A DNA stretch of 61,974 bases, counting the filler. It is 11 parts of 11 records of this genome, joined end to end, with 100 filler letters (N's around TTAATTAATTAA, not from the genome) between each part and the next. Parts side by side here need not be neighbours in the genome. Positions count along the whole stretch, not along the records: positions 1 to 7,498 come from SRR7504441_3066; 10 more parts are not named here. The stretch is one strand, 5' to 3'. The notes below the pieces were generated by a model. The model was not told the origin of the DNA and did not search any database. It was given only the letters and a program-made list of their open reading frames with translations. Both the position numbers and the translations under genes were made by a program. Below, in pieces: positions 1 through 61,974 of the stretch. Within the stretch, counting starts at the first letter, position 1, and each line of letters opens with the position of its first letter.

Positions 1-380
1 GCGCTTCGTGGATACCTCAAGCCACGTGGGTTGTATAACTACGACGGCACTTTCTTTCCGCTGGCTGTGTGGAGGGCTGCAACGCAGTGCCACTATATCG
101 AGGGGCTCAATGGCGTACAATACTATCGCACATGCAAACAGATATAGGCACGCAACCGTACCTGTGCTACCGTACAAGGAATTATTATAACATGCGAATC
201 ATGATTGTACGTAATAAACGTGTTTGAGAATCGCCCTCAACCGCCATTTTTTACGGAAGAAGACCTCAAGCTCCTATATAGTACGAGTAACTGTTTATCT
301 AATGTCTATATCTGATGCTCACATTGAATACATAAGTATTGAGTAATTGCGAGCTCAACAATTGAGCACTCGCGATCGGG

Positions 381-2049
381 CTACGCTTGAAGGTAGCATG
401 CGTCGGATGGTGAGCCTGTGGGGGGGAGTAGTGGGTATGTAGTGCTCGGAGCTAACCCTAACTCGACAACTTGATTTGTACGCTGTTGCTGTTGTTGCAG
501 CAAAGCACACTCAGAATTGTTATTTACGACCAAGGCGTTTGGCCTCAGCGGCTGTGTGAGTGGAGTCCCGTAGAATAGCGCCAGAATATACCGGGTGCCA
601 CTGCTTATGGGGAAGCCGCCGTGCAGTAGCTTTCCCGGATGCATCAGGCAGTCTCCCTGGTCTATTGGCACCACGAATTGCCTGGGCATGTTTTTAGTCT
701 CCAGATCGCGTGTATTAAGCTCGTTGCGGCTGCCCCCACAAGGTGACCGCTCGGCCCCACCGTCGCAAACCTGTAAACATAGCACCCTCCATCCTCAAAG
801 TCGGTTGGACAGCTATTCCGGGCTCAGTACTGGGCCCGTGCGCACTGGGCACCTGAGCAGCAGGTTGGCGGTGAGCATGCTGCCATCCCTGTGAGTGACC
901 AGCCCTGTCCTCTCTCCACCAACGTACCTGCCACCAGTCCGACCGGTCGGCCGGCTGCACAACCGCTTGACGAACGCCCGCTGGAGCTGGATCTGGACAG
1001 TGGGCGGAGTCATTGCGACCAAATGCGGGTCGATGCAGTCTTGAACTAACTGGAGCAGCTGGCTCAACTCTTTGCTCTGCAGCAATTCGTGATGCGTGAG
1101 CACGCCGCAGTTGCACAGGGGGCAGTCCTGCAGCCCTGCTCGTGCCCGGCGGCCCACCGACCGGGCACCACGTCGCAGTCGATTAAGTTGACCTGGTACT
1201 CTGGCAGCCCGTCCACAGGCTCAACCTTACCTGCGAGAGCCATCACAGCTCTCCAGCACGCGCTGGTCCACCGTCCTGCCAATCTGACTGGGTGGCGCAC
1301 AATGTCACGATCCGCGCGCACTGCTCCGGCGACAGAATCCGGCGGGCTACGGCCACTCCGGGCTTCACCTACGGACGGGTCAGGACCTCTCAGCACGGGC
1401 CCTACCATCTCCAGCACCCCGGTTGAGCCCTGAGCCTCCGGCCGCTCATTATACGCGGCCACCAGCTCCTTGGCCACAGGGTCGTGCCGCCGTGTCCGCC
1501 TGGGCACTTCTCTGCCCGGTCGGTTGAGCAAGCCCCAGCGGCGGGGCCACATCAGCCGGCGGCAGGTCTCCCAGCTCTCGGGCGGCAGCGACTCGTCGCT
1601 CGACACCGCCAGGCCCTCAGTCGACCGGCTCAGCAGAGCGACCCACGCGCCGAATATGGCAGGCACGTGCTGGCTGCCCCCCGCCGGTGACCGACCAGTC
1701 GGCCGCCGGTCACCGTAGCACGTCCTTGCCCTCGAGCATCTCCTCCAGCACCAGCACATCCGCTGGGCATAAGCCTGGCCCCAGCGGCTGGTGCCAGCCC
1801 CGACCGGGCCAGTTCCACCTTCCAGGAGCAGCTCCACTGCCTTGGCCGCCTCCGGGTGCTTCCGGGTGGTGTCCGCGCCAATCGCGGCCACGAGCGGCAG
1901 GTCGACTTTTCCCCGCCGGATCTGCCTCACCAGCTCAGCAGCCAGCCCAGGCGGCGGTCGGGCACCCGCCGATGCGTGTGCCACGGGATGGAGTGCACGC
2001 AGTTTGCCGTCAGGCTCGGACGCCCGAGCTGGCCGTCCGGAGCCTGCAT
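381..2049 (-). CDS. 2OG-Fe(II) oxygenase superfamily protein (prolyl/lysyl-hydroxylase-like), multi-exon
   Basis: C-terminal HPGKLLHGGFPISSGTRYILALF matches the distal His...Arg 2OG-binding strand. Upstream segments EPVDGLPEYQVNL and LQRAFVKR lie in different frames joined by short GT-AG introns. The ATG at 2049 is inferred. Confidence 0.65.
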
Positions 2050-2133
2050 CGCCGCACCGCCAGCACCACCAGCACCCGCGACGGAAGCAACGTTAACGGA
2101 AAAGGCAACTCGGGCACGAAGACCCAGGTCGCC

Positions 2134-3087
2134 ATGGATCCGGAGGACGTGTTGGCACCTGACATCACCTTCAGGCGGGTCTCCGCCTTCCCGGAGCTCC
2201 GGGCCGCCAAGAAAAAGACCACTCTGCACACTCTAACCAAGGAGCAGCCGCGCATCCCCACGGTCATCCACATGTACGACTCCTGCTGAGGCGGGTGTCG
2301 GCCGTGCGCCCGAGCGGTAGCGAACTGGGCGAACGGCGGATACGGCGGACGCGTCAGGTTTCTGATGCTCTGCGTGGAGACGGGCAAAGATGGGCTCCGC
2401 ACAGCCACCGACTTCGGCCGGGGGTTCGAGCTGCCACCCGAAGTAGTCAATGGGTACATCGACCAGCAGTGGGAGCTACCGGGGTACGGCCAGCTCGGCT
2501 GTGGTGGCTTCATCGTGCTCGGCTTATACGGCGAGTTCGTCACTAATCGGAGCGTGCCGGCCTATCTAAAGAAGGGCGAAGAGGCATTCACCGCCGTCGA
2601 AAAGATACTGAGCCACCTCGGGATTAATCGGGAATCGGCTGGCGCCGGCGCGCCGCCTGCAGCTGTCCCCGAGTCCAAGTCCGAAGAGCTGGCCCTGCGG
2701 CTGGGCCCTGTCGGTCATGAGCAGATGGATCAAGAACATGCTGGACTCGAGCTCGCGGTCAATGCCCTGCAGCAACAGCACAGCCTCGCAACTCTCTGTC
2801 ATCTGCGGGACCTCTGGGCCGAGCATTCGCAGCACGAAGAGGCGCTTTTTGAGCAGAACTCTTTCGGTGGCAATCGGGGGTCTGGAGGGCTCTCTGCCAC
2901 TGCGTCTCACTGCCAACACCATCGTGCTATCCTCGAGAGCTTGCAGCGTGCATCGACTCTTGCAATCCCTGGGAGCCTGCAGGGGAAGTCCGACTCAGTG
3001 CCCCAGGATACGGTGCGAGAGATCGTGGCTGAGATCCAAAGGCACGGCGACATCTACGACAGTGCCTACGCTGGAAAACTAGCATAG
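2134..3087 (+). CDS. Selenoprotein: thioredoxin-like domain (CUGGCRPC) fused to a hemerythrin domain, 317 aa, Sec at codon 52 (TGA 2287-2289)
   Basis: ORFs 1687-2289 and 2365-3087 are in the same frame, separated only by one TGA. Read-through gives VIHMYDSC-U-GGCRPCARAVANWANGGYGGRVRFLMLCVE. Hemerythrin ligand pattern: DQEH, HSQHE, HCQHH, HGDIYD. SECIS downstream. Confidence 0.85.
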
Positions 3088-3146
3088 TGCAAGCCCTCGG
3101 TATTGCACACACAAGCTCCAGCTCTTAGATCCCCCTGTGAACAATG

Positions 3147-3234
3147 TGCCTGGAGTGCAGTATTATGACCGCGTCGCGGATCAGACCACTATGGTACCCG
3201 CGAAGTGTGAACCTCCAACTGCACCCACGTGGCA
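3147..3234 (+). promoter_or_regulatory. Eukaryotic SECIS element (type II-like)
   Basis: Helix I GTGCAGT(3155-3161)/ACTGCAC(3218-3224). Core ATGAC(3165-3169)/TGAA(3208-3211). Helix II CGCGTCGCGG/CCGCGAAGTG. Apical mini-stem ACCA/TGGT. Confidence 0.85.
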
Positions 3235-3605
3235 TTGGCATATAGGCTAGGGATTGAGATATTCATATTTTCGGACTTATTCTTGAAATTGACATGAGCG
3301 CTACGTACAAATTAATTCATGTACAGAAAATAAAAAGCAGCAAGCTTTGCTGGTGATCTGTACAGGTCCTAGATGCACTATGTTGATACAATCGCGTAGG
3401 TTGCAAACTAGTAGGTTGCAAGCAATCTTGAGTTCATTTGAAATCTATTTGAAATCTTGAACACTGATCTAATCACGTTCTTACAATCATGTACACTAGA
3501 TATCTCGACCTCTCCGGATAATGTCATTACCGAAATCCAATTCAGTAGGTTCCAAAATGTATCTCAAATACAGCTCATTTTCTTCGTGAATGATCACACA
3601 AAGGC

Positions 3606-6311
3606 CTAGCTCGTCTTTGTGAGATTGTTCCTTGTGGCAATCGAGGCGGCCGAGATCAGCAGCGCCTTAGTGCGATCCTCCAAATCTCGGGACGTCACCA
3701 CTGGAGTGTCGTTGAAAGCCAGCAGTGCCTGGGCAGCCCGGCGGTGAGAGAGCCAACTCTCATAAGTGTCCACTTCCTCGGCGAGCCTGCAAGCCGCCAA
3801 CGTGAGCTCAATGAGAAGCATTACAGCTCACTTGTTGGTATCAGCCTCGGTCGCGTTGGTCACTTTCGTGTCATTTGCCAGTGGCAGCGCCCGCAGCTTT
3901 GTCAGCACACTCTTGACTTTCTCAATGGACTGAACGGCTTTGTCCAACGCCTGTCCCGCCTGAGCCCAGTACCGCAACTGAGCCCACCTGCGGCCGAGCT
4001 ATGTTCTCAGACAACCGCAGGTCCAGCACAGCAAGCAGCTTCTGCACTGTGCCCTCCTGCGCGTGGTAAGTGCTCTGAGCCGCGTTGGCAGCCTCCTGAG
4101 CCGGCGCGGATCAAATCCAGGGCCAGGATGCACAGAGCACCTCAGTCAGCAGCCACTCATCTGCGAGCTCTATGGCCGCCCCCAGAGCCTCCCGCTCCTC
4201 GGCTGTGCTCACCTCCTCGATCTCAGCGCTCTCAAGCCTATCTCGAGCCGCTGCCATCCGGATCAGTGCTTCGCGCCAGCCGGAACCGACCAAACAGGAA
4301 GGATTCGAGGTGGTTCTGAGCCTCGGACCGAGCCTGGTGCTCTTCGTCCAACTTCTGCCAAAGCTGCCCAAACCAGTCACCAGGACCCCGGCAACCAGCC
4401 ACCGCCAACGTCTCGACACCCGCGGCGAGCTGTTGCTCGGTGGCTAGCACCCCGTCGGTGTTGAGCTGCGTCGAAGCGTTGAACACCCGTCGGGTCCAGC
4501 CAGGGGGGCCGACCTGCAGCCAGCTGCGGCCAGGCACCCGCCAGGCTCACCTTCTTGGCAATCGGGACAAACTGCTGGATTTCGGCCAGAGAGAGCAGCC
4601 CGGACCGATCGAGCTCTATCAGCAGCGAGCAGTCCAAGTCGGCTCGCACACCGTCGGGCTCCAGGATCGAACTTGTCCACCCAAGGTCCGACTCAACCAA
4701 CTCAACTTGTGAGGCGCCCGCAGGCACCGTGACCGCCCGGACGCTCGGCAGCCACGCGCCCTGGCTGATCAGCTCGGACAGCTGGCCGGACTGCGAGAGC
4801 TGGATCGGGTGGGCGGTCAAGTCTACGAGATTCACAGGTCGGATGTTGTAGCCCTTGAGTGCTGCAGCATAGTACGTAGCCCCGAGCGCGGCGGCCTCGT
4901 CGCCGTTCAGGCTGGTCTTGAGCTTTGGCTTGCCGAAGAACTCGCTAAGAGTGCTTTGCACCTTGGGCATCCGCTGAGCGCCTCCGACCATCTCGACAGA
5001 ATGGAGCTCGTCCGCACTAAACTCCGCCAGCGCTGCCTTCACCTGTTGCCCAATCAGCCCACCCCTCAGCCGCCAGCCCACCGGGCCGAGCACGCGATCA
5101 AACAGCGGCTGGGCGGCCTCCTCGAACCTATCGCGCCCGTCAGCCCGGCCGCCGGTCTGGGCAGTTTGCCTGCTCCTGCTGAGCTCAAACCTAAGGTCGA
5201 GCTGGTCTGTCAGCCCCTCCACTGAGACCATGTACTCCTTGTTCGCCGAGAGCACCCGCCGGGCGCGCTCGGCCTCGTGCTGCAGCCGGCACCGGGCCCT
5301 GGTGGTCAGCTTCTCACCGGCCAGCTTCTTTGTGGCCTCATTCACCAAGATCTGACCCGGCACTCAGCTAGACTCAGGGGGCACACGGACCTCGGCCAGC
5401 ACCGCATCAAACGCCCGACCGCCCAGGAACCGGTCGTGCGCCACTGCCTTGACGATCACCTGCAGCCCGTCCAGCAGGGCCGGGGTTGGGCCCAACCTGC
5501 GTGACGGATTTGCGCCGGTCGTCTCTCGTGAGCTCATTCCTAAACCTCACAATGCTCACTTTGGTGCCGCCGCCGCCCATGTCGTAGAACATTACCAGCC
5601 TTGAGCTGTTCCCAAAGTCCTGATCGATCCCGTACCGGAGAGCTACGGCGGCGTGGTCGTTCACCAGAGAGAGGAGTGGCACCCCGGCGATCTGAGCTGC
5701 GTGCACCATCGCGCGGCGCGCCATCTGGCCGAACCAGCCGGGGACCGTCACCACTACCCCATCGGTCTTCCGCTCGCCCTGGTTGAGCGCGATCGAGCTC
5801 ACCGCGTACTGCATCAGCATCCCAGTGGCCACCTCCGGGCTGAGCGTGCTGTTCTCGCCCTCCCCGAGCAGCGGGCTCATTCGGCCCGAATCCGGGCTCA
5901 TAGCCATCCCGGGGTGGCCCTCCCGCGCCTGCCCGCCCAGCTCGACCCCGGCCCGAGGGGCAGGATTGGACCTGCTCGGCCGCGTCGGAGCCGTACCGCA
6001 GCCCGAGGAGGGCGCTGGGGAAGGCGATCGTCCGGGCCGGGTGGCGCGAGAACTGGGCACACGGCTGAGCGCGGGGCGCGGACCGAGGGCACCAGGTTGA
6101 CCGCGTCGTCGCCCCAGACCCGGCGGGGTCCGGCAGGGTGAAAGCCGACTGCCGAGGGTGTCTTGCGCTTGGAGGCCTCGTTGAGCGCCATCTGGACCCC
6201 GTGCCCGTGCCGTCCGACCCCGACCTTGAGGAACGCGCTCCCCAGGTCCAGCCCGACCACCGCCCCGCTCACCACTCCGACCAATGCGGCCAGCACACCC
6301 ACGCGCAGCAT
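3606..6311 (-). CDS. HYOU1: ER Hsp70-family chaperone HYOU1/Grp170, about 10 short introns
   Basis: Signal peptide, then VGLDLGS, LNEASKRKTPSAVGF, VVTVPGWF, FYDMGGG, VGGAQRMPKVQ, LNGDEAAALGA, NHLESFLF. Confidence 0.85.
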
Positions 6312-6407
6312 TGTTGTCTTCCTCGAGCGATCGCCGGCCGCGGGATCGCAGTCGTTCGGTTCCGTTGACTGATGATTTGGCGGTAGCCACGGCGGGCACC
6401 TCTCTGG

Positions 6408-7139
6408 ATGCGCCCCGCCGTGGGCAGCCCCCCGGGCGAGCCGCGCTGGCAGCAGCTGGCCACGGTGGCGCTCACCGCCTGCTTCGCGGTGGCCGCAGGC
6501 TGGGCTGATGTTGTAGCCTTCCGCGCGTTCGGCTCGTTCGCGGCGCTGATGACGGGCAATACTGTCAAGCTTGCGATTGCGCTGTTTGATCCGCAGATTG
6601 ACGACGATCAGTGCTACTACTTCGCCGCGATCATACTTGCCTACCTCTTCGGGGTCTGGCTCTTTCAAGCGCTGCGCCAGGCCTTCCCACGCCGACCGGC
6701 GTGGGCGGCTGCGCCCGTGTGCCTGACACTGATCGGGCTGGCCGACGCGCTGCACGAGCCGACCGATGGGAGCCACTGGCGGGTATGCTTGGTGGCCCCA
6801 GGGTTTGGGATGCAGAACTGCCTGACCTTTGGTGGCCCGATGGAGGTCAACACAACCATCATCACAGGCAACCTGCAAAAGATTGGAGTGGCGCTGTGGA
6901 AGGCCACCTACAGCTGTGGATGGCTCGAGCAGCTGAGGGCCTCAGTGAAGCCGATCATAGCTTTCCTGGCCACCTTTCTGGGGGCTGTTGCGGGTTCGGC
7001 CGTGTTTATAAAAGCTCGTGACCAGGACGACCGATACATGTTCATGCCCGTGGCGGTGCTACAGTGTGTCTGCTTCATCCTGCACGATCTTGTGCACCAT
7101 AAGGAGTCTGACCATGCCGTCGACAATCCAAAGAGCTGA
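6408..7139 (+). CDS. DUF1275/YoaK-like multi-pass membrane protein, intronless
   Basis: AGWADVVAF...FAALMTGNTV and FGMQN...NTTIITGNLQ motifs; several hydrophobic helices. Confidence 0.75.
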   Translation: MRPAVGSPPGEPRWQQLATVALTACFAVAAGWADVVAFRAFGSFAALMTGNTVKLAIALFDPQIDDDQCYYFAAIILAYLFGVWLFQALRQAFPRRPAWAAAPVCLTLIGLADALHEPTDGSHWRVCLVAPGFGMQNCLTFGGPMEVNTTIITGNLQKIGVALWKATYSCGWLEQLRASVKPIIAFLATFLGAVAGSAVFIKARDQDDRYMFMPVAVLQCVCFILHDLVHHKESDHAVDNPKS

Positions 7140-7498
7140 CGTTTGAACAAGCGGTGGAATGCACGTGGGAAACGTGCATGAGTAGAACGCACCGGTGAAA
7201 TTAATTATTTCTAGGCTACTTCTCGGCACATGGCATCACCACAGTTGTTCGTACTCGACTACTCCGTCGTACTGTAACGTTCTAGACTGGATGGTCATTT
7301 ATGAAATCAATATAGACTATTATAAGTTACAAAGCTTGTAGAGAGATCCACTTTAGGCTGGATCTAATTGATTATGTACATTCCTACCAGGTGCATTATT
7401 TGCAGACGATGATTGATCGCTGCTTGCAGATCGGCCAGCCGTCACCTGTAGTGGTGAACCGGTTGCTGAAGACGGAGCAGGCGTTGGAGAAGGAGCGT

Positions 7499-7598
7499 NN
7501 NNNNNNNNNNNNNNNNNNNNNNNNNNNNNNNNNNNNNNNNNNTTAATTAATTAANNNNNNNNNNNNNNNNNNNNNNNNNNNNNNNNNNNNNNNNNNNN
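7499..7598. other. Artificial contig-joining spacer. Identical 100-nt copies at 13835, 20535, 27370, 33131, 36312, 40583, 43932, 47754 and 52376.
   Basis: N-run + TTAATTAATTAA (stops in all six frames) + N-run, always 100 nt; genes are truncated at these points. Confidence 0.97.
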
Positions 7599-7901
7599 GT
7601 ATCAGTAGGCAGTATCAGTATGCTCAGTGCACACCCACCACCCATCATGGAGCACAATGTGGCGTACATCCGAAAATTCTCCGAATGCTGGAAATTCTCC
7701 GGTTGGAAGCGAGTTGTCGGGATCCGGTAGTCCTGCTTGGGCCGGATTGCAGAATTGCATCAATGTTGCCATCGGACACGGCCACTGCCCTGGTATGTCA
7801 TCAGTGACTGTCTTCAGAGCAACGCTGAAGAACAGCAGTGCACGTGTGAAGAACAACAACAACAACAACGGCTAGTGCGCTCGCTCGCAGTCTAAGCAAC
7901 C

Positions 7902-8629
7902 ATGGACGTTCAGGTGGGCGGCTTTGGCTGGCGGCGGCGGGGTCGGCTGACCGGTTGGGGTGGGTTGCAGAACCAGAAGGCCTACCAAAAGCAGCCGCAC
8001 ATGTTCCAGGGCAAGTGCCGGCTGCTCTCGCGCTCCACCCGCAAGGGTAACCGGTACGTGAAGAACGTCGGCCTCGGCTTCAAGACCCCGGCTCTGGCGG
8101 TCGAGGGCAAGTACATCGACAAGAAGTGCCCGTTCACCGGCAACGTGGCCATCCGCGGCAAAATCATCCGCGGCGTGGTCACCTCGGCTGGCAAGATGAC
8201 CAACACCATCACCATCCGCCGGTGCGAGCCTGCCCCCTTCAAACCCTGCTTGCCTCCCAGGCGCAGCAACCGGCGCCCTGTTAATGCTTGTTGGCGGGGT
8301 GACGGCCCACCAAGGCGAAGATCAGGGCCGCTCGGCGTCGACCCCCCTCCGGTCTTGTGACACGGTGCGCATCGTTCAGGGATTACCTCCACTACATCAC
8401 CAAGTACAAGAGGTACGAGAAGCGGCACAAGATGGTCTCGGTCCACTGCTCCCCGGCGTTCGACGCCCGGCAGGGCGACGAGGTCACCTGCGGCCAGTGC
8501 CGGTGAGCGCCGCTGCCTGCGGCCGGCGGCTGAGCCGGGGGGCGCAGGCCGCTGTCCAAGACCGTCCGGTTCAACGTGGTCAAGCTTGACGCCAAGGCCG
8601 AGCGCACCGGTATGAAGTCCGCGCACTAA
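7902..8629 (+). CDS. RPS11: 40S ribosomal protein S11 (uS17); introns 7914-7970, 8222-8379, 8503-8547
   Basis: [72 protein letters not shown] follows the stop. Confidence 0.96.
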
Positions 8630-8869
8630 ACCTGCGCGCTTCGCCCCTAGTTTCGAAATGGTCGTTTGTTCGGAATAAATTCAATGGTTGCTCAAGAAAT
8701 TGGTGTACGGTTAGATTACTCGTACTCCTTTTTCTACAACATGCGGCTTATTCCTTGCTTTGTGGGTTTGCAAGCGTGGTCGGCTGGCTAGCGGGCTCCT
8801 TTCGGCTAGCCTTGAATCTTGTTGTTTTATTTTACATCCTTAGTACGTACTCGTACTCAATCTTAGCAT

Positions 8870-10610
8870 GAATCTTAGTACGCCACAATCTAGCACTGCG
8901 CGTACGAGGAGCCTCCACCCGGTGGCTGCGGCACCTCTCAGCGCACCAGGCCCTTGCTGCTCGCAAGGGGCATCGGCGGCTTCCTCATCGGCTGCTCGCT
9001 CTGCCTCAAGTTGGTCCGGTCAGCCAGCGGCCGCCTGCTCTTGGAGCTGGTCTTCTTCCGTTTGTCCAGATTTGTCTTGACCTCAGCCACCAGGGTGCCC
9101 AGCTGCTGCTGCAGCCGCTCGACTTGCTCGCTTTTGTCACTGAGCATATCCTCCAGTTCCGCCACTCGAGCGGCCTCAGCCTTGGACCGGCGCTGCAGCT
9201 GCTGGATCTGGAAGAAGAGCTTCTCGGCCTTCTCCTGCGAGCCGCACGAGTCGTCCACATTCAGCTTGAGTAGCCTGCGGCCTAGTTCGCTCAGGAGGAG
9301 TGCAAGGGAGCACCTGTCGCCCAGCTTGCTGTTGGCTTGCCGCAACTGCTCGGCCTCGGCCTGCAGCTGCTGGTTGCTCTTGTTAGCCGCCGCAAGCTCG
9401 GCCGCAGTGGCCTGCTGCTGCTGCCCGGCGCTGAAATTCAGTTTATTCACTGCAATCAGCTCTAGCTTTGCTGCCTGCCCCGGCACTCAGCGCCTGGCCG
9501 GCCACCCAGCCGACCTTGAGGTCGCGCTCGGCCTCGCGCAGCCGCTGGTGCTCCCCGATCATTCCGCCGCCGGGCAGCCGCTGCTGCTGCAGCCAGCTCG
9601 CGTGGCCGACTGCCATCTTCTCTGCCTGCAGCTCCGCGTTGTCCTTGGCTTTGAGCTGCTCTGCATCCAGCCCCGACAGCCCGCGCCAGCCGTCCAGCAG
9701 CTGGGCCACCCGCCCAGCCTCCCGATCCAGGGCCTCCAGATGCCGCAGCAGCCTCGAAGCTTCGGGCGGCCCTGCGTAGTCCTCCAACGCTTTGTCTACT
9801 ACCATCCGGAGCCTCGCGACCTCGCCGGCCTCGTCCGCCGCCCGCTGCTGCGCGTCCTCGCACCGACTCCGGCGCATCAGCCCGCGTGAGACGCTCTGCA
9901 GCTTGTCTTGCAGCTGATCTCGCTCTCGTGCTAGTGCAGAGTCCAGGGGGATCACCGGCATCTCGGGCTGCGACCCCCTGGCCGCGCTCAGCTGAGCTGT
10001 CAGTGCCTCAATCTGCTCCCGAGCCCGCTGTAGCTCGACCACCGTCGGGCTGCCCCCCGATCAGCCCTGGCCCCGGCAACACGCCGCACCGGTCGGGCGG
10101 GTCAGCCGCGGCCTGCGCCTTTCGCAGCGCGTCGATCTCGGCGGCTTTGGCTTCGATCGCGGTGCAAAGCTTTGAGATCTCATGAACCGCCCGCTCGGCG
10201 TGCGGCTCCCACCGGTCCCAGACCGTCGGCGGCTCCAGCCCAAGCGCCCCGAGCAAGGCGCCGCAGAACTCCCGGAGCTTAGCCAACTCTAGTAAGTCTG
10301 AGGGTGGCTGCGCCGGCTGCCGCTGCTGCCGGGCACGGCTCAGCTGAGCCAGCACCCGGCTCGGGCCGCCCGGGCTGATCAGCCGGTCGGTAGGGGCGAC
10401 TGAGCAGCTGCTTGACGGGCTGCGGCAGCGTTCGGCCAGAGCCCCCTGGTACTGTCGGAGGAGCGAGAGTGGCCCGCCCGGGGTGGCGAGCGGCGAGCGG
10501 GAGCCCGAGTCCTCCGACCGGTGCGACCCGATCCGCGGGGTCCGCCGGGCCCGCTCGTGCGCCAGCTTGCTGAGATCGAGCGCCGGCACAGGCGGCACAG
10601 CAGCTGACAT
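8870..10610 (-). CDS. Uncharacterised coiled-coil protein, multi-exon (3' end approximate)
   Basis: Heptad-rich E/Q/L/A segments across ORFs 10008-10610, 9443-10042 and 8938-9486, linked by about 40-nt GT-AG introns. Confidence 0.6.
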
Positions 10611-10680
10611 TTAGAAGCAAATCTTCCTGTTTTTTTGGGCAGGTGTGACAGAATCATTCGATCTCTCAAGAACCACACCG

Positions 10681-11528
10681 ATGTCCACCGGCTGCGAAGC
10701 GATCTCCGGGTGCGACCTGTGCCTGCTGTCGGGGGCGTGCGCCTGGTGCACCAGCCAGCCGATGCCCAGCTGTCTCCCGCTCGACGGCTTCTGCCTGCTG
10801 CCCACGGTCCCTCAGGCCGGCCGCCGAGCTCAGCCGGCGGGCAGGCCACGTGCGAGGACAACCCAGCCGAGAGCGACACCGACTTCACCGTGCTGGTGCT
10901 GCTCGGGCTGGTCTCCTTCCTGGCCGCGGGGCTCTTCTTCTGCGTGCGGCGCCCGGCCGGCGCTTGATGATCAGAGAGCAGGTGGTGTGCTCATGCTGGA
11001 GGATGCGGAATCACCCGCCGGCCGGCCGCGAGCTGCTGATCGGCCCCGACAAGGGCGCGGCCACGGTGCGGCCGGCGGTGCTGTTGTTTTAACGGTAGTC
11101 CCGCAGATCGGCCCGATCGGGTACAGAGGGAAAACCATCAGGTGCGGGCGGGCTAGCAGTCTGCTGACCGGAGGCCAGCACGGATGAGTGCTGCATCTGC
11201 CTGGAGGCGCAGCACGAGGTGGCGCTCGGGTGCGGGCACAGCTTTTGCTACGACTGTATCCGCGAGTGGCGCCGGCGGGCCGGCGGGCTCAACAATGCGT
11301 GAGCGGCCCAGGCCGGCCATGCAGAACAGTGTGCGCAGGTGCCCGATCTGCCGGGATGGGTCGGTGCGGCGGGAGAGCGAGCAGTGGGTGCTGGTGGGCA
11401 CGCGAGTGAGCGGGTGCGCCGCTGTGGTGGTGGAGCCGAAGCCGCAGGCAGCGCATCATGCAGCGCATGAGACAGCGCAGCATGCTGAGGAGGGAGCCGA
11501 GGAGACCGCCGATGATGCGCAGGTCTGA
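10681..11528 (+). CDS. Membrane-anchored C3HC4 RING-finger protein with Cys-rich (PSI-like) N-terminus, multi-exon
   Basis: CCICLEAQHEVALGCGHSFCYDCIREW...CPICR after splicing; TM helix VLVLLGLVSFLAAGLFF; N-terminal CDLCLLSGACAWC. Confidence 0.7.
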
Positions 11529-11697
11529 CTGCAGAGTGACTTGACTTGCGCGGCCTGGGCTGACTCTAGATGCATCACGGGCGTTGTAGATTACAACGTG
11601 ATTACGATGATAAAATCACGGATTGAATACGTATTCATAAGTAATGATATCGGATTTTGAAAGAATGCGGGCTAAGTGTGGGGATGCGCGGTAGTGC

Positions 11698-12225
11698 TCA
11701 TCGTTTAGGCTTGGACCGACTACTCCTGCCGGTTTTGCTATTCCCCGGGCCAATCACCAGTTGGTCTATCTTCCCCTCGAGCGATTGCCGCTCCTCCGCC
11801 TCCTCGCCCTCCGCCCCGGCCGGCCTCGCCCCCTTATTGAACCCCTTGAAGCTCTGCCGCCCCGCCCTCAGCCCAGCCCGCCCGCCGGCCCGCGCCTTCT
11901 TGACGCTTGGCCTAGACTTGCCCGCGCCTGCTCCCGGTCACACCGCCCACCCGCCCCGGCGCCTGGCTCGTCCGGCTTCTTGTGGTGCGCCGCCTGGATC
12001 GACCGTCCGCGCAGTCCTAGCGCCACCTCGTCCGGCGACGGCTGGTCGAACTGGAACCCGGGCCCGTCGCACCAGGCTGTCCGTTCCGCTCGGCGCGCCC
12101 GTGCCCGCCGCACCGGGCCAGAGGAAGTACTCGACGGGGACGGCGGGGGCGGCCGGCTGGCGCGGCTGCTCGGCCAGGCAGCGTGCCAGCAGCGACGGCT
12201 CGGCCCGCTCGGGTGGCCCGGCCAT
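11698..12225 (-). CDS. Small multi-exon protein with FQFDQPSPDEV motif (SKI7/HBS1L-like exosome-binding motif candidate)
   Basis: ATG at 12225 head-to-head with RBFA; short GT-AG introns; motif recognised by eye. Confidence 0.4.
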
Positions 12226-12295
12226 CCGACGCCCCCCGATGCGGCCTCCTCAGCGGGCGGCGCCGTGACGCCTGAAATGCCGTTATCCGGAGCGA

Positions 12296-12920
12296 ATGCT
12301 CCGGGGTGTGTCCGCCAGGGTGTGGCCGCGGCTGGTGGCGGGCTGGGCGGTGCGGCGGTGCGGCTCGGACCAGTCAGCGGCGGAGGTGCGGGCCTGGCCG
12401 CCTGGCCGAGTGCCGGGCAGGTGGCTTGGACCCGGGCGCAGGGGGCGCTGTTCCCACCTGACGTCCGGCGCCCGCCGCCCGGCAGAGTGGCCTCCCCGCG
12501 GCAGCACCGAGTGGCGCACTCGATCAGCGCAGCGCTCAACCAAGCGCTCGGCTCGGACAAGGCGCCCGCCCCGCCCGGGCCGCGGCCATAGCCCGGGATA
12601 GTTGGGTGATCGAGGTCTGAGGACCGCCCGCGAGTCCGGGGCCGGTGCCAGCGGGGGCGGGCCGGGCCAGCGGGGGGGCAGGGGCGCACGTGGTAGCGGT
12701 GCGGTGCAGCCCGGACCTTCGGCACGCGGTGTGTTTGTGGACCTGCCGGAAGACGTCGGAGGGGCACGTGAGCAAGGGGTTGAAGCGGAGCCAGAAGGCG
12801 CTGCGGTATATTGTGGCTCAACGGCTCAAGCTTAAATACGCCCCGGCGCTCAGCTTTGAGTTCTGCGACGCCGAGCAGGCGCAGCGAGTGGTTGAGGCGT
12901 TCGAGCACGACAGCAATTGA
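12296..12920 (+). CDS. RBFA: Organellar (probably mitochondrial) ribosome-binding factor A; 3 introns including GC-AG 12562-12601
   Basis: Arg-rich N-terminal presequence; RQHRVAHSI, VAVRCSPDLRHA, LRYIVAQRLKLKYAPALSFEF. Confidence 0.75.
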
Positions 12921-12985
12921 TGCGTACGTACTCGTACAGTACCTTTTCACGGTGTCAACTATTTTATGTTTGGTTTATGCAACGT

Positions 12986-13834
12986 TCAGTCTAGTATCAA
13001 TTTTCCCAACTCAAACACTGGCTTCTTAGGCTTCAGCCGATCCAGCGCCGACCGGCTCTTGCTGTGCCTGCTAGCAGAGGTCGAAGGTCGAGACTGCACC
13101 CGTGAGCTCGACCGCACGCCCGGTGTCTTGGGGTGCTCAATCATCGCTCGCTTCACCGGCTCCCGCGCACAGCCGGCCTGCTTAAAGCTCCGCTCCTGCT
13201 TGAGCCACCGCTGGATCCTGCGCTGGCCGCCTGGGGAGAGGAATCCGTTATCTAGCGACGACATGAAGCTTTGCGAGGTCTTGGGTCGCCGGCTTGTGGG
13301 CCTAGTGCTGGCCAGGCCGGCCCCAGTCACTCCGAGCTCGCTTTTGATCCGGTCCATGTACTCGCCAAACTGTATCACATCGCTCTCCCGGGGCAAAAAG
13401 GGTCCACCCAGCAGGGGCGGGACTGGCTCAGATTCTGATGGGGCGGCCTGGGCCTGGTCCCACAGCTCGTGCAGCACTGCCGTGGCCCTCTCGGAGGGCT
13501 GCTGGGCCTGGGGGGCGCCAAACCCCTCGTCGAACTCGAAGCTGATCTTCCGTTGGTTTGCCAGCAGCCACCCTATGCCCTCTAACTCTATTTTGACCGG
13601 TTTGCCGGCCTGGCAGCTCTGGCCTATCTGCCCCCGCGATGCGCGTCCCCCGCCGAGCGGCAGCGGTATGGCCCGGGATGCACCCCGCGAGATGGCCGAC
13701 AAACGGCCAGCGTTCCGACCGGCCCGCAACGTGCTTTCGCGGCCCCAGACCGCCGCCCCGGCCCCGCAGCTGGCGGAGGACTGCTCGGCCCACCAGCTGG
13801 TGGCGGGTGGAGAGCGGCTGATTTGAATGGCTCT
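12986..13834 (-). CDS. Uncharacterised low-complexity protein, possibly 5'-truncated by the spacer
   Basis: 247-aa ORF converging on RBFA across an AT-rich gap; no family recognised. Confidence 0.45.
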   Translation of the reverse strand, partial: RAIQISRSPPATSWWAEQSSASCGAGAAVWGRESTLRAGRNAGRLSAISRGASRAIPLPLGGGRASRGQIGQSCQAGKPVKIELEGIGWLLANQRKISFEFDEGFGAPQAQQPSERATAVLHELWDQAQAAPSESEPVPPLLGGPFLPRESDVIQFGEYMDRIKSELGVTGAGLASTRPTSRRPKTSQSFMSSLDNGFLSPGGQRRIQRWLKQERSFKQAGCAREPVKRAMIEHPKTPGVRSSSRVQSRPSTSASRHSKSRSALDRLKPKKPVFELGKLILD

Positions 13835-13934
13835 NNNNNNNNNNNNNNNNNNNNNNNNNNNNNNNNNNNNNNNNNNNNTTAATTAATTAANNNNNNNNNN
13901 NNNNNNNNNNNNNNNNNNNNNNNNNNNNNNNNNN

Positions 13935-14160
13935 GCTCAAGAATCTTCTGCACCGGATTGACCACAGCCGAGGTGACTTGTACAAGCGATACAAGGTCGA
14001 GGAGGCGCCCGATCTCTCGGGAATGGACGCCGAGCAGATCCATAGCCTGGAGGAGGCGCTCAACATGCGCGAGGCCAGGTTGGACTATACGCCGGGCAGC
14101 CGGGCCAAGGTCCAAGTTGAGGATCATGCAGACCCCGCCTACCGCCCTCTCACGGGCTAG
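13935..14160 (+). CDS. 3' fragment of an uncharacterised gene
   Basis: GC3-biased open frame from the contig start, followed by AT-rich UTR-like sequence. Confidence 0.45.
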
Positions 14161-14511
14161 TTTCTCTTGCTATCCGATCACACATCTAGATATACTGCGT
14201 AGTAACTATCAGAGATAGTCTAGATAGAGACGTAGAAAATTATGGGCATGCGGGACTTCGATTGAATTTGAGCGCCATGCCATAGGAAAGCCACGACAAG
14301 TTATGTACTTGTACAGGATACCGGATAATAGTAACCGTGAATACAAATATACGTACGCAATTACATGTAGTCAATTTCATCAATCGGAAATATCATCCAT
14401 TTACGCATATCGCCCCACGTCGCCCTGCATGGCCGTGGTAGCACCGTACGGCACATGCACCATGATGATGATAACCGTGATGATAAGTCTCAAGCGTCGA
14501 CCTCGGATCTA

Positions 14512-16396
14512 CTAGGCTCTCTTGTTGGGGCTGTTCATCACTGCATCGATCACCTTCTGGGCCTCCTTGCCCTCCTGCGGCGATCTGCAACTCTTCACGA
14601 GCTGCCTCAGGTGCGCCATCAACGGCTCACTCGCCTCAAACTCATCCGGCTCGGCCTCCGCCAGCGCCTCGAGTACCTTGAGCGCCGGCATCTGCAGCGG
14701 CGGGTGGGCCATGACAAGCCTGAGCAGCCGGTCGAGCACGCCTTGCTGCATCAGCGCCCGACCGGCCACCCGGTCGGCCTGGAGCATCATGAGCATCTCC
14801 CTGAACAACTGATCAAACTGGAGCAGCGACCGAGGCGTGAGCGAGTGCTCAAAGTCCACGAACGACGAGGTCCAAAGCTGCTCCGCCAGCCTGGGCGAGC
14901 CCGGAGTGACTGGCAGCACAGCTGGATCAACCTCCGGATCAAGGATGCTTACAGCTGACTCATCAGGGAGCGTTCGAAACAGCTGCTCGGCTTTGTCGGC
15001 TAGTTTCCGGTCCACGGTGCGCGGAGTCCCCCACTGGCCCCAGCCCCAGGCGCTGAAGTCAACCTCGCCCGGCCCAGCTGGCGGTGGCTCTGGTAGCGAG
15101 GCTCTAGCCGGCTTGTGCTCCGAGGAGAGTTGCTGCAGGACCGCATCCAAGTGCTTTCGCGGGGTGGACGAGGCCGAGACAGGTAACATCGGGCTGTTGT
15201 GCATGGCGCACCAAATGTGCCCGAGCAGCTCAACGCTGCCCCTCACCACCGCAGCCGCCTCTGATAGCCCAACTAGGTCTGACCAGCGGCCAGCGCACCA
15301 GCCGGCCTGCCGCATTTGCCCGGGGTCCAGTAGAAACAGCTGTCCGTTGTGCTCGAACCCGATCTCGCCGTCCCAACAGAACTCGGTCCCAGGGTGTCCC
15401 AGCAATCTTATGCCTTCCGTGCTGGCCTGGCCCCGCCACAGTGGCTCTCCGCAGAACCCGACCACTGCTGACCCGCTGCGCACCACCAGAGCCCCCACCT
15501 GCCACACCCACTCACCCCGCCCTCTCAGCGGGCCGCACCACCCCTGCAGGGACCCGAGACTCACTCACGAGATTGGCCACCAGCACTGGCCCAGCGGGAG
15601 CCAACCCATCCAGCTCCAGCCACCTGCACCAGCCCGTCAGCCGCCCCCCGGATCCGGCGCACCCCGGTCCGCTCTCCCCGTGGCCCAGCTGCACCGATTC
15701 CCCCACCCGAAACCCGCCCGCTGGCACTCGCACCACTACTGTCTGTTGCTCGATGCTCGCTGGCTCGCCCATGCGTACAAGATCGTCCAACTCCCCGTCA
15801 TACCCCCAGTCCGAGCTCGGACCGGCCATCCGAACACTTGCCGCAATCAGACCGACCGCGCTGTCCGGCTCAACGGTTGCCCCCGGCTCGTCGGGCTGGT
15901 GCTCAGCGACCGGGCTGCCCAGCTCGGCCTGCCGCTGCTCCAACTCGGCGAACGTGGCCCGCATATCGACCGACCGCCGGCCGGTGTTCGGCGGCGACGG
16001 CAGCTGGGCGCACAGCCGGGGCTTGGGCCGGCCGCTAGCCGGGGCTGGGCTGGCAGGCGCCGGCTCTGGACTGGCCGAGGCGGATGTGCCGCGCCAACCG
16101 GCGGCCCACTCGTCTCGGTCGATCACGCCGTCCCGGTTGGCGTCCAGTTGGTCGAACAGCTGTGGCGGGGTGCCCGGGGGGGAGGCCAGCTCGCGGAGCC
16201 GCTCGAGCGATCTGTGGATCTTGCGGGTGCTCTGGGCCAGCCCGAGCGGCGGGAGAACCCCGGTGTGGAGCATGGCCGCGAACTCGGCCCGGTCGGACGC
16301 CCCGCTCTGGTCGGTCAGCTCGAACAGCGCGTTGGTCTCGGCCAGGTCCTGGTACAGCTGCTGCCGGCGGGCTGGCGACTCCGCTGACGACTCCAT
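14512..16396 (-). CDS. EF-hand-containing protein with C-terminal ARM-like helices, multi-exon
   Basis: LFDQLDANRDGVIDRDEW is a canonical EF-hand; helical C-terminus LMQQGVLDRLLRLV. Confidence 0.6.
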
Positions 16397-16803
16397 GCCA
16401 GAACAGCTCGAAAACGGCAACTGCCAGATCCACCTGCCAGTTGAACCAGTGCTCCGCAGTGCTCATCAGCCGCCGGCGAGTTAGCGAGAAAGGACGCCAG
16501 CATAGGCACGACGTACGACATCGTGAGCGAGCTCGAGGCGTTGCGGCGAGCAAACGTGACTTTGGTCGATGGCAGTGGCAACGCTGGGACGATTATTCGC
16601 AGGGTGCGCCTGAAACAGCAACTGTGACACGGGTGTACTCGTAGCCACTGCGCCATTGTACCCATTGAAGCCCGAAGCACAGAACATATAAGGCAACACA
16701 AGGAGCTACCCTAGAGGCAGCCAAGCTGAGGCTGCTGGCCCCAATAAACATGCTTCGATGTCAACAATGATTTAGTTTAGCCCAAAGCCGGTGCATCAAA
16801 TAC

Positions 16804-17738
16804 TCATTCAACTGCATCTTTGGGCTTGGCGTCTGGATGCTCTTCGCCGCGGGCAGTCTCGAGCATCCTGAGCACGAACTCCTCAAAGTCGGTATCCTGG
16901 TCCAGCCTGCCCCAACCCTCGCGCCGGCCCCACACCCGGCCGCCACCGTTGCTCGAGAGCGCTTGCGGGTTCCCGCGCTGCCACCACGCCGCGAATCACC
17001 TGCCGGCCGCTCGCCCCCGCCCGTGCTACGGCGTGCCTGCTGCAGCCGGGGATCCTGCACTAAACCCTTCACAAACTCGCTCCGACGGAGTGCCTGCGCG
17101 GTCTGTTCATCCAGCTCCGCTATCCCATCAAGCTCAACAGCTGCCAGCCGCGGCTGCTTGGCCGGCGGCGGGACCGCATCCCCGGCCCAGCCCGCCAGCC
17201 GCTCCCGGGACTCGGCCTCGCAGGCCATCAGCCGAGCTTCCTCCTCCGGATCGGCTGGCAGGCTCCGCCGGATTTGGCCATCTGCCGGGCTGGTGAGTTC
17301 AGCGAGCACAACTGTGACAGTGGTCTTCTCGTTCGTCCCAACGTGCGCGCTCAGCTCGTCCGCGCCCGGCCGCACCCGGCCCATGATCCAGAGCGCCGCC
17401 CGTTCCGGCTCTACCCCGCCCGGCCCGGCTGCGGCCGCGCACTCGGCCGGCCCGTGCTCGCTCAGCTGGTCCAGGCAGAGCCGAAGCTGCTCGGGGCTGA
17501 CCGACCGCTTCTGGCCCGGGGCGCTCACTGAGCTGAGCTCGAGCCCCTGCAGGCAGAGCTGGGCGGCTTCCGGTGCCAATTGAGGGCCGGCCGATAGCTG
17601 GTTGACCAGTCGGAGCAGCCGGAGCCGGGTGTTGTGCGCCTCGGCGGCCCGGCGGGAGGCCTCGGCCACTGTGACGCTCCCGGGGCACTCGAGCAGCAGC
17701 CGGTGCGCCGCGCTGTGCTTGACATGCAGCATCACCAT
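16804..17738 (-). CDS. CFAP298 (C21orf59)-like protein with C-terminal ZNHIT3/Hit1-like helical domain; 2 introns (GC-AG 17000-17036)
   Basis: MVMLHVKH...HNTRLRL and AALWIMGR...LSAHVGTNEKTTV resemble CFAP298. Spliced tail reads LRRSEFVKGLVQDPRLQQVIRGV...DTDFEEFVLRML. Confidence 0.65.
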
Positions 17739-17840
17739 GGTGCTGTCGCGCGGTGAGCGCCCGACGGTGTGAACGCCAGGATTTGGCGACTCGTTTTCCT
17801 GCGAGCAGTGACCAGCTCACTTTCCCTGAACGGCCCAACA

Positions 17841-19499
17841 ATGCCGAGCAGTCCCAAGAACAACCTGTGGTACGGCCGGCGCAACCGGCGCAAAGCGAGC
17901 TCCAGCCTCTGGTGCGCCAGCGGGCGGCTCGATCCGTCAGCCGGGCCCAGGATGGACCGCCGGGTGCTCATGGCCCTGGCGCTGCTGCTGCTGCTGCTCG
18001 TGCTGCTCAACAGAGACCGTCTCGCAGCCGCGGTCGTGGCCGGCAAGGAGGCGCCCGGCCGGGCTGGCCGGGGCTCAGGCCGGCCAGGCGGTGCTCGCGA
18101 TGCTCCAGGCGGCTGAGCGGTTCGCCAAGCACGCCGACCAGAACTCACCGCTCGGGGTGCGACGGGGCTGGCCGCCCTGCCAACCCGGGGGCAGGAGAGC
18201 CTGCCGGTTGCGCCCTTGTTCATCCTGGCCATGTGCGGGCGGGTGCGGGGGCGGGCCCACTGGTGGACAGGTACGTGATCTCCTGCGTGTTCCTGCTCCC
18301 GCTGTTTGGGTTCCATTCCGTCTCCGGGTGCGGGCTGATAATGTTGGTCCGGAGCTCGGGCAGGTATCTGTACGGCACTGTCCGCGGGGCGCTGCTGGTG
18401 ACTGTCTCCCAGACAGTGGGAGCCACCTGCTGCTTCTACCTCGCAAGGTCGCTCGCCCGGCCGCACGCGCTGAGTCTGATGCAGATGGGTCGCCAAGGCC
18501 TTTCTCACTGGTGGCTGGCGCGGCCACCCCGCTGACCTGCGCTCCAGGCTGGCTGGAGCGGCGCTGGGGCGCCAAGTACCAGGCCATCAACAGCGCAATC
18601 GCCCAGGTCAGTGGCCCGGGCCGCATCAGCCAGCCTGGAGCGCAGGATTCTTTCAAGTTCACTTTCCTCATGCGGCTCTCCCCGGTGGGCTGGCCCGGGC
18701 CCACAGCTGAGCCGCCGGCAGGTGATCCCGTTCTCGCTGACCAATTACGTCGCCGGCATCAATCCGAACGTGACCCCCCGAGCCAGCCTGCTGGATGCCT
18801 GCTCGCTCAGCTGTACCGTTTTAGGTGCCTGTGGGCAAGTACGCCGCCGGCACTTGGCTCGGTGGGCCGCATTCCGTGCGCCGGCTGACGGTCTGCAGGG
18901 ATTGCGCCGGGGACAACTTTCTATGTGGGACTTGGGCACGTGATGCGAATGGTGTGTTTTGAGATGGGCTGTGAGAGAACTGGGCACTGGACAGGTCGAA
19001 GAGAATCAAATGAGTAAGGACGACCAGGAAGGTACCGCGCTCCCGGCCCAGTGGCTGATTGGGACCGGCAGGCTTTGCTAAGTACAAGTTCTACCTGGTG
19101 ACCAAGGGCGATCGATGGTGATCCGGCTGATATGGGCAGTTAGGTGGGAGCCGGGCTGATCGGCACCGCTAAGCTGCTGCACATGGCGGCGCAGCGCGCG
19201 ACCAAGCTGCTCAAAGAGGTGCGTGAGCACTGTGGGAGGCGGTAATGGTTGTGCTAAGCTAAACGAGCAGGCGGGATTCGATGACGAGGCACACGAGGAG
19301 TCCAATTGAGCGTTACAGTAATAACTGTATTAGCTCTCAGAGCCGGCTAACGTCATCTAGTCGCTCTCGGAGCGCTTTGAGATCGCAAAGCACAACGTCG
19401 TCCGGTTCAACTGTATTTGCTAATATTTTGTTGTGGCCATGCGCCCGTGATTTTGTGCCGCTAAACATGCTGTTACCGGCTATCTACCGGCTATCGTGA
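17841..19499 (+). CDS. VTT-domain (TVP38/TMEM64, SNARE-associated Golgi) membrane protein, many introns
   Basis: SGRYLYGTVRGALLVTVSQTVGATCCFYLARSL and FTFLMRLSP|VIPFSLTNYVAG. Confidence 0.75.
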
Positions 19500-19728
19500 T
19501 CGTCGTGATCAATTGACTACATGTAATATATATACGTGCTGCTGCCGTGGTCCCTTGCTAGCAAACTACACAAGTACTAGCAAATGAGGCCGCGAGCTCA
19601 ACGCTCTTAGCTCTCGCCAAACTCTCTCGAAGCTAATTATAATTGAGGCTCCCTGCAGTTCCGCTCCCTCAAGATGAGCCTCGACGAGACGCAGATCCAA
19701 GATTGAGCCCGGCCGCTGGAACCCGACG

Positions 19729-20364
19729 GTGCACGAGCTCGGGGTACTCACCGTGTTCGAGCCACCGCTCCCGGCCAACCCCCGGCCCGGCTCGGCCCGC
19801 GTCACCGCCTCCCAAGTCTCGGGTCGCGCCCCGACAAACCTCTTCAGGCCGCGGCCCAGGCTGGACTCGGACCGGCCGCAGATGCCGCGCCCGCCCCGGC
19901 TGAGCTTCCAGCGGGAGCGGTTCTTCGCCGAGCTCCAGCAGAACTCGCACGCCAACGCTCGCGGCCGGCGCAAGCCGGGCAGCCCGCAGCCGGAGCGCGG
20001 GGGGCGGATGCTCGAGGGATTCGCCGGGCGCAAGCTGCTCAGCCGAGAGGGGGACCGGGCGCCGGGGGACGGGTTTGTGCGGCCGCGGCTGAGAGTGGCC
20101 CAGCCCTTCCTGCCTCGGGCCAAGACGGCGCCGCCGGCCAAAACGACCTTCACGCCGCTGGCTGGGCCGAGCGTGATCACACTGGGGCCCGGCGAAGGTG
20201 GCAGCGCGGCCCCGTGGCGGAAGCAGCAGCAGCAGTACATAGAGATGCGGATCATGGGCGAGATCCACCACAAGGAGCTCGGGAGCATGAAGCAGGAGCT
20301 GATGCAGGTCAGGCGGATGCTCGAGGCACACACCAGATCAGAGCAACAACGGAGCACCGTATAG
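19729..20364 (+). CDS. Uncharacterised protein with C-terminal coiled coil (start uncertain)
   Basis: GC3-biased ORF, AATAAA just downstream. Confidence 0.45.
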   Translation: MHELGVLTVFEPPLPANPRPGSARVTASQVSGRAPTNLFRPRPRLDSDRPQMPRPPRLSFQRERFFAELQQNSHANARGRRKPGSPQPERGGRMLEGFAGRKLLSREGDRAPGDGFVRPRLRVAQPFLPRAKTAPPAKTTFTPLAGPSVITLGPGEGGSAAPWRKQQQQYIEMRIMGEIHHKELGSMKQELMQVRRMLEAHTRSEQQRSTV

Positions 20365-21049
20365 CGCTTGCTCGTGCCAATAAACCATCAAGCAGCCACC
20401 TTTAAAGCGTATCGTCTAGTGAACCGTACTCCAGGACATACAAAGCATTGATCCGCACGCACAACATTTGGCGGAAACAACGAAACAACATTGACGAGGC
20501 CGGAAATTTACTACTTAGCTCTGATCTGGTGTGTNNNNNNNNNNNNNNNNNNNNNNNNNNNNNNNNNNNNNNNNNNNNTTAATTAATTAANNNNNNNNNN
20601 NNNNNNNNNNNNNNNNNNNNNNNNNNNNNNNNNNCGTTCCCGAGGTCCACGCCGTCAGACTATCAGATCCGCTGGCTGGCGCGCTGAAAGAGGTCTCGAC
20701 AAGCTCATAGATCTCGATGCCTCGGTAGCCGCTAAGTGTATATGAATGATCAATCACCACGCACTGCATAATAAATTACATGTACCGGCGTACAGCATCA
20801 TGATTGATCTGATTAATGAGATCAAACTCGTACGTGTTATAAGTCTGCAATCCTAGCTACGAGTTCGTCTAATCCACCCTCAGCGCAGCGCAATGCGAAT
20901 ATCTCCTCGATAAAGCGCACATTCTCTTGTCGAACCTTACAGCTACACAATCACAAAAAGTGCTCACAGCCACGGCACCTGCTGCGCAAACAGGCAGTAT
21001 TCCTGGTGCAGCCACTTGAACTGCGCAGGCTCAAGCCCCAACCTACCCC

Positions 21050-22643
21050 CGACTCACGACAAGCCATTGCGACAAATCACTCAGCTGCCCACCCGATCTG
21101 GTCCGCCTGATTCACTCGGTCCAGCCACTCCGGTTGGGCAATCGCCTGCAGATACCTCAGCGCCATCACCGCCATCCCTGTCCGGTGCCTGCAACACCCG
21201 TTGGCCACGCGAGCCAGTCCGACCAATCACCTGCCACCGTGGCAGCACAGCAGGACTGGCTGCCGGTCCTGCACCAGCGCCAGCCCGAGTAACTGAATCA
21301 AGTCGCGAGTGCCGCCGGTCGGAGCCGGATGGCCGCACTCTCTCTCTAGTCTCTCCTGATCCTGCTCTGGCAGGTGCTTCGTCTTGAGCGGCCGAGGCTC
21401 CGACGGGTCGCGGCCGTCCAGGTAGACCTGGCACTACTTAGATCGGCGACCAGATGCGAGGCACGCACTGGCTGCGGAGAGTACGGGTGAAAAACTTCTA
21501 TCCCAAGCTCCAGGCTTGCGGCCAACAGCTGGAGCAGGTGATCGTCCTCGCGCTCTCCGCACCCGTAACCGGAACAATTCAAATACAAAATCCTGGCCGG
21601 CGGCGGCAGCCCAGAGAGTTTGAGTATCTACAGAGTAGGTCACAGCTACCTAGGCTCACACCGGACCTGCAGCACCCGCAGCAGTCCGTCGCGCCCGAGC
21701 CGGCCACTCCGGTACAGCGTGTGCCGGTTAGACTTGAGCACCAGCCCCAGATTATGGGGTCCCGGGGCCACAGCCCCCCTGGCCAGCGCATCCGGCGTGG
21801 ACTCGACCAGAGGGTCGGGAAGTCCTTGAGCCAAAGCTTCAGGCCCAAGCTGCGCCGGGTCACAACCGTGCCTCCGAACCGCCTTCCGGCAGCCACAGCA
21901 CGGCAGCCGGTGCTCTGTCGGCCACCAGTGGCAAGGCGTGCGCAGCTGAGTCAGGTGGGCGACAGAAGGCGGCCGCATGAGCTGCCAATCACCAGTTTCC
22001 GACATCGCGAGCTCAGTCACCTGTATCCCCTCCGCCCGGCGCCGACCAGGCACCCACCGAGCTGTAGAGTAGCTGCCGGCTGTATTCCCTGAATGACTCA
22101 CCGACTAAACGGACCGCCAGCTCCCGGATGGGCCCCTTGTGAGACACGATCACGAGGTCGGCCGCGCGGGCGCTCTGCACTGCCATTTCCATCCGATCGG
22201 CCACACTGTGGTTACTCTGTGCGTCGCCGGCGGCCAGCAGCGCGTCCAGGCTGAGCGTTTCGCTCCAGCCAGCCGCCGGGAGGAGCTGGGCTAGGCTCTC
22301 CGGCCCGGCCACCTGGCGCAAATGCCGGGAGGCCTCCTTGCTGAAGTGCTCTGACACCGCCCATGACCAGAGCACGGTCGCGCCTGCCGCCCGGATGGGG
22401 CATGTTCCACCGGGAGGGGCAACCGTCCAGCTGGGCGGCGATAGCGGCGGCGGTCTGGGCGGTTCGGAGGAGCGGCGATGCGAGCACCAGCGGGCCGGTG
22501 GGCAGCGCGCTGCACAGCCAGCCTGCGGTCTCCGAGGCCTGGGCGTGCCCGACTGCTGAGAGCGGTGGGTCTCCGCCCTCCCAGGTCGGCTGCAGGTGAT
22601 CCTGCCGCTCCCCGTGCCGCACCAGCCTCACCCGACGGGTCAT
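21050..22643 (-). CDS. Histidine phosphatase (phosphoglycerate mutase-like) with uncharacterised C-terminal extension, multi-exon; 3' end approximate
   Basis: LVRHGER, DPPLSAVGHAQA, ASPLLRTAQTA, IVSHKGPI. Confidence 0.75.
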
Positions 22644-22719
22644 CCCCCAGGCCAGGGTGCTGAGTGTTGCCGTTACTCCAGGTGGCAGATCCGGCCGCTC
22701 GTCTCCAGGTGCTCATCAC

Positions 22720-25192
22720 ATGGAGTCACCGGAAGGCCAGCTGCACCGTCGGGGCTGGAGCGGGCTGGACGGGCCGCCGGACTGGTGGCCCGTGGCCGAG
22801 GTGGAGCGCCAATGGCGGGCGCACCAGCCTTTGGTGCTCGAGCTGCTCCAGACACACGCCGATCGGGCGATGGATTGGAACACCGACCAGTAACCGGCCC
22901 GGGGCTCGGCCCGAGCGGGAGGGCAGGCTGATCTACGGGGGGGAGCGGGCCGGTTCGCTGGTGGCGGGGCTGCTATCGGAGCGGTTCAAGCAGCACGGGC
23001 TGATGGTGACCGCCACCCACCCGTCGGTCGACGAGGAGGACTGGCACGTGACTGGCCCCCGGTACTATGTCTCGATCATGCCCCAGGTGACCCGACCCAA
23101 CCGTTCTCCCCGAGCCGCGGCGCAGGTGCTAGACAAACTGGCTGGCCAGCCGTTGGATCGGCCGCCGCCCGAGCTGCAGAAGCTGTTGTGGCCGGACGAG
23201 GCGGCGGGGACTGCGCCGTACGTCACGGAGCTCGGTGCAGGCGGTCCGAGCCCGGCTGCTCACATTGTCGCGGACAGGCTGGACGGTGGTGCCCCCGGGC
23301 TCCCAGCCGCAACAGCTGCACGCAGACATTGTCTCAGAGGAGAGCGATCCGCCGTTCCCGAGGGTCGACGGAGTGGGCCGTTTCCACCACCTAGCCTGGA
23401 AACCGGACCGCGCCACCTGCTGCACCACCCAGATTGTCCCGGACGGGTTCGCAGAAGGGTGCGCTGTACCCGAGCACTACACACAGCTCAGGCCAGTTGG
23501 TGCGCCTGCAGTTGTGATCGACTCTGAGGCGCCACACCCGCTCGGCCCGGCTCACTTACCCATCCAGGTGCTCCACCGGGGCGGCCCGACCACGCTGACC
23601 AGCCAATGGAGCTCCACGCTCACAATCCAGCTCGCCTCGTCTGCCGGCTGGCATGCGCTTCGGTGTGGCAGGAGGGTCTCTCCAGACCTGTTAGCTCTCA
23701 CTGTGCCAATCCGCTCGATACCGGCCTCACAAGCCGCCCGGAAGCGATCCCGGCGCAGCGAGGCGTGGGAGCCGGGCAAGCACGTGGAAGTGCTCCGGGG
23801 CGGCGAGTGGGTCGGCGCGGTGCTTGAGAGGGAGCATTCGGACCTGTCGCTCCAGGTGCTCTGGAACCACAGCAATTCGTGGCAGGGCGACATCTGCGCC
23901 GGGGTGCCTCGATCCAGAATCCGGGCGGTGTGTGCCCAGTGCTGGGCTAGTCGAGCAGGAGGCAGGTGGGTGAACCGGCGCTTGGGCTCAAAGGCTGGAG
24001 TGAGCCTGAGGAAGCGAGCAGTGCGCAGCTGCTCAAGGAGCTACATCACTTGCTGGTCACGCGCGGCTGGATAGAGTGCGGACAAGGCCTGCCCTGGTGC
24101 TGGCCGCTGTTTGGGCTCGTGGAGCAGATGCATAAAGAGCACTCAGGTGGCGCAGCTCAGGGCCGGGTTTGAGCCCTGCTTGCAGCACATGTGGCCGAGC
24201 TGCTGCTACAGCGCAAGGCAAGCTGGAACCAGACTAGCTGCTGGGGCCAGACTGCGGCGGCTGAGGTTTCTGCTGAACTGGCGCCGCTGGGGATAGCGGT
24301 GTACTGCCCTCCGAGCTCGCAGATGCAGTGCGCTCCTTACAGCATGGTGGGTTACACCTCTGCTGGGCTGAATGTAATGCAGACCGGTCCGCGTTTCTAC
24401 GTCTCGATTACCGCTGCTGCGCGGGCCAAGTGGCCGGCAGGCCTACCCGGGCTGCCGGTGCCGCTGGAGGTGGGCCCTGGCTGGCTCCGCAGGATGCCGT
24501 GTGCTGCAGGAGTTGCTGTGGCCGACGGAATGCCCCGGTGGAGCCCGAGTTAGAGGAGCCGGCTGGACCTTAGCTCCCGCCAAGAGTGCCCGGCCTCGTC
24601 GGTCCCGCTCACTCGGGGCTGGCAGGCGCGCCCCAGAGCCTGCATGCCGATCTGTGGGGGGTCGAGCTGCATGAGTACAAGGGCAACAAGGTCCGGTTCC
24701 CGCACATTTTGTGGAAACCGGACCGGAAGGCCTGCTGCAACACCCAGGTCGCTCAGCCGCGCAAGCTAGCCGGGACTCGCTATAGGTGGTGCCGCGGGGC
24801 TTCTCACTGGGGGCGGTGAATGACTATGACTTTGACAGCCTCACTCAGGCAACTTGGCCGCTTTGACCGGCGCAGAGCCCGGGATCAAGGTGGAGGCTCC
24901 AGCTGTGATCATCGACTCCGAGGTGCTGCATCGCGGTGCGGCCGTCCCAGAGAGCTGCCCTGGTGGTTGGGCCTCTTCATGTTCAGTCGAGTTCTGCTCG
25001 CGCTCCGGTGGCTCAGCATTGGTTTTGGTTTGGGCTCAGGGTATACAGGCTGGGCTGCGTGGGAGTCGTACTGCACCGGTGGGACGGTTTGTTGCGGTCC
25101 AAGGCTGGGCCGACCGGGTTCGTTAGGTGCTCCCAGGAGAAGACACCCCGGAAGAGCGCACCCAGTTCGAGATGCTCACTGTAGTCTCGTGA
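22720..25192 (+). CDS. Protein with two tandem PhyH-like 2OG-Fe(II) dioxygenase domains flanking a Tudor/Agenet-like segment, multi-exon
   Basis: Repeats GPRYYVSI/GPRFYVSI, QQLHAD/QSLHAD, HLAWKPDRATCCTTQ/HILWKPDRKACCNTQ, IDSEVLHRG twice; linker WEPGKHVEVLRGGEWVGAVL. Confidence 0.7.
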
Positions 25193-25398
25193 ATGATTTC
25201 AATAATTTACTATAGCGCAGCTAGATGTTGTTCAATGTCAACAAAAGTTGAATTTGCGTAATTTCTTACTTGTACAAGTAATTGTTTCAACTGGCGAGCA
25301 TACCCTCTCTCTGTTTATTTTGTACAAGTATGGGCCACCGGAAAAATTGCTTTTAGACAATGCCATAGATGAGCCTCTAATCATGACAAGAATCATGA

Positions 25399-26901
25399 TC
25401 AATAGTAGACTCGTTGGAAACGGTCTTTTTGGGGGTCTTCCTCGTTCCAGACTAAAAAATAGCTCTCCAAGTCCATCCGACGGCAATCGGTGGGGCAAAC
25501 AACAAGGTCGGGCTTTGCTTCTTTCAAATTATTAGCCAAAGCCATGTTCTGTGCTTTAGAATTACCTGCGCATTTGTCGGCTAGGCTCAGCTTCTTGAGT
25601 GTGTCGCACGTGGCCAGTTGCTGGATGCCTTCACTAGATAGCCTGGTGCATCGATTCAAAAGCAGAGCTAGCAAGGGGAGTGACTCAGTGAGCATTGCTA
25701 GGTCCGTGTCACACACATGCGTGTAATTCAGATTCAGCCTCTGCAACTGCGAGCACCTGCCCGTGCAGAGCGGTTGGAAGATCCCCCCCTGCCCAGAGGG
25801 AGGTCCAGGGAGGTCGCTGAATATAGCGCCTACATACGTGAGGTCCAGGGATGTCAGCGACGGGCTGCTCGCAACTATTGAACGCAAGCCTTCTGCTGTG
25901 AGCTGGAGGCACCAGGGTAGCTTGAGCTTTTGCACATTGGCTACGCGTGGACCAGCGGAGCCAGTAATCACTGCCCCAGTTAGATTAAGCTCTATGATCT
26001 GCGGCAGGCTGAGCGAGCAGCCTTGGTCGTCTATAGACTTGCTGGCGACAGAGAGCTGCCTCAAACGAGTGCATGTAGCTAGGGGTCGGATGTCACTGAC
26101 TCCTGGGCACTCACTAAGCGTGAGGCTGGTCAGTGAAGTGATTCTAGACAGCGAAAGTATGCCAGGATTGGTGAACTGCAGGTGCCCACCAGACTGCAGA
26201 ACATGAAAGCAACACTGGATATCCAGGTTCTCGATGGTGCGACTGTTGGCCAGAGCAGCTAGACCGGTGTCTCCCAGCAATGAGCCATCGTGGATGCTCA
26301 GAGTCTTGAGCGCACTGTGCGCTGCCAATGCCTGGAGCACATTATCACCACAGTGCTTGGAGCCCCTCTCGTCATCATCCTCCAGCCTGGCACCCCAGTG
26401 CGTGAACTTGGTCAGGTGTGGGCAGCCCGTCGCCAATCCCGCCCACTCCTCGGCGCGGTCCCGCATCAGGTCAATGCTACGCACGCCTGTGTATTGCCGG
26501 ACCACCTCGGCCAAGCCCATACCGCTGTCCTCGTGAATGAGCAACCGTGTCACTCGAGACCGGAGGTAAACGATAGTGCGGCACCAGATGGTGCTCACCA
26601 GCACCAGCCGCGTACCAAACCCGCCGCCGCAAACCTTGGTGAAGATGGCCGATAACACCTCGGCGGGCAATTGCGACATCAGTACACTGTAGTTGCCAAA
26701 CAAGGCACGGCAGCTGCGCAGAATCATCAAGCTCGTACCTCCGCAGGGTGGCTTTCCTGCTGCCCCGCAGCCAGTTATTACGTCCACCTTGGCGGGTTTT
26801 GGTAACGGACTTTTAGCGAGTGCTGACCTCTTTTGTTGTTTAGAAAAGCGCGTGTGTATTACTAGTGTATTACAAAGATAAACGTGATCAACTGGTGACA
26901 T
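25399..26901 (-). CDS. F-box/LRR (FBXL-like) protein; true start probably 26679
   Basis: SQLPAEVLSAIF F-box-like start followed by LxxLxLxxC leucine-rich repeats. Confidence 0.8.
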   Translation of the reverse strand: MSPVDHVYLCNTLVIHTRFSKQQKRSALAKSPLPKPAKVDVITGCGAAGKPPCGGTSLMILRSCRALFGNYSVLMSQLPAEVLSAIFTKVCGGGFGTRLVLVSTIWCRTIVYLRSRVTRLLIHEDSGMGLAEVVRQYTGVRSIDLMRDRAEEWAGLATGCPHLTKFTHWGARLEDDDERGSKHCGDNVLQALAAHSALKTLSIHDGSLLGDTGLAALANSRTIENLDIQCCFHVLQSGGHLQFTNPGILSLSRITSLTSLTLSECPGVSDIRPLATCTRLRQLSVASKSIDDQGCSLSLPQIIELNLTGAVITGSAGPRVANVQKLKLPWCLQLTAEGLRSIVASSPSLTSLDLTYVGAIFSDLPGPPSGQGGIFQPLCTGRCSQLQRLNLNYTHVCDTDLAMLTESLPLLALLLNRCTRLSSEGIQQLATCDTLKKLSLADKCAGNSKAQNMALANNLKEAKPDLVVCPTDCRRMDLESYFLVWNEEDPQKDRFQRVYY

Positions 26902-26958
26902 TCCATAATGCAGTAAAACAATAGTAAATACTACTCATTAGCAAGTTTCTTTTACACA

Positions 26959-27369
26959 TCACGCCATCGATGTAAAATCTAGGAGTGCCTTAGTGTATGC
27001 CTTGCGTTCGGCTTGGCCAAACTTGATGGATCCGACGGTCTGGTCACGCATGCTACCACACATTTGTCCATGTTTCAAGCACCTCACCCACTGGCCGGTG
27101 AATTGACCTATACCATTGTTGAATTTGTGTTGATACCAGTTGAGTAGGTTGCCACAGAACATGCACGCCGCCGTCTTCGCCACCTTGCATGTGCACCCAG
27201 TCTTAGTCTGCTGATCACAGCCCTTGCAAATAACATTTTTGCGAAGCAGGTACAATACGACAGTCCCTCCCTTGCTCCGTGCAACACTGACTGAATTCTT
27301 TGAGCATACTGAGAGTCCTTCTTTTGTGTAGCACACCGGGAACGAGGCAGCCTCCGGGTTTTGACAGAT
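26959..27369 (-). CDS. 3' fragment of a Cys-rich uncharacterised protein
   Basis: Open frame to the contig edge with several CxxC pairs. Confidence 0.4.
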   Translation of the reverse strand: MCQNPEAASFPVCYTKEGLSVCSKNSVSVARSKGGTVVLYLLRKNVICKGCDQQTKTGCTCKVAKTAACMFCGNLLNWYQHKFNNGIGQFTGQWVRCLKHGQMCGSMRDQTVGSIKFGQAERKAYTKALLDFTSMA

Positions 27370-27469
27370 NNNNNNNNNNNNNNNNNNNNNNNNNNNNNNN
27401 NNNNNNNNNNNNNTTAATTAATTAANNNNNNNNNNNNNNNNNNNNNNNNNNNNNNNNNNNNNNNNNNNN

Positions 27470-30400
27470 GTCTGCTAGATCCAGTGTACAGTCAGAATAT
27501 TGGGATTCATGGTGCACTGGGCGATGCGTGCATGGAGGCAATCGGATTTGCTTGGCAACCGGATGAGAGCCCAAGCTTTGTATGCCAGGAATGCATGAAG
27601 ATGGAGTTACAACTCCAGTACAGGAAGATCCTGGTAGAAACAACAGGCCTAACCATGAGTCCACATTTATTGGATCGAGGTGCTGAGAAGAAGATTCGAT
27701 CCATGAGTGAACTGCTAAGCCTCGCCAAAAGTGTGCAGGAAGTTTATGCATCTCTTTGTACAAACGGCAGCTCTGAAAATCATGCAATACACCAGAGTCT
27801 GTGCGGTGTGTGTGATACACTGAGGGCAGCGAGCACTAGGAAGGCTAAACTCGGGATCGACGAGCTAAAGTCCGCTTTTGTCGCACTCAAGGCACTGTTA
27901 CTGAGCCCTGAAGGCGTCACTGACTATGAAATTGAGGCCAGTGGATTGCCCAATGCATGCGTAAACTACTTGAGCTGTGGAGTTTCAGATGGTTCATCGA
28001 GCAAGAATCTGACAGCAAGGCTTGAACGTCTAGAAATGCTTAGAGACGTTTTTGGCACAGATAAACGTGCTGGCAACAAGCTCGCAGGCTTGCTGCAAGC
28101 TCAGCTTTCTCAGATCGAGCAATTCAACACAATCTCTTATGATCAGGCGTCTGGCTCGCGCGGACTTCAGGCTCTGAGAAAGCCGTTGCATTTGGAATTT
28201 GTCCGTGTTCAAGGCGAAGAAAGCTTGAATAAGTGCTCCCAGTCGACTGTCCTGATCGAACCTATGGCGACTGGCCAAGACATCCAAACTTGGCTTAGCA
28301 AGAAGGTTGAGAAGCGATGGTATGAAGCAGAGCGCAGTTCTCTCAACTTTATCAAGTATGCCTGTCGAAGCTTTGAGCCAGATGCCAACACCCCAACCGG
28401 CGTGATTCATTGGATTGCAACCAACGGCGGGCAAGAGAACTGGACCAACCCGTCCAAATCAGGGCTGGTGAGCGTTACAGGACCAACTGATCTACCAAAA
28501 AGTGGATTGTTTGATTCTTCAGGCTATGTACTGGGCAATCCTGGTTGCGCATGGGTCAGTATAGATCTTGGCCTGCAGTTTGAGATACGTGCATACTCGC
28601 TGAGCTGCGCGGAGGTCTCTAGAAAAGGCTTGTTGCTCCTGGGGTCATCTACTGGCCAGGACAATGATTGGTACGTACTCGAACCCAAATCCTCCCAAGA
28701 TCCAGCTGCGCCCTGGGAGGTCTCGGTGCAGCGCAAGTATTCGACTAAAAAGAGGCCAGGATCCTCGAGTACCAAGGCGAAACCAGTCAATCCGAAGCGT
28801 GCAAAGCATTCTCAGAGGCGTGCTCGCGTTACAAGCTCAGGTCAGCTCTGTGAAGCGGAGAAGGTTGAGGTCGTCTCTTCAGTTGTTGTCTCAAAGAAGT
28901 CTGCACGTTCCACAAAAAGACAGAAAACAGTGGACGCCCCAGAAGTCACCTCCAGGCTAACAAGGAGCAGCCAGATGGATGTGTCCAAAAGAACAAGGAG
29001 TCAGGCAAAGAAGGCTACTAGCGTGCCTCGAGTGCTACGCAGTAATCAAGAGAGCAACGCTACTTGCGCAGGGCCGTCATCACAGCGAGTTCGGAAACGT
29101 GCACTTAGCAAGGCTGAGGAGCCCAGCTGTGACCTGCCTGCCGCTAATGCCACAAGAGCTCAAGACGTTGACCTTCCAAAGTCATTTCGACATTTCAAGC
29201 TTGTCGCAGAAAAGTCACAAAAGCTGCCTCCGATCAGAATCGCGCAGCTTGAGATGTTTGGAGTCGTGTCTAACGCTGTTGAGGAATTGGTCAGCCCGAC
29301 TCCCACCGGTGCCCAAGCCAGCGAGCCTGTCACATGGGAGTGGAATGACGAGACCCTGTGGAATCCGTACGATGGCCGGACAAGCGCCAGACTGGAACTG
29401 GCACATCAAATGGGAGAGGCCCGCGTCAACCTCACAACTGGGTACTTCTCCACACGGGGTGGCTATGTAGTCGATCTGCAGAGACAAGTCCAAATCAACA
29501 TGCGGACCGGAAATCAGCGAAGAATTCGTCGGCAAAAGACAGGCGCAGATCCTGATACAACACACAGGAAGAAATCGCTGTTGAGAACGCAGGCGGCTCA
29601 CGACGAAATGTCTCTGTTCCCATCGTCCCATCATATTCATGATCTGCTGGGTCCAAGCCCAGTGCTGCGTCGAGACTACTCGGCACTGGCTCCAGTCTTT
29701 GATCCAGTGAGCGATCCGCGCCGAGCGCACTCGAATCCAACACAGACTCTCCTGGTGGACTTGGAAGAAGATGCTGATGGTGAAATGGCCGAGGATGCCA
29801 CCAAGCAGCAAATCTATCTTTACATGACTTGTGACTCCAAGGAAAATGGGTCGAGCATCATCGAGCTCGCAGACAAGAAGAGCATCCTGCAGGCCGTGCA
29901 AGAAAAGTACTTGCTAGCAGCCAAAAACCGCGCTTCGGCCAAACTGGGCAGGCCTGATGCTTCATGGGTCCAGCGGCTGTGGAGGGACTCGCATAAAGTG
30001 TTCTACTCATCTAGACCTCCAACTCCAGCCAAGAAAGGCAAGCCAGTCGAGAAGGCGGAGCTGTACAGTTCAGAATGTGAAGCTGCTTGTTCAAGCATTC
30101 CACCTAAGATCTCAGCGAGCAGTGATGTAAAGAAGATCATCTTTCTGCTCCACATACTTTGTGGCTCAGGGGTGACTGACCAAGAGCAGCTGACCAGTGT
30201 CTGTTTGACCAACAAGCTCAAGACTCAAATGGATGACGTGTTGAGCCTGTGCTGTGGCACAGTCCCCCAATGGTGTTCAGAGCTGATTCGATACAACCCG
30301 CTCCTATTTGGCAAGGCTGCGCGCTTCAGCTTGTTTCAATCGAGGTCGCTCGGGTTCTCGCGCACAGTTTCTCGCTTGGACCGCCAGGCCTCCAATGCGT

Positions 30401-31521
30401 CGAGTGGCAGCCACAGCAGCTTCGCATCATGGCGGCAGCGCATTGGTCATCTGGTGACGGATCGAATTATTGTTCCACGCGACAATTCGCTCTTCTTTAG
30501 GGCAGCCGAGCACGCGATGAAGCTGCATGCACGCCGGCGCACTGTGCTCGACTTTGCGTTCGAAGGCGAAGAGGGCACCGGCTCTGGCCCAACAGCCGAG
30601 TTTTACACTTTGGTCTCTATGGGATTCAGGGACGGCTGCTGCGCCTGCATGTGGAGGGACGTGAACAGCCCAACAGGCCTGTTCCCCGCCCTCTTGCCAT
30701 CAGATCCGGCTGCTGCAGAAGAAATACTTCGCAAATGGCAATTCTTCGGGCGATTCACAGCGCGCGCGCTCCTCGACAATCGGCTGGTCGACATGCATCT
30801 CTCGACCAGCTTCTTCCAGTTGCTGTGTGGCCGCTCACTTACAATGGACGATGTCAAGAACGCGGATCCAGGCCTCGAAAGGCTGCTCGATCTGGGGGCT
30901 GAAGAGATCGAAGCTGTGTGCCAGACAATGAGCTGGGAAGGGTCCGATCTGGTGCCAGGCGGGTGCGAGCTCGACGTCACTGCCCAGAATCTTGATCGGT
31001 TCAAGCAGCTATCGGCTCAGTTTGTGCTCGCCAACGGGATCGAACAGCAGATGGCGGCCTTCTCGGTCGGGTTTGAGGAAGCCTGTCCAATCAGCTCACT
31101 GCATGCGCTCACAGCGCACGAACTGCAGCTGCAGCTCACCGGGGATGGTGCGCTAGACTGGACCTTGGAAGTCCTCCAGAGCACAATTGAGCCCAAGCAC
31201 GGCTATACTGCGGATAGTCCGGCGTTCAGCACGTTCTTAAGTGTGCTGGATCAGATGGACAATGAGGAGAGGAAAACGTTCGTTTGGTGGGCGACTGGAA
31301 GCCCGCGTTTGCCTCCTGGAGGCCTAGAAAAGCTCAGCCCGCAGAAACTGAGTGTCGTATTAAAGACTGAAGGCGACAGACACTGCGACGACATTATGGT
31401 GTCAGTAAACGTGTGCAACAAAGCCATCAAATTGCCTGCCTATAGCAGTATGGAAATACTTCGAGAGCGCCTCCGGGCAGCCATGAACACGAAAGAGGCT
31501 CGCGAGTTCACACTGACCTAA
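27470..31521 (+). CDS. HECT E3 ubiquitin ligase of the HECTD1/TRIP12/UFD4 group with WWE domain, 5'-partial, intronless over 4 kb
   Basis: FEGEEGTGSGPTAEFY, WATGSPRLPPGG, SVNVCNKAIKLPAYSS (catalytic Cys); GVIHWIATNG...WTNP; LRRDYSALAPVFDP; WEWNDE...RRIRR. Confidence 0.9.
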
Positions 31522-31928
31522 TAATTCAATGCTTGCTCCGGCAGTAGTATTTAAAAATAAACTCGTACGTATGTTTTACGTATTTGGAAGATTGTGATTG
31601 AATACGACATCAATGGACATTGATGTTCAGCCCATCATTCCTCTCAAGATCGATCGGGAATAGCCTAACTAATTACTTATGATGTTCAATGGGCCTAAAT
31701 CCGATCGCCCTGCAGCGGCCCCTCGTTTCGATTCAATTTGAAGTCGATTAGAATGGAATCGACGCGTCTCGGTCGGAGACGATTGCTCATTAATTAATTC
31801 GGTGCTCAAGCTAGCTTCATTGCTCATCAATTCTACATCAATTCGGTACTCGCATTAACGATTGTTCAAGCTTGGCCCATCAGCAAGAGCAGCAAGAGCA
31901 CTCTACTGTCTTTGAGCAGCAAGGCACT

Positions 31929-33130
31929 CTACAAAGGGACCTCGTTTAGCGCCCACGAGGGTTTGGTGTTCGACGGATCGAGCGCGGCCTTGGCTTTGTC
32001 GGTGGCTCGGACTAGCGCGTCAGCTATCCCCGGCTCGCTGTCCGAGTGCCCGGCCCCAGCCACAAATTCCAGCTCCACCTCACCGCCGGCCGCCCTCAGA
32101 GCCTTGGTGAGCCGCCAGGCGGCCTGCGGCTGGCAGACGTAGTCGGCCCTGCCGTGTACGATGAAGAGCTTGTGCCCGTGCTCGGCCATAATGTGCGCGT
32201 GGTCCAGCAGGTAGCCGCGGGGCATGAACCCGGCGTTGAGCATGTAGTGCACCTGAATCATTATCAGTAGTAGTATTAATATTAAGCAGTATCAGTAGTA
32301 CTGTAGTGGTAGTAGTATTAATATACTACTACTGAGCATGTAGCAAACCTCCATCACAGCGAATGGGATCAGCACCGACGGCGTGCCCAGGTAGTGCTCG
32401 ATCACCTTCTGGTCCACGAACGTCTTGGAGATCGACAGCTCGTACCCCACAAAGGCCGCTGCTGCCGCCGCGCGCACGGCCGGGTCAGAGTGCTGCAGCC
32501 TGTTCCAGTAAGCCCCCAGCAAGTTGCCCTGCTCGCGATCCCAGTCGGCCGACGAGTCCTGGATGTACCGGCAGTACCGCTCCCAGGCCTGCGGGTGCTG
32601 CCCGGCGGTGCCCCCTGCCGCGAACAAGTAGGAGACTTCCTCCGGGCTGAACAGGAAGACCCCCCGGAGCACGAGCGCTCGCAGCTGCCCCGGGTGGGCC
32701 TCGGCGTAGGCCAGCGCCAGGGTGGAGCCCCAGGAGCCGCCGAGCACCAGCCCCCACTGCTCGATCCCCAGGTGCGCCCGCAACCGCTCGATGTCTGCCA
32801 CCAGCGCCTGAGTGTTGTTACCCACCAGCGAGCCGGCCAGGTCGTCCGCCGCGTTAGGGATGCTCCGGCCGCTCCCGCGCTGGTCCAGGGTGACGATCTT
32901 GTAGAAGTCTGGGTCGAAGAACCTGCGGCACCGGGGCGAGCACCCAGCCCCGGGCCCGCCGTGGAGGAAGATGGCCGGCACTCCAGCCGGGTTCCCACTC
33001 ACATCGTAGTAGAGCCGGTGCCCCTCGCCCACCTCCAGGTGCCCGGACTCCAGGCATTCGATCTCCGGGTACAGGCTGGTCGGGTACGCTGCTGGCGCGC
33101 CCACCTGGTTCGACGCGTCCGAGGCTGGAG
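31929..33130 (-). CDS. pip: Proline iminopeptidase (peptidase S33), one intron 32253-32348, 5' end at contig edge
   Basis: LYPEIE, FLHGGPGAG, DQRGSGRS, GGSWGSTLALAYA, LRGVF, IVHGRADYVC, AGHS. Confidence 0.93.
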
Positions 33131-33230
33131 NNNNNNNNNNNNNNNNNNNNNNNNNNNNNNNNNNNNNNNNNNNNTTAATTAATTAANNNNNNNNNNNNNN
33201 NNNNNNNNNNNNNNNNNNNNNNNNNNNNNN

Positions 33231-33523
33231 CTGTAACGTTCTGGCCAGATGTAGGCAGCGTCACCATCTGGGACTATCGGTTATTACATAGAGGCAGGAG
33301 GAATCTGACAGCGAGAGCAAGACCTTGTTTGTACTTGGCACCAGCAAAAGAGTGGTATGCCGATGACAAGAACAAGTTCCCGAGCTGCTCGATATTTAAC
33401 CAGAACCCCGGCCAGGGGCTGGTGCCCGAGAGGCTGCAACCGCGTCTGCCCTCGTTTTTGGACATGTTAGATTGCGACCCAAATATAGGTAGCGATTATT
33501 CAAGCGATGAGAGCAACGACTAA
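33231..33523 (+). CDS. 3' fragment of a PhyH-like dioxygenase
   Basis: GSVTIWDYRLLHRGRRNLTARARPCLY in the frame of ORF 33329-33523. Confidence 0.6.
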
Positions 33524-33659
33524 TCAAAAACTGCCCAACCAAGCAAGCGCAACGAGTAGCCGTCAATCAATATTAAAATTACGGTACTGTACCATACATG
33601 ACCGTGTACACATAATTATAAAGCGCATGAGGTTCAAATCGAATAAATGTATAGCAGGG

Positions 33660-36311
33660 TCAGCTCAGCGAGCCCCACGTCGGCCCTGTTCTAACTTGCA
33701 CCGGCAGCGCAACATCTAGCTTGGCTACATTCTCCATCTCGTGTTGAAGAATCGCCTTTACACTCTCCAGCTGTTCTAACCGCACCTCCACCAATAACTC
33801 GTCATGAAGCTGCATCACAATCGCAGCTTGTCCCACAAACTGACCGGCGAGTCGCTGATGCACCCTCACCATCGCCAGTTTCATCAACTCGGCCGCTGAA
33901 CCCTGCAGCACGGTGTTCACTGCCTGGCGCTCCGCCTGGCTCCGATCACGCTTATCCGGTGAAGAAATCGCAGGGATGTAGCGGCGGCGGCCCTTCCATG
34001 TGGTGACATAACCACACTTCCGGCAGAGCGCTACTGTGTGCTGAAAATAGGCGCGAACCCCGCTGAATCGAGACATGAAGCTTGCTATGTGAGCAGAGGC
34101 TTCATCCCTTGTGCACGAAAGCTCATGCGCTAATGTACCGGCGCCCATCCCATACAAAATCCCATAGCAGACCCGTTTGGCAACCTTACGTTGACTACTC
34201 GTGACTGTCTCGACAGGCACACCGTGCCACTGGGCATGAAGCTGGTGGAAGACATCATTAGTGGGGTCGTTGAGAACCTGCAATAGCCTGCTGTCCTTGG
34301 CCATGTGCGCCGCCACTCGAAGCTCAATCTGTCTAAAGTCGGCCGAGATGAATGTGTAACCTGATGAAGCCACAAATACATCACGCGGCGAGATTGTCAT
34401 CGAGCCGTGGCAGCGCCAAACCCGGTCAGCAGGGAAGGTTAGTTGCCTATTGGCGCAAGCCATTTTGATTGTCACCGTGGCCATTGAATGAGCGTCTGCC
34501 TCAGAATAGGTCAGGCCTTTGGAACTCCAGTAGTCAATGAGTGTTCGTGGATCATCATGAGAAAGCGGCAAATTCATCCCGGAGCCAGGAAAGACTGCAG
34601 TGGCTAGCGCCATTGTCGGCTCACTTGTGGCAGGTAGGACATATACTAGCCACGGGTTATCTTCAGTCAACCCCTCTGGGAGCGAGCCTGCGCGTATTTC
34701 CTGTTCTATGGTCAGGTTACATTGAGAACATGTCTCTAGCTGAAGCTCGTTCGGCATGCACTGTAGATTAGGGTTGTCCGTATAAATGCGTCCGGTTACA
34801 TTACCTGCCTGCAAGTAAGTAGTGTGTAGTCTGTCAGTCTGGCCCGATTCCTGCTGGTGCAGCTGTGCTGAGTTCATGGCTCGCTGCACGGCTCCCACTT
34901 TGCGATACAAAATGACCAAAATCGGCATTCGATGCCCGCTGGTGGCAGCAATATGTTCTAAGGAAGCCGCATCGCTCGCAAGCACCTCGATGACATGCTC
35001 CAGCTCGCCATCCCCAACGCATTCGGCGATGGCATCGCAGACATCCCTCTTGCTGGTAACTTGCACACTTCGCCCAGCTATCAGATTGATTTCGTTATGC
35101 AAGGCTTGCTGCGTGTCTTCTATCCTTTCAGAGAGCTTGGCACTCTCTTCCACACTGAAGCCAATCCCGAGAGTTTCCATGTGAAATAGCACAGGTACTA
35201 ACGGCATCTCCAACTCTCTGTACAACTCAACCATTTTGTGCTGTGCTAGACATGCCATCACACTCCTGTGGATCTGCAACGAGCGGAACGCTAGAGCAGC
35301 CACACCTAGCCGTCCACTTCCAAGCGCTTTCTCAGGCGGCCAAGAGCTGGCCTCGCTATCCCCACAGTAGGCTTCATGCAGAGAGCGTACGTCTTGGGAT
35401 TCTCCCGAGGCGTGAAGCAGCCCAGCTGCCAGCATGGGGTCATCTAGTGGGCCTGATACTTCAATCAGGCCCGCAAGCGCTTTCATTGCTGCTTTCGCGT
35501 TAAAGCATACCTTACTAGCTTCAGCGCGCAAGAACATCTCCCGTGCAAAAGCCAGTTTTTCATTAGATCCAGTAGCCTGTGCAAAAAATGGCAGAAAGTG
35601 CACTTGCTTAGAACTGATGCAGACCATCATTCCTCGAACCTCGCCAACCTCGAGCACGGGCTGCCATGCAAATTCATTAACCGCGCGCCAATCTTGCTGG
35701 AAGGCGGAGAACGCCTCAGCTGAGTGCGACACATCAACAATCTGGAAAGGCATTGGATTGGACTGCTGCTGTACAATATGGGATCCCTGTGGCTGCAGCG
35801 TAAGACCAGACTGGATCGCAATGCGCTTGGCATTCCGCACCAGAAGCTTTGCAGTACGAGACTGCATTCGGCGCCTCAATGCACACACCTCATCCCGCCC
35901 TCCAGTAGCCACGGGATCGAGTTTACGGTTCCCTCCCCGACTGTTCTTCTGAAGTATCTGCGCAACTTTGGAGACATCTGCGACTGCAAGCTGGGCAACA
36001 TCAGTGAGCCCCCCGTCGAACAGTGACCGGGCATAGGTGCTAGTCATGTGAGGGACGCTGGCCAGTCCAGTCAGCTCAACTGCTACACCATGACCTATCC
36101 GCTCCTGCACCTGTCCTAAGACTAGCGACAGCCCCCACCACTCCATGGCCTCGCAAAAAAGACACACCATCGCGCCATGTTGTGCTGCTGAGCTCTGCAA
36201 CTGCTGCAGCTGCCCTCGACTGAGTTCAAAATCCTCCGAAACCGAGGCGAGAGGGACCTCCTCGAGTAGGCTGTTAAGCGCCATTGCGGCGTATAGACGC
36301 TTGTGGGTCTG
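33660..36311 (-). CDS. POLQ: DNA polymerase theta (C-terminal helicase part plus family A polymerase), 5'-partial
   Basis: RGQLQQLQSSAA...FCEAMEW helicase tail; TGRIYTDNPNLQ, SADFRQIELR, RKVAKRVCYGILYGMG, QAVNTVLQGSAA, QLHDELL. Confidence 0.88.
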   Translation of the reverse strand, partial: QTHKRLYAAMALNSLLEEVPLASVSEDFELSRGQLQQLQSSAAQHGAMVCLFCEAMEWWGLSLVLGQVQERIGHGVAVELTGLASVPHMTSTYARSLFDGGLTDVAQLAVADVSKVAQILQKNSRGGNRKLDPVATGGRDEVCALRRRMQSRTAKLLVRNAKRIAIQSGLTLQPQGSHIVQQQSNPMPFQIVDVSHSAEAFSAFQQDWRAVNEFAWQPVLEVGEVRGMMVCISSKQVHFLPFFAQATGSNEKLAFAREMFLRAEASKVCFNAKAAMKALAGLIEVSGPLDDPMLAAGLLHASGESQDVRSLHEAYCGDSEASSWPPEKALGSGRLGVAALAFRSLQIHRSVMACLAQHKMVELYRELEMPLVPVLFHMETLGIGFSVEESAKLSERIEDTQQALHNEINLIAGRSVQVTSKRDVCDAIAECVGDGELEHVIEVLASDAASLEHIAATSGHRMPILVILYRKVGAVQRAMNSAQLHQQESGQTDRLHTTYLQAGNVTGRIYTDNPNLQCMPNELQLETCSQCNLTIEQEIRAGSLPEGLTEDNPWLVYVLPATSEPTMALATAVFPGSGMNLPLSHDDPRTLIDYWSSKGLTYSEADAHSMATVTIKMACANRQLTFPADRVWRCHGSMTISPRDVFVASSGYTFISADFRQIELRVAAHMAKDSRLLQVLNDPTNDVFHQLHAQWHGVPVETVTSSQRKVAKRVCYGILYGMGAGTLAHELSCTRDEASAHIASFMSRFSGVRAYFQHTVALCRKCGYVTTWKGRRRYIPAISSPDKRDRSQAERQAVNTVLQGSAAELMKLAMVRVHQRLAGQFVGQAAIVMQLHDELLVEVRLEQLESVKAILQHEMENVAKLDVALPVQVRTGPTWGSLS

Positions 36312-36424
36312 NNNNNNNNNNNNNNNNNNNNNNNNNNNNNNNNNNNNNNNNNNNNTTAATTAATTAANNNNNNNNNNNNNNNNNNNNNNNNNNNNNNNNN
36401 NNNNNNNNNNNTGCATTCAGGGAG

Positions 36425-37447
36425 GTGCAAGTTGAGATGGCGAACGCCGAGAGGGATCGGGAGCAGGCTGAGCAACAGCAGCAACGGCAAATGGACTGGA
36501 GAGATCAGATGCCTCAAGTGGTTAGCCGGGCCCGCTGCCACCTCTGGGTTGCTGTAATGGCATGTTTGGTCAATGCAGTCGGTGTCGGATTCGCAGTGCG
36601 GGACAACCAACTACTAGCTGTTATCCAGCAAGCTCTGCTGATTGCTATGAACATTGCAATCGGGTGTCTCTGTCTTGGCGGTCTGTGGACCCCGGTGTTG
36701 GACTCGCCCGATGCCCCGTTCCCGTGGCCTCTTCCTGTGGTCGACTGGCCGTCGATCGGCTTTGCTATCAAAGATGGCCGAGCTTCTAGACGGACCACCG
36801 TCATCACTCTTGCTGTAGCAGTCTACAGTCTGCTCACGGCGGGCTGCGGTGTGGCAACTCTGTGGCACGACCCACCATCCGATGGAACTGTCACGCCCTG
36901 GATTGTGCTGGCTTGTATGATAGTCTCGGCGTGCACGCTAGCTCCGCCGTTGCTGCTGGCGGCCCTGCTTAAACTTGCGCGGTGTGCAAAGCCTTGCTAC
37001 GATGCGGGTGTAGGCGTACCGCTGTGCTTGGCTCTAGCTGCTGCAATCCATCTAGCAATAGCTGTCATGGCTGCAGTGTTTGGCAGCGACCAGCAAGGAT
37101 GCGTTTGGAGCTCCAGTGCGAGCTGGGCGATCTTTGCAGTCAATTCGATCCATTTCTGTGCACCTTGGTGCTTTCTGTGCACCTTGGTGCTGAGGCGGAC
37201 AGGCGATAGGCGGGGACCGATTGCACGCTGGTGTGACGATTTGTTCTTTGTAATCTTTCTCTCCGCTGGTGTACTAATCGGGTGGTGTTGTGAGCTAGCG
37301 GCCTTTGTGTACGCACTAGCGGTGCTCTTGACGAGTGGCTGTGCCGAGGGCGATGATCATTTGACAGCTTTGGTCATTGGACAAGGAGTGGCGGTGTTAC
37401 TTGTTTGTGCGATGACCCTGTTTGGTGCCGTCGTGTCCAAAGTGTAG
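36425..37447 (+). CDS. Uncharacterised multi-pass membrane protein
   Basis: 340-aa ORF with about 8 hydrophobic, Cys-rich helices. Confidence 0.6.
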   Translation: MQVEMANAERDREQAEQQQQRQMDWRDQMPQVVSRARCHLWVAVMACLVNAVGVGFAVRDNQLLAVIQQALLIAMNIAIGCLCLGGLWTPVLDSPDAPFPWPLPVVDWPSIGFAIKDGRASRRTTVITLAVAVYSLLTAGCGVATLWHDPPSDGTVTPWIVLACMIVSACTLAPPLLLAALLKLARCAKPCYDAGVGVPLCLALAAAIHLAIAVMAAVFGSDQQGCVWSSSASWAIFAVNSIHFCAPWCFLCTLVLRRTGDRRGPIARWCDDLFFVIFLSAGVLIGWCCELAAFVYALAVLLTSGCAEGDDHLTALVIGQGVAVLLVCAMTLFGAVVSKV

Positions 37448-37759
37448 TACAATAGATAGTGAGATTATTAGGCTTATAAGCTCGGCTTGAGGCTCGGCCT
37501 AATAAGAGCCTCAGGTTAATCCGGGCCTGGCTAATCTACGGATCTCTAGATAAAAGTAAGATAAAAAGCGATTTACCATCTTAATTAATTGTACAGGTGC
37601 CGGTGGTATCGGCTTCGCTTAGGTTATGATTGTGAGCCTTTAGGCCCCGAGTTTCTAATAAATGTACTGATGTACACCGGTGGTATCGGATACCTCCTTG
37701 ACATGTATTGCTATAGCCGAAATTTAATTTAATGAACTAAAGCTGTTCGTACTATTTAA

Positions 37760-38587
37760 TCATTCTATTGAGCCCTTGGCTTGGGTACGAGTACATGGAG
37801 GTATCATCATCTCGACCCAGCGTCTCACGGACTTTGAATTGAAATCCTTCGCTAGCCTGTGCCCCGACGGGTCGTCACTTTGGATGAGATGCACGCTGTC
37901 ACCCTCACGAGCCGAGGTAGACACGAGTCTCACTGAGTCTGCCAAAGCAATCGTCGCGTCCGATTGGCTGTGGACCACTATTAACTGCAGTGAGCACGCG
38001 GCAGCATCCAGTCGGAGATCTGCAGGATTTGAGCCCATCTTGGTGGCAACAGTGTCCTGGGCCGGTGCGAGCAGAAGTAGCGGCCCGGTCCAACCGCCAT
38101 CGAGCAGCAGGTGCACAGCGCAACAGCCGCCCCACGAACTCCCGACCAGCACATCCGGTTTGAAGTCCAGGATCGCAGGTCGGAGGATGTTCAGCGAGTG
38201 TTCAAGCATGGCCCTGACTGCGCTGCGGTACCCCACGCGATAGCTTACTAGCGAGAACAAGATCGGAAGCACAGCAAACAACACGTCCTGAAGCGTCCAA
38301 TCCCCGAGCGAGCGGCTGTCGATCGTCACACGATGCGCGATGAACCCTATCCAGATCGCAAACCACCCCAGTATCGTGGCGTACATCCCTCGAATCACAT
38401 ACGATGGAGACCAGACTGGGTGTCGAAAGGCTTTGAGTTTCAGCGGAGGGCAGCACACATTTGACTCCCCAAACGCGTCTCGAAGCACACGGGCCTTGTC
38501 TCCACCGTCCTCAGGGGTCTCTAGCCCATGCGCCAGCAACACACGTACACTGCGGCCCCCAGCCCGGGTCTCACTGCTCGCTTCCAT
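37760..38587 (-). CDS. Alpha/beta hydrolase (YqiA-like) with inserted hydrophobic hairpin
   Basis: LLAHGLE, VLVGSSWGG nucleophile elbow, LLLLAPA, VHSQSDATI, GHRL. Confidence 0.8.
   Translation of the reverse strand: MEASSETRAGGRSVRVLLAHGLETPEDGGDKARVLRDAFGESNVCCPPLKLKAFRHPVWSPSYVIRGMYATILGWFAIWIGFIAHRVTIDSRSLGDWTLQDVLFAVLPILFSLVSYRVGYRSAVRAMLEHSLNILRPAILDFKPDVLVGSSWGGCCAVHLLLDGGWTGPLLLLAPAQDTVATKMGSNPADLRLDAAACSLQLIVVHSQSDATIALADSVRLVSTSAREGDSVHLIQSDDPSGHRLAKDFNSKSVRRWVEMMIPPCTRTQAKGSIE
38061..38086. repeat. 26-bp exact direct repeat, second copy at 38771-38796
   Basis: GCCGGTGCGAGCAGAAGTAGCGGCCC read at both positions. Confidence 0.95.
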
Positions 38588-38805
38588 TACTCTTGTGCCT
38601 AACTAACCGCCGGGCCTACTGTCATCATGTACTCATCAGCACTCGCCTGCAGCTGCCGGCCGTTGAAATCAATCATCGGGATAACGGCAGAGCCGGCACG
38701 GACGACCTAATGCCGCACACGGGCCGGCAGGGCGATAGCAAGAAGGGCAAGCATCCTCATTGAGGCGCAAGCCGGTGCGAGCAGAAGTAGCGGCCCTCAA
38801 CGGCA

Positions 38806-40582
38806 ATGACGGCCTACCCGAGCTGGGCCACAGTAGGCAAGCACTTCTCGGCGTTCCACTCGCGCTCGCAGAATCAGGGGCCGGAATGCCGCGGCGATGT
38901 TCTCGCGATCTCGAGCAGTTCCCGAGCAGATTTCACTGGCCAGCCGGTGGCTGGCGGGGTCGGGAGGCTGCGAGTGACCTTTCAGGACAAGGCCGAATTC
39001 GGAGGGACCGTTTACGACCGCACGTGCCTGGGCGTGTGGGGCCTCGTCACCACTGACGAGGAGCTCCTGCGCAAGGGGATATGGCTGGAGCCGGCATTGC
39101 AAGGAGCGATCATTGACCGGTTGTCACCAGAGGGAGCCGTCAGTCACGTCGATATGCGGCAGGCTGTCGCTGGGCGGGAACGGCAAAACTGTTACTACCG
39201 GCGGCAAGTCCAGGAGGGGCTAGTATGCTGGACGCTCAACGAGGAAGGCGAGAACACAGCCCCATATTATGGGGTCGACATCGATGAGAATCTAGCTTTC
39301 CAGTGCGGTGAGTTCCGCCACGGAGAGCTTTACCAGGGGACACGAGGACAGCTGCGACGTGTGGGACCAAGTCGTCGGCTGAAAATTGTGCACATTGAGT
39401 ATCTGCTGAGGCCATCTAATGAAGCCTCGACTCGTGAAGACCGCACGGTTCACTGGGACCCTGTGTGGATAGCAGCCGCAGCAGCAGGCGTGTCCGACGC
39501 CGCGCTTGACAAGTTCCAAGCCTGTTTTCCATTCGAAAGGTTCTTGGGCTGCGGAGATCCATTGACCGATCAGTTCGAATGCCCCGAGATACTATCACCT
39601 GCTGGAAAGGAGTATTACGCTAGCCGGAAGGGACGGCCACGAGTTGGCCAGTCTCACAAAGCGAGCCACAAGGGTTTCGAGACCGCTGCTAAGGTGTGCT
39701 ACAGTCTCCGCCAAGCAAAGTGCCTAGAGAATACAAAGAACGCCGTTCGCGAGATTAGAAATCATGAAGACGTATCCGGCTTTAGGGTCAGCTTAATCCA
39801 TCCTGTTACGAGGCAGAAGATCCAGCGGCCATGTTGGAACCCATATTCAGATTGTGCACAACTTCTAGACAAGGGCTCCTCGGACCTCATTGTAAAATGT
39901 CCCAACTCTGGAATACCTGTTCTCGCAATGGAGCTGCAATTAGACGAGAGCATTGCTGCATTTATGCAGTCCTATCCGGACAGAACTTTTGTTGATGTCG
40001 TTTGCAAGCCCAACGGCGAGCTGGAGATAAAGCCGCCTGTTGCAAGTCCAGCTGTTGTAGTGATCGATGATCCAGCTCAGCCCGCGCCGGTGCCTGAGGC
40101 AGCTGCCCAACTGTTGTCTCTTGATGAGGCAGTGAATGCCTATGTCAGGGACAACAGCTGGGCTGCTTTGAGGCTCCTGCACAGCGCAACAGCCGCCCCG
40201 AACAGCGAATGCCATCACAGGATTGAGTTTTTGGACTTGGCTGGAGTCATCACGAAGTCGATAGCGCTCGCCAAACACCCACCTAATGGTGATGGCAGCT
40301 GGACAGACGAAGCTATTGGACTTCTGAGCAACCTTGCGAATAGTGACGATCCAAAATTCGCAGCGCGCATCGCATATGAAGGCAGTTGGATAGACGCGTT
40401 TGAAAATGCCGTGGATCCCCACACTTTTTGTTTCAATGACTCTTTAGACCAAGAAATGCACGCTCGCAACACTGCGGACATCTTGGCGATGGTACAAAAT
40501 ATAACTGACAGGAATACCTTAACATTGTCTGGTGTAAGCGAGAAAATTAGGCCTTTGGTACCTCGCATTGTTCGGTTGTTAA
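38806..40582 (+). CDS. Uncharacterised protein with degenerate SP-RING/U-box-like segment and ARM-like C-terminus, 3'-partial
   Basis: VSLIHPVTRQKIQRP...CAQLLD...KCP...LQLDESIAAF; ORF runs into the spacer. Confidence 0.55.
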
Positions 40583-40746
40583 NNNNNNNNNNNNNNNNNN
40601 NNNNNNNNNNNNNNNNNNNNNNNNNNTTAATTAATTAANNNNNNNNNNNNNNNNNNNNNNNNNNNNNNNNNNNNNNNNNNNNAAAAAACGCATACATTCT
40701 CAAAGAACTAGATAAAGGCCTAGCGGTCTAATACTCGGCGAGATAG

Positions 40747-41693
40747 ATGGCCTGGACGCGGAAGCTCGCCTCCCAGACGGCCAGCAGCCAGTCGCCCAGC
40801 GGGGGGATATCGCCAGCTGGGCTGGGCGGGGAGGACGAGTTCCGACAGGCGGTGCTCGAGTCGCACAACAGGCTCCGGGCCCGGCACGGCGCCCCGCCGC
40901 TCGCATGGAGCGTCGACTGCCAGCGGCACGCCCAGCTGCAGGCGGACATGTGCTTCCGGACCAACCGGCTGTCCAATGGCAATTGCAGGGAGCACCACGA
41001 GGGCCAGAACGTGCGCGCCCGATAGCCTCGCACAGATAGCATCTGCCTGAGCCGACTGGTCGGCCGGCAGGTGTATGTGTCCTCGCCGCCCGCAGACGGC
41101 CAGACGGCTGTTCAGTCGTGGTACGATGAGCTGGTCGACCCGGGGCACGATTTCGAGCGGGGGGATGGGACGGCCGCCCGGCAGTTCAGTCAGCTGATCT
41201 GGGCGAGCAGCACGCACGTGGGGGCGGTCAGGCCCTGCTCAGGGCCGGCTGAGCGGTCCCGGCCAGGCGCGCAGCATGGACGGCACGTTCATTGTGGTAG
41301 CCTCCCTGTGCCCGGCCGGTGTGAGCCGCTGGGCAGGCCAACTACAGCCCTGCCGGTAACCTGGCTGGCCAGTTTGAGCAAAACGTGACCCGGGCGAGTG
41401 GGCTGAACCCGGCCTCGCCCCGGAGCCCAAAGTCGCAGCTGCCGGTGGCCGGGTCGGAGGCCGACCTCGGGGTGGCCTCGCCGGACAGCTATGAGGACCT
41501 GGAGTGCCGGGTGCTCTCGGCTAAGGAGCAGATCGAAAGGACCGTCTCGCAGCTAAACGAGTCTCAGATCATGCTGCACGAGCTCAGCTCAGCCATCGGG
41601 CAGCATGTGGACAAAGAAGCGGCCGAGCTCTCCGAGCGAGACGCGCACATCGCCAAACTAGAAGCCCGGCTCAAGAAGCTCACGGCCAGCTAG
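40747..41693 (+). CDS. CAP/SCP (GAPR-1-like) protein with C-terminal coiled coil, multi-exon
   Basis: LESHNRLRARHGAPPLAWS, GQN|V, AVQSWYDE, FSQLIWASSTHVG. Confidence 0.85.
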
Positions 41694-42062
41694 CTTAGTA
41701 AGTTTACTCTTATCATAGTCCTTCACAATTATCATAGTCCTTCATGATCATACTCGTAATCATTATGATACTGATGTATCGCCACCCTGGCCAAGCTTGC
41801 GACTCTTAAGGATCGGCTCCGTGCCAGCCCTTGCAATACAAGTGACATGTACACCTAATGTACACCTATACTGTACTCGTACACAGTACTCGACAGTGGC
41901 CGTTAGCACGCCATCCAGCAGCTGGAGGGTCACACGGGTGGAGCGGCATCGGGCAGCTGGGCTGGTGGATTGCGACCTGAGCAGCTGGGTGGCCCGAGCG
42001 CCACGGTCCGAGGAATGCGGGGTGCTCAGTCTTGCGCTTGATACAGTCGTAGACGTCTCGGC

Positions 42063-43289
42063 ATGGCAGACGGCGAGGATGGAACCACAGTGGTTGGGGA
42101 GCGGCCTTCGCTCTGGCAGAAGGCAGTGGTTGGGGTGCGGCTGCGTCCCTTCAGCAGACACGAACGCACTATGTGGCCTGAAGGCAAGGAGAGCGCTGTA
42201 ACGTTTGACAGGGAGAGAGGTGCTGTTCAACTGCAGGGCGCCAAAGGCGTCCTCAGAGTGCTGCCTTTCCATCCAGATTTATGCTTTGACGAGTGCCATC
42301 CGGGTGAGGGCGGGCTGCAGGGCGACGAGGGACAGCAGCAGCTGTATCGCCGGTTGGTGTCTCCCGTAGTGGAATGGGTTGTACGCCGCCGGGCTGCTGG
42401 GCACGTGCTTGCTTATGGCCAGACTGGTGCTGGAAAGACGTATAGCATCCTCGGGGACGGCACACGCGAAGGCCGGTCCGGCATGCTCCCGCAGGCACTC
42501 CAGCACATCTTCGGGGCAGTGGATCCAGACACTGAGGTGACGATCAGAGCGATGGAAATATACAGAGAGCGTGTTTACGACCTGCTAGTGGAAGCCAACC
42601 CTGGAATGGCCGATCTCAAGGTGAGATCGCGGCGTGTCGAAGGACAAGCTCGCGTATCGCAGTTTCTAGTTGAAGGGCTCACATACGAGCAGATCCAAAC
42701 TGCTGAGGAGGGGATGGCTGCAGTGGATAGAGCAATCATGAACTCCCGCATCAGGTACACGACAATGGGACAGGCTACTTCTCGGGCACACACGCTGTTC
42801 AAGATTCGATTAGCAATCCCGGAGGGCCCTCACGCCGAACTCACGATAGCAGACCTCGCTGGATCTGAGCGCATTTCAAAGAGCAGTTGTGGTGCAGTAC
42901 TCCAGGAAGCTGTCGCTATAAACAGGTCATTGACTTCCCTGGTCTCGTGCGCTAGACAGTGTGCAGAAGGCAAGTATGTGCCTGTTCGAGATAGCAAGCT
43001 CACTCAGCTTTTGGCACCGGTGTTCTTCGGCAACGGTCGGATTTCAGTGATTGCCAATCTCTCGCCTGCAGTGTACAACGTAGAGGAGTCGCTCTGTACA
43101 CTCAGGAATGTTGGCTTCTTTGACAAGCTCAGAAGGACCGTGGAATGGACCGAGCTACTACACAAGGAGTGGCCTCGGGAATTCAGGGCTCGGGTATGCG
43201 CCGTGGTGATCTCAACTAGAATACCTTTTAGCTTGTTTGAACTGCTTGTGTGCGCGCTAAGCGAGGAACACAACGAGGTAATAAAATAA
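42063..43289 (+). CDS. Divergent kinesin motor-domain protein, intronless
   Basis: VGVRLRP, AYGQTGAGKTYS, EIYRERVYDLL, TSRAH, DLAGSER, INRSL, VPVRDSKLTQLL. Confidence 0.92.
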   Translation: MADGEDGTTVVGERPSLWQKAVVGVRLRPFSRHERTMWPEGKESAVTFDRERGAVQLQGAKGVLRVLPFHPDLCFDECHPGEGGLQGDEGQQQLYRRLVSPVVEWVVRRRAAGHVLAYGQTGAGKTYSILGDGTREGRSGMLPQALQHIFGAVDPDTEVTIRAMEIYRERVYDLLVEANPGMADLKVRSRRVEGQARVSQFLVEGLTYEQIQTAEEGMAAVDRAIMNSRIRYTTMGQATSRAHTLFKIRLAIPEGPHAELTIADLAGSERISKSSCGAVLQEAVAINRSLTSLVSCARQCAEGKYVPVRDSKLTQLLAPVFFGNGRISVIANLSPAVYNVEESLCTLRNVGFFDKLRRTVEWTELLHKEWPREFRARVCAVVISTRIPFSLFELLVCALSEEHNEVIK

Positions 43290-44078
43290 CTCCAAGGTCT
43301 CTCCAACATGGGCCCAACCCGAATTATCGGCGAATCGGCGACAGATCGGCGAATAACTTTGCGCACGGGCGGCACGGGAGTCTGTACGGCCATATGATTG
43401 TGTTGCGCGAGTTGCACCCCCCGATCTGCGGCGGCCCACGCCAAAATTACGCCACTTGAGATGCCGGCTGGCATTCTAAAACAGGTCGAACAGGTACGCA
43501 GTCATTAATACCTCGCGTACCTCGGCTCGTACTGCCGTGTTGCTGCACTGATGCGCAACTCAATGCTCAGGCTTCAACGTCAACGAGCTCTCCAGCCTTT
43601 GAATCTCCTGACCGCAGTCTCATCTTCCCTCGCCAAGCTCACCCCAAACGCGGCGCAGCATGGTGAACTTCGGCTCAAGGCTGAGCCGGTGCCCCAAACC
43701 GGCCTGGACCACCGACTATATATGCTACGACCGTCTCAAGGAGCTCATCGCCGGGTTCAGTGCCGGAACGGTGCCCCGCCCCCCGCGCTTAGCTCACCTG
43801 GCCGCAGGGCAAGATGGAGTCGTTCGATGAGCAGCTTGCGGGCTCGCTCGCCAAGGTTGACGAGACCTGTTCAACCCGCGAGACGTATCTCAAAGCCGCC
43901 AAAGAGTGACTCCCCCCCCCCCCCCCCCCACNNNNNNNNNNNNNNNNNNNNNNNNNNNNNNNNNNNNNNNNNNNNTTAATTAATTAANNNNNNNNNNNNN
44001 NNNNNNNNNNNNNNNNNNNNNNNNNNNNNNNTAACTATTATTTTTAAGCTGAAGACTTACACACACTCAAGGGCTAGG

Positions 44079-47000
44079 CTAGCCTTGGTATGAGCCTTGG
44101 CTTAAGGACGACAAAGCTTCAAGAGTCATGGTTGAAATTATGAAAAGTCTCTCATGCGACATACTTGTGAGCACTTGCAACGCTTGTGGAGACATGCTCG
44201 CAAGTGCTTTCAATGCTTCTCTAGACATAGCTTCAAGAGCTGGGTTGTGCGGTGATACGAGTAAGTCCTTGCTAGTCACTTGAGATGCGGCTTGCGGCAT
44301 AGTCTTCCTTCGCTTGCATGCATGCTCACAACGCTCTTGCCAATACTCCTGGGTGGTATTCAGAGACCAATGAAAAAGATAGCGGGCCACCTTATCTTTC
44401 AATAAACGCTCAATAAGCTGATCTGAGGTGGGTGGATCATCTAAGATGACTTGTTGGAGATGTGCTGTAACTCGTGCTTTGAAGGCATGATCATGAGCCA
44501 TGATCTCGCCAATCTGAAAAGTCTGATGAGGAAATCAAAAGGGATCAGTGAGTGACCTGCGTTATGGTTGTGAGTTTGCAAAACTCGGTGAAGCCAATCA
44601 CAACCAATTGGCTCGAGAGCCAGTGCTGCGACTTGGAATTCAATACTTCAATCTGTCAAAAGACATTACACACTTGCGAGCGAGTACACTGGGGCAATCA
44701 GAGCAATTGGTACCAGTTCCTTGATTCGTCCAGTCAATTGCGATTCACAATGACCCACATCGAAGCCACTAGCACGTAATAGCTTGCCAGCTGCACTGTA
44801 GAACCGGCACTCTGGCATCTTAAGCAACACGCCAACCACACAAGAAACCAGTTCCGACAGCTGGGCTGTTCTAGAGACTGGGCAATGAGAAAAAAGCGTC
44901 GCTGCTCCTGCTGCCTCCAGTGCTCCAACAAGAAGCTACAGACAAAAACTGTCAGTGAGGCACAATATTCTTAGCAGTCAGGACTAGGAAAAGCAATCGT
45001 GGCCGGCTAACTCCCACGCAGGAGACAATCCACTGAGATCCAATTTAAGGCCCACTAGACACACTAGCCCTCTCTTTTCAAGTTTGCACCTGTGGCACTG
45101 ACCAAGCATCTGTTGAAGCAACCAGCAAGAGAGAGAGATCCCAGACACGCTTGATTTGATGTTCAGAAATGTAGCCGTCCTGCCCCCACAGTAGTTCAAT
45201 TCACTAGGATTCAATGCGGTGTGTAAAAAAGAGTGGTTATAACAGGTGGCTCCGGGCAGGGAGATTGCTACAATGCCAGTATATGGTAGAGACCTGCAAG
45301 CTACAGTTACTGCCGAGGACTGCTGCTATGCATCGCAGAGTCGCTGGCAATCCTGGCAATTGTTGCCAGTTGTGCGGCTTTGACGGGATTTTATCCATCA
45401 GCACCTAATTTCCACACATTATTTGGTTCTGCAATCAGGGACTCGACTACCTGTGCTATTGTACGTCTCTTGTCAGCCGGGACCAACTCGTACCAGCCAG
45501 CATTCAAAACAGAGGCTGCAAGAAGCAAATTGCAACAAGAGACTTGCAGTGGGCATTGCAGATATGATAGAAGCCGCGAAGTGACCTTACATACAGACCT
45601 TGAGGCCGATAATACAGGAATGGACTCACCAACTCTGATGACAGAGAAGGAAGTTCGGCCTTGACATGTTGCAGCAGCAAGGTCAAATTCTGCTCACTTA
45701 ATCTTAGCTTTGGCACAGCTTGTCCTGGATCGGGATTGGGAAGCAGGATTGGCATTAACGTATCACGTACACCAAGACAGCCATGCATGAGCAGTGCCTT
45801 CCACGCATCAAGGCCAAGTGATGCTACAAGTATGTGATCGTGGAAAGCATATTCGAGCAGGCGAGTCTGCATCTCCTTTGCATCACTTGATGGCCATTGC
45901 AAAAAGCTAGCAACAAATCCATCACGCACGAGATCGAAAAGCTGGCCTGAGTGATCGCTCAGCAAGTCAGCATGACACTGCATCCACACCGGGAGTCAGT
46001 TATCAGGCAGACTAAGTAGCTTGCCTCCAATACACCGGCAACAATTCGCTGGAGCTTCAGTGATGAAGGAAATCCAGCCAAATCGTCATGAGTCGAGGTT
46101 GAGCACAGAGTTACAAATTTTCCGAGCCCCTGATCAGATTTTGTGAGACTCGAGTCGCAATATTTGCAGACACTTACCATTAACGAATCTGGATCGTCTC
46201 GAAACTGTCCACCCCGTACACGATCCTGCAACAGTCCACAACTCAATTGCTGGAGTTTGTTCGAATCAGGCACATTCGATCCCAGGACCAACATACACCC
46301 AATGTCTGCAAGAACTCCTGCAGCAAAAGGCTGAGCGCAAGTTATCCAGCTGTCGATGACTTACCGCAGATCTTTGGGAACTTAGCCAGGACTTCAGCGC
46401 TCATGAGTGAGTTGACCGGGCAGCCAGATCTCACCGCAATCGCAGTCATGTCGATTGCTGAGATTACAGTTGACAGTAGTGTATCACCATGCTGCGAGAT
46501 CCAGATGCCCTTGCTATTCACTAGAGCCTTCAGGTGCCCAACATAAAACCGCACCCAGCACAGTTTGTCCTCAAACTGATTGCAAGACTTGGAGTCCAGC
46601 AGAGCCTGGACCGATAGTTTGAGCGATTTCGAGATGCACTGGCAAGTCTCTCCGGAAGCAATCTGACCAGCAGTCACAGGATCTTGAGCTGCACAGGTGC
46701 CGATGGACACTAGAGCCTTCCAGACCCCATTGGCCCCCTTGGTGTTCGCATTCTTTAGGGCCAACTCAGCACAGTGCACCAGGGAACAACACCACCGCTT
46801 GAGGCAAGTAGACTCGTTGTCAGAGGGTTTAGCACCTTGCTCACGCCAGCTCTTGATGCGTGCAGAAATACAACCGATGGCTCTTTTCAGCGCATGACCA
46901 CAACTTTCTACAGCGCGGGACCATATCTGACCGCATTCGTCCTGGTGCAAACGCTGGTCATCTCTGCAGTTGGAGAACTGGTACAGTGCCAGAACAGCAT

Positions 47001-47538
47001 CTACACAAGATGGGTGCATCGGGCTGTTCAGTTGCTGTGTTTCAGCGGTATATCCGGTTAGTTCCGCAGCTAGCAGCTGTCAAAGCATGACTCAGTGCTT
47101 GGCTGTACCCGCAGTCGCACCGTGCAGTGCGCCAGGTGCACCAATTCAGCCTGGCCCAGCTCAGACACGAGCCCATCCAGCGCCTCCACAATTGCTCTCA
47201 GCTACACCACGGAGTGAGCAGCCAGCTGGGTGGGGCGATCTACCGGGGATGGTTCCCAGCCGGGCCAATTCTGCGCCTTGTGCTCGGCTGCTCGACCAAG
47301 GAGCTCCCGCACGTCTTCCAGCGAGCCTTCAAACTGCTTGAGCTGCTCGGTGAGCACGCCGTTGCTCTGGCGGACCTGCACCGGGGCGGCGGTGAGCATC
47401 CGGGGCTGCCCGGGCTGGGGGCGGGCAGACCTCGCTGAGCATCCGCTGGAAGTCTTCCAGGCCCCGGGTGAGCGCCTCGCGATGGTTCATACCAGGCGAG
47501 CGCGCAGGGGACGGCGGCGGCCTGCTGCCGGCATCCAT
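44079..47538 (-). CDS. Large helical protein, possibly FIRRM/FLIP (C1orf112, DUF4487)-like, multi-exon
   Basis: Consecutive minus-strand ORFs linked by short introns. NGVWKALV, WVRFYVGHLKALV and LLEYAFHDHILVASLGLDAWKALLMHG recall C1orf112 blocks (by eye only). Confidence 0.45.
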
Positions 47539-48302
47539 TGTGCCGGTTTGTGTTGAATGGGTCTGAGTCTAGCAGGGCTTCCCAGCAGCTGCACTTTCGA
47601 CGGCTCTCTTTGTCTGGTTGGCGGAGGGCATTCACATGGCCTGAACCCACCTGCTGTCTCCTCCGCGCAGCGCCAGATCCAGCCAGGCACGCGACGCCGG
47701 CTGGGCGATGATGGCAGACCTCGCCAACGACGATGAGCTCGCCTCCTCCTTCTNNNNNNNNNNNNNNNNNNNNNNNNNNNNNNNNNNNNNNNNNNNNTTA
47801 ATTAATTAANNNNNNNNNNNNNNNNNNNNNNNNNNNNNNNNNNNNNNNNNNNNTAGCTATCTAGATGGTAGAGATTGACTGTATACACTCGCTATTGCTA
47901 CGCTCTTGCTAGGTTGCGTCAGTGTGAATGCAATATACATGTCCGTACAAGATATACCAGTACATGTAGGCACTCAGGCGTTACCACAATTGAATAAGTA
48001 ACAATTGAAGACTTGGATAATTATATACAATTGACGTGACGATTGTTGATGCTCTATCTCATTGCCTCGTCTTCGAATTCCCTTTGAAGCTTCCGAGTAC
48101 ACCTGTCATCTCTTTTTGGGTGCCATTGATTGACTTAGGCCCGCTGTCTTATTTCCGCAGCATGATCCGTAAGTTCATTGACCGTCGCCTGCAGCGCGTA
48201 AATCAGAGTAAACCTCAAATAAATGACTCAATTAAGTGCGTCCCGGAGCGCCGGCCTAGTAAAGCAACGCGCAGGATCTAAGATGTACTTACATTCTGGC
48301 CG

Positions 48303-51300
48303 CTACTGGCCGCGTGATTGCGCTGCCTTGATGTAAGCATTGAATTCGTCGCCAACAGTGTCCGAATTCTCGACATTCACCACAGTATGCACAGGCTTGC
48401 CACCTTGGAAGAGCATCATTGTTGGCTTGGAATTGTCATAGTCATTTTCATCGTCATCGGAAAGGTGAGCCTCTTGCAACATCTGCTCAGTATCCCTGGC
48501 TATCTGCTCTGCAGCCCGTGCGGCTGCCTTCCTTGCTTTATCCTCCGTTTCTAATCGACCCTTCTTAATCGCCAGCTGTGCAGCATCATGTGCGACACCT
48601 GCCGCTTCGTTCCGTGCCGCGTCAGCATCTAGGCGATGCCTCTCTGCTGTTTCATGATAATCCTCGACCAGGACCAGCAGCGGATGACCATCTCCTTCCA
48701 ACTTTTGTTGAGCACGCGCTGTCACTGTGCCTTGGTCGTCTGCTTGTTGCTTCAGCGTCGCCATCTGCTCACCAGCCTCTCGCCGACCCCGGATTGCTTC
48801 AAGGTAGAGCTGCCGTGCTGCTTCCTCCTCGCGGACTCGCTGTGCAAACTCCAGCTGTCGCCGCTCAACTGTTGCGCGAGCCCGCTTGGCAAGCTCGCTC
48901 AATAATCCAAACTCCAGCTGAAGCAATTGCAAGGCCAGCGCATTCTCTGCAAAACTGGCAGTCCGCATCAAAAGCAGCGGAGGTAGCTGCTGAGACAACT
49001 GTTCAACCTGTACATAGGCTTTTTGTGCAATCTTGGCCTGTTTCTTGGATTCTCCAGCAGATCGGCGAGCCTGGGCTGCCTCGGGCACTTCAGCTGTGCA
49101 CCCAGCCTCTTCTACTTGGGTCATGTGGACATTGGCGGCCTGAAGCGCATTGATGGTCTCTGATTTGTGCTGTTCAATCAATTCTAACAGTTGCAGCTCC
49201 TCAGCAGTGGCCTTGGTATGTAGCACTAGCGAGTCAAGGATACACTCACCTCCAGGATTTGCAAATATCAATGTCAAAAGCCCCTCCTGGTTACCTGGTG
49301 GCACAACACACTCGAACATCTGAGTGTCAAATGCATCAGCAGCGCCGGTGGAGCGGATCTGACATTCTCCAAGAAGGACACCCTCAGGCCCTCCAACCCG
49401 CAGCTCGACCTTTTGATTCCCTGCAGAGCTTGCAATCCGTAGCAAAGCTTGCGTGCACGATGGATGCGCATGATGTTTCCAGGTGATGTGACCTTGAGAT
49501 CCTAGCTTGCCTAGACCTTGATCGCCTCCATTGTCTACTGGGTCCACATTCGACAATTCTGATGCCCCAGCTGTGCCATCAGCTTTGTATGGCGGGAGCT
49601 TAACGCTGCGATCATGCATTGCATGAGCACGCACCAGCTCTGTCACCTTAGATGCCATGTGACCGCAGAAGCCTCCCTCAGCTGCTATCAGTACACCACA
49701 CTCAGATGCATCATTAGAGAGTGCAAGTCGACACACACGAGCTTCGGCACAGCACGTTGAGATGGAAGAGAGCATTGAATTTTCATCTTCGCATGCAGTC
49801 ATGCTCAGCTCGGCGATTGCTTGACCATACAAGAAGTGCCCATCAAAAGTGTGACTTGCAGTGTGCTGCTGCTCACGGTGCAACTTGAACCCAGCTGCCA
49901 CTGTGGAGCTGTCCTTGCCAGATTTTATCTCTGTGACTCGTTGCACAGACCAATCAATCTTGCCCATGATCTTGGCTGTCTTTTCTGAAGGGTCACAGGG
50001 ATATGCCTCTAAATAAATCACACAGCAAAGAATCACCTCAATATCTTGAATGTATTTCACCAGAAACCCCACATAGCGCATCGAAACTGCTTTCATCAGT
50101 GACTGGAGTGCTGTGACTGCAACACAGATATCCCATTGTTTGCCGTCAAGGTTCTGGTCTGGCATGCTGTCATCAAACTGTACCATCGAGAGGCTATGCC
50201 CATCACAACAGAGGTAATGGCCAGAGTGTTGGTTGACCAGCATCCCCACTGGACTAAGCTCCCACAGCTGCTCCTTTCCACCTTCAACGCTTGGCACAGT
50301 CCTGACTCTCTCACCGGCATCAGCCAGCATGAGACCATCGCTGCTCTCAGCATGCTGCAAGGTCAGCGGCACAGCTCCTGGGATGTGGTGAGGCCCATCT
50401 GGTTCACACAGTGTTGCGCGCCATGGAGCAGACGTGAGTGAGCCCTCGAGACTCACTTGACCCCCATTCAGTACCACATCTACATGATGGGTCCTATTGG
50501 TCAGTGAGCAATGCGCCATTGTCTCGGAACAACTCGAATTCAAAACTGTGCTGGTCATTTGTACAACTCGCTTGCCACTGCTGAGTCCCATGATGCTGCG
50601 GCCATCGCCTTGCAGCCACAGGTGATATCCTGGATTGGGATCAGCCGTGACAGGCGCTAGCAATCCACTTGGATCTTCACAGCTTACCCTTGACAGCACT
50701 ACTAGCCCCTGTGCCAAATCCAGTGTACCTTCGAGCTGCTCTGAGGCCCGAACACTTCCAGGTGCACCCCAGCTCGCGTGAGATTGCACTGCAACCTTGA
50801 GCTCAGCTGGGGCCACATCAGCCTCAAATTCAATCGAGAACACAAACCGCCCCCATAGCACTACAGCCGCCTCCTCGATCAACATTCCATTGTAGCTGGA
50901 ACGCAGCAGGAATGGGTGGAATAAGGCTGCTCCGCTCTTGCGCATCTCCCCATACCAGGCACCTGCAGCATCACTCAGTGCCTCGAAAAGCAGGCATTAT
51001 GCCACCAGCAAGATCTTGAGCAGCTCCAATCTCATAGCCCAGATCGTTGTTGAGCGCAGCACTCAACCATGCAATCTCTGAGCCAACGCCACCAGCTGGT
51101 CTGCTCACCAGCTGTCCTCGCAACTCGCTAATCTGGGCGTCGCGCAGCTTGACGGCCTCCTGCAGTTTTGCAGCATTCTGCTCAAACTCCGCCTGATGAT
51201 TCTGCGAAGTTTGCTCGAGTCTGTGCTGCCAGTGGGCAGCTGGGCTGTTCTGATCAAAAGCATCAGGTTGGCTGAGCTGGTTGTGCTGGTCTGCAGCGTG

Positions 51301-52204
51301 ACTGTGGGCAGGCTGGCTGGCTTCTTGATCCAAAAGACTGTTGAGAAACACAGCCGTGAACCAGACTTCGAACACAGGAAATGGCCAAGCTTCCAGCTGG
51401 GAACCGTCGCTCACGCCGCAAGAAGAACAAATCTCCTCGAGTTCGACTTCACTCAGCTTCAACCTCAGCTTGAACGAGAGGTTGGTGCACAGCAGCAGCA
51501 GCTCCTCGCTGGTATTCAGCGTGTCCGAATCGTCCAGGTCATATCGTTTGAACGAAGCTCTTAGAATCTTGTCCAGAGTGGCCTTGGGCGGCAGGGCTGT
51601 GGACGCTTCCACTCGGTGCAATTCGCTCCGCCGTAGAGTAAATATCTGAGAAAGAGTATCCGCGTCCGCAGCCCCGGACCGCTCTCGGCGCCAACTTTGC
51701 ATCAGTGTGGCAAGAGTCTGCGTGAGCCCTGCCGAGTCGTCCGCAGGCTTGCGCGACACCGGGGAGGGTGGGTCCGGTAGCGAGACCGAGCCCTGCCCGA
51801 AGTCAATGGCCAGCATTGAAACTGAAATCGCCGCCGCGAGGCTGGAGCCGTTCACATGCTTGAGCGGATACCAGCGCTCGTCGATCTGGCCGCGGACGAG
51901 CTGATGGTACGAGAGATGAGCCCGGCCCAGGCAATCTTTAGACGAGCCGCTGTGGTCATATACCTCCAGCTGTAACGGCTTCCGGCCCTCGAGCTCGAGT
52001 ACAAATGTCTCGTTCCACTGGGGCGAACAGGTGCCCTCCACCACTCTGCCCCCTCCGATGAGCCCTAGTGAGGCTGAGGGCAGGGCACCGAGTCTTGTAC
52101 TTCTTGCTGCCATCCTTGATCTTGACAAACGAATCGATCTCGCCGCGGCCCTCGGTGCGGGCTTGGAAGCCTTTGGCTGCAATCACCGTGATCTGGAGCC
52201 GCAT
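48303..52204 (-). CDS. Multidomain protein: C2, EF-hand-like, coiled coil, ricin-B-like, CBM6-like, coiled coil
   Basis: C2: MRLQITVIAAKG...SPQWNETF...LEVYDH...LGRA. FKRYDLDDSDTLN. EQLWEL...LVNQHSGHYL. LRIASS...VELRVGGPEGVLLGECQIRSTG. A 43-nt GT-AG intron near 50963-51005 joins the two long ORFs. Confidence 0.7.
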
Positions 52205-52475
52205 CCCGACCTGTCTCCGGAACGTCACGCCACGCTCTCCTGAACGTCACGCCCTGCCACGCCCTGCCACGCCAGCCCGCCCTCGGAAAAATTCCTGTCT
52301 GAGGCAGATGGGGGGCGCTGTTCAGAGCCTGCTTTACTGTGCCACCAGGCTATATTTTACAAAAAGGTGTCAGAANNNNNNNNNNNNNNNNNNNNNNNNN
52401 NNNNNNNNNNNNNNNNNNNTTAATTAATTAANNNNNNNNNNNNNNNNNNNNNNNNNNNNNNNNNNNNNNNNNNNN

Positions 52476-55210
52476 CTCTTTACGAACATGGTTCGATTGT
52501 ACCGCTCAACGCCCAAAGCTCGGAGCACCGCCAGGCTACAACCACGCAGAACCAGTCAGGAGGAGCAGTGAGACTAGAGGCAAGACACCGTCTGGTGGAG
52601 CCGTCGTCCTCAGTGGACACCATGCTCGGGTGAACAAATGAAGCGTGCGCCATCCCCTTTGGTCTCAAGTTGCCATCTTGGAACAGCTCAAGGAACAGGT
52701 CTGTTGCTGTGGTGCATTGCTCCGGCCGTCTGAGTACGTTGTCGTGGCACACGATGCACTCGGTCTGCTTCAGAGCAGAGATGATCTGGGCCCCACAGAC
52801 TTTGAGTGGAGACCCTGAGTATGCCCCAGGCGGTCTGATCAGTGAGTATGCACTCTGCCACACTGGAAGCTCCAGACCAGCACTGCCTTCGAGCAGGAGC
52901 GCTAGCAGCCTGTTAAAAGCACGCGCAAAGAGCTTGGGCACAGCGCTCAGGAGCCACCTGCCCGCGAGGGTGAGCCCAACCGGGCCCTTGGGCTGACTCA
53001 CTCGTTCCAAGGTCGCTGGTGCAAGCGCTCGCGCGAGGCAGCCAGCACAAAGTCTGCGTTCAGCAGGAAAGGGAAGTTGGGCACCGTCTCAGTGGGCAGA
53101 TAAGCGAACACAGTTCCAGTCTCCATCACCCGCTGCTGCTCCTCTGCGGCCAGAGGCAGTGCAACTGTGACAGTCGACTGCTCGACTCGATCCCGTCCTT
53201 CCTCCTCAATCCCTGCTGGCCGTGGCACAGTTGTAGCAGCTACTAGCCACATTTGCGCATTCTCAGTCAACGGGCCGGGCCTCCGAGCTCTAGTCTGCTC
53301 AGAGACCTCCGTCTGAATCAACTCGGCCTGAGGCACAGACAATTCAGCCAGGTTTGCTGGCTGGAGGCCACCGTTACAAGCTGTGGCGAGTTGGGGATGA
53401 GCTGGTCTTCTCCGAGTGACCTAACGAGCCGCTTGCAGAAGGTGCGCTTGAGTGCGTGGCCCTGGAAGACCAGCCGTTTGAGTTTCTTGAGAAACAAGAT
53501 GGTGTATGGAGGCAGCCCCGTCATCTCAGCTTGGATTTCGGCAGCAACTGACGGCGAACCTCGGTCCGAGGACAACTGCATCGCTCCGCGGGTCTCAACC
53601 TGCAGCCCGGTGCCGAGTCACCCCAGGCTGAGGCAGGCCACAACCTGGTGCTTTTTTGCGAGCAATGGCAGGTATATATTTGTATACCCATGGAAAGGGA
53701 GCGATGCACTGCGAGCATTCACTGGAAGCGCGGGATCAAACCCTGGCGCAAAGGCGAGTATCTTCTCAGCGAGATCCATGTCAGTAAGTCGGTATGGCAC
53801 GATGTATCCCAGAGGAATTGAACCAGGTTCCGGTTCCCTTTTGAAATAGAAGGCAAATCCGTTTGACAGAATGTGTGGGGTATCCGTGACAGTGAAAACC
53901 GACTTGAATCCGATTCCTTTCTGACCTGCCCAGCCAGCCTGACACCCGCAGGCTATGTGCATAATCACCAATGAAACCTTCGCCCACTTTTTTGGTCGAC
54001 TTTCCGATCCCGCAGAGAGACTGGACATCACGCTCCTCAAACCCCATCTCATTATTCCTGGCGGTCAGCGCCTTCTCGGACAGCTCGAAGATCGCCTCCG
54101 GTGCCACCCCGCTGTTGTACCGGTTATCTTCAAAGTTCTGGATCAGCTCGAAGATGAAGTGGCACCTGCCAGCTGAATCACAGCCAGATCGGCCAACAAC
54201 GCGGGTCACTTTTTAGAGTAGAGGTCCACCGAGAGTCTCATCACTGACTGGTGCAGCGACTCAACCATATGAGCTGGGGCGTTGCACACTCCTGCCCCCC
54301 CCTGCTCGGCCCGACAGCGTGCGGCTGGCATACCTTCCGGGCCTATCCCAAACAGGTCTTGTCTCATCTTATCTATTGAATCGTTCCTTTCGAATATCGT
54401 CAGCCGGTCGAAACGCTCTTTGGAATTGCGCAGAGTGAACGATGATTTACCTGGCGTGTCCCCGAACGCCCTCACGGGCCCTTCCCGCATCCCGAGGGCG
54501 TTCGGAGCCGCGCTGGGCAAATCATCGGTCGCAGTCGACCTGATCGCTGTTATGTTCGCAGGCTTGGGCTCGGTCCTGTCGACAGCCGGCTTCTGGCTGG
54601 CCGCTGGCTCCAGCCGTGCCGCAGCCGACCCTGCCCCGCTGGGCTCGCTGGCAGTCTGATTGGCCGGCTTGGACGGGGTGATCCGCATTGCGCCCACACT
54701 GGAGCCCAGCCGCGCCGCAGTGAGCGAGGCCGCTGCCAGCTCCTCGCCCACCCCGCGCACCCCAGTGAGCTCGGCGCGCCGGCTGGCTGCTGCCTTCGCA
54801 CGCAGTTCTCTCTCCAGCCAGCGCTGCTCGTCATCCGCCTTGGCCGGTGTCGCCCCTGCAGGCTCCGCCGCTGGTCTCGCAGTGCGTTCTGACGGCTCGC
54901 GGCTGTCGACCCGGGCCGTTGGCGTCGAGGCCTTTTTGCCGGGCGACTGAGCGCCCATCCGCTGAACCAAGTTGGCGATCCGCTGTTCAGTCCGCCGCGA
55001 CTGCGCCGGCACCGGACTCGCTCCGCCCTCAAGCTCCGCGGCTAGGGTGCTGGGGGAACCCGATGCCGGCTCGGTCTTGGGTCGGCCCAGATCGGTCCGG
55101 CCCGGGCGGGTGCTGGCTGCCACTCGACGCAGCCCACCGGCCGGACGAGAGCTGTTGTACACGGCGCGGGTCTCCTGGATCCATCGGTCGGTATCCGACG
55201 AGCCCGGCAT
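52476..55210 (-). CDS. Sacsin/NO VEIN-like GHKL ATPase-domain protein, multi-exon, 3'-partial
   Basis: LSVDLYSK|CHFIFELIQNFEDNRY, NNEMGF...LCGIGKSTK, IG|QKGIGFKSVF, ILFLKKLKRL, VFAYLPT...FLLNADFVLAASRE. Confidence 0.85.
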
Positions 55211-55420
55211 CGCGGAAGTCGGATGCGGGGGCAGCTGGGCGAGCGGCCACACACAAAGCAGCGAAAGCTGGCCTGTGGCAGTCGCAGCTGGCTGTGGGCG
55301 AAGCCGGCCCGCTCAAACCTGTGGGAGCCGCTGCACCTGTCGAATTTTGCTTTTCGCTTTTTCCCAACGGCAACTGAAGCAAGGTGAGCCCATCCGGTTG
55401 AAAGAAGCCCAGCTGTGTGG

Positions 55421-56914
55421 ATGGCCGACGGCGAAATCACGGAGGCGTTCTGCCACGAGGGACGGCGGTTCAACCTGCCGATCCACATCCTGCAGCTGGA
55501 CGACCTGTCTGAGATCCTCACCGTGCCCACCTGGAACACGCTGAGCAAGAAGGAGAAGGAGAGGCTTGCCCCGCTCCTCCCGGCCTGCAACGACGAACAA
55601 GAGCGCGATGCCTGCGCCGCCGCCGCGCTCACCAGCCCGGGGAGACTGGGCGACAAGCGGACGCCGGCCTCGTCGTGCCTGCAGCTGATGAAGAGTGGGC
55701 TGATGCATCCGTCGGTGCAAGAGCACAAGAAGCGCTCGAGGGAGCTTATGGAGCGGCAGCACAGCTACGACGTGCGTGATTACCACAACAAAATGGTGTA
55801 CGGCGCGCTCAACTGGGGCGAGAGTGCGCGGATGCCCGCATCGAGCAACGGGCGCAGCAACTCGGGTGTCCCCGGCAAGTATGGGGCGCGGCATCCGTGG
55901 ACCGTCCCTGCGATACAGGCGGTCCACCGGGTACTGCAGAACTCCCACAGGAAGACAGCCAAGATGGCCCACCTGCAGCAGATCTTCGAGCACGCGCTAC
56001 TACCCGACCGGCCGCCACTCTCCGGACTTGAGTTCTCGCGGGAGCCTCAGGTGACCCAAATGCTCCGGGCAACGCTCGTCTTCCTCTCCCAACGGCCGGT
56101 GAGCGAGCCGCTGGTCCGGCCTTCGTCCGGGGGGCACGAGTGGGTGTGGAGCTCCCCGACTGTCCTAGGGCGGCTGCAGATTGTTCAGCTGGCACAGCAA
56201 TTCTCTGAGCTGCTGTTCACCAATGAGTTTGTGCACGCAGTGCGGGCCAGTGCGCACGCCAGCCTGTCACAGCCGCCTCCCCCAGTGCAGCCTGCCCAGC
56301 CGGCGGCCGCAACAACGCCCATCCTGTCGAATGAGGATGCGATCAGAGAATTCCACAGACAGGAATACCAACGTTACACCAACCCCTACCGCCCGTTCCG
56401 ATACGTCGACGCGCTGACGGGGCAGAGTACTGTTGTGGCCCCGCTCCGCAAGACAAGTGGCCAATCTACAAAGGGCCGGGATGCCTCGGTGCTGGTACCC
56501 GACCGGCCGGTGCACGCTACTGTGGTCGCCGTGGTCCGAGACGCAGCTGCGCGGTTGCCTCAAGGGAGAGGCTCGCGTCAGGATATATGCACGCTCATGC
56601 GGTCGTCGCAGTACATCACGCCGGAGGTGACCGACGCTACGTTGAATCAGGTGGTGAGCAACTCACTCGATCGGCTGCTGGCTCAGCATAACGACCCGTG
56701 TGTGGAATACGATACAGTGCGCAAAGTGTGGGTGTATATACACTTTGGGAGGACAGAAGCAGACTTCCTCAACAAACGCGGGGCTGCGGCCAAGCATGCC
56801 GCACGGTCGGCGCTGGTCCAGGCGGCGGATGGCCGAGCTGTGTACCAGCCTCCGGCTGGACAGGCGGAGGCTGGATCAGGGATTCCAAGTGAGAGCGAAT
56901 CGGATGAAGGCTAG
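55421..56914 (+). CDS. NFRKB: NFRKB (INO80 subunit G)-like protein
   Basis: DEUBAD-like EILTVPTWNTLSKKEKERLAPLLP; winged-helix block FHRQEYQRYTNPYRPFRY...VRDAAARLPQGRGSRQDICTLMRSSQYI...WVYIH. Confidence 0.82.
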   Translation: MADGEITEAFCHEGRRFNLPIHILQLDDLSEILTVPTWNTLSKKEKERLAPLLPACNDEQERDACAAAALTSPGRLGDKRTPASSCLQLMKSGLMHPSVQEHKKRSRELMERQHSYDVRDYHNKMVYGALNWGESARMPASSNGRSNSGVPGKYGARHPWTVPAIQAVHRVLQNSHRKTAKMAHLQQIFEHALLPDRPPLSGLEFSREPQVTQMLRATLVFLSQRPVSEPLVRPSSGGHEWVWSSPTVLGRLQIVQLAQQFSELLFTNEFVHAVRASAHASLSQPPPPVQPAQPAAATTPILSNEDAIREFHRQEYQRYTNPYRPFRYVDALTGQSTVVAPLRKTSGQSTKGRDASVLVPDRPVHATVVAVVRDAAARLPQGRGSRQDICTLMRSSQYITPEVTDATLNQVVSNSLDRLLAQHNDPCVEYDTVRKVWVYIHFGRTEADFLNKRGAAAKHAARSALVQAADGRAVYQPPAGQAEAGSGIPSESESDEG

Positions 56915-57163
56915 TAGGTTGAAGTATCGGATGCTTGTATTTGTGCCCGTGATTGCGCACAAGCGGCCAGCGGCATGATGGTTCGTACTCGCATGATGCA
57001 AATAATACAATCATTGAATTAGATAATTAATTTCAAGACAGTACGAGTAAACCCGTGGATCGCTTTCTAAATCATCAAAACTTATTGCTCATTTGTTCAA
57101 AGCTGTTTAGAAGCTGTTGAGTAATGCTAGTAAATTTTAGTATGTGAGTATAGAAGATACACA

Positions 57164-58636
57164 CTAGTAGCCTAGCATTGTCCACAGCCCTCCGCTCTTG
57201 CTACTCTGAGCTTCTTGTGACCCACCTTTCGTGGAGTCCGTCACATCTGGCGCTTGCTTGGCATTTGGCTCCTCTCCTTCCGTCGCCTCGCCACTTGCTG
57301 CATCATGAAACTGGTCGGACCCCTCTGGACCGTCCTCGCCCCTGGCCAGCCGCCGGACCAACCCAATCGCCGCCTTCTTGACGGCAAAATCATGATCCTT
57401 CTGCATCGCCTCCAGTCGCGAGCCCACTGCCGCCAGCTGTGCCCGGTTGCACTGCCCAAGACACTCGAGTGCTGCAAACCGCACTCGGCCATGGCTGTCT
57501 TCTAGCCGGGCCGCCACCAGATCTATCAGCTCCAGGTTGGCTGGCAAGGCCTTGCTGAATACAGCTATCACTGCGCTGCGACACTGCCACGCCGCGTCCT
57601 CCAGCCCAGGCCGCAGCAGGTCCAGCCGCCCCGCCAGCCCGGCCGGATCCCGCCCGAGCGTGATGAGCGCTTCCTTGCGCACATGCCAAGCCGGGTGTGC
57701 CAACAGCCCGACAGCGCGCTCTGCAGCCAGCTCTGCATCCAGCCGTCCAAGCAGTACAAGTCCTGCGTGCGCCACCTCCGGGCTCGGATCCTCCGTCATC
57801 TCCGCCACCGCCGGGCCGTGCGCGGCCGTGGCCAGCTTGCCCAGCGCCAGGAGCGCCTTCAGCCGCACTTCGGCGGAGCTGTGCTCCAGCATTCGCTCGA
57901 CTGCTGCTGCATGCCCTGCCTGCGCCGCCGAGGCATCCAGCCTGGCCAACACAACCAGCGCTGCCTTGAGCACCGCCGCGCTGGCCTGGGGCTCATCCAG
58001 CACCGCCCCGACAGTCGGCGCGTGTGCGGATAGCGCGTCCGGCTCGAGGTTCCCGAGAGCCAGCAGAGCCATGCACTTGACCTCCGGCCTCACATCCCTC
58101 AACATACCAGCCAGCCGATCAGCCGCCTCGGCCAGACCAGCCGGCTCGAGCCGGGCGAGCACCTGCAGCGCGGTGCAACGGACCTGCCAGGCTGGATCCT
58201 CCAGCCGGGCGAGCACCGGCCGCACGTGCCCGGCCAGCGTGGCCGGCTCGAGCTGTCGGAGGACGGTGAGCGCGGCCAGCCGGCAGCCGGGGCTCTCGCT
58301 CTCCAGCTGCTCGACCACCGCCTCCAGCCGATTGCTCAGCGCGGGCGGATCCAGCTTGGCGGCCACCGCTAGCGCCTTGGCTCGGACCGTTGCGTCCAGG
58401 TCAGCGATCAGGCCCAGGATGGGCTCGGCGTGCGCGTCCAGCTGCTCGCGGTCGAGCCGCTCGAGCAAGGTGAGGGCCTGCTTGCGCACCGCTGGGGACG
58501 GGTCCGGAAGGGCAGCGAGGACAGCCTGGATGTGCAGGAGGAGGTCGCGCGAGGGGCGTCGGGAGAGGCTCTCAAGGGCCTGGAGCCGAACGGCGGACGG
58601 CTGGTCCGGCTGGAGCTGTGAGATGATCTGGGACAT
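57164..58636 (-). CDS. HEAT-repeat protein, intronless
   Basis: About 11 repeats of LxDxxxxVRxxALxxLxxL. Confidence 0.8.
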   Translation of the reverse strand: MSQIISQLQPDQPSAVRLQALESLSRRPSRDLLLHIQAVLAALPDPSPAVRKQALTLLERLDREQLDAHAEPILGLIADLDATVRAKALAVAAKLDPPALSNRLEAVVEQLESESPGCRLAALTVLRQLEPATLAGHVRPVLARLEDPAWQVRCTALQVLARLEPAGLAEAADRLAGMLRDVRPEVKCMALLALGNLEPDALSAHAPTVGAVLDEPQASAAVLKAALVVLARLDASAAQAGHAAAVERMLEHSSAEVRLKALLALGKLATAAHGPAVAEMTEDPSPEVAHAGLVLLGRLDAELAAERAVGLLAHPAWHVRKEALITLGRDPAGLAGRLDLLRPGLEDAAWQCRSAVIAVFSKALPANLELIDLVAARLEDSHGRVRFAALECLGQCNRAQLAAVGSRLEAMQKDHDFAVKKAAIGLVRRLARGEDGPEGSDQFHDAASGEATEGEEPNAKQAPDVTDSTKGGSQEAQSSKSGGLWTMLGY

Positions 58637-58777
58637 GGGGGCCGTGCGCGAGCCCACCATTCGCCGAGGTTGTGCGGCCAATCGTGCCCTGCCGCAGTCC
58701 TGGGGACGGGTCCGGAAGGGCAGCCGGAGCTGCGCCGCGTGGCAAACTGAACAACGGTCGTTTTGAGAGGAATTCGG

Positions 58778-60289
58778 ATGGCGGCCCAGCCCTTCTATGC
58801 CTCCCAGTTCGAGCTCTGTGACGCCGGTGCGCCCGACCAGGGCCGCAGGGGTTTTGACCGCGTGGGTGCAGCTGACAAGGGCCACGTCGAGCGGGTGACC
58901 GAGCTGATCGCACTGGGGGCCGATGTGAACGTGAAAGACTTCCTGGGGATGACTCCGCTGATGCACGCAGCCAACATGGGCCAATCCGAGATCGCGCAGG
59001 CTCTGATCGAGGCGCATGCCCAGACTGATGTGGCCGACAACGCTGGCCGGACCCCGCTGATGCTGGCGGCGGCGGGCGGCATGATTGGGGTGGTTGAGAT
59101 TCTGATCTACACCAGGATTGGGTGCCATCCTGGGCACCAGCCGAGTTGGCCGACCTGTGGGCAGGGACAAGACGGTCAATTCGGCCATCAACGAGAAGGA
59201 CAGGATCAACGGCGACACCGCGCTGATCCTGGCGGCCAAGCATGACAGCGCGGAGGTCGTCTCACTGCTGCTCGAGGCGCGAGCACTGCCCGAGGTCCGA
59301 AACGGTGTGCTCGCACGCCGTGGCCGCCGGGGTCAGGCCGGGCTGCTGGCAGATCTGAAGGAGAACGCGCAGTATGTCGCCAAGCGGCACCAGTCCAAGG
59401 CTGCGCAGGCTGTGCTTGCCAACCCGAATAGGAGTGCGAGTGCGCCAGGCTCCGAGCAAGGCGAGCGGCTGCAGGCCGACCCAGGGCTGACCAGCGGGCG
59501 CAGCGGAGAAGGAGCAAAAGGCCTTGGAGAATTTTAAGATCAAAATGCAATTGGAGTTTGATGAGCGAGCTGCCGCTCTGATAGAGCGAATCGAACGGAT
59601 GACGGAGGAACAGTTGGCGGTGCTGCGGGAGGATCTGGAGAGGCGGCGGGCCGAGATAGACGCCGACGTGGAGCGAATGATGGCGGAGATGGAGGCCAAG
59701 ATGAAGGAGGTCGGCCGAGCCTCTCGCGGCGTGCACTGACTGCCCACAGGAGCTGGACGAACAGAAGAGAGAGGCGGGCATTAGACTAGAGAAGGAAGAG
59801 GCGGCTCGCAAGGAGCAGGAGCGGGTGCGGGCGGAGCAGGAGCAGGAGCGCGAGCAGCGGATCCGGGACGCGAACGCGAGAATGCTCGCCGAGCAGCAGA
59901 AGAGGCAGGCGCTAGCGGACCACGCTCGACAGGAGGTGCGGCGCATCGCGCACAGGCGGGCGACCTGTGGCGGCAGCAAGAGAAAGCGATCCGGGAGGAG
60001 TACGACGAGAAGTTCAAGGAGCTGGAGGAGAGGCTGATGGCGAAGATGATGCAGACGTGCTGCCCCCGCTGCTGGCTGCCCTAACCGTCTGGTGCAGGAT
60101 CGACAACCAAAGGGAAGAGAACGATCGAATCATCGAGCGTGAGCGCGAAGAGAAGATGTCGGATCGGTGCGCCGCCCGGTGCGTGCCGATTCAATTGTGT
60201 GCAGGAAACACAAGCTCGAGAGCAAGCACCAGCGCGAGATTGACAGTTACATCAACCAGACTTACCCGTCATCGTATGGCAGGACTTGA
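58778..60289 (+). CDS. Ankyrin-repeat protein with charged coiled-coil C-terminus, about 8 introns
   Basis: GMTPLMHAA, GRTPLMLAA, GDTALILAA; E/R-rich tail joined by GT-AG introns. Confidence 0.85.
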
Positions 60290-60585
60290 TTGCCGCGTGT
60301 GACCGTGCTGCTAGCGCACGACATACAGCATAAGCACGACAACATCATGCACCAATTCATGATTTGCTAATTCGTGCAATACAGACCCTGCGAATGAAAC
60401 GTCGGAACGCTCAACGTTTTATGATAGTTTTATGATAACAATTTAATCTCGAGAGCGCTGCGCGTGTAGTGTGCGCGCTGTAGTCCACCAACAAAACAAC
60501 GCAACGCACATCACGCTAATTATTGAACGGAGTCTAGGCGACCCTACCTCTACCTTGGTTTACAACTCTCATAAATCGCCAGGCC

Positions 60586-61891
60586 ATGTCCCGCGTGCTG
60601 TCGCGGCTGCCCAAGCGGGTGCGGATCTTCGAAGTTGGACCGCGTGATGGGCTCCAGAACGAGAAGGCACTGCGACTGGTCTGCCCGGGCCAGCCAGCCG
60701 CAGGTGATGATCCCAGCAGCCACCAAGGTCGAGCTGATCGATCGGCTGGCCGGCACTGGACTGCAGGCGCGCCCCGCTCCTTCCCTGGGCCACAGCGGCG
60801 CAGATGATCGAGGCCACCAGCTTTGTGTCGCCCAAGTGGGTACCGCAGGTTGGGTCCAGGGCTGGGCCGGTTCGCCGAGCCTGCTGTCAGATGGGAGACA
60901 ACGCTGAGGTGATGGCCCGCATCAGCCGGGCCGACGGCGTACGCTACGCCGGGCTCACCCCAAACACCCGCGGGTGCCGCCAGGGTGCCGGGCCTGGTTG
61001 AGCGGACCGGGCAGGTACGAGGCGGCCAGGGCCGCCGGTGTGGATGAAGTGGCGGTATTCGCGGCGGCCTCGGAGAGCTTCTCCCAGAAGAACATCAACT
61101 GCAGCATCGCCAGCTCGCTCGAGCGGTTTGAGCCGTTGCTGGAGATGGCTGCCGTCGACCGGATCCCAGTACGCGGGTGCCTGGCCGCATGGCGGGCCTG
61201 AGCGCAATGGAGGTATGTCTCTTGCGTACTTGGTTGCCCGTACGAAGGACGGGTGCCACCAGAGAAAGTGGCTCAAGTCGCCAAGTGGCTTTTGGACAAA
61301 GGCTGCTACGAGGTGTGCACGCCCCAACCCGATGCCACCAGCCACCGCTCCAGGTTTCGCTTGGAGATACCATTGGAGTCGGCACACCAGGTGAGCCCAG
61401 CCCGGGCTTGCCAACACTGGGCAGCGAGCACCGGGGCAATGCTGCAAGTGCTCACGGAGCAATACAGTGCGTGCTGCCGGCCACCGGCTGGCGCAAGCTG
61501 GTCCAGGTCTGCCGGTAGAGAAGTTGGCCATCCATTGCCACAATACGTATGGACAAGCGCTCGCCAACATCTGGGAAGCACTCAAGGCGGGAGTTGGTAC
61601 AATTGATAGCTCGGTGGCCGGGCTCGGTGGCTGTCCATACGCGCCTGGGGCGCGTGGGAACGTGGCTACCGAGGATGTGCTCTACATGCTGGATGGGGCA
61701 GAGATCCAGTCGGGGGTGAGCATGGAAAAGCTTCTCGAGGTACTGTGCTTGTCATGGAGCAAGTGCCACCTACCGCATCAATTACTTTTGTGACGCAGGT
61801 GTCGCAGTTTGTGAGTAAGTTTCTCGGTCGTGAGCCCCAGTCGAATGCGGCTTGCGCCTTGCTTGCTAGCCATACTACAGAGAGCAAGTAA
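60586..61891 (+). CDS. HMGCL: Hydroxymethylglutaryl-CoA lyase, 9 introns (first two GC-AG: 60667-60703, 60767-60803)
   Basis: [82 protein letters not shown]. Confidence 0.95.
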
Positions 61892-61974
61892 ATGTTCCCA
61901 CGTGTTTACTTGAGTTCTACCTACGTGTACCTACCGGTATACTGAAATAAACCAGATTCTATTCGTGAATGGTA

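What the first reader, a model, noticed from the sequence alone, without database searches (positions are those of the whole stretch)
2134..3087. Hidden selenoprotein: CUGGCRPC thioredoxin-like domain fused to hemerythrin
Seen: two ORFs that the track splits are one frame interrupted only by TGA 2287-2289. The codon follows a beta-strand (TVIHMYDS) and precedes a helix, where Trx-fold redox motifs lie. It creates an unusual cluster of vicinal Cys-Sec, UxxC and an overlapping CxxC. A further Cys lies in GQLGCGGFIV. The C-terminus has all hemerythrin di-iron ligands (H, HxxxE, HxxxH, HxxxxD). Known: Sec occupies redox-active positions, and hemerythrins bind O2/NO/Fe. Inference: a Sec-dependent oxidoreductase coupled to a di-iron O2/iron sensor, or recycling met-hemerythrin. 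Marine algal selenoproteomes are rich and a related family may already be catalogued; I cannot check that here.
Basis: partly seen in the sequence, partly recalled or inferred. Interest (0 to 1): 0.92.

Follow-up and report, generated by a model that had tools for sequence, protein, structure and literature searches.

The report
Algal selenoprotein: thioredoxin-fold plus hemerythrin
The stop-like TGA is almost certainly a selenocysteine codon in one gene that joins a thioredoxin-type redox domain to an oxygen-binding di-iron hemerythrin domain. This marine-algal family appears to be catalogued already, is cut short in most public protein sets, and has no tested function.

Summary
Window 2134-3087 (+) is one 317-codon frame with a single in-frame TGA at 2287-2289.

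Evidence that the TGA is decoded as selenocysteine:
- 49 of 50 related metagenome/metatranscriptome loci carry TGA at the aligned codon, followed by GGCxPC. None carries a Cys codon.
- Both sides of the TGA evolve like coding sequence.
- 6 of 34 homologous transcripts also end in TGA, so the codon is recoded by context and not reassigned.
- A poly-A RNA contig at least 99% identical to the window crosses the TGA without a gap.
- A type-2 SECIS-like hairpin lies at 3155-3224. Rfam and my own covariance model do not detect it.

Structure: the AlphaFold model (pLDDT 86.5) has a TlpA/ResA-like thioredoxin fold, with Sec52 in the place of the attacking Cys of CxxC. It also has a classic hemerythrin four-helix bundle with all seven iron ligands.

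The vicinal Cys51 is not conserved. H46, U52, C55, C58 and C123 are invariant.

Jiang et al. 2020 state that the algal "TlpA" selenoprotein carries a hemerythrin domain, so this is a new member of a known kind. Its function (a selenol/thiol couple working with the di-iron site) is inferred, not shown.

The parts
2134..3087 (+). Single-exon coding sequence of the selenoprotein: 317 codons including Sec52, then stop TAG at 3085-3087
   Evidence: Searches give the frame. The start Met aligns with the start of the homologous transcripts (M-[ND]-P-E-D), and L001 has an upstream in-frame stop. The protein is colinear with the transcript-derived homologues. RNA contigs cover 2133-2431 and 2868-3287 without gaps.
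2287..2289 (+). TGA read as selenocysteine (U52)
   Evidence: 49 of 50 related loci have TGA here and 0 have a Cys codon. RNA contig X1 (2143-2431) bridges it and no base change is listed at the codon. In a profile alignment it aligns with the first Cys of WCGPC in thioredoxin-fold structures.
2134..2628 (+). N-terminal TlpA/ResA/DsbE-like thioredoxin-fold domain (residues 1-165)
   Evidence: AlphaFold model. VIA-align: DsbE 3gl3 Z 14.0, deiodinase-3 4tr4 Z 13.8, ResA 2f9s Z 12.5, TlpA 1jfu Z 11.4. Foldseek: ResA E 7.6e-4. Profile against PDB sequences: 2lja E 0.0022. No Pfam family at E <= 1 for this part of the window protein.
2269..2307 (+). Active-site stretch H46-x5-U52-G-G-C55-R-P57-C58
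   Evidence: H46, U52, G53, G54, C55, P57, C58 and A59 are invariant in 31 of 31 aligned sequences. C51 is not conserved.
2488..2511 (+). GQLGCGGF loop and strand, with invariant C123 (2500-2502)
   Evidence: Invariant in 31 of 31 sequences. C123 aligns with the residue just before the cis-Pro of a solved thiol-disulfide oxidoreductase. The Pro position itself holds G or Q.
2629..2703 (+). Low-complexity linker (residues 166-190)
   Evidence: pLDDT falls to about 52 in this block. Length and sequence vary among homologues.
2704..3084 (+). Hemerythrin four-helix-bundle domain (residues 191-317) with ligands H202, H231, E235, H259, H263, H304, D309
   Evidence: Helices 196-215, 218-242, 255-276 and 291-312. 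VIA-align: DcrH-Hr 4xpw Z 14.2, 2avk Z 14.0, hemerythrin 1hmd Z 13.9 (rmsd 2.2, 107 aligned). Profile against PDB: myohemerythrin E 8.3e-7. Pfam PF01814 scores 15.6 bits in the window, below the 25.3 cutoff. It passes the cutoff in homologues L009 (26.2) and L020 (26.3).
3155..3224 (+). Candidate type-2 SECIS element in the 3'UTR: helix I 3155-3161 with 3218-3224, AUGA 3165-3168, helix II, A-rich bulge, mini-stem, GA 3209-3210
   Evidence: It is the only hit of my own descriptor scan in 3088-3700. Hits of equal or better score number 3 in about 124 kb of both strands. The MFE fold has the SECIS layout, z -3.05, with 1 of 200 shuffles as stable. Four of five homologue 3'UTRs folded show the same layout and similar AUGA-GA spacing. 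Helix II keeps pairing through two-sided changes. RNA contig X2 covers it, and its G3173T allele turns a G.A mismatch into U-A. Not detected by Rfam or by my model R1.

Best explanation
This is a genuine single-exon eukaryotic selenoprotein gene, probably from a marine alga. The closest named relative is an Emiliania huxleyi hypothetical protein.

Decoding. UGA at 2287-2289 is decoded as selenocysteine, directed by a type-2 SECIS hairpin about 70-140 nt past the TAG stop.

Domains. Residues 1-165 form a TlpA/ResA-like thioredoxin fold. Sec52 takes the place of the attacking Cys and C55 that of the resolving Cys of the CxxC motif. Two further invariant cysteines (C58, one helical turn on, and C123 in the loop that normally holds the cis-Pro) and H46 are inferred from sequence and alignment to lie near the active site. 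A flexible linker joins this domain to a classic hemerythrin four-helix bundle with all seven di-iron ligands.

Likely mechanism (inferred, about 35%). The selenol/thiol couple passes reducing equivalents to the di-iron site. It would either reduce the (hydro)peroxide formed when O2 or H2O2 binds, or return the met (diferric) form to the active diferrous form. The resulting selenenylsulfide would then be re-reduced by cellular thioredoxin or glutathione. The protein would then be an oxygen/peroxide-responsive oxidoreductase and not a plain disulfide reductase.

Shown here: the gene, conservation of the Sec codon, the two folds and the ligands. Inferred: Sec insertion itself, cytosolic location (no obvious signal peptide) and any coupling between the domains.
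For: Frame and motif.

Conservation of the codon:
- 49 of 50 related loci carry TGA followed by GGCxPC at the aligned codon. None carries a Cys codon.
- Codon-position differences upstream of TGA (for L001, 8/5/22 at positions 1/2/3) mirror those downstream (26/25/66) in all 8 close homologues tested.
- TGA also ends the ORF in 6 of 34 transcript-like homologues, so it is both sense and stop within one mRNA.

RNA. Contigs at least 99% identical to the window, from poly-A or oligo-dT libraries of four studies, cover 2133-2431 (bridging the TGA) and 2868-3287 (stop plus SECIS) without gaps.

SECIS candidate.

Folds.

Hemerythrin. The profile hits myohemerythrin at E 8.3e-7 and DcrH-Hr at 7e-4. 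The seven ligands are invariant in 15 of 15 sequences.

Active site. U52/C55 align with the CxxC of solved thioredoxin-fold proteins. The invariant residues are listed.

Literature. The algal TlpA selenoprotein is stated to carry a hemerythrin domain (PMC7539508, passages read).
Against: - No direct evidence of selenium in the protein.
- Rfam finds no SECIS in the window. It also finds none in 20 homologous transcripts, so that negative carries little weight.
- My covariance model, built from seven homologue SECIS elements, does not find the window's candidate even with filters off.
- The candidate's apical bulge (AUCAG) lacks the usual consecutive AA.
- In the covariation count, one slid control (-3) reached a similar covariation score.
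- Pfam hemerythrin is below threshold in the window protein itself, and no Pfam thioredoxin-like family is hit.
- No intact Cys-form homologue was found.
- The laid RNA evidence consists of assembled contigs. None was laid on 2432-2867, and RNA libraries can contain DNA.
- Nothing tested here bears on the proposed electron flow between the domains.
Confidence: 0.85

Rival explanations
1. Same gene and domains, but the protein is a sensor and not an enzyme. The hemerythrin domain reports O2, iron or NO, as in DcrH or FBXL5. It would gate the thioredoxin-fold domain, which acts on a separate partner protein by selenol-disulfide exchange.
For: The closest structural and sequence matches of the C-domain include the sensor domain DcrH-Hr. 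TlpA/ResA-type proteins act on specific partner proteins (titles of the structures hit, such as TlpA-ScoI 4txo). The same Sec module is also found fused to other C-terminal parts, as expected of a catalytic module with exchangeable regulatory partners.
Against: No partner or output is known. Selenocysteine is more usual in catalytic sites than in signalling sites (general knowledge). Nothing tested here separates this reading from the best explanation.
Confidence: 0.3
2. The invariant U52-x2-C55-x2-C58 plus C123 (and H46) is a metal or iron-sulfur binding site with a selenium ligand, not a redox dithiol. The N-domain would then be an electron-transfer or metal-handling centre next to the di-iron site, following the logic of rubrerythrin or Sco.
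For: Four invariant Cys/Sec residues and one His occur in 31 of 31 sequences. The CxxCxxC spacing is that of ferredoxin-type motifs (recalled). Copper-binding Sco proteins are among the fold matches. C123 replaces the neighbour of the cis-Pro next to the active site.
Against: No metal-binding family matched by sequence. The U52/C55 alignment with a standard CxxC is explained fully by redox chemistry.
Confidence: 0.12
3. The TGA is a true stop. There would be a short upstream ORF of 51 codons, and a separate protein would start downstream.
For: Table 11 splits the frame. Nearly all public protein predictions of the family start at a Met about nine residues after the TGA.
Against: - The window has no Met at that position. 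Its first downstream ATG, at 2365, would remove the active site, helix 1 and part of the next strand of the fold.
- The stretch upstream of the TGA is conserved as protein, with a third-position excess of changes.
- TGA is kept in 49 of 50 loci.
- The fold is complete only when the frame is read through.
Confidence: 0.03
4. TGA is reassigned genome-wide (for example to Trp or Cys) in these organisms, or the TGA is an assembly error or a pseudogene lesion.
For: Four of the 150 best database representatives show W at this column.
Against: - TGA ends the ORF in 6 of 34 homologous transcripts.
- Trp at the attacking position of a CxxC site makes no chemical sense. It is most simply a gene caller reading TGA as Trp.
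- The TGA is present in an independent RNA contig and in 49 loci from many samples.
Confidence: 0.02

Closest known systems
Algal 'TlpA' (thioredoxin-like protein) selenoprotein family of Jiang et al. 2020, The algal selenoproteomes (PMC7539508)
   Same: It is described as a Trx-like-domain selenoprotein family of algae that is about 80% Sec-containing and carries the hemerythrin metal-binding domain (passages read). E. huxleyi, which they analysed, has a homologue of this gene (P0047; L012/L013).
   Different: I could not compare sequences. Their family pages and supplements were not available, so identity with that family is inferred from the description. The paper gives one sentence and no functional analysis. 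It does not mention the invariant C58/C123/H46 or the alternative C-terminal modules.
Bacterial TlpA / ResA / DsbE (CcmG) thiol-disulfide oxidoreductases
   Same: The fold, including the N-terminal extension, matches (Z 11.4-14.0). The redox motif sits at the start of helix 1.
   Different: - Those are periplasmic or membrane-anchored Cys proteins with a cis-Pro loop.
- This one has Sec, no obvious signal or anchor, C123 plus G/Q in place of the cis-Pro, an extra C58, and a fused hemerythrin.
- Sequence similarity is marginal (E 0.002; no Pfam hit).
Hemerythrin / myohemerythrin / DcrH-Hr (PF01814)
   Same: It shares the four-helix bundle (Z about 14), all seven di-iron ligands with classic spacing, and a profile E of 8.3e-7 to myohemerythrin.
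   Different: It is fused behind a selenoprotein domain. A loop of about 12 residues between helices 2 and 3 has low confidence. O2 binding is untested.
Hemerythrin-class glutathione transferases (GSTH) of the green lineage (PMC4138524, passages read)
   Same: A thioredoxin-fold enzyme with a catalytic Cys is joined to a C-terminal hemerythrin domain, the location is apparently cytosolic, and the function is unknown.
   Different: GSTH proteins have a GST fold with a helical GST-C domain, use Cys and are about 500 residues long. No sequence relation was tested or seen here.
Iodothyronine deiodinases (Sec-containing thioredoxin/peroxiredoxin-like fold)
   Same: It is a structural match to the N-domain (4tr4 Z 13.8; 9h48), with Sec in the active site.
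   Different: Identity is only 12-15%, the active-site motif differs, and there is no hemerythrin. This is fold-level resemblance only.
Rubrerythrin and YtfE/RIC di-iron proteins
   Same: The design logic is similar: a di-iron four-helix bundle joined to a small Cys-bearing domain that supplies electrons or handles iron. There is a weak profile hit to YtfE (E 0.017).
   Different: The di-iron ligand sets and partner domains differ. This is an analogy for the mechanism, not a family assignment.

Membership tests
Eukaryotic selenoprotein gene | In-frame UGA conserved at the same codon in homologues | tested here: met
   49 of 50 related loci carry TGA at the aligned codon. L014 showed no motif.
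Eukaryotic selenoprotein gene | Protein-level conservation on both sides of the UGA | tested here: met
   tblastn matches span query residues 1-317. There is a third-position excess of differences both upstream and downstream in 8 of 8 close homologues.
Eukaryotic selenoprotein gene | SECIS element in the 3'UTR (AUGA/GA core, helices I and II, apical A-rich loop) | tested here: inconclusive
   For: the core, both helices and the type-2 layout are present at 3155-3224. Such hits are rare in the window. Helix II covaries with homologues.

Against: there is no consecutive AA in the bulge, no Rfam hit, and no hit with my model R1. Rfam also misses 20 of 20 homologous transcripts.
Eukaryotic selenoprotein gene | UGA is not simply reassigned: it also serves as a stop | tested here: met
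   The terminal stop is TGA in 6 of 34 transcript-like homologues. The window gene itself ends in TAG.
Eukaryotic selenoprotein gene | Cys-containing homologues aligned at the Sec position | tested here: not met
   0 of 49 loci have a Cys codon. Of the 150 best representatives, 5 cover the column. Four show W, and one (P0094) shows C within a degenerate motif. Jiang et al. describe the TlpA family as about 80% Sec-containing. This feature supports the assignment but does not define it.
Eukaryotic selenoprotein gene | Selenium shown in the protein (75Se labelling or mass spectrometry) | not testable with these tools
   This is an experiment.
TlpA/ResA-like thioredoxin-fold oxidoreductases | Thioredoxin fold with the TlpA-type N-terminal extension | tested here: met
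   The model has pLDDT 86.5. Z is 11.4-14.0 to DsbE, ResA and TlpA over residues 3-165. Foldseek probability is 1.0.
TlpA/ResA-like thioredoxin-fold oxidoreductases | CxxC-type motif at the N-terminus of helix 1 | tested here: met
   U52-G-G-C55 aligns with the CGPC of solved proteins. The helix starts at residue 55.
TlpA/ResA-like thioredoxin-fold oxidoreductases | cis-Pro loop facing the active site | tested here: not met
   In the profile alignment to 2lja, the Pro position holds G/Q124, preceded by the invariant C123. P116, seven residues upstream, is invariant, but it is not at the aligned position.
TlpA/ResA-like thioredoxin-fold oxidoreductases | Sequence-family threshold (Pfam AhpC-TSA / Redoxin / Thioredoxin) | tested here: not met
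   The window protein has no such hit at E <= 1. Homologue L016 reaches only 16.1 and 14.8 bits against cutoffs of 26 and 26.6.
Hemerythrin (PF01814, O2-binding type) | Seven di-iron ligands: H, HxxxE, HxxxH, HxxxxD | tested here: met
   H202, H231, E235, H259, H263, H304 and D309 are present and invariant in 15 of 15 sequences.
Hemerythrin (PF01814, O2-binding type) | Four-helix bundle matching solved hemerythrins | tested here: met
   4xpw Z 14.2, 2avk Z 14.0, 1hmd Z 13.9 with rmsd 2.2 over 107 of 113 residues. The tool notes that helical bundles can reach Z of about 13 by chance, so this rests jointly on the ligands and on the sequence profile.
Hemerythrin (PF01814, O2-binding type) | Pfam gathering threshold | tested here: inconclusive
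   The window scores 15.6 bits against a cutoff of 25.3. Of 10 homologues scanned, L009 (26.2) and L020 (26.3) pass, 6 are below the cutoff and 2 have no hit. The family profile against PDB gives myohemerythrin at E 8.3e-7.
Hemerythrin (PF01814, O2-binding type) | Reversible O2 binding at a diferrous site | not testable with these tools
   This needs spectroscopy on purified protein.
Algal TlpA selenoprotein family (Jiang et al. 2020) | Sec-containing Trx-like domain together with a hemerythrin metal-binding domain in algae | tested here: met
   The architecture shown here matches the paper's description.
Algal TlpA selenoprotein family (Jiang et al. 2020) | Sequence identity or homology with the family's deposited members | not testable with these tools

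The most novel reading that the evidence does not exclude
The invariant H46/U52/C55/C58/C123 cluster beside the thioredoxin active site may supply two redox couples, or a selenium-ligated metal centre. It would feed electrons straight into the fused hemerythrin. The protein would then be a self-contained selenol/thiol-driven O2 or H2O2 reductase. That would be a hemerythrin-based counterpart of rubrerythrin and a new enzyme class, widespread and expressed in marine phytoplankton.
Probability: 0.12. Interest if true: 0.75.

Novelty: new member of a known kind. Interest (0 to 1): 0.4.

Why it matters
Annotation. The gene is real and is mis-split by ordinary annotation. Public protein sets hold this family almost only as N-truncated ORFs lacking the active site. 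In one search, 123 of the 150 best representatives start their match at the Met just after Sec. The named E. huxleyi entry has 195 residues. Domain searches therefore see "a hemerythrin-like protein" and miss the selenoenzyme.

Abundance. The family is large: 325 clusters at 50% identity with E <= 1e-10. Near-identical RNA contigs from poly-A or oligo-dT marine metatranscriptome libraries of four studies were laid on the gene. It may therefore be a relevant link between selenium, iron and oxygen physiology in phytoplankton.

Status. No function has been tested. The one printed mention I found is a single sentence. Because the family appears to be catalogued already, this is not a discovery of a new kind.

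Tried and rejected
SECIS detection:
- Rfam found nothing on 1500-4500, on 3088-3300 or on 20 homologous transcripts. Since it misses the canonical-looking homologue elements as well, I give these negatives little weight.
- Covariance model R1, built from seven homologue SECIS elements with flanks, found no hit at the window candidate with default filters or with filters off. Its two hits, at E 7-9, lie elsewhere. On the loci it recovered its own seven training elements plus L012/L013 at E 0.19.
- A broader 13-sequence alignment misaligned the 3' GA, so I built no second model.
- In one search, four of the five homologue 3'UTRs fold into the SECIS layout, but their z-scores are not significant (0.35 to -1.33). 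L012's MFE fold does not show the layout.

Tools that were not available:
- The window's own genome is not held.
- Earlier findings are not open.
- The protein atlas does not accept a read-through protein. I did not resend it in any form.

RNA laying:
- No contig was laid on 2432-2867 or beyond 3287. I draw nothing from that.
- A 34-base piece at 2046-2079 (90-95% alike, with loose ends on both sides) is probably unrelated.

Other:
- SECIS-descriptor hits at window 44500 (+) and 43623 (-) could not be tied to an ORF with an in-frame TGA.
- I did not run a complex prediction of the two domains. That tool takes table-11 proteins only, and the N-domain needs the read-through.
- Literature searches found no functional study of a Sec-thioredoxin-hemerythrin protein. 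The library lacks most subscription journals, and the supplements of PMC7539508 could not be seen.

Full report
**The observation.** Window 2134-3087 on the + strand reads as one frame of 317 residues ending in TAG. The single interruption is TGA at 2287-2289, codon 52. Under the standard code the same frame appears as two ORFs, 1687..2289 and 2365..3087. The local sequence is TVIHMYDSC-U-GGCRPC. GQLGCGGF with C123 lies further on. The C-terminal third carries H202, H231-x3-E235, H259-x3-H263 and H304-x4-D309.

**Is the TGA decoded? Homologues.** A protein search found 47 relatives. Nearly all begin at one column about nine residues after the TGA, which is the signature of gene callers stopping at an in-frame TGA. 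I therefore fetched DNA. Fifty related loci came from public metagenome and metatranscriptome contigs, and in many the tblastn match spans query residues 1-317.
- In 49 of the 50, the aligned codon is TGA followed by GGCxPC. None has TGT or TGC. L014 showed no motif.
- The Met where the database proteins start is a conserved internal residue (…CAQAM…). The window has Val/Ala there.
- In all 8 close homologues tested, nucleotide differences from the window pile up at third codon positions both upstream of the TGA (L001: 8/5/22) and downstream (26/25/66).
- TGA also terminates the ORF in 6 of 34 transcript-like homologues. It is therefore read in two ways within one mRNA, which argues for Sec recoding and against a reassigned codon.

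**Is the TGA decoded? RNA.** I laid contigs from four marine RNA libraries (oligo-dT, poly-A or cDNA; four studies), each holding at most 0.19 of the sampled words. The pieces on the gene are at least 95% alike, four of five at least 99%.
- One contig covers 2143-2431 and bridges the TGA without a gap. No base change is listed at the codon.
- Another covers 2268-2418.
- Two cover 2868-3119 and 2937-3287, that is, the stop and the 3'UTR.
- No joints were seen.
- The alleles they carry (R60Q, V81M) change residues to ones common in the homologues.
- No contig was laid on 2432-2867. There the colinear protein alignment argues against an intron.

**SECIS.**
- My own descriptor scan finds exactly one candidate in 3088-3700. 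It has AUGA at 3165-3168, GA at 3209-3210, helix I formed by 3155-3161 with 3218-3224, a helix II of about 11 pairs with two mismatches, an A-containing bulge and a mini-stem.
- Hits of equal or better score number 3 in about 124 kb of both strands of the window.
- The minimum-energy fold has the SECIS layout, with z -3.05 and 1 of 200 shuffles as stable.
- Four of five homologue 3'UTRs folded (L001, L002, L003, L007) adopt the same layout. AUGA-GA spacing is 40-43 nt, against 40 in the window.
- With the window aligned to seven of them, helix II is 78% paired against 69±3% in shuffles. Four of eight pairs have two-sided changes. One slid control gave a similar covariation score.
- The RNA allele G3173T turns the G.A mismatch in helix II into a U-A pair.
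- Against: the bulge has no consecutive AA. Rfam sees nothing, although it also sees nothing in 20 homologous transcripts. My covariance model built from seven homologue elements does not find the window's element.
- I rate the SECIS as probable, not proven.

**The protein.** The AlphaFold model, built with 31 aligned sequences, has mean pLDDT 86.5 and pTM 0.71.
- Residues 3-165 match DsbE, ResA, TlpA, Bcp/peroxiredoxins, Sco and the Sec enzyme deiodinase-3, with Z 11-14 and Foldseek probability 1.0.
- A family profile aligns U52-G-G-C55 with the CGPC of solved thioredoxin-fold proteins. It aligns C123 with the residue before their cis-Pro, which here is G/Q.
- Residues 184-317 match DcrH-hemerythrin and hemerythrin with Z of about 14.
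- The C-domain profile hits myohemerythrin at E 8.3e-7. The seven iron ligands are invariant in 15 of 15 sequences.
- Pfam hemerythrin is below threshold in the window (15.6 bits) but passes in L009 and L020.
- Across 31 sequences the invariant residues are H46, U52, G53, G54, C55, P57, C58, A59, W65, P116, G119-G122, C123, G125 and F126.
- The vicinal Cys51 is not conserved. The residue before Sec is G in 30, P in 8, S in 7 and C in 4 of the 49 loci.

**Breadth of the family.** An N-domain profile finds 449 clusters at 50% identity with E <= 0.001, and 325 with E <= 1e-10.
- 123 of the 150 best start their match at the Met after Sec.
- Five cover the Sec column. Four show W, most simply TGA called as Trp. 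One shows C in a degenerate motif with lost hemerythrin ligands.
- The Sec module is also joined to other C-terminal parts, such as Gly/Cys-rich repeats before the hemerythrin, or a Cys-rich motif instead of it.

**How it likely works.** Shown: a Sec-bearing TlpA-like fold fused to a ligand-complete hemerythrin. Inferred:
- Sec52 attacks and C55 resolves.
- The couple exchanges electrons with the di-iron site, either by reducing bound peroxide or by re-reducing the met form, and is recycled by thioredoxin or glutathione. I give this about 35%.
- A sensor reading gets about 30%.
- A Se-ligated metal site formed by U52/C55/C58/C123 gets about 12%.
- A true stop, a reassigned codon or an error together get about 5%.

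**What is known.** Jiang et al. 2020 (PMC7539508; passages read) list an algal "TlpA" thioredoxin-like selenoprotein family. [quoted passage not shown] E. huxleyi, which they analysed, has a homologue. I could not compare sequences with their database or supplements. Seven literature searches found no functional study. Hemerythrin-class GSTs of plants (PMC4138524) are the nearest architectural analogue.

**Verdict.** The gene is a new member of an already catalogued but uncharacterised family. It matters mainly because the family is systematically mis-annotated and its chemistry is open.

Noticed in passing
L016-L019, L022-L028, L029-L030, L034-L036, L039, L046 (whole ORFs): The Sec-thioredoxin module is combined with different C-terminal parts:
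- hemerythrin after an insert of about 200 residues with Gly/Cys-rich repeats;
- hemerythrin with long Ala/Gln/Glu low-complexity inserts;
- or no hemerythrin but a Cys-rich C.C..C.C motif near the C-end.
   Followed up: partly
L003:956-1258, L007:967-1323: Two close homologues carry a further C-terminal domain of about 100-120 residues after the hemerythrin. It has no Pfam match.
   Followed up: no
P0047 (E. huxleyi EMIHUDRAFT_467234), P0002-P0048, P0049-P0192: Public protein predictions of this family are almost all N-truncated at the Met after Sec. Four representatives show Trp at the Sec column, probably from a caller reading TGA as Trp.
   Followed up: partly
L016, L017, L019, L022, L027 N-termini: Several members of one subfamily start MG....(x)C, which looks like an N-acylation signal. 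The rule is recalled and was not tested. The window protein does not have it.
   Followed up: no
window 2312, 2374, 3113, 3173: Near-identical RNA contigs carry four alleles: G2312A (R60Q), G2374A (V81M), A3113G, and G3173T, which improves pairing in the SECIS helix II.
   Followed up: partly
window 44500-44555 (+) and 43575-43623 (-): Two further hits of my SECIS descriptor (scores 20 and 16) have no evident upstream ORF with an in-frame TGA. A run of N lies near 43.9 kb.
   Followed up: partly
window 4377-6399 (-): Long minus-strand ORFs converge on the selenoprotein gene across an AT-rich spacer (3150-3600, GC 0.37-0.42). By eye they resemble an Hsp70-family protein. That resemblance is recalled and untested.
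   Followed up: no
20 family transcripts (L001...L042): Rfam 15 SECIS models return no hit at E <= 10 in any of 20 transcripts that carry a conserved Sec codon. Several of these have canonical AUGA...AAA...GA hairpins.
   Followed up: partly

What the first reader, a model, noticed from the sequence alone, without database searches (positions are those of the whole stretch)
3147..3234. SECIS element with non-canonical apical bulge (CAG/AGA instead of AA)
Seen: about 70 nt after the stop, a 7-bp helix I, the ATGA..GA core, a 10-12-bp helix II and a type II mini-stem (ACCA-cta-TGGT), with outer pairing TGCC/GGCA. The unpaired apical nucleotides are CAG(A) rather than the usual AA(R). This independently supports Sec decoding. 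It may be a lineage-specific variant that strict SECIS patterns would miss, hiding further selenoproteins in this genome.
Basis: partly seen in the sequence, partly recalled or inferred. Interest (0 to 1): 0.75.

Follow-up and report, generated by a model that had tools for sequence, protein, structure and literature searches.

The report
Algal SECIS hairpin lacking apical AA
This is very probably a genuine selenocysteine-insertion RNA hairpin behind an algal thioredoxin-like selenoprotein gene, ordinary in everything except that its top bulge reads AUCAG instead of the usual pair of adenines.

Summary
The hairpin is real and sits where described. On the + strand at 3147-3234, starting 59 nt after the TAG stop (3085-3087), I find:
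- a 7-bp helix I
- a kink-turn core AUGAC/UGAA, which fits the published UGAN/KGAW consensus
- a 10-position helix II with one G.A mismatch
- a 5' bulge AUCAG
- a 4-bp mini-stem with a CUA loop.

A pattern scan found this as the only hit in the window. Shuffled copies gave 0.04 hits on average.

The upstream gene (2134-3087) has an in-frame TGA at 2287-2289, inside SC-U-GGCRPC. Nine independent database peptides end exactly before that codon. Fourteen aligned homologues start about 10 residues after it. The protein models as a TlpA/ResA-type thioredoxin fold joined to a hemerythrin-like domain, a selenoprotein type already described in algae.

The element has no AA or CC 10-13 nt from the core, so classic SECISearch patterns would reject it. 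Rfam gives no hit either.

SECIS elements without apical adenines are already documented (CC in SelM/SelO/Trxr3, and two fungal AhpC elements). This is therefore a new member of a known kind.

The claim that the variant is lineage-specific could not be tested, because no orthologous 3'UTR DNA was reachable.

The parts
2134..3087 (+). Single-exon coding sequence of a 317-residue selenoprotein with Sec at residue 52. It has an N-terminal TlpA/ResA-like thioredoxin fold and a C-terminal hemerythrin-like helical domain. Stop is TAG at 3085-3087.
   Evidence: Translation. 47 homologues. AlphaFold model, pLDDT 84.3. PDB fold matches to thiol:disulfide oxidoreductases. Pfam Hemerythrin E=0.023, below the curated cut-off.
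2287..2289 (+). In-frame TGA read as selenocysteine, in the motif S-C-U-G-G-C-R-P-C.
   Evidence: 9 of 9 fetched N-terminal database peptides end exactly before this codon. 14 of 14 aligned homologues start at least 10 residues after it. Nine more distant relatives show W at this position, while 8 of the 16 sister-lineage relatives aligned start just after it.
3147..3234 (+).
   Evidence: Folds. Only hit of the pattern scan.
3155..3161 (+). Helix I, 5' strand (GUGCAGU). Three further pairs lie below it: 3151-3153 with 3225-3227.
   Evidence: Pair probabilities 0.93-1.0 in the 313-nt context.
3218..3224 (+). Helix I, 3' strand (ACUGCAC).
3165..3169 (+). 5' half of the kink-turn core: unpaired A, then UGA, then N (AUGAC).
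   Evidence: Sequence. Fits the UGAN consensus quoted in PMC3753652 and PMC2647825.
3208..3211 (+). 3' half of the core: UGAA, which fits KGAW.
   Evidence: Sequence. Consensus.
3170..3179 (+). Helix II, 5' strand (CGCGUCGCGG).
   Evidence: Nine pairs plus the G3173.A3204 mismatch.
3198..3207 (+). Helix II, 3' strand (CCGCGAAGUG).
3180..3184 (+). Apical 5' bulge AUCAG, in place of the usual AA(R).
   Evidence: Unpaired probability 0.72-0.91. No AA or CC 10-13 nt from the quartet.
3185..3195 (+). Helix III (mini-stem ACCA/UGGU) with triloop CUA. This makes the element type II.
   Evidence: Pair probabilities 0.5-0.76.
3196..3197 (+). Apical 3' bulge AC.
   Evidence: unpaired probability 0.89-0.95.

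Best explanation
The hairpin at 3147-3234 is the functional type II SECIS element of the mRNA of the gene at 2134-3087.

Inferred mechanism, by analogy with characterised eukaryotic SECIS elements:
- AUGA (3165-3168) and GA (3209-3210) form the tandem sheared G.A pairs of a kink-turn.
- SECIS-binding protein 2 binds that kink-turn and recruits eEFSec carrying Sec-tRNA(Sec).
- The ribosome then reads UGA 2287-2289, about 875 nt upstream, as selenocysteine instead of stopping.

The product is a TlpA/ResA-like thiol:disulfide oxidoreductase domain with Sec next to a CRPC motif, fused to a hemerythrin-like domain.

The apical bulge AUCAG replaces the usual AA(R). I take this to be a tolerated variant of the loosely conserved apical A/C run, possibly lowering efficiency, and not a different mechanism.

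Shown here: the sequence anatomy, the thermodynamic stability, the rarity by chance, the position and strand, and the conserved in-frame stop of the gene.
Inferred: SBP2 binding, Sec insertion, and that the poly(A) site lies downstream of 3234.
For: 1. Anatomy.
- The core AUGAC/UGAA fits UGAN/KGAW, with an unpaired A 5' of it. That consensus is quoted in PMC3753652 (passages) and PMC2647825 (whole text).
- Helix II plus the quartet is 14 positions. The published range is 11-16.
- Helix I is 7 bp, extended by 3 more pairs.

2. Energies. [quoted passage not shown] The SECISearch thresholds quoted in PMC2375036 are -12.6 and -3.7.

3. The hairpin persists unchanged in the MFE and centroid folds of 3088-3400, with high pair probabilities.

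4. Chance. The scan gave 1 hit in the window against a mean of 0.04 in 200 shuffles. The 88-mer has z = -2.8.

5. Position. It starts 59 nt after the stop, on the coding strand. It lies inside a 518-nt gap before the stop (3606-3608) of a convergent Hsp70-family gene. Fungal SECIS elements start roughly 40-420 nt after the stop (10.1101/314781, passages).

6. The gene needs a SECIS.
- 9 of 9 fetched N-terminal peptides from other sequences, 50-82% identical to the window's N-terminal part (alignment identities), end at ...[YF]DS[CG], exactly before the TGA.
- 14 of 14 aligned homologues begin at least 10 residues after it.
- None of the 47 hits covers more than 81% of the query.
- In a sister lineage about 40% identical, I aligned 16 proteins. 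Seven show W at the site, one shows L, and 8 start at the Met just after it, including 2 MMETSP ORFs labelled 'complete'.

7. The model (pLDDT 84.3) puts U52 in the active-site loop, before the helix that starts at C55-R-P-C58. PDB matches are TlpA, ResA, CcmG, DsbE and deiodinase 2.

8. Jiang et al. 2020 (PMC7539508, passages) describe an algal 'TlpA' selenoprotein family with a hemerythrin domain, 80% of whose members contain Sec.
Against: - No AA or CC dinucleotide lies 10-13 nt from the quartet. The dinucleotides there are GA, AU, UC and CA. The element therefore fails the NTGA__AA/CC__GA primary pattern (criteria).
- AA-to-UU mutations abolish or strongly reduce Sec insertion in vertebrate and viral SECIS elements (PMC1802603, passages).
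- Rfam 15 gives no match at E <= 10 for 3050-3400, for 3140-3240, or for the whole window. I had no known SECIS to run as a positive control, so the model's sensitivity to protist SECIS elements is unknown here.
- The lower three pairs of helix II have probability of only about 0.6, and there is a G.A mismatch.
- No covariation evidence exists.
- The poly(A) site is unknown.
- My scan's parameters were chosen after I had seen the element.
Confidence: 0.8

Rival explanations
1. The hairpin is a weakened or decaying SECIS. The core is intact, but loss of the apical adenines makes Sec insertion inefficient. The gene would then be poorly expressed, or on its way to losing Sec.
For: No AA or CC at the canonical distance. 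A mismatch and weaker lower pairs in helix II. Human SECIS elements differ more than 2000-fold in efficiency, and the weak group includes the CC-type SelO and Trxr3 (PMC2761289, passages).
Against: The open reading frame is intact on both sides of the TGA and stays 50-82% identical to relatives. Swapping apical regions between a strong and a weak human SECIS changed activity only 2-5 fold. Apical adenines are 'not universal'.
Confidence: 0.1
2. The hairpin is a chance or unrelated GC-rich 3'UTR structure. The real SECIS lies elsewhere, or has a form that none of my scans recognise.
For: Rfam does not recognise it. There is no comparative support. The scan was built post hoc. In fungi, 11 of 16 selenoprotein genes have no recognisable SECIS, so unrecognisable forms exist.
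Against: The strict pattern is expected 0.04 times per window, which is roughly 1e-4 for a 300-nt stretch on one strand (the extrapolation is mine). No better candidate exists in 3088-3700. The best alternative, at 3590, pairs 7 of 10 helix II positions, folds with z = -1.2, and overlaps the stop of the convergent gene.
Confidence: 0.07
3. The TGA is not decoded as Sec. It would be a real stop separating two ORFs, a read-through codon, or TGA = Trp in this organism, and the hairpin would be irrelevant to it.
For: Nine database relatives show W at this position. All standard-code gene models split here.
Against: The same families have members that start right after the position, including standard-code MMETSP ORFs. 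This fits W being a gene caller's reading of TGA. The sequence is conserved on both sides, and the codon sits in a redox motif of a thioredoxin fold. The family is published as a selenoprotein family. The best named relative is from Emiliania huxleyi, which has 96 reported selenoprotein genes.
Confidence: 0.03

Closest known systems
Eukaryotic type II (form 2) SECIS elements, i.e. the SECISearch/SECISaln consensus. The Rfam family name SECIS_1 is recalled, not seen in any call.
   Same: 3'UTR location. Helix I, internal loop, AUGA/GA kink-turn core (UGAN/KGAW). Helix II of canonical length. Apical bulge followed by a short helix III.
   Different: The bulge reads AUCAG. There is no AA (or CC) 10-13 nt from the quartet. 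The element is not matched by the Rfam models at E <= 10.
CC-type SECIS elements of SelM, SelO and Trxr3 (PMC2761289)
   Same: Functional SECIS elements in which the apical AA is replaced. SECISaln describes the position as a run of A or C.
   Different: Here the bases are mixed (A, U, C, A, G) and not a CC pair. Only the CA at 3183-3184, 14 nt after the UGA and so one position beyond the 10-13 nt window, gives two consecutive A/C bases.
Gonapodya prolifera AhpC SECIS elements lacking apical adenines (10.1101/314781)
   Same: Otherwise canonical SECIS elements without the conserved adenines, accepted by specialists as genuine.
   Different: Different kingdom and different gene family. Those elements were detected by SECISearch3, which I could not run.
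Algal 'TlpA' thioredoxin-like selenoprotein with a hemerythrin domain (Jiang et al. 2020, PMC7539508)
   Same: Thioredoxin-like fold plus a hemerythrin metal-binding domain, with Sec in most members, found in algae.
   Different: I could not see that family's sequences, because the supplement was unreadable. Identity with the published family is inferred from the description only.

Membership tests
Eukaryotic SECIS element | Lies downstream of the stop codon, on the coding strand of a gene with an in-frame Sec-UGA | tested here: met
   Starts 59 nt after TAG 3085-3087. The UGA is at 2287-2289. The gene's in-frame stop is conserved in relatives.
Eukaryotic SECIS element | Quartet UGAN/KGAW with invariant UGA/GA, and an unpaired A or G 5' of it | tested here: met
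   AUGAC at 3165-3169 and UGAA at 3208-3211. Consensus.
Eukaryotic SECIS element | Helix I below the internal loop, and helix II of 11-16 positions above the core | tested here: met
   Helix I is 7 bp plus 3 more. The quartet plus 10 positions gives 14. Range.
Eukaryotic SECIS element | Unpaired AA (rarely CC) 10-13 nt after the quartet | tested here: not met
   The dinucleotides at those distances are GA, AU, UC and CA. Criteria. The literature says this feature is strongly conserved but not universal.
Eukaryotic SECIS element | Free energy below the SECISearch thresholds (-12.6 kcal/mol whole, -3.7 upper stem-loop) | tested here: met
   -33.1 and -14.5 kcal/mol. Thresholds.
Eukaryotic SECIS element | Match to a curated covariance model | tested here: not met
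   No Rfam match at gathering score or at E <= 10. No positive control was possible. The SECISearch3 model is not available here.
Eukaryotic SECIS element | Conservation and compensatory changes in orthologous 3'UTRs | not testable with these tools
   No orthologous DNA was reachable.
Eukaryotic SECIS element | Binds SBP2 and directs core-dependent Sec insertion, and lies upstream of the poly(A) site | not testable with these tools
   Needs experiments or transcript data.
Type II (form 2) SECIS | An additional helix III after the apical bulge | tested here: met
   ACCA/UGGU with a CUA loop. Pair probabilities 0.5-0.76.
Algal TlpA-like selenoprotein with a hemerythrin domain | Thioredoxin-like fold with Sec in the active-site region | tested here: met
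   Model pLDDT 84.3, with U52 just before helix 55-69 that carries CRPC. PDB matches TlpA, ResA, CcmG and DsbE, with TM-score normalised to target length 0.49-0.66.
Algal TlpA-like selenoprotein with a hemerythrin domain | Hemerythrin metal-binding domain | tested here: inconclusive
   Pfam PF01814 gives E=0.023 and 15.6 bits, below the 25.3 cut-off. Six of the 72 hit rows carry PF01814 (precomputed). His and Glu columns are invariant in the alignment (H231, H234, E235, E236, H259, H262, H263, E300, H304).
Algal TlpA-like selenoprotein with a hemerythrin domain | Sequence membership in the published family | not testable with these tools
   The supplement of PMC7539508 could not be read. Only the description in the text was seen.

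The most novel reading that the evidence does not exclude
The bulge AUCAG is not a one-off. This gene family, or this algal lineage, would routinely use SECIS elements with no AA or CC pair, because its SBP2/eEFSec machinery does not need one. Pattern-based scans would then under-count its selenoproteins.
Probability: 0.12. Interest if true: 0.45.

Novelty: new member of a known kind. Interest (0 to 1): 0.25.

Why it matters
The element gives independent RNA-level support that this gene is a selenoprotein. It also shows why standard gene callers split the gene, or print Trp at the Sec codon: nine database relatives carry W there.

For annotation it is a concrete case of a good SECIS that AA/CC-based patterns and Rfam both miss. 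Scans of algal genomes should not make the apical AA a hard filter.

Biologically it adds little. The apical adenines are already known to be dispensable in some SECIS elements, and the selenoprotein family has been described.

Tried and rejected
- **Rfam.** I ran it four times: gathering on the window, then E <= 10 on 351 nt, on 101 nt and on the whole window. There was no SECIS match. The six weak hits elsewhere are chance-level (E 1.6-8.5).
- **A canonical AA/CC SECIS elsewhere in 3088-3700.** There were 15 primary-pattern combinations. The best is at 3590 (ATGA..CC..GA). It pairs 7 of 10 helix II positions, folds with z = -1.2, and overlaps the stop of the convergent gene, so I rejected it.
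- **The loosest scan (NTGA, up to 2 mismatches, helix I at least 4 bp).** It gave four more sites: 59081+, 35879-, 18629- and 14790-. All have 2 mismatches. The 35879 site has a UUGA core and lies inside the PolQ-like ORF. I did not pursue them, and no shuffle control was run for this setting.
- **A second selenoprotein gene in the window, to compare SECIS bulges.** A motif list of in-frame TGAs gave 83 candidates. Apart from 2287, none struck me as a convincing redox context on reading the list. I tested none of the other 82 further.
- **Orthologous DNA.** A protein-profile scan and a degenerate DNA pattern on bacterial and archaeal genomes both found nothing.
- **Obata & Shiraiwa 2005, on an E. 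huxleyi SECIS.** The paper is not held.
- **tRNA-Sec in the window.** None found.
- **P0053, P0055 and P0069.** These are repetitive proteins, which I judged spurious matches.

Full report
**What the window is.** The window is GC-rich eukaryotic nuclear DNA, with 47-69% GC in 2-kb windows. It encodes typical eukaryotic proteins: a HECT+WWE ubiquitin ligase, a PolQ-like polymerase, a kinesin, an NFRKB-like protein, a HEAT-repeat protein and an Hsp70-family protein. The best named relative of the gene of interest is a hypothetical protein of Emiliania huxleyi, and other relatives come from marine transcriptome sets. I infer a haptophyte-related alga, but this is not proven.

**The observation.** On the + strand an ORF runs from ATG 2134 to TAG 3085-3087, with one in-frame TGA at 2287-2289. 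The hairpin begins 59 nt after the stop. Its parts, in exact coordinates, are:
- outer pairs 3147-3150 with 3231-3234, and 3151-3153 with 3225-3227
- helix I, 3155-3161 with 3218-3224 (7 bp)
- 5' internal loop AUU, then AUGA at 3165-3168 and C3169
- helix II, 3170-3179 with 3198-3207 (nine pairs and a G3173.A3204 mismatch)
- 5' bulge AUCAG, 3180-3184
- mini-stem ACCA/UGGU with loop CUA, 3185-3195
- 3' bulge AC, 3196-3197
- 3' core U3208, G3209, A3210, A3211
- 3' internal loop CCUCCA.

The unpaired bulge is AUCAG, so an A does occupy the canonical first position, 11 nt after the UGA. The outermost TGCC/GGCA pairing is not robust in context, with pair probability 0.08.

**Is it more than chance?**
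- The 88-mer folds at -33.4 kcal/mol, z = -2.8, and 1 of 200 shuffles is as stable.
- The same hairpin appears in the MFE and centroid folds of the 313-nt region 3088-3400.
- In that context helix I has probability about 1.0, the upper six pairs of helix II 0.9-1.0, the lower three about 0.6, and the mini-stem 0.5-0.76.
- I wrote a scan requiring [AG]UGAN ... KGAW, at most one mismatch in the ten positions above the quartet, and a helix I of at least 6 bp, with no apical requirement. It returned exactly one site in the whole window on both strands: this one.
- In 200 dinucleotide-preserving shuffles, 8 had any hit, with a mean of 0.04.
- The scan was designed after I had seen the element. A looser version (at most 2 mismatches, helix I at least 5 bp) also returns only this site, against 0.92 expected per window (50 shuffles). 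By my own extrapolation, that is still only about 0.004 for a 500-nt stretch on one strand.

**Does it fit the SECIS definition?**
- Published descriptions give the core as UGAN/KGAW, with only UGA/GA invariable. They also give an unpaired A or G 5' of it, a helix 2 of 11-16 positions, and a run of A (or C) at the top (PMC3753652, passages; PMC2647825, whole text; PMC4989117, passages).
- The element meets the core (AUGAC/UGAA), the helix lengths (quartet + 10 = 14) and the type II architecture.
- With the quartet forced open the energy is -33.1 kcal/mol. The upper stem-loop is -14.5. The thresholds quoted for SECISearch are -12.6 and -3.7 (PMC2375036, passages).
- It fails the primary-sequence rule NTGA-(10-13 nt)-AA or CC. 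The dinucleotides at those distances are GA, AU, UC and CA (rule).
- Rfam gives no match at the gathering score, nor at E <= 10 on 351 nt, on 101 nt or on the whole window.
- I had no known SECIS sequence to run as a positive control, so I cannot say how sensitive those models are to protist elements.

**Does the gene need a SECIS?** Yes, on strong comparative evidence.
- The full-length query found 47 relatives, but none covers more than 81% of it. All 14 that I aligned start at least 10 residues after residue 52, and 12 of them start at a Met in the same column.
- Searching with the 51 residues before the TGA found 3 short proteins. An exhaustive HMMER search with residues 1-100 found 7 more.
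- I fetched 9 of these 10 (P0056 was not fetched). All 9 end at ...[YF]DS[CG], immediately before the TGA position, and by the alignment identities they are 50-82% identical to the window's N-terminal part.
- So coding sequence is conserved on both sides of a stop that is itself conserved in position.
- Four more distant relatives span the site with W (..GWGGCRPCA..). A follow-up search from one of them gave 25 proteins, of which I aligned 16. Seven have W, one has L, and 8 begin at the conserved Met just after the site, including two MMETSP ORFs labelled 'complete'.
- The simplest reading is that W is TGA translated by gene callers that allow TGA = Trp.

**The protein.**
- The AlphaFold model has mean pLDDT 84.3 and pTM 0.75.
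- It places U52 in the loop between strand 43-48 and helix 55-69, whose first turn carries C55-R-P-C58.
- Foldseek against the PDB returns thiol:disulfide oxidoreductases of the TlpA, ResA, CcmG and DsbE type, and also deiodinase 2. Best E-value is 4e-4, and TM-scores normalised to the target are 0.5-0.66.
- The C-terminal half is helical, with invariant His and Glu columns and a sub-threshold Pfam Hemerythrin match (E = 0.023).
- Jiang et al. 2020 (PMC7539508; passages read) describe an algal 'TlpA' thioredoxin-like selenoprotein family that carries a hemerythrin domain. They report that 80% of its members contain Sec.
- The gene therefore very probably belongs to an already published family. 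Their supplement, which would hold the sequences and SECIS drawings, could not be read.

**Mechanism.** By analogy with characterised SECIS elements (established knowledge, not tested here), the tandem G.A/A.G pairs form a kink-turn bound by SBP2. SBP2 brings eEFSec carrying Sec-tRNA(Sec) to the ribosome at UGA 2287-2289, about 875 nt upstream. That distance lies within the 0.2-5.2 kb range quoted for vertebrates.

**How unusual is AUCAG?** Less than the finding supposes.
- CC replaces AA in human SelM, SelO and Trxr3 (PMC2761289, passages).
- SECISaln summarises the position as a run of A or C, and says that only UGA/GA is invariable.
- Exchanging the apical region between a strong and a weak human SECIS changed activity only 2-5 fold.
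- Against this, AA-to-UU mutations abrogate expression in vertebrate and viral contexts (PMC1802603, passages). A cost in efficiency therefore cannot be excluded.

**What stayed open.**
- Whether the bulge is conserved in orthologues, and whether other selenoprotein genes of this organism share it, could not be tested.
- The window holds no second convincing SECIS.
- Of the 83 in-frame TGAs in my motif list, none but 2287 looked like a convincing redox context to me, and I tested none of the other 82 further.
- In my five answered searches and the passages I read, I found no description of haptophyte SECIS bulges. That is not evidence that none exists. The Obata & Shiraiwa 2005 paper is not held.
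- The poly(A) site is unknown. The element lies in the first fifth of a 518-nt gap between the stop at 3087 and the stop (3606-3608) of a convergent Hsp70-family gene.

**Verdict.** The hairpin is most likely (0.8) the working type II SECIS of a TlpA-like, hemerythrin-bearing selenoprotein gene. Its bulge lacks the AA/CC pair, so strict patterns and Rfam miss it, but such exceptions are known. I class it as a new member of a known kind, of modest interest mainly for annotation practice.

Noticed in passing
database proteins P0064, P0065, P0067, P0068, P0070-P0074 (relatives of window 2134-3087): Nine predicted proteins carry W exactly at the Sec position (..GWGGCRPCA..). Sister sequences from standard-code ORF callers start just after it. 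These are probably TGA codons translated as Trp by gene callers, i.e. selenoproteins mis-annotated in public protein sets. One relative (P0075) has L-D there instead.
   Followed up: partly
window 2317-2319 (residue 62 of the protein): Most relatives have a Met about 10 residues after the Sec codon. Twelve of the 14 aligned start with it, and alignment A4 lists it as nearly invariant. That is why their truncated gene models all start at the same place. The window has Ala there, so its first downstream ATG is at 2365.
   Followed up: no
window 3606-6399, minus strand: A convergent Hsp70-superfamily gene in several exons. Pfam HSP70 matches on 4377-5363 and 5407-6399. The last ORF piece, 3606-3827, ends at a stop at 3606-3608. 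Its 3'UTR must share the 518-nt gap with the SECIS-bearing 3'UTR.
   Followed up: partly
window 3590-3625, plus strand: A hairpin with ATGA, a CC in the loop 11 nt later, and a GA on the 3' side. It resembles a CC-type SECIS superficially. However, its helix is only about 8 bp with a bulge, I did not examine whether a helix I exists, z = -1.2, and it overlaps the stop of the convergent gene.
   Followed up: yes
window about 36311-36410: Two runs of N flank the twelve bases TTAATTAATTAA (stops in all frames). This looks like an assembly gap with a linker inside or next to the PolQ-like gene. The window holds 880 N in all.
   Followed up: no
window 35833-35879, minus strand: A SECIS-like geometry identical to the main element (span 39, helix I 7 bp, loops of 3 and 6 nt). 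It has a UUGA core and two helix II mismatches, and lies inside the PolQ-like ORF. Taken as chance.
   Followed up: partly
window 59052-59108, plus strand: A weak match to a C/D-box snoRNA model (v-snoRNA-1, 24.1 bits against a gathering score of 75, E = 1.6), with UGAUG and CUGA boxes. Not significant.
   Followed up: no
window 27484-31521 (+), 33660-36284 (-), 42063-43289 (+), 55415-56914 (+), 57164-59239 (-): Long ORFs with clear eukaryotic domains: HECT+WWE, DNA polymerase A/PolQ, kinesin motor, NFRKB winged helix, and HEAT repeats. Several are intron-poor over more than 2 kb.
   Followed up: no
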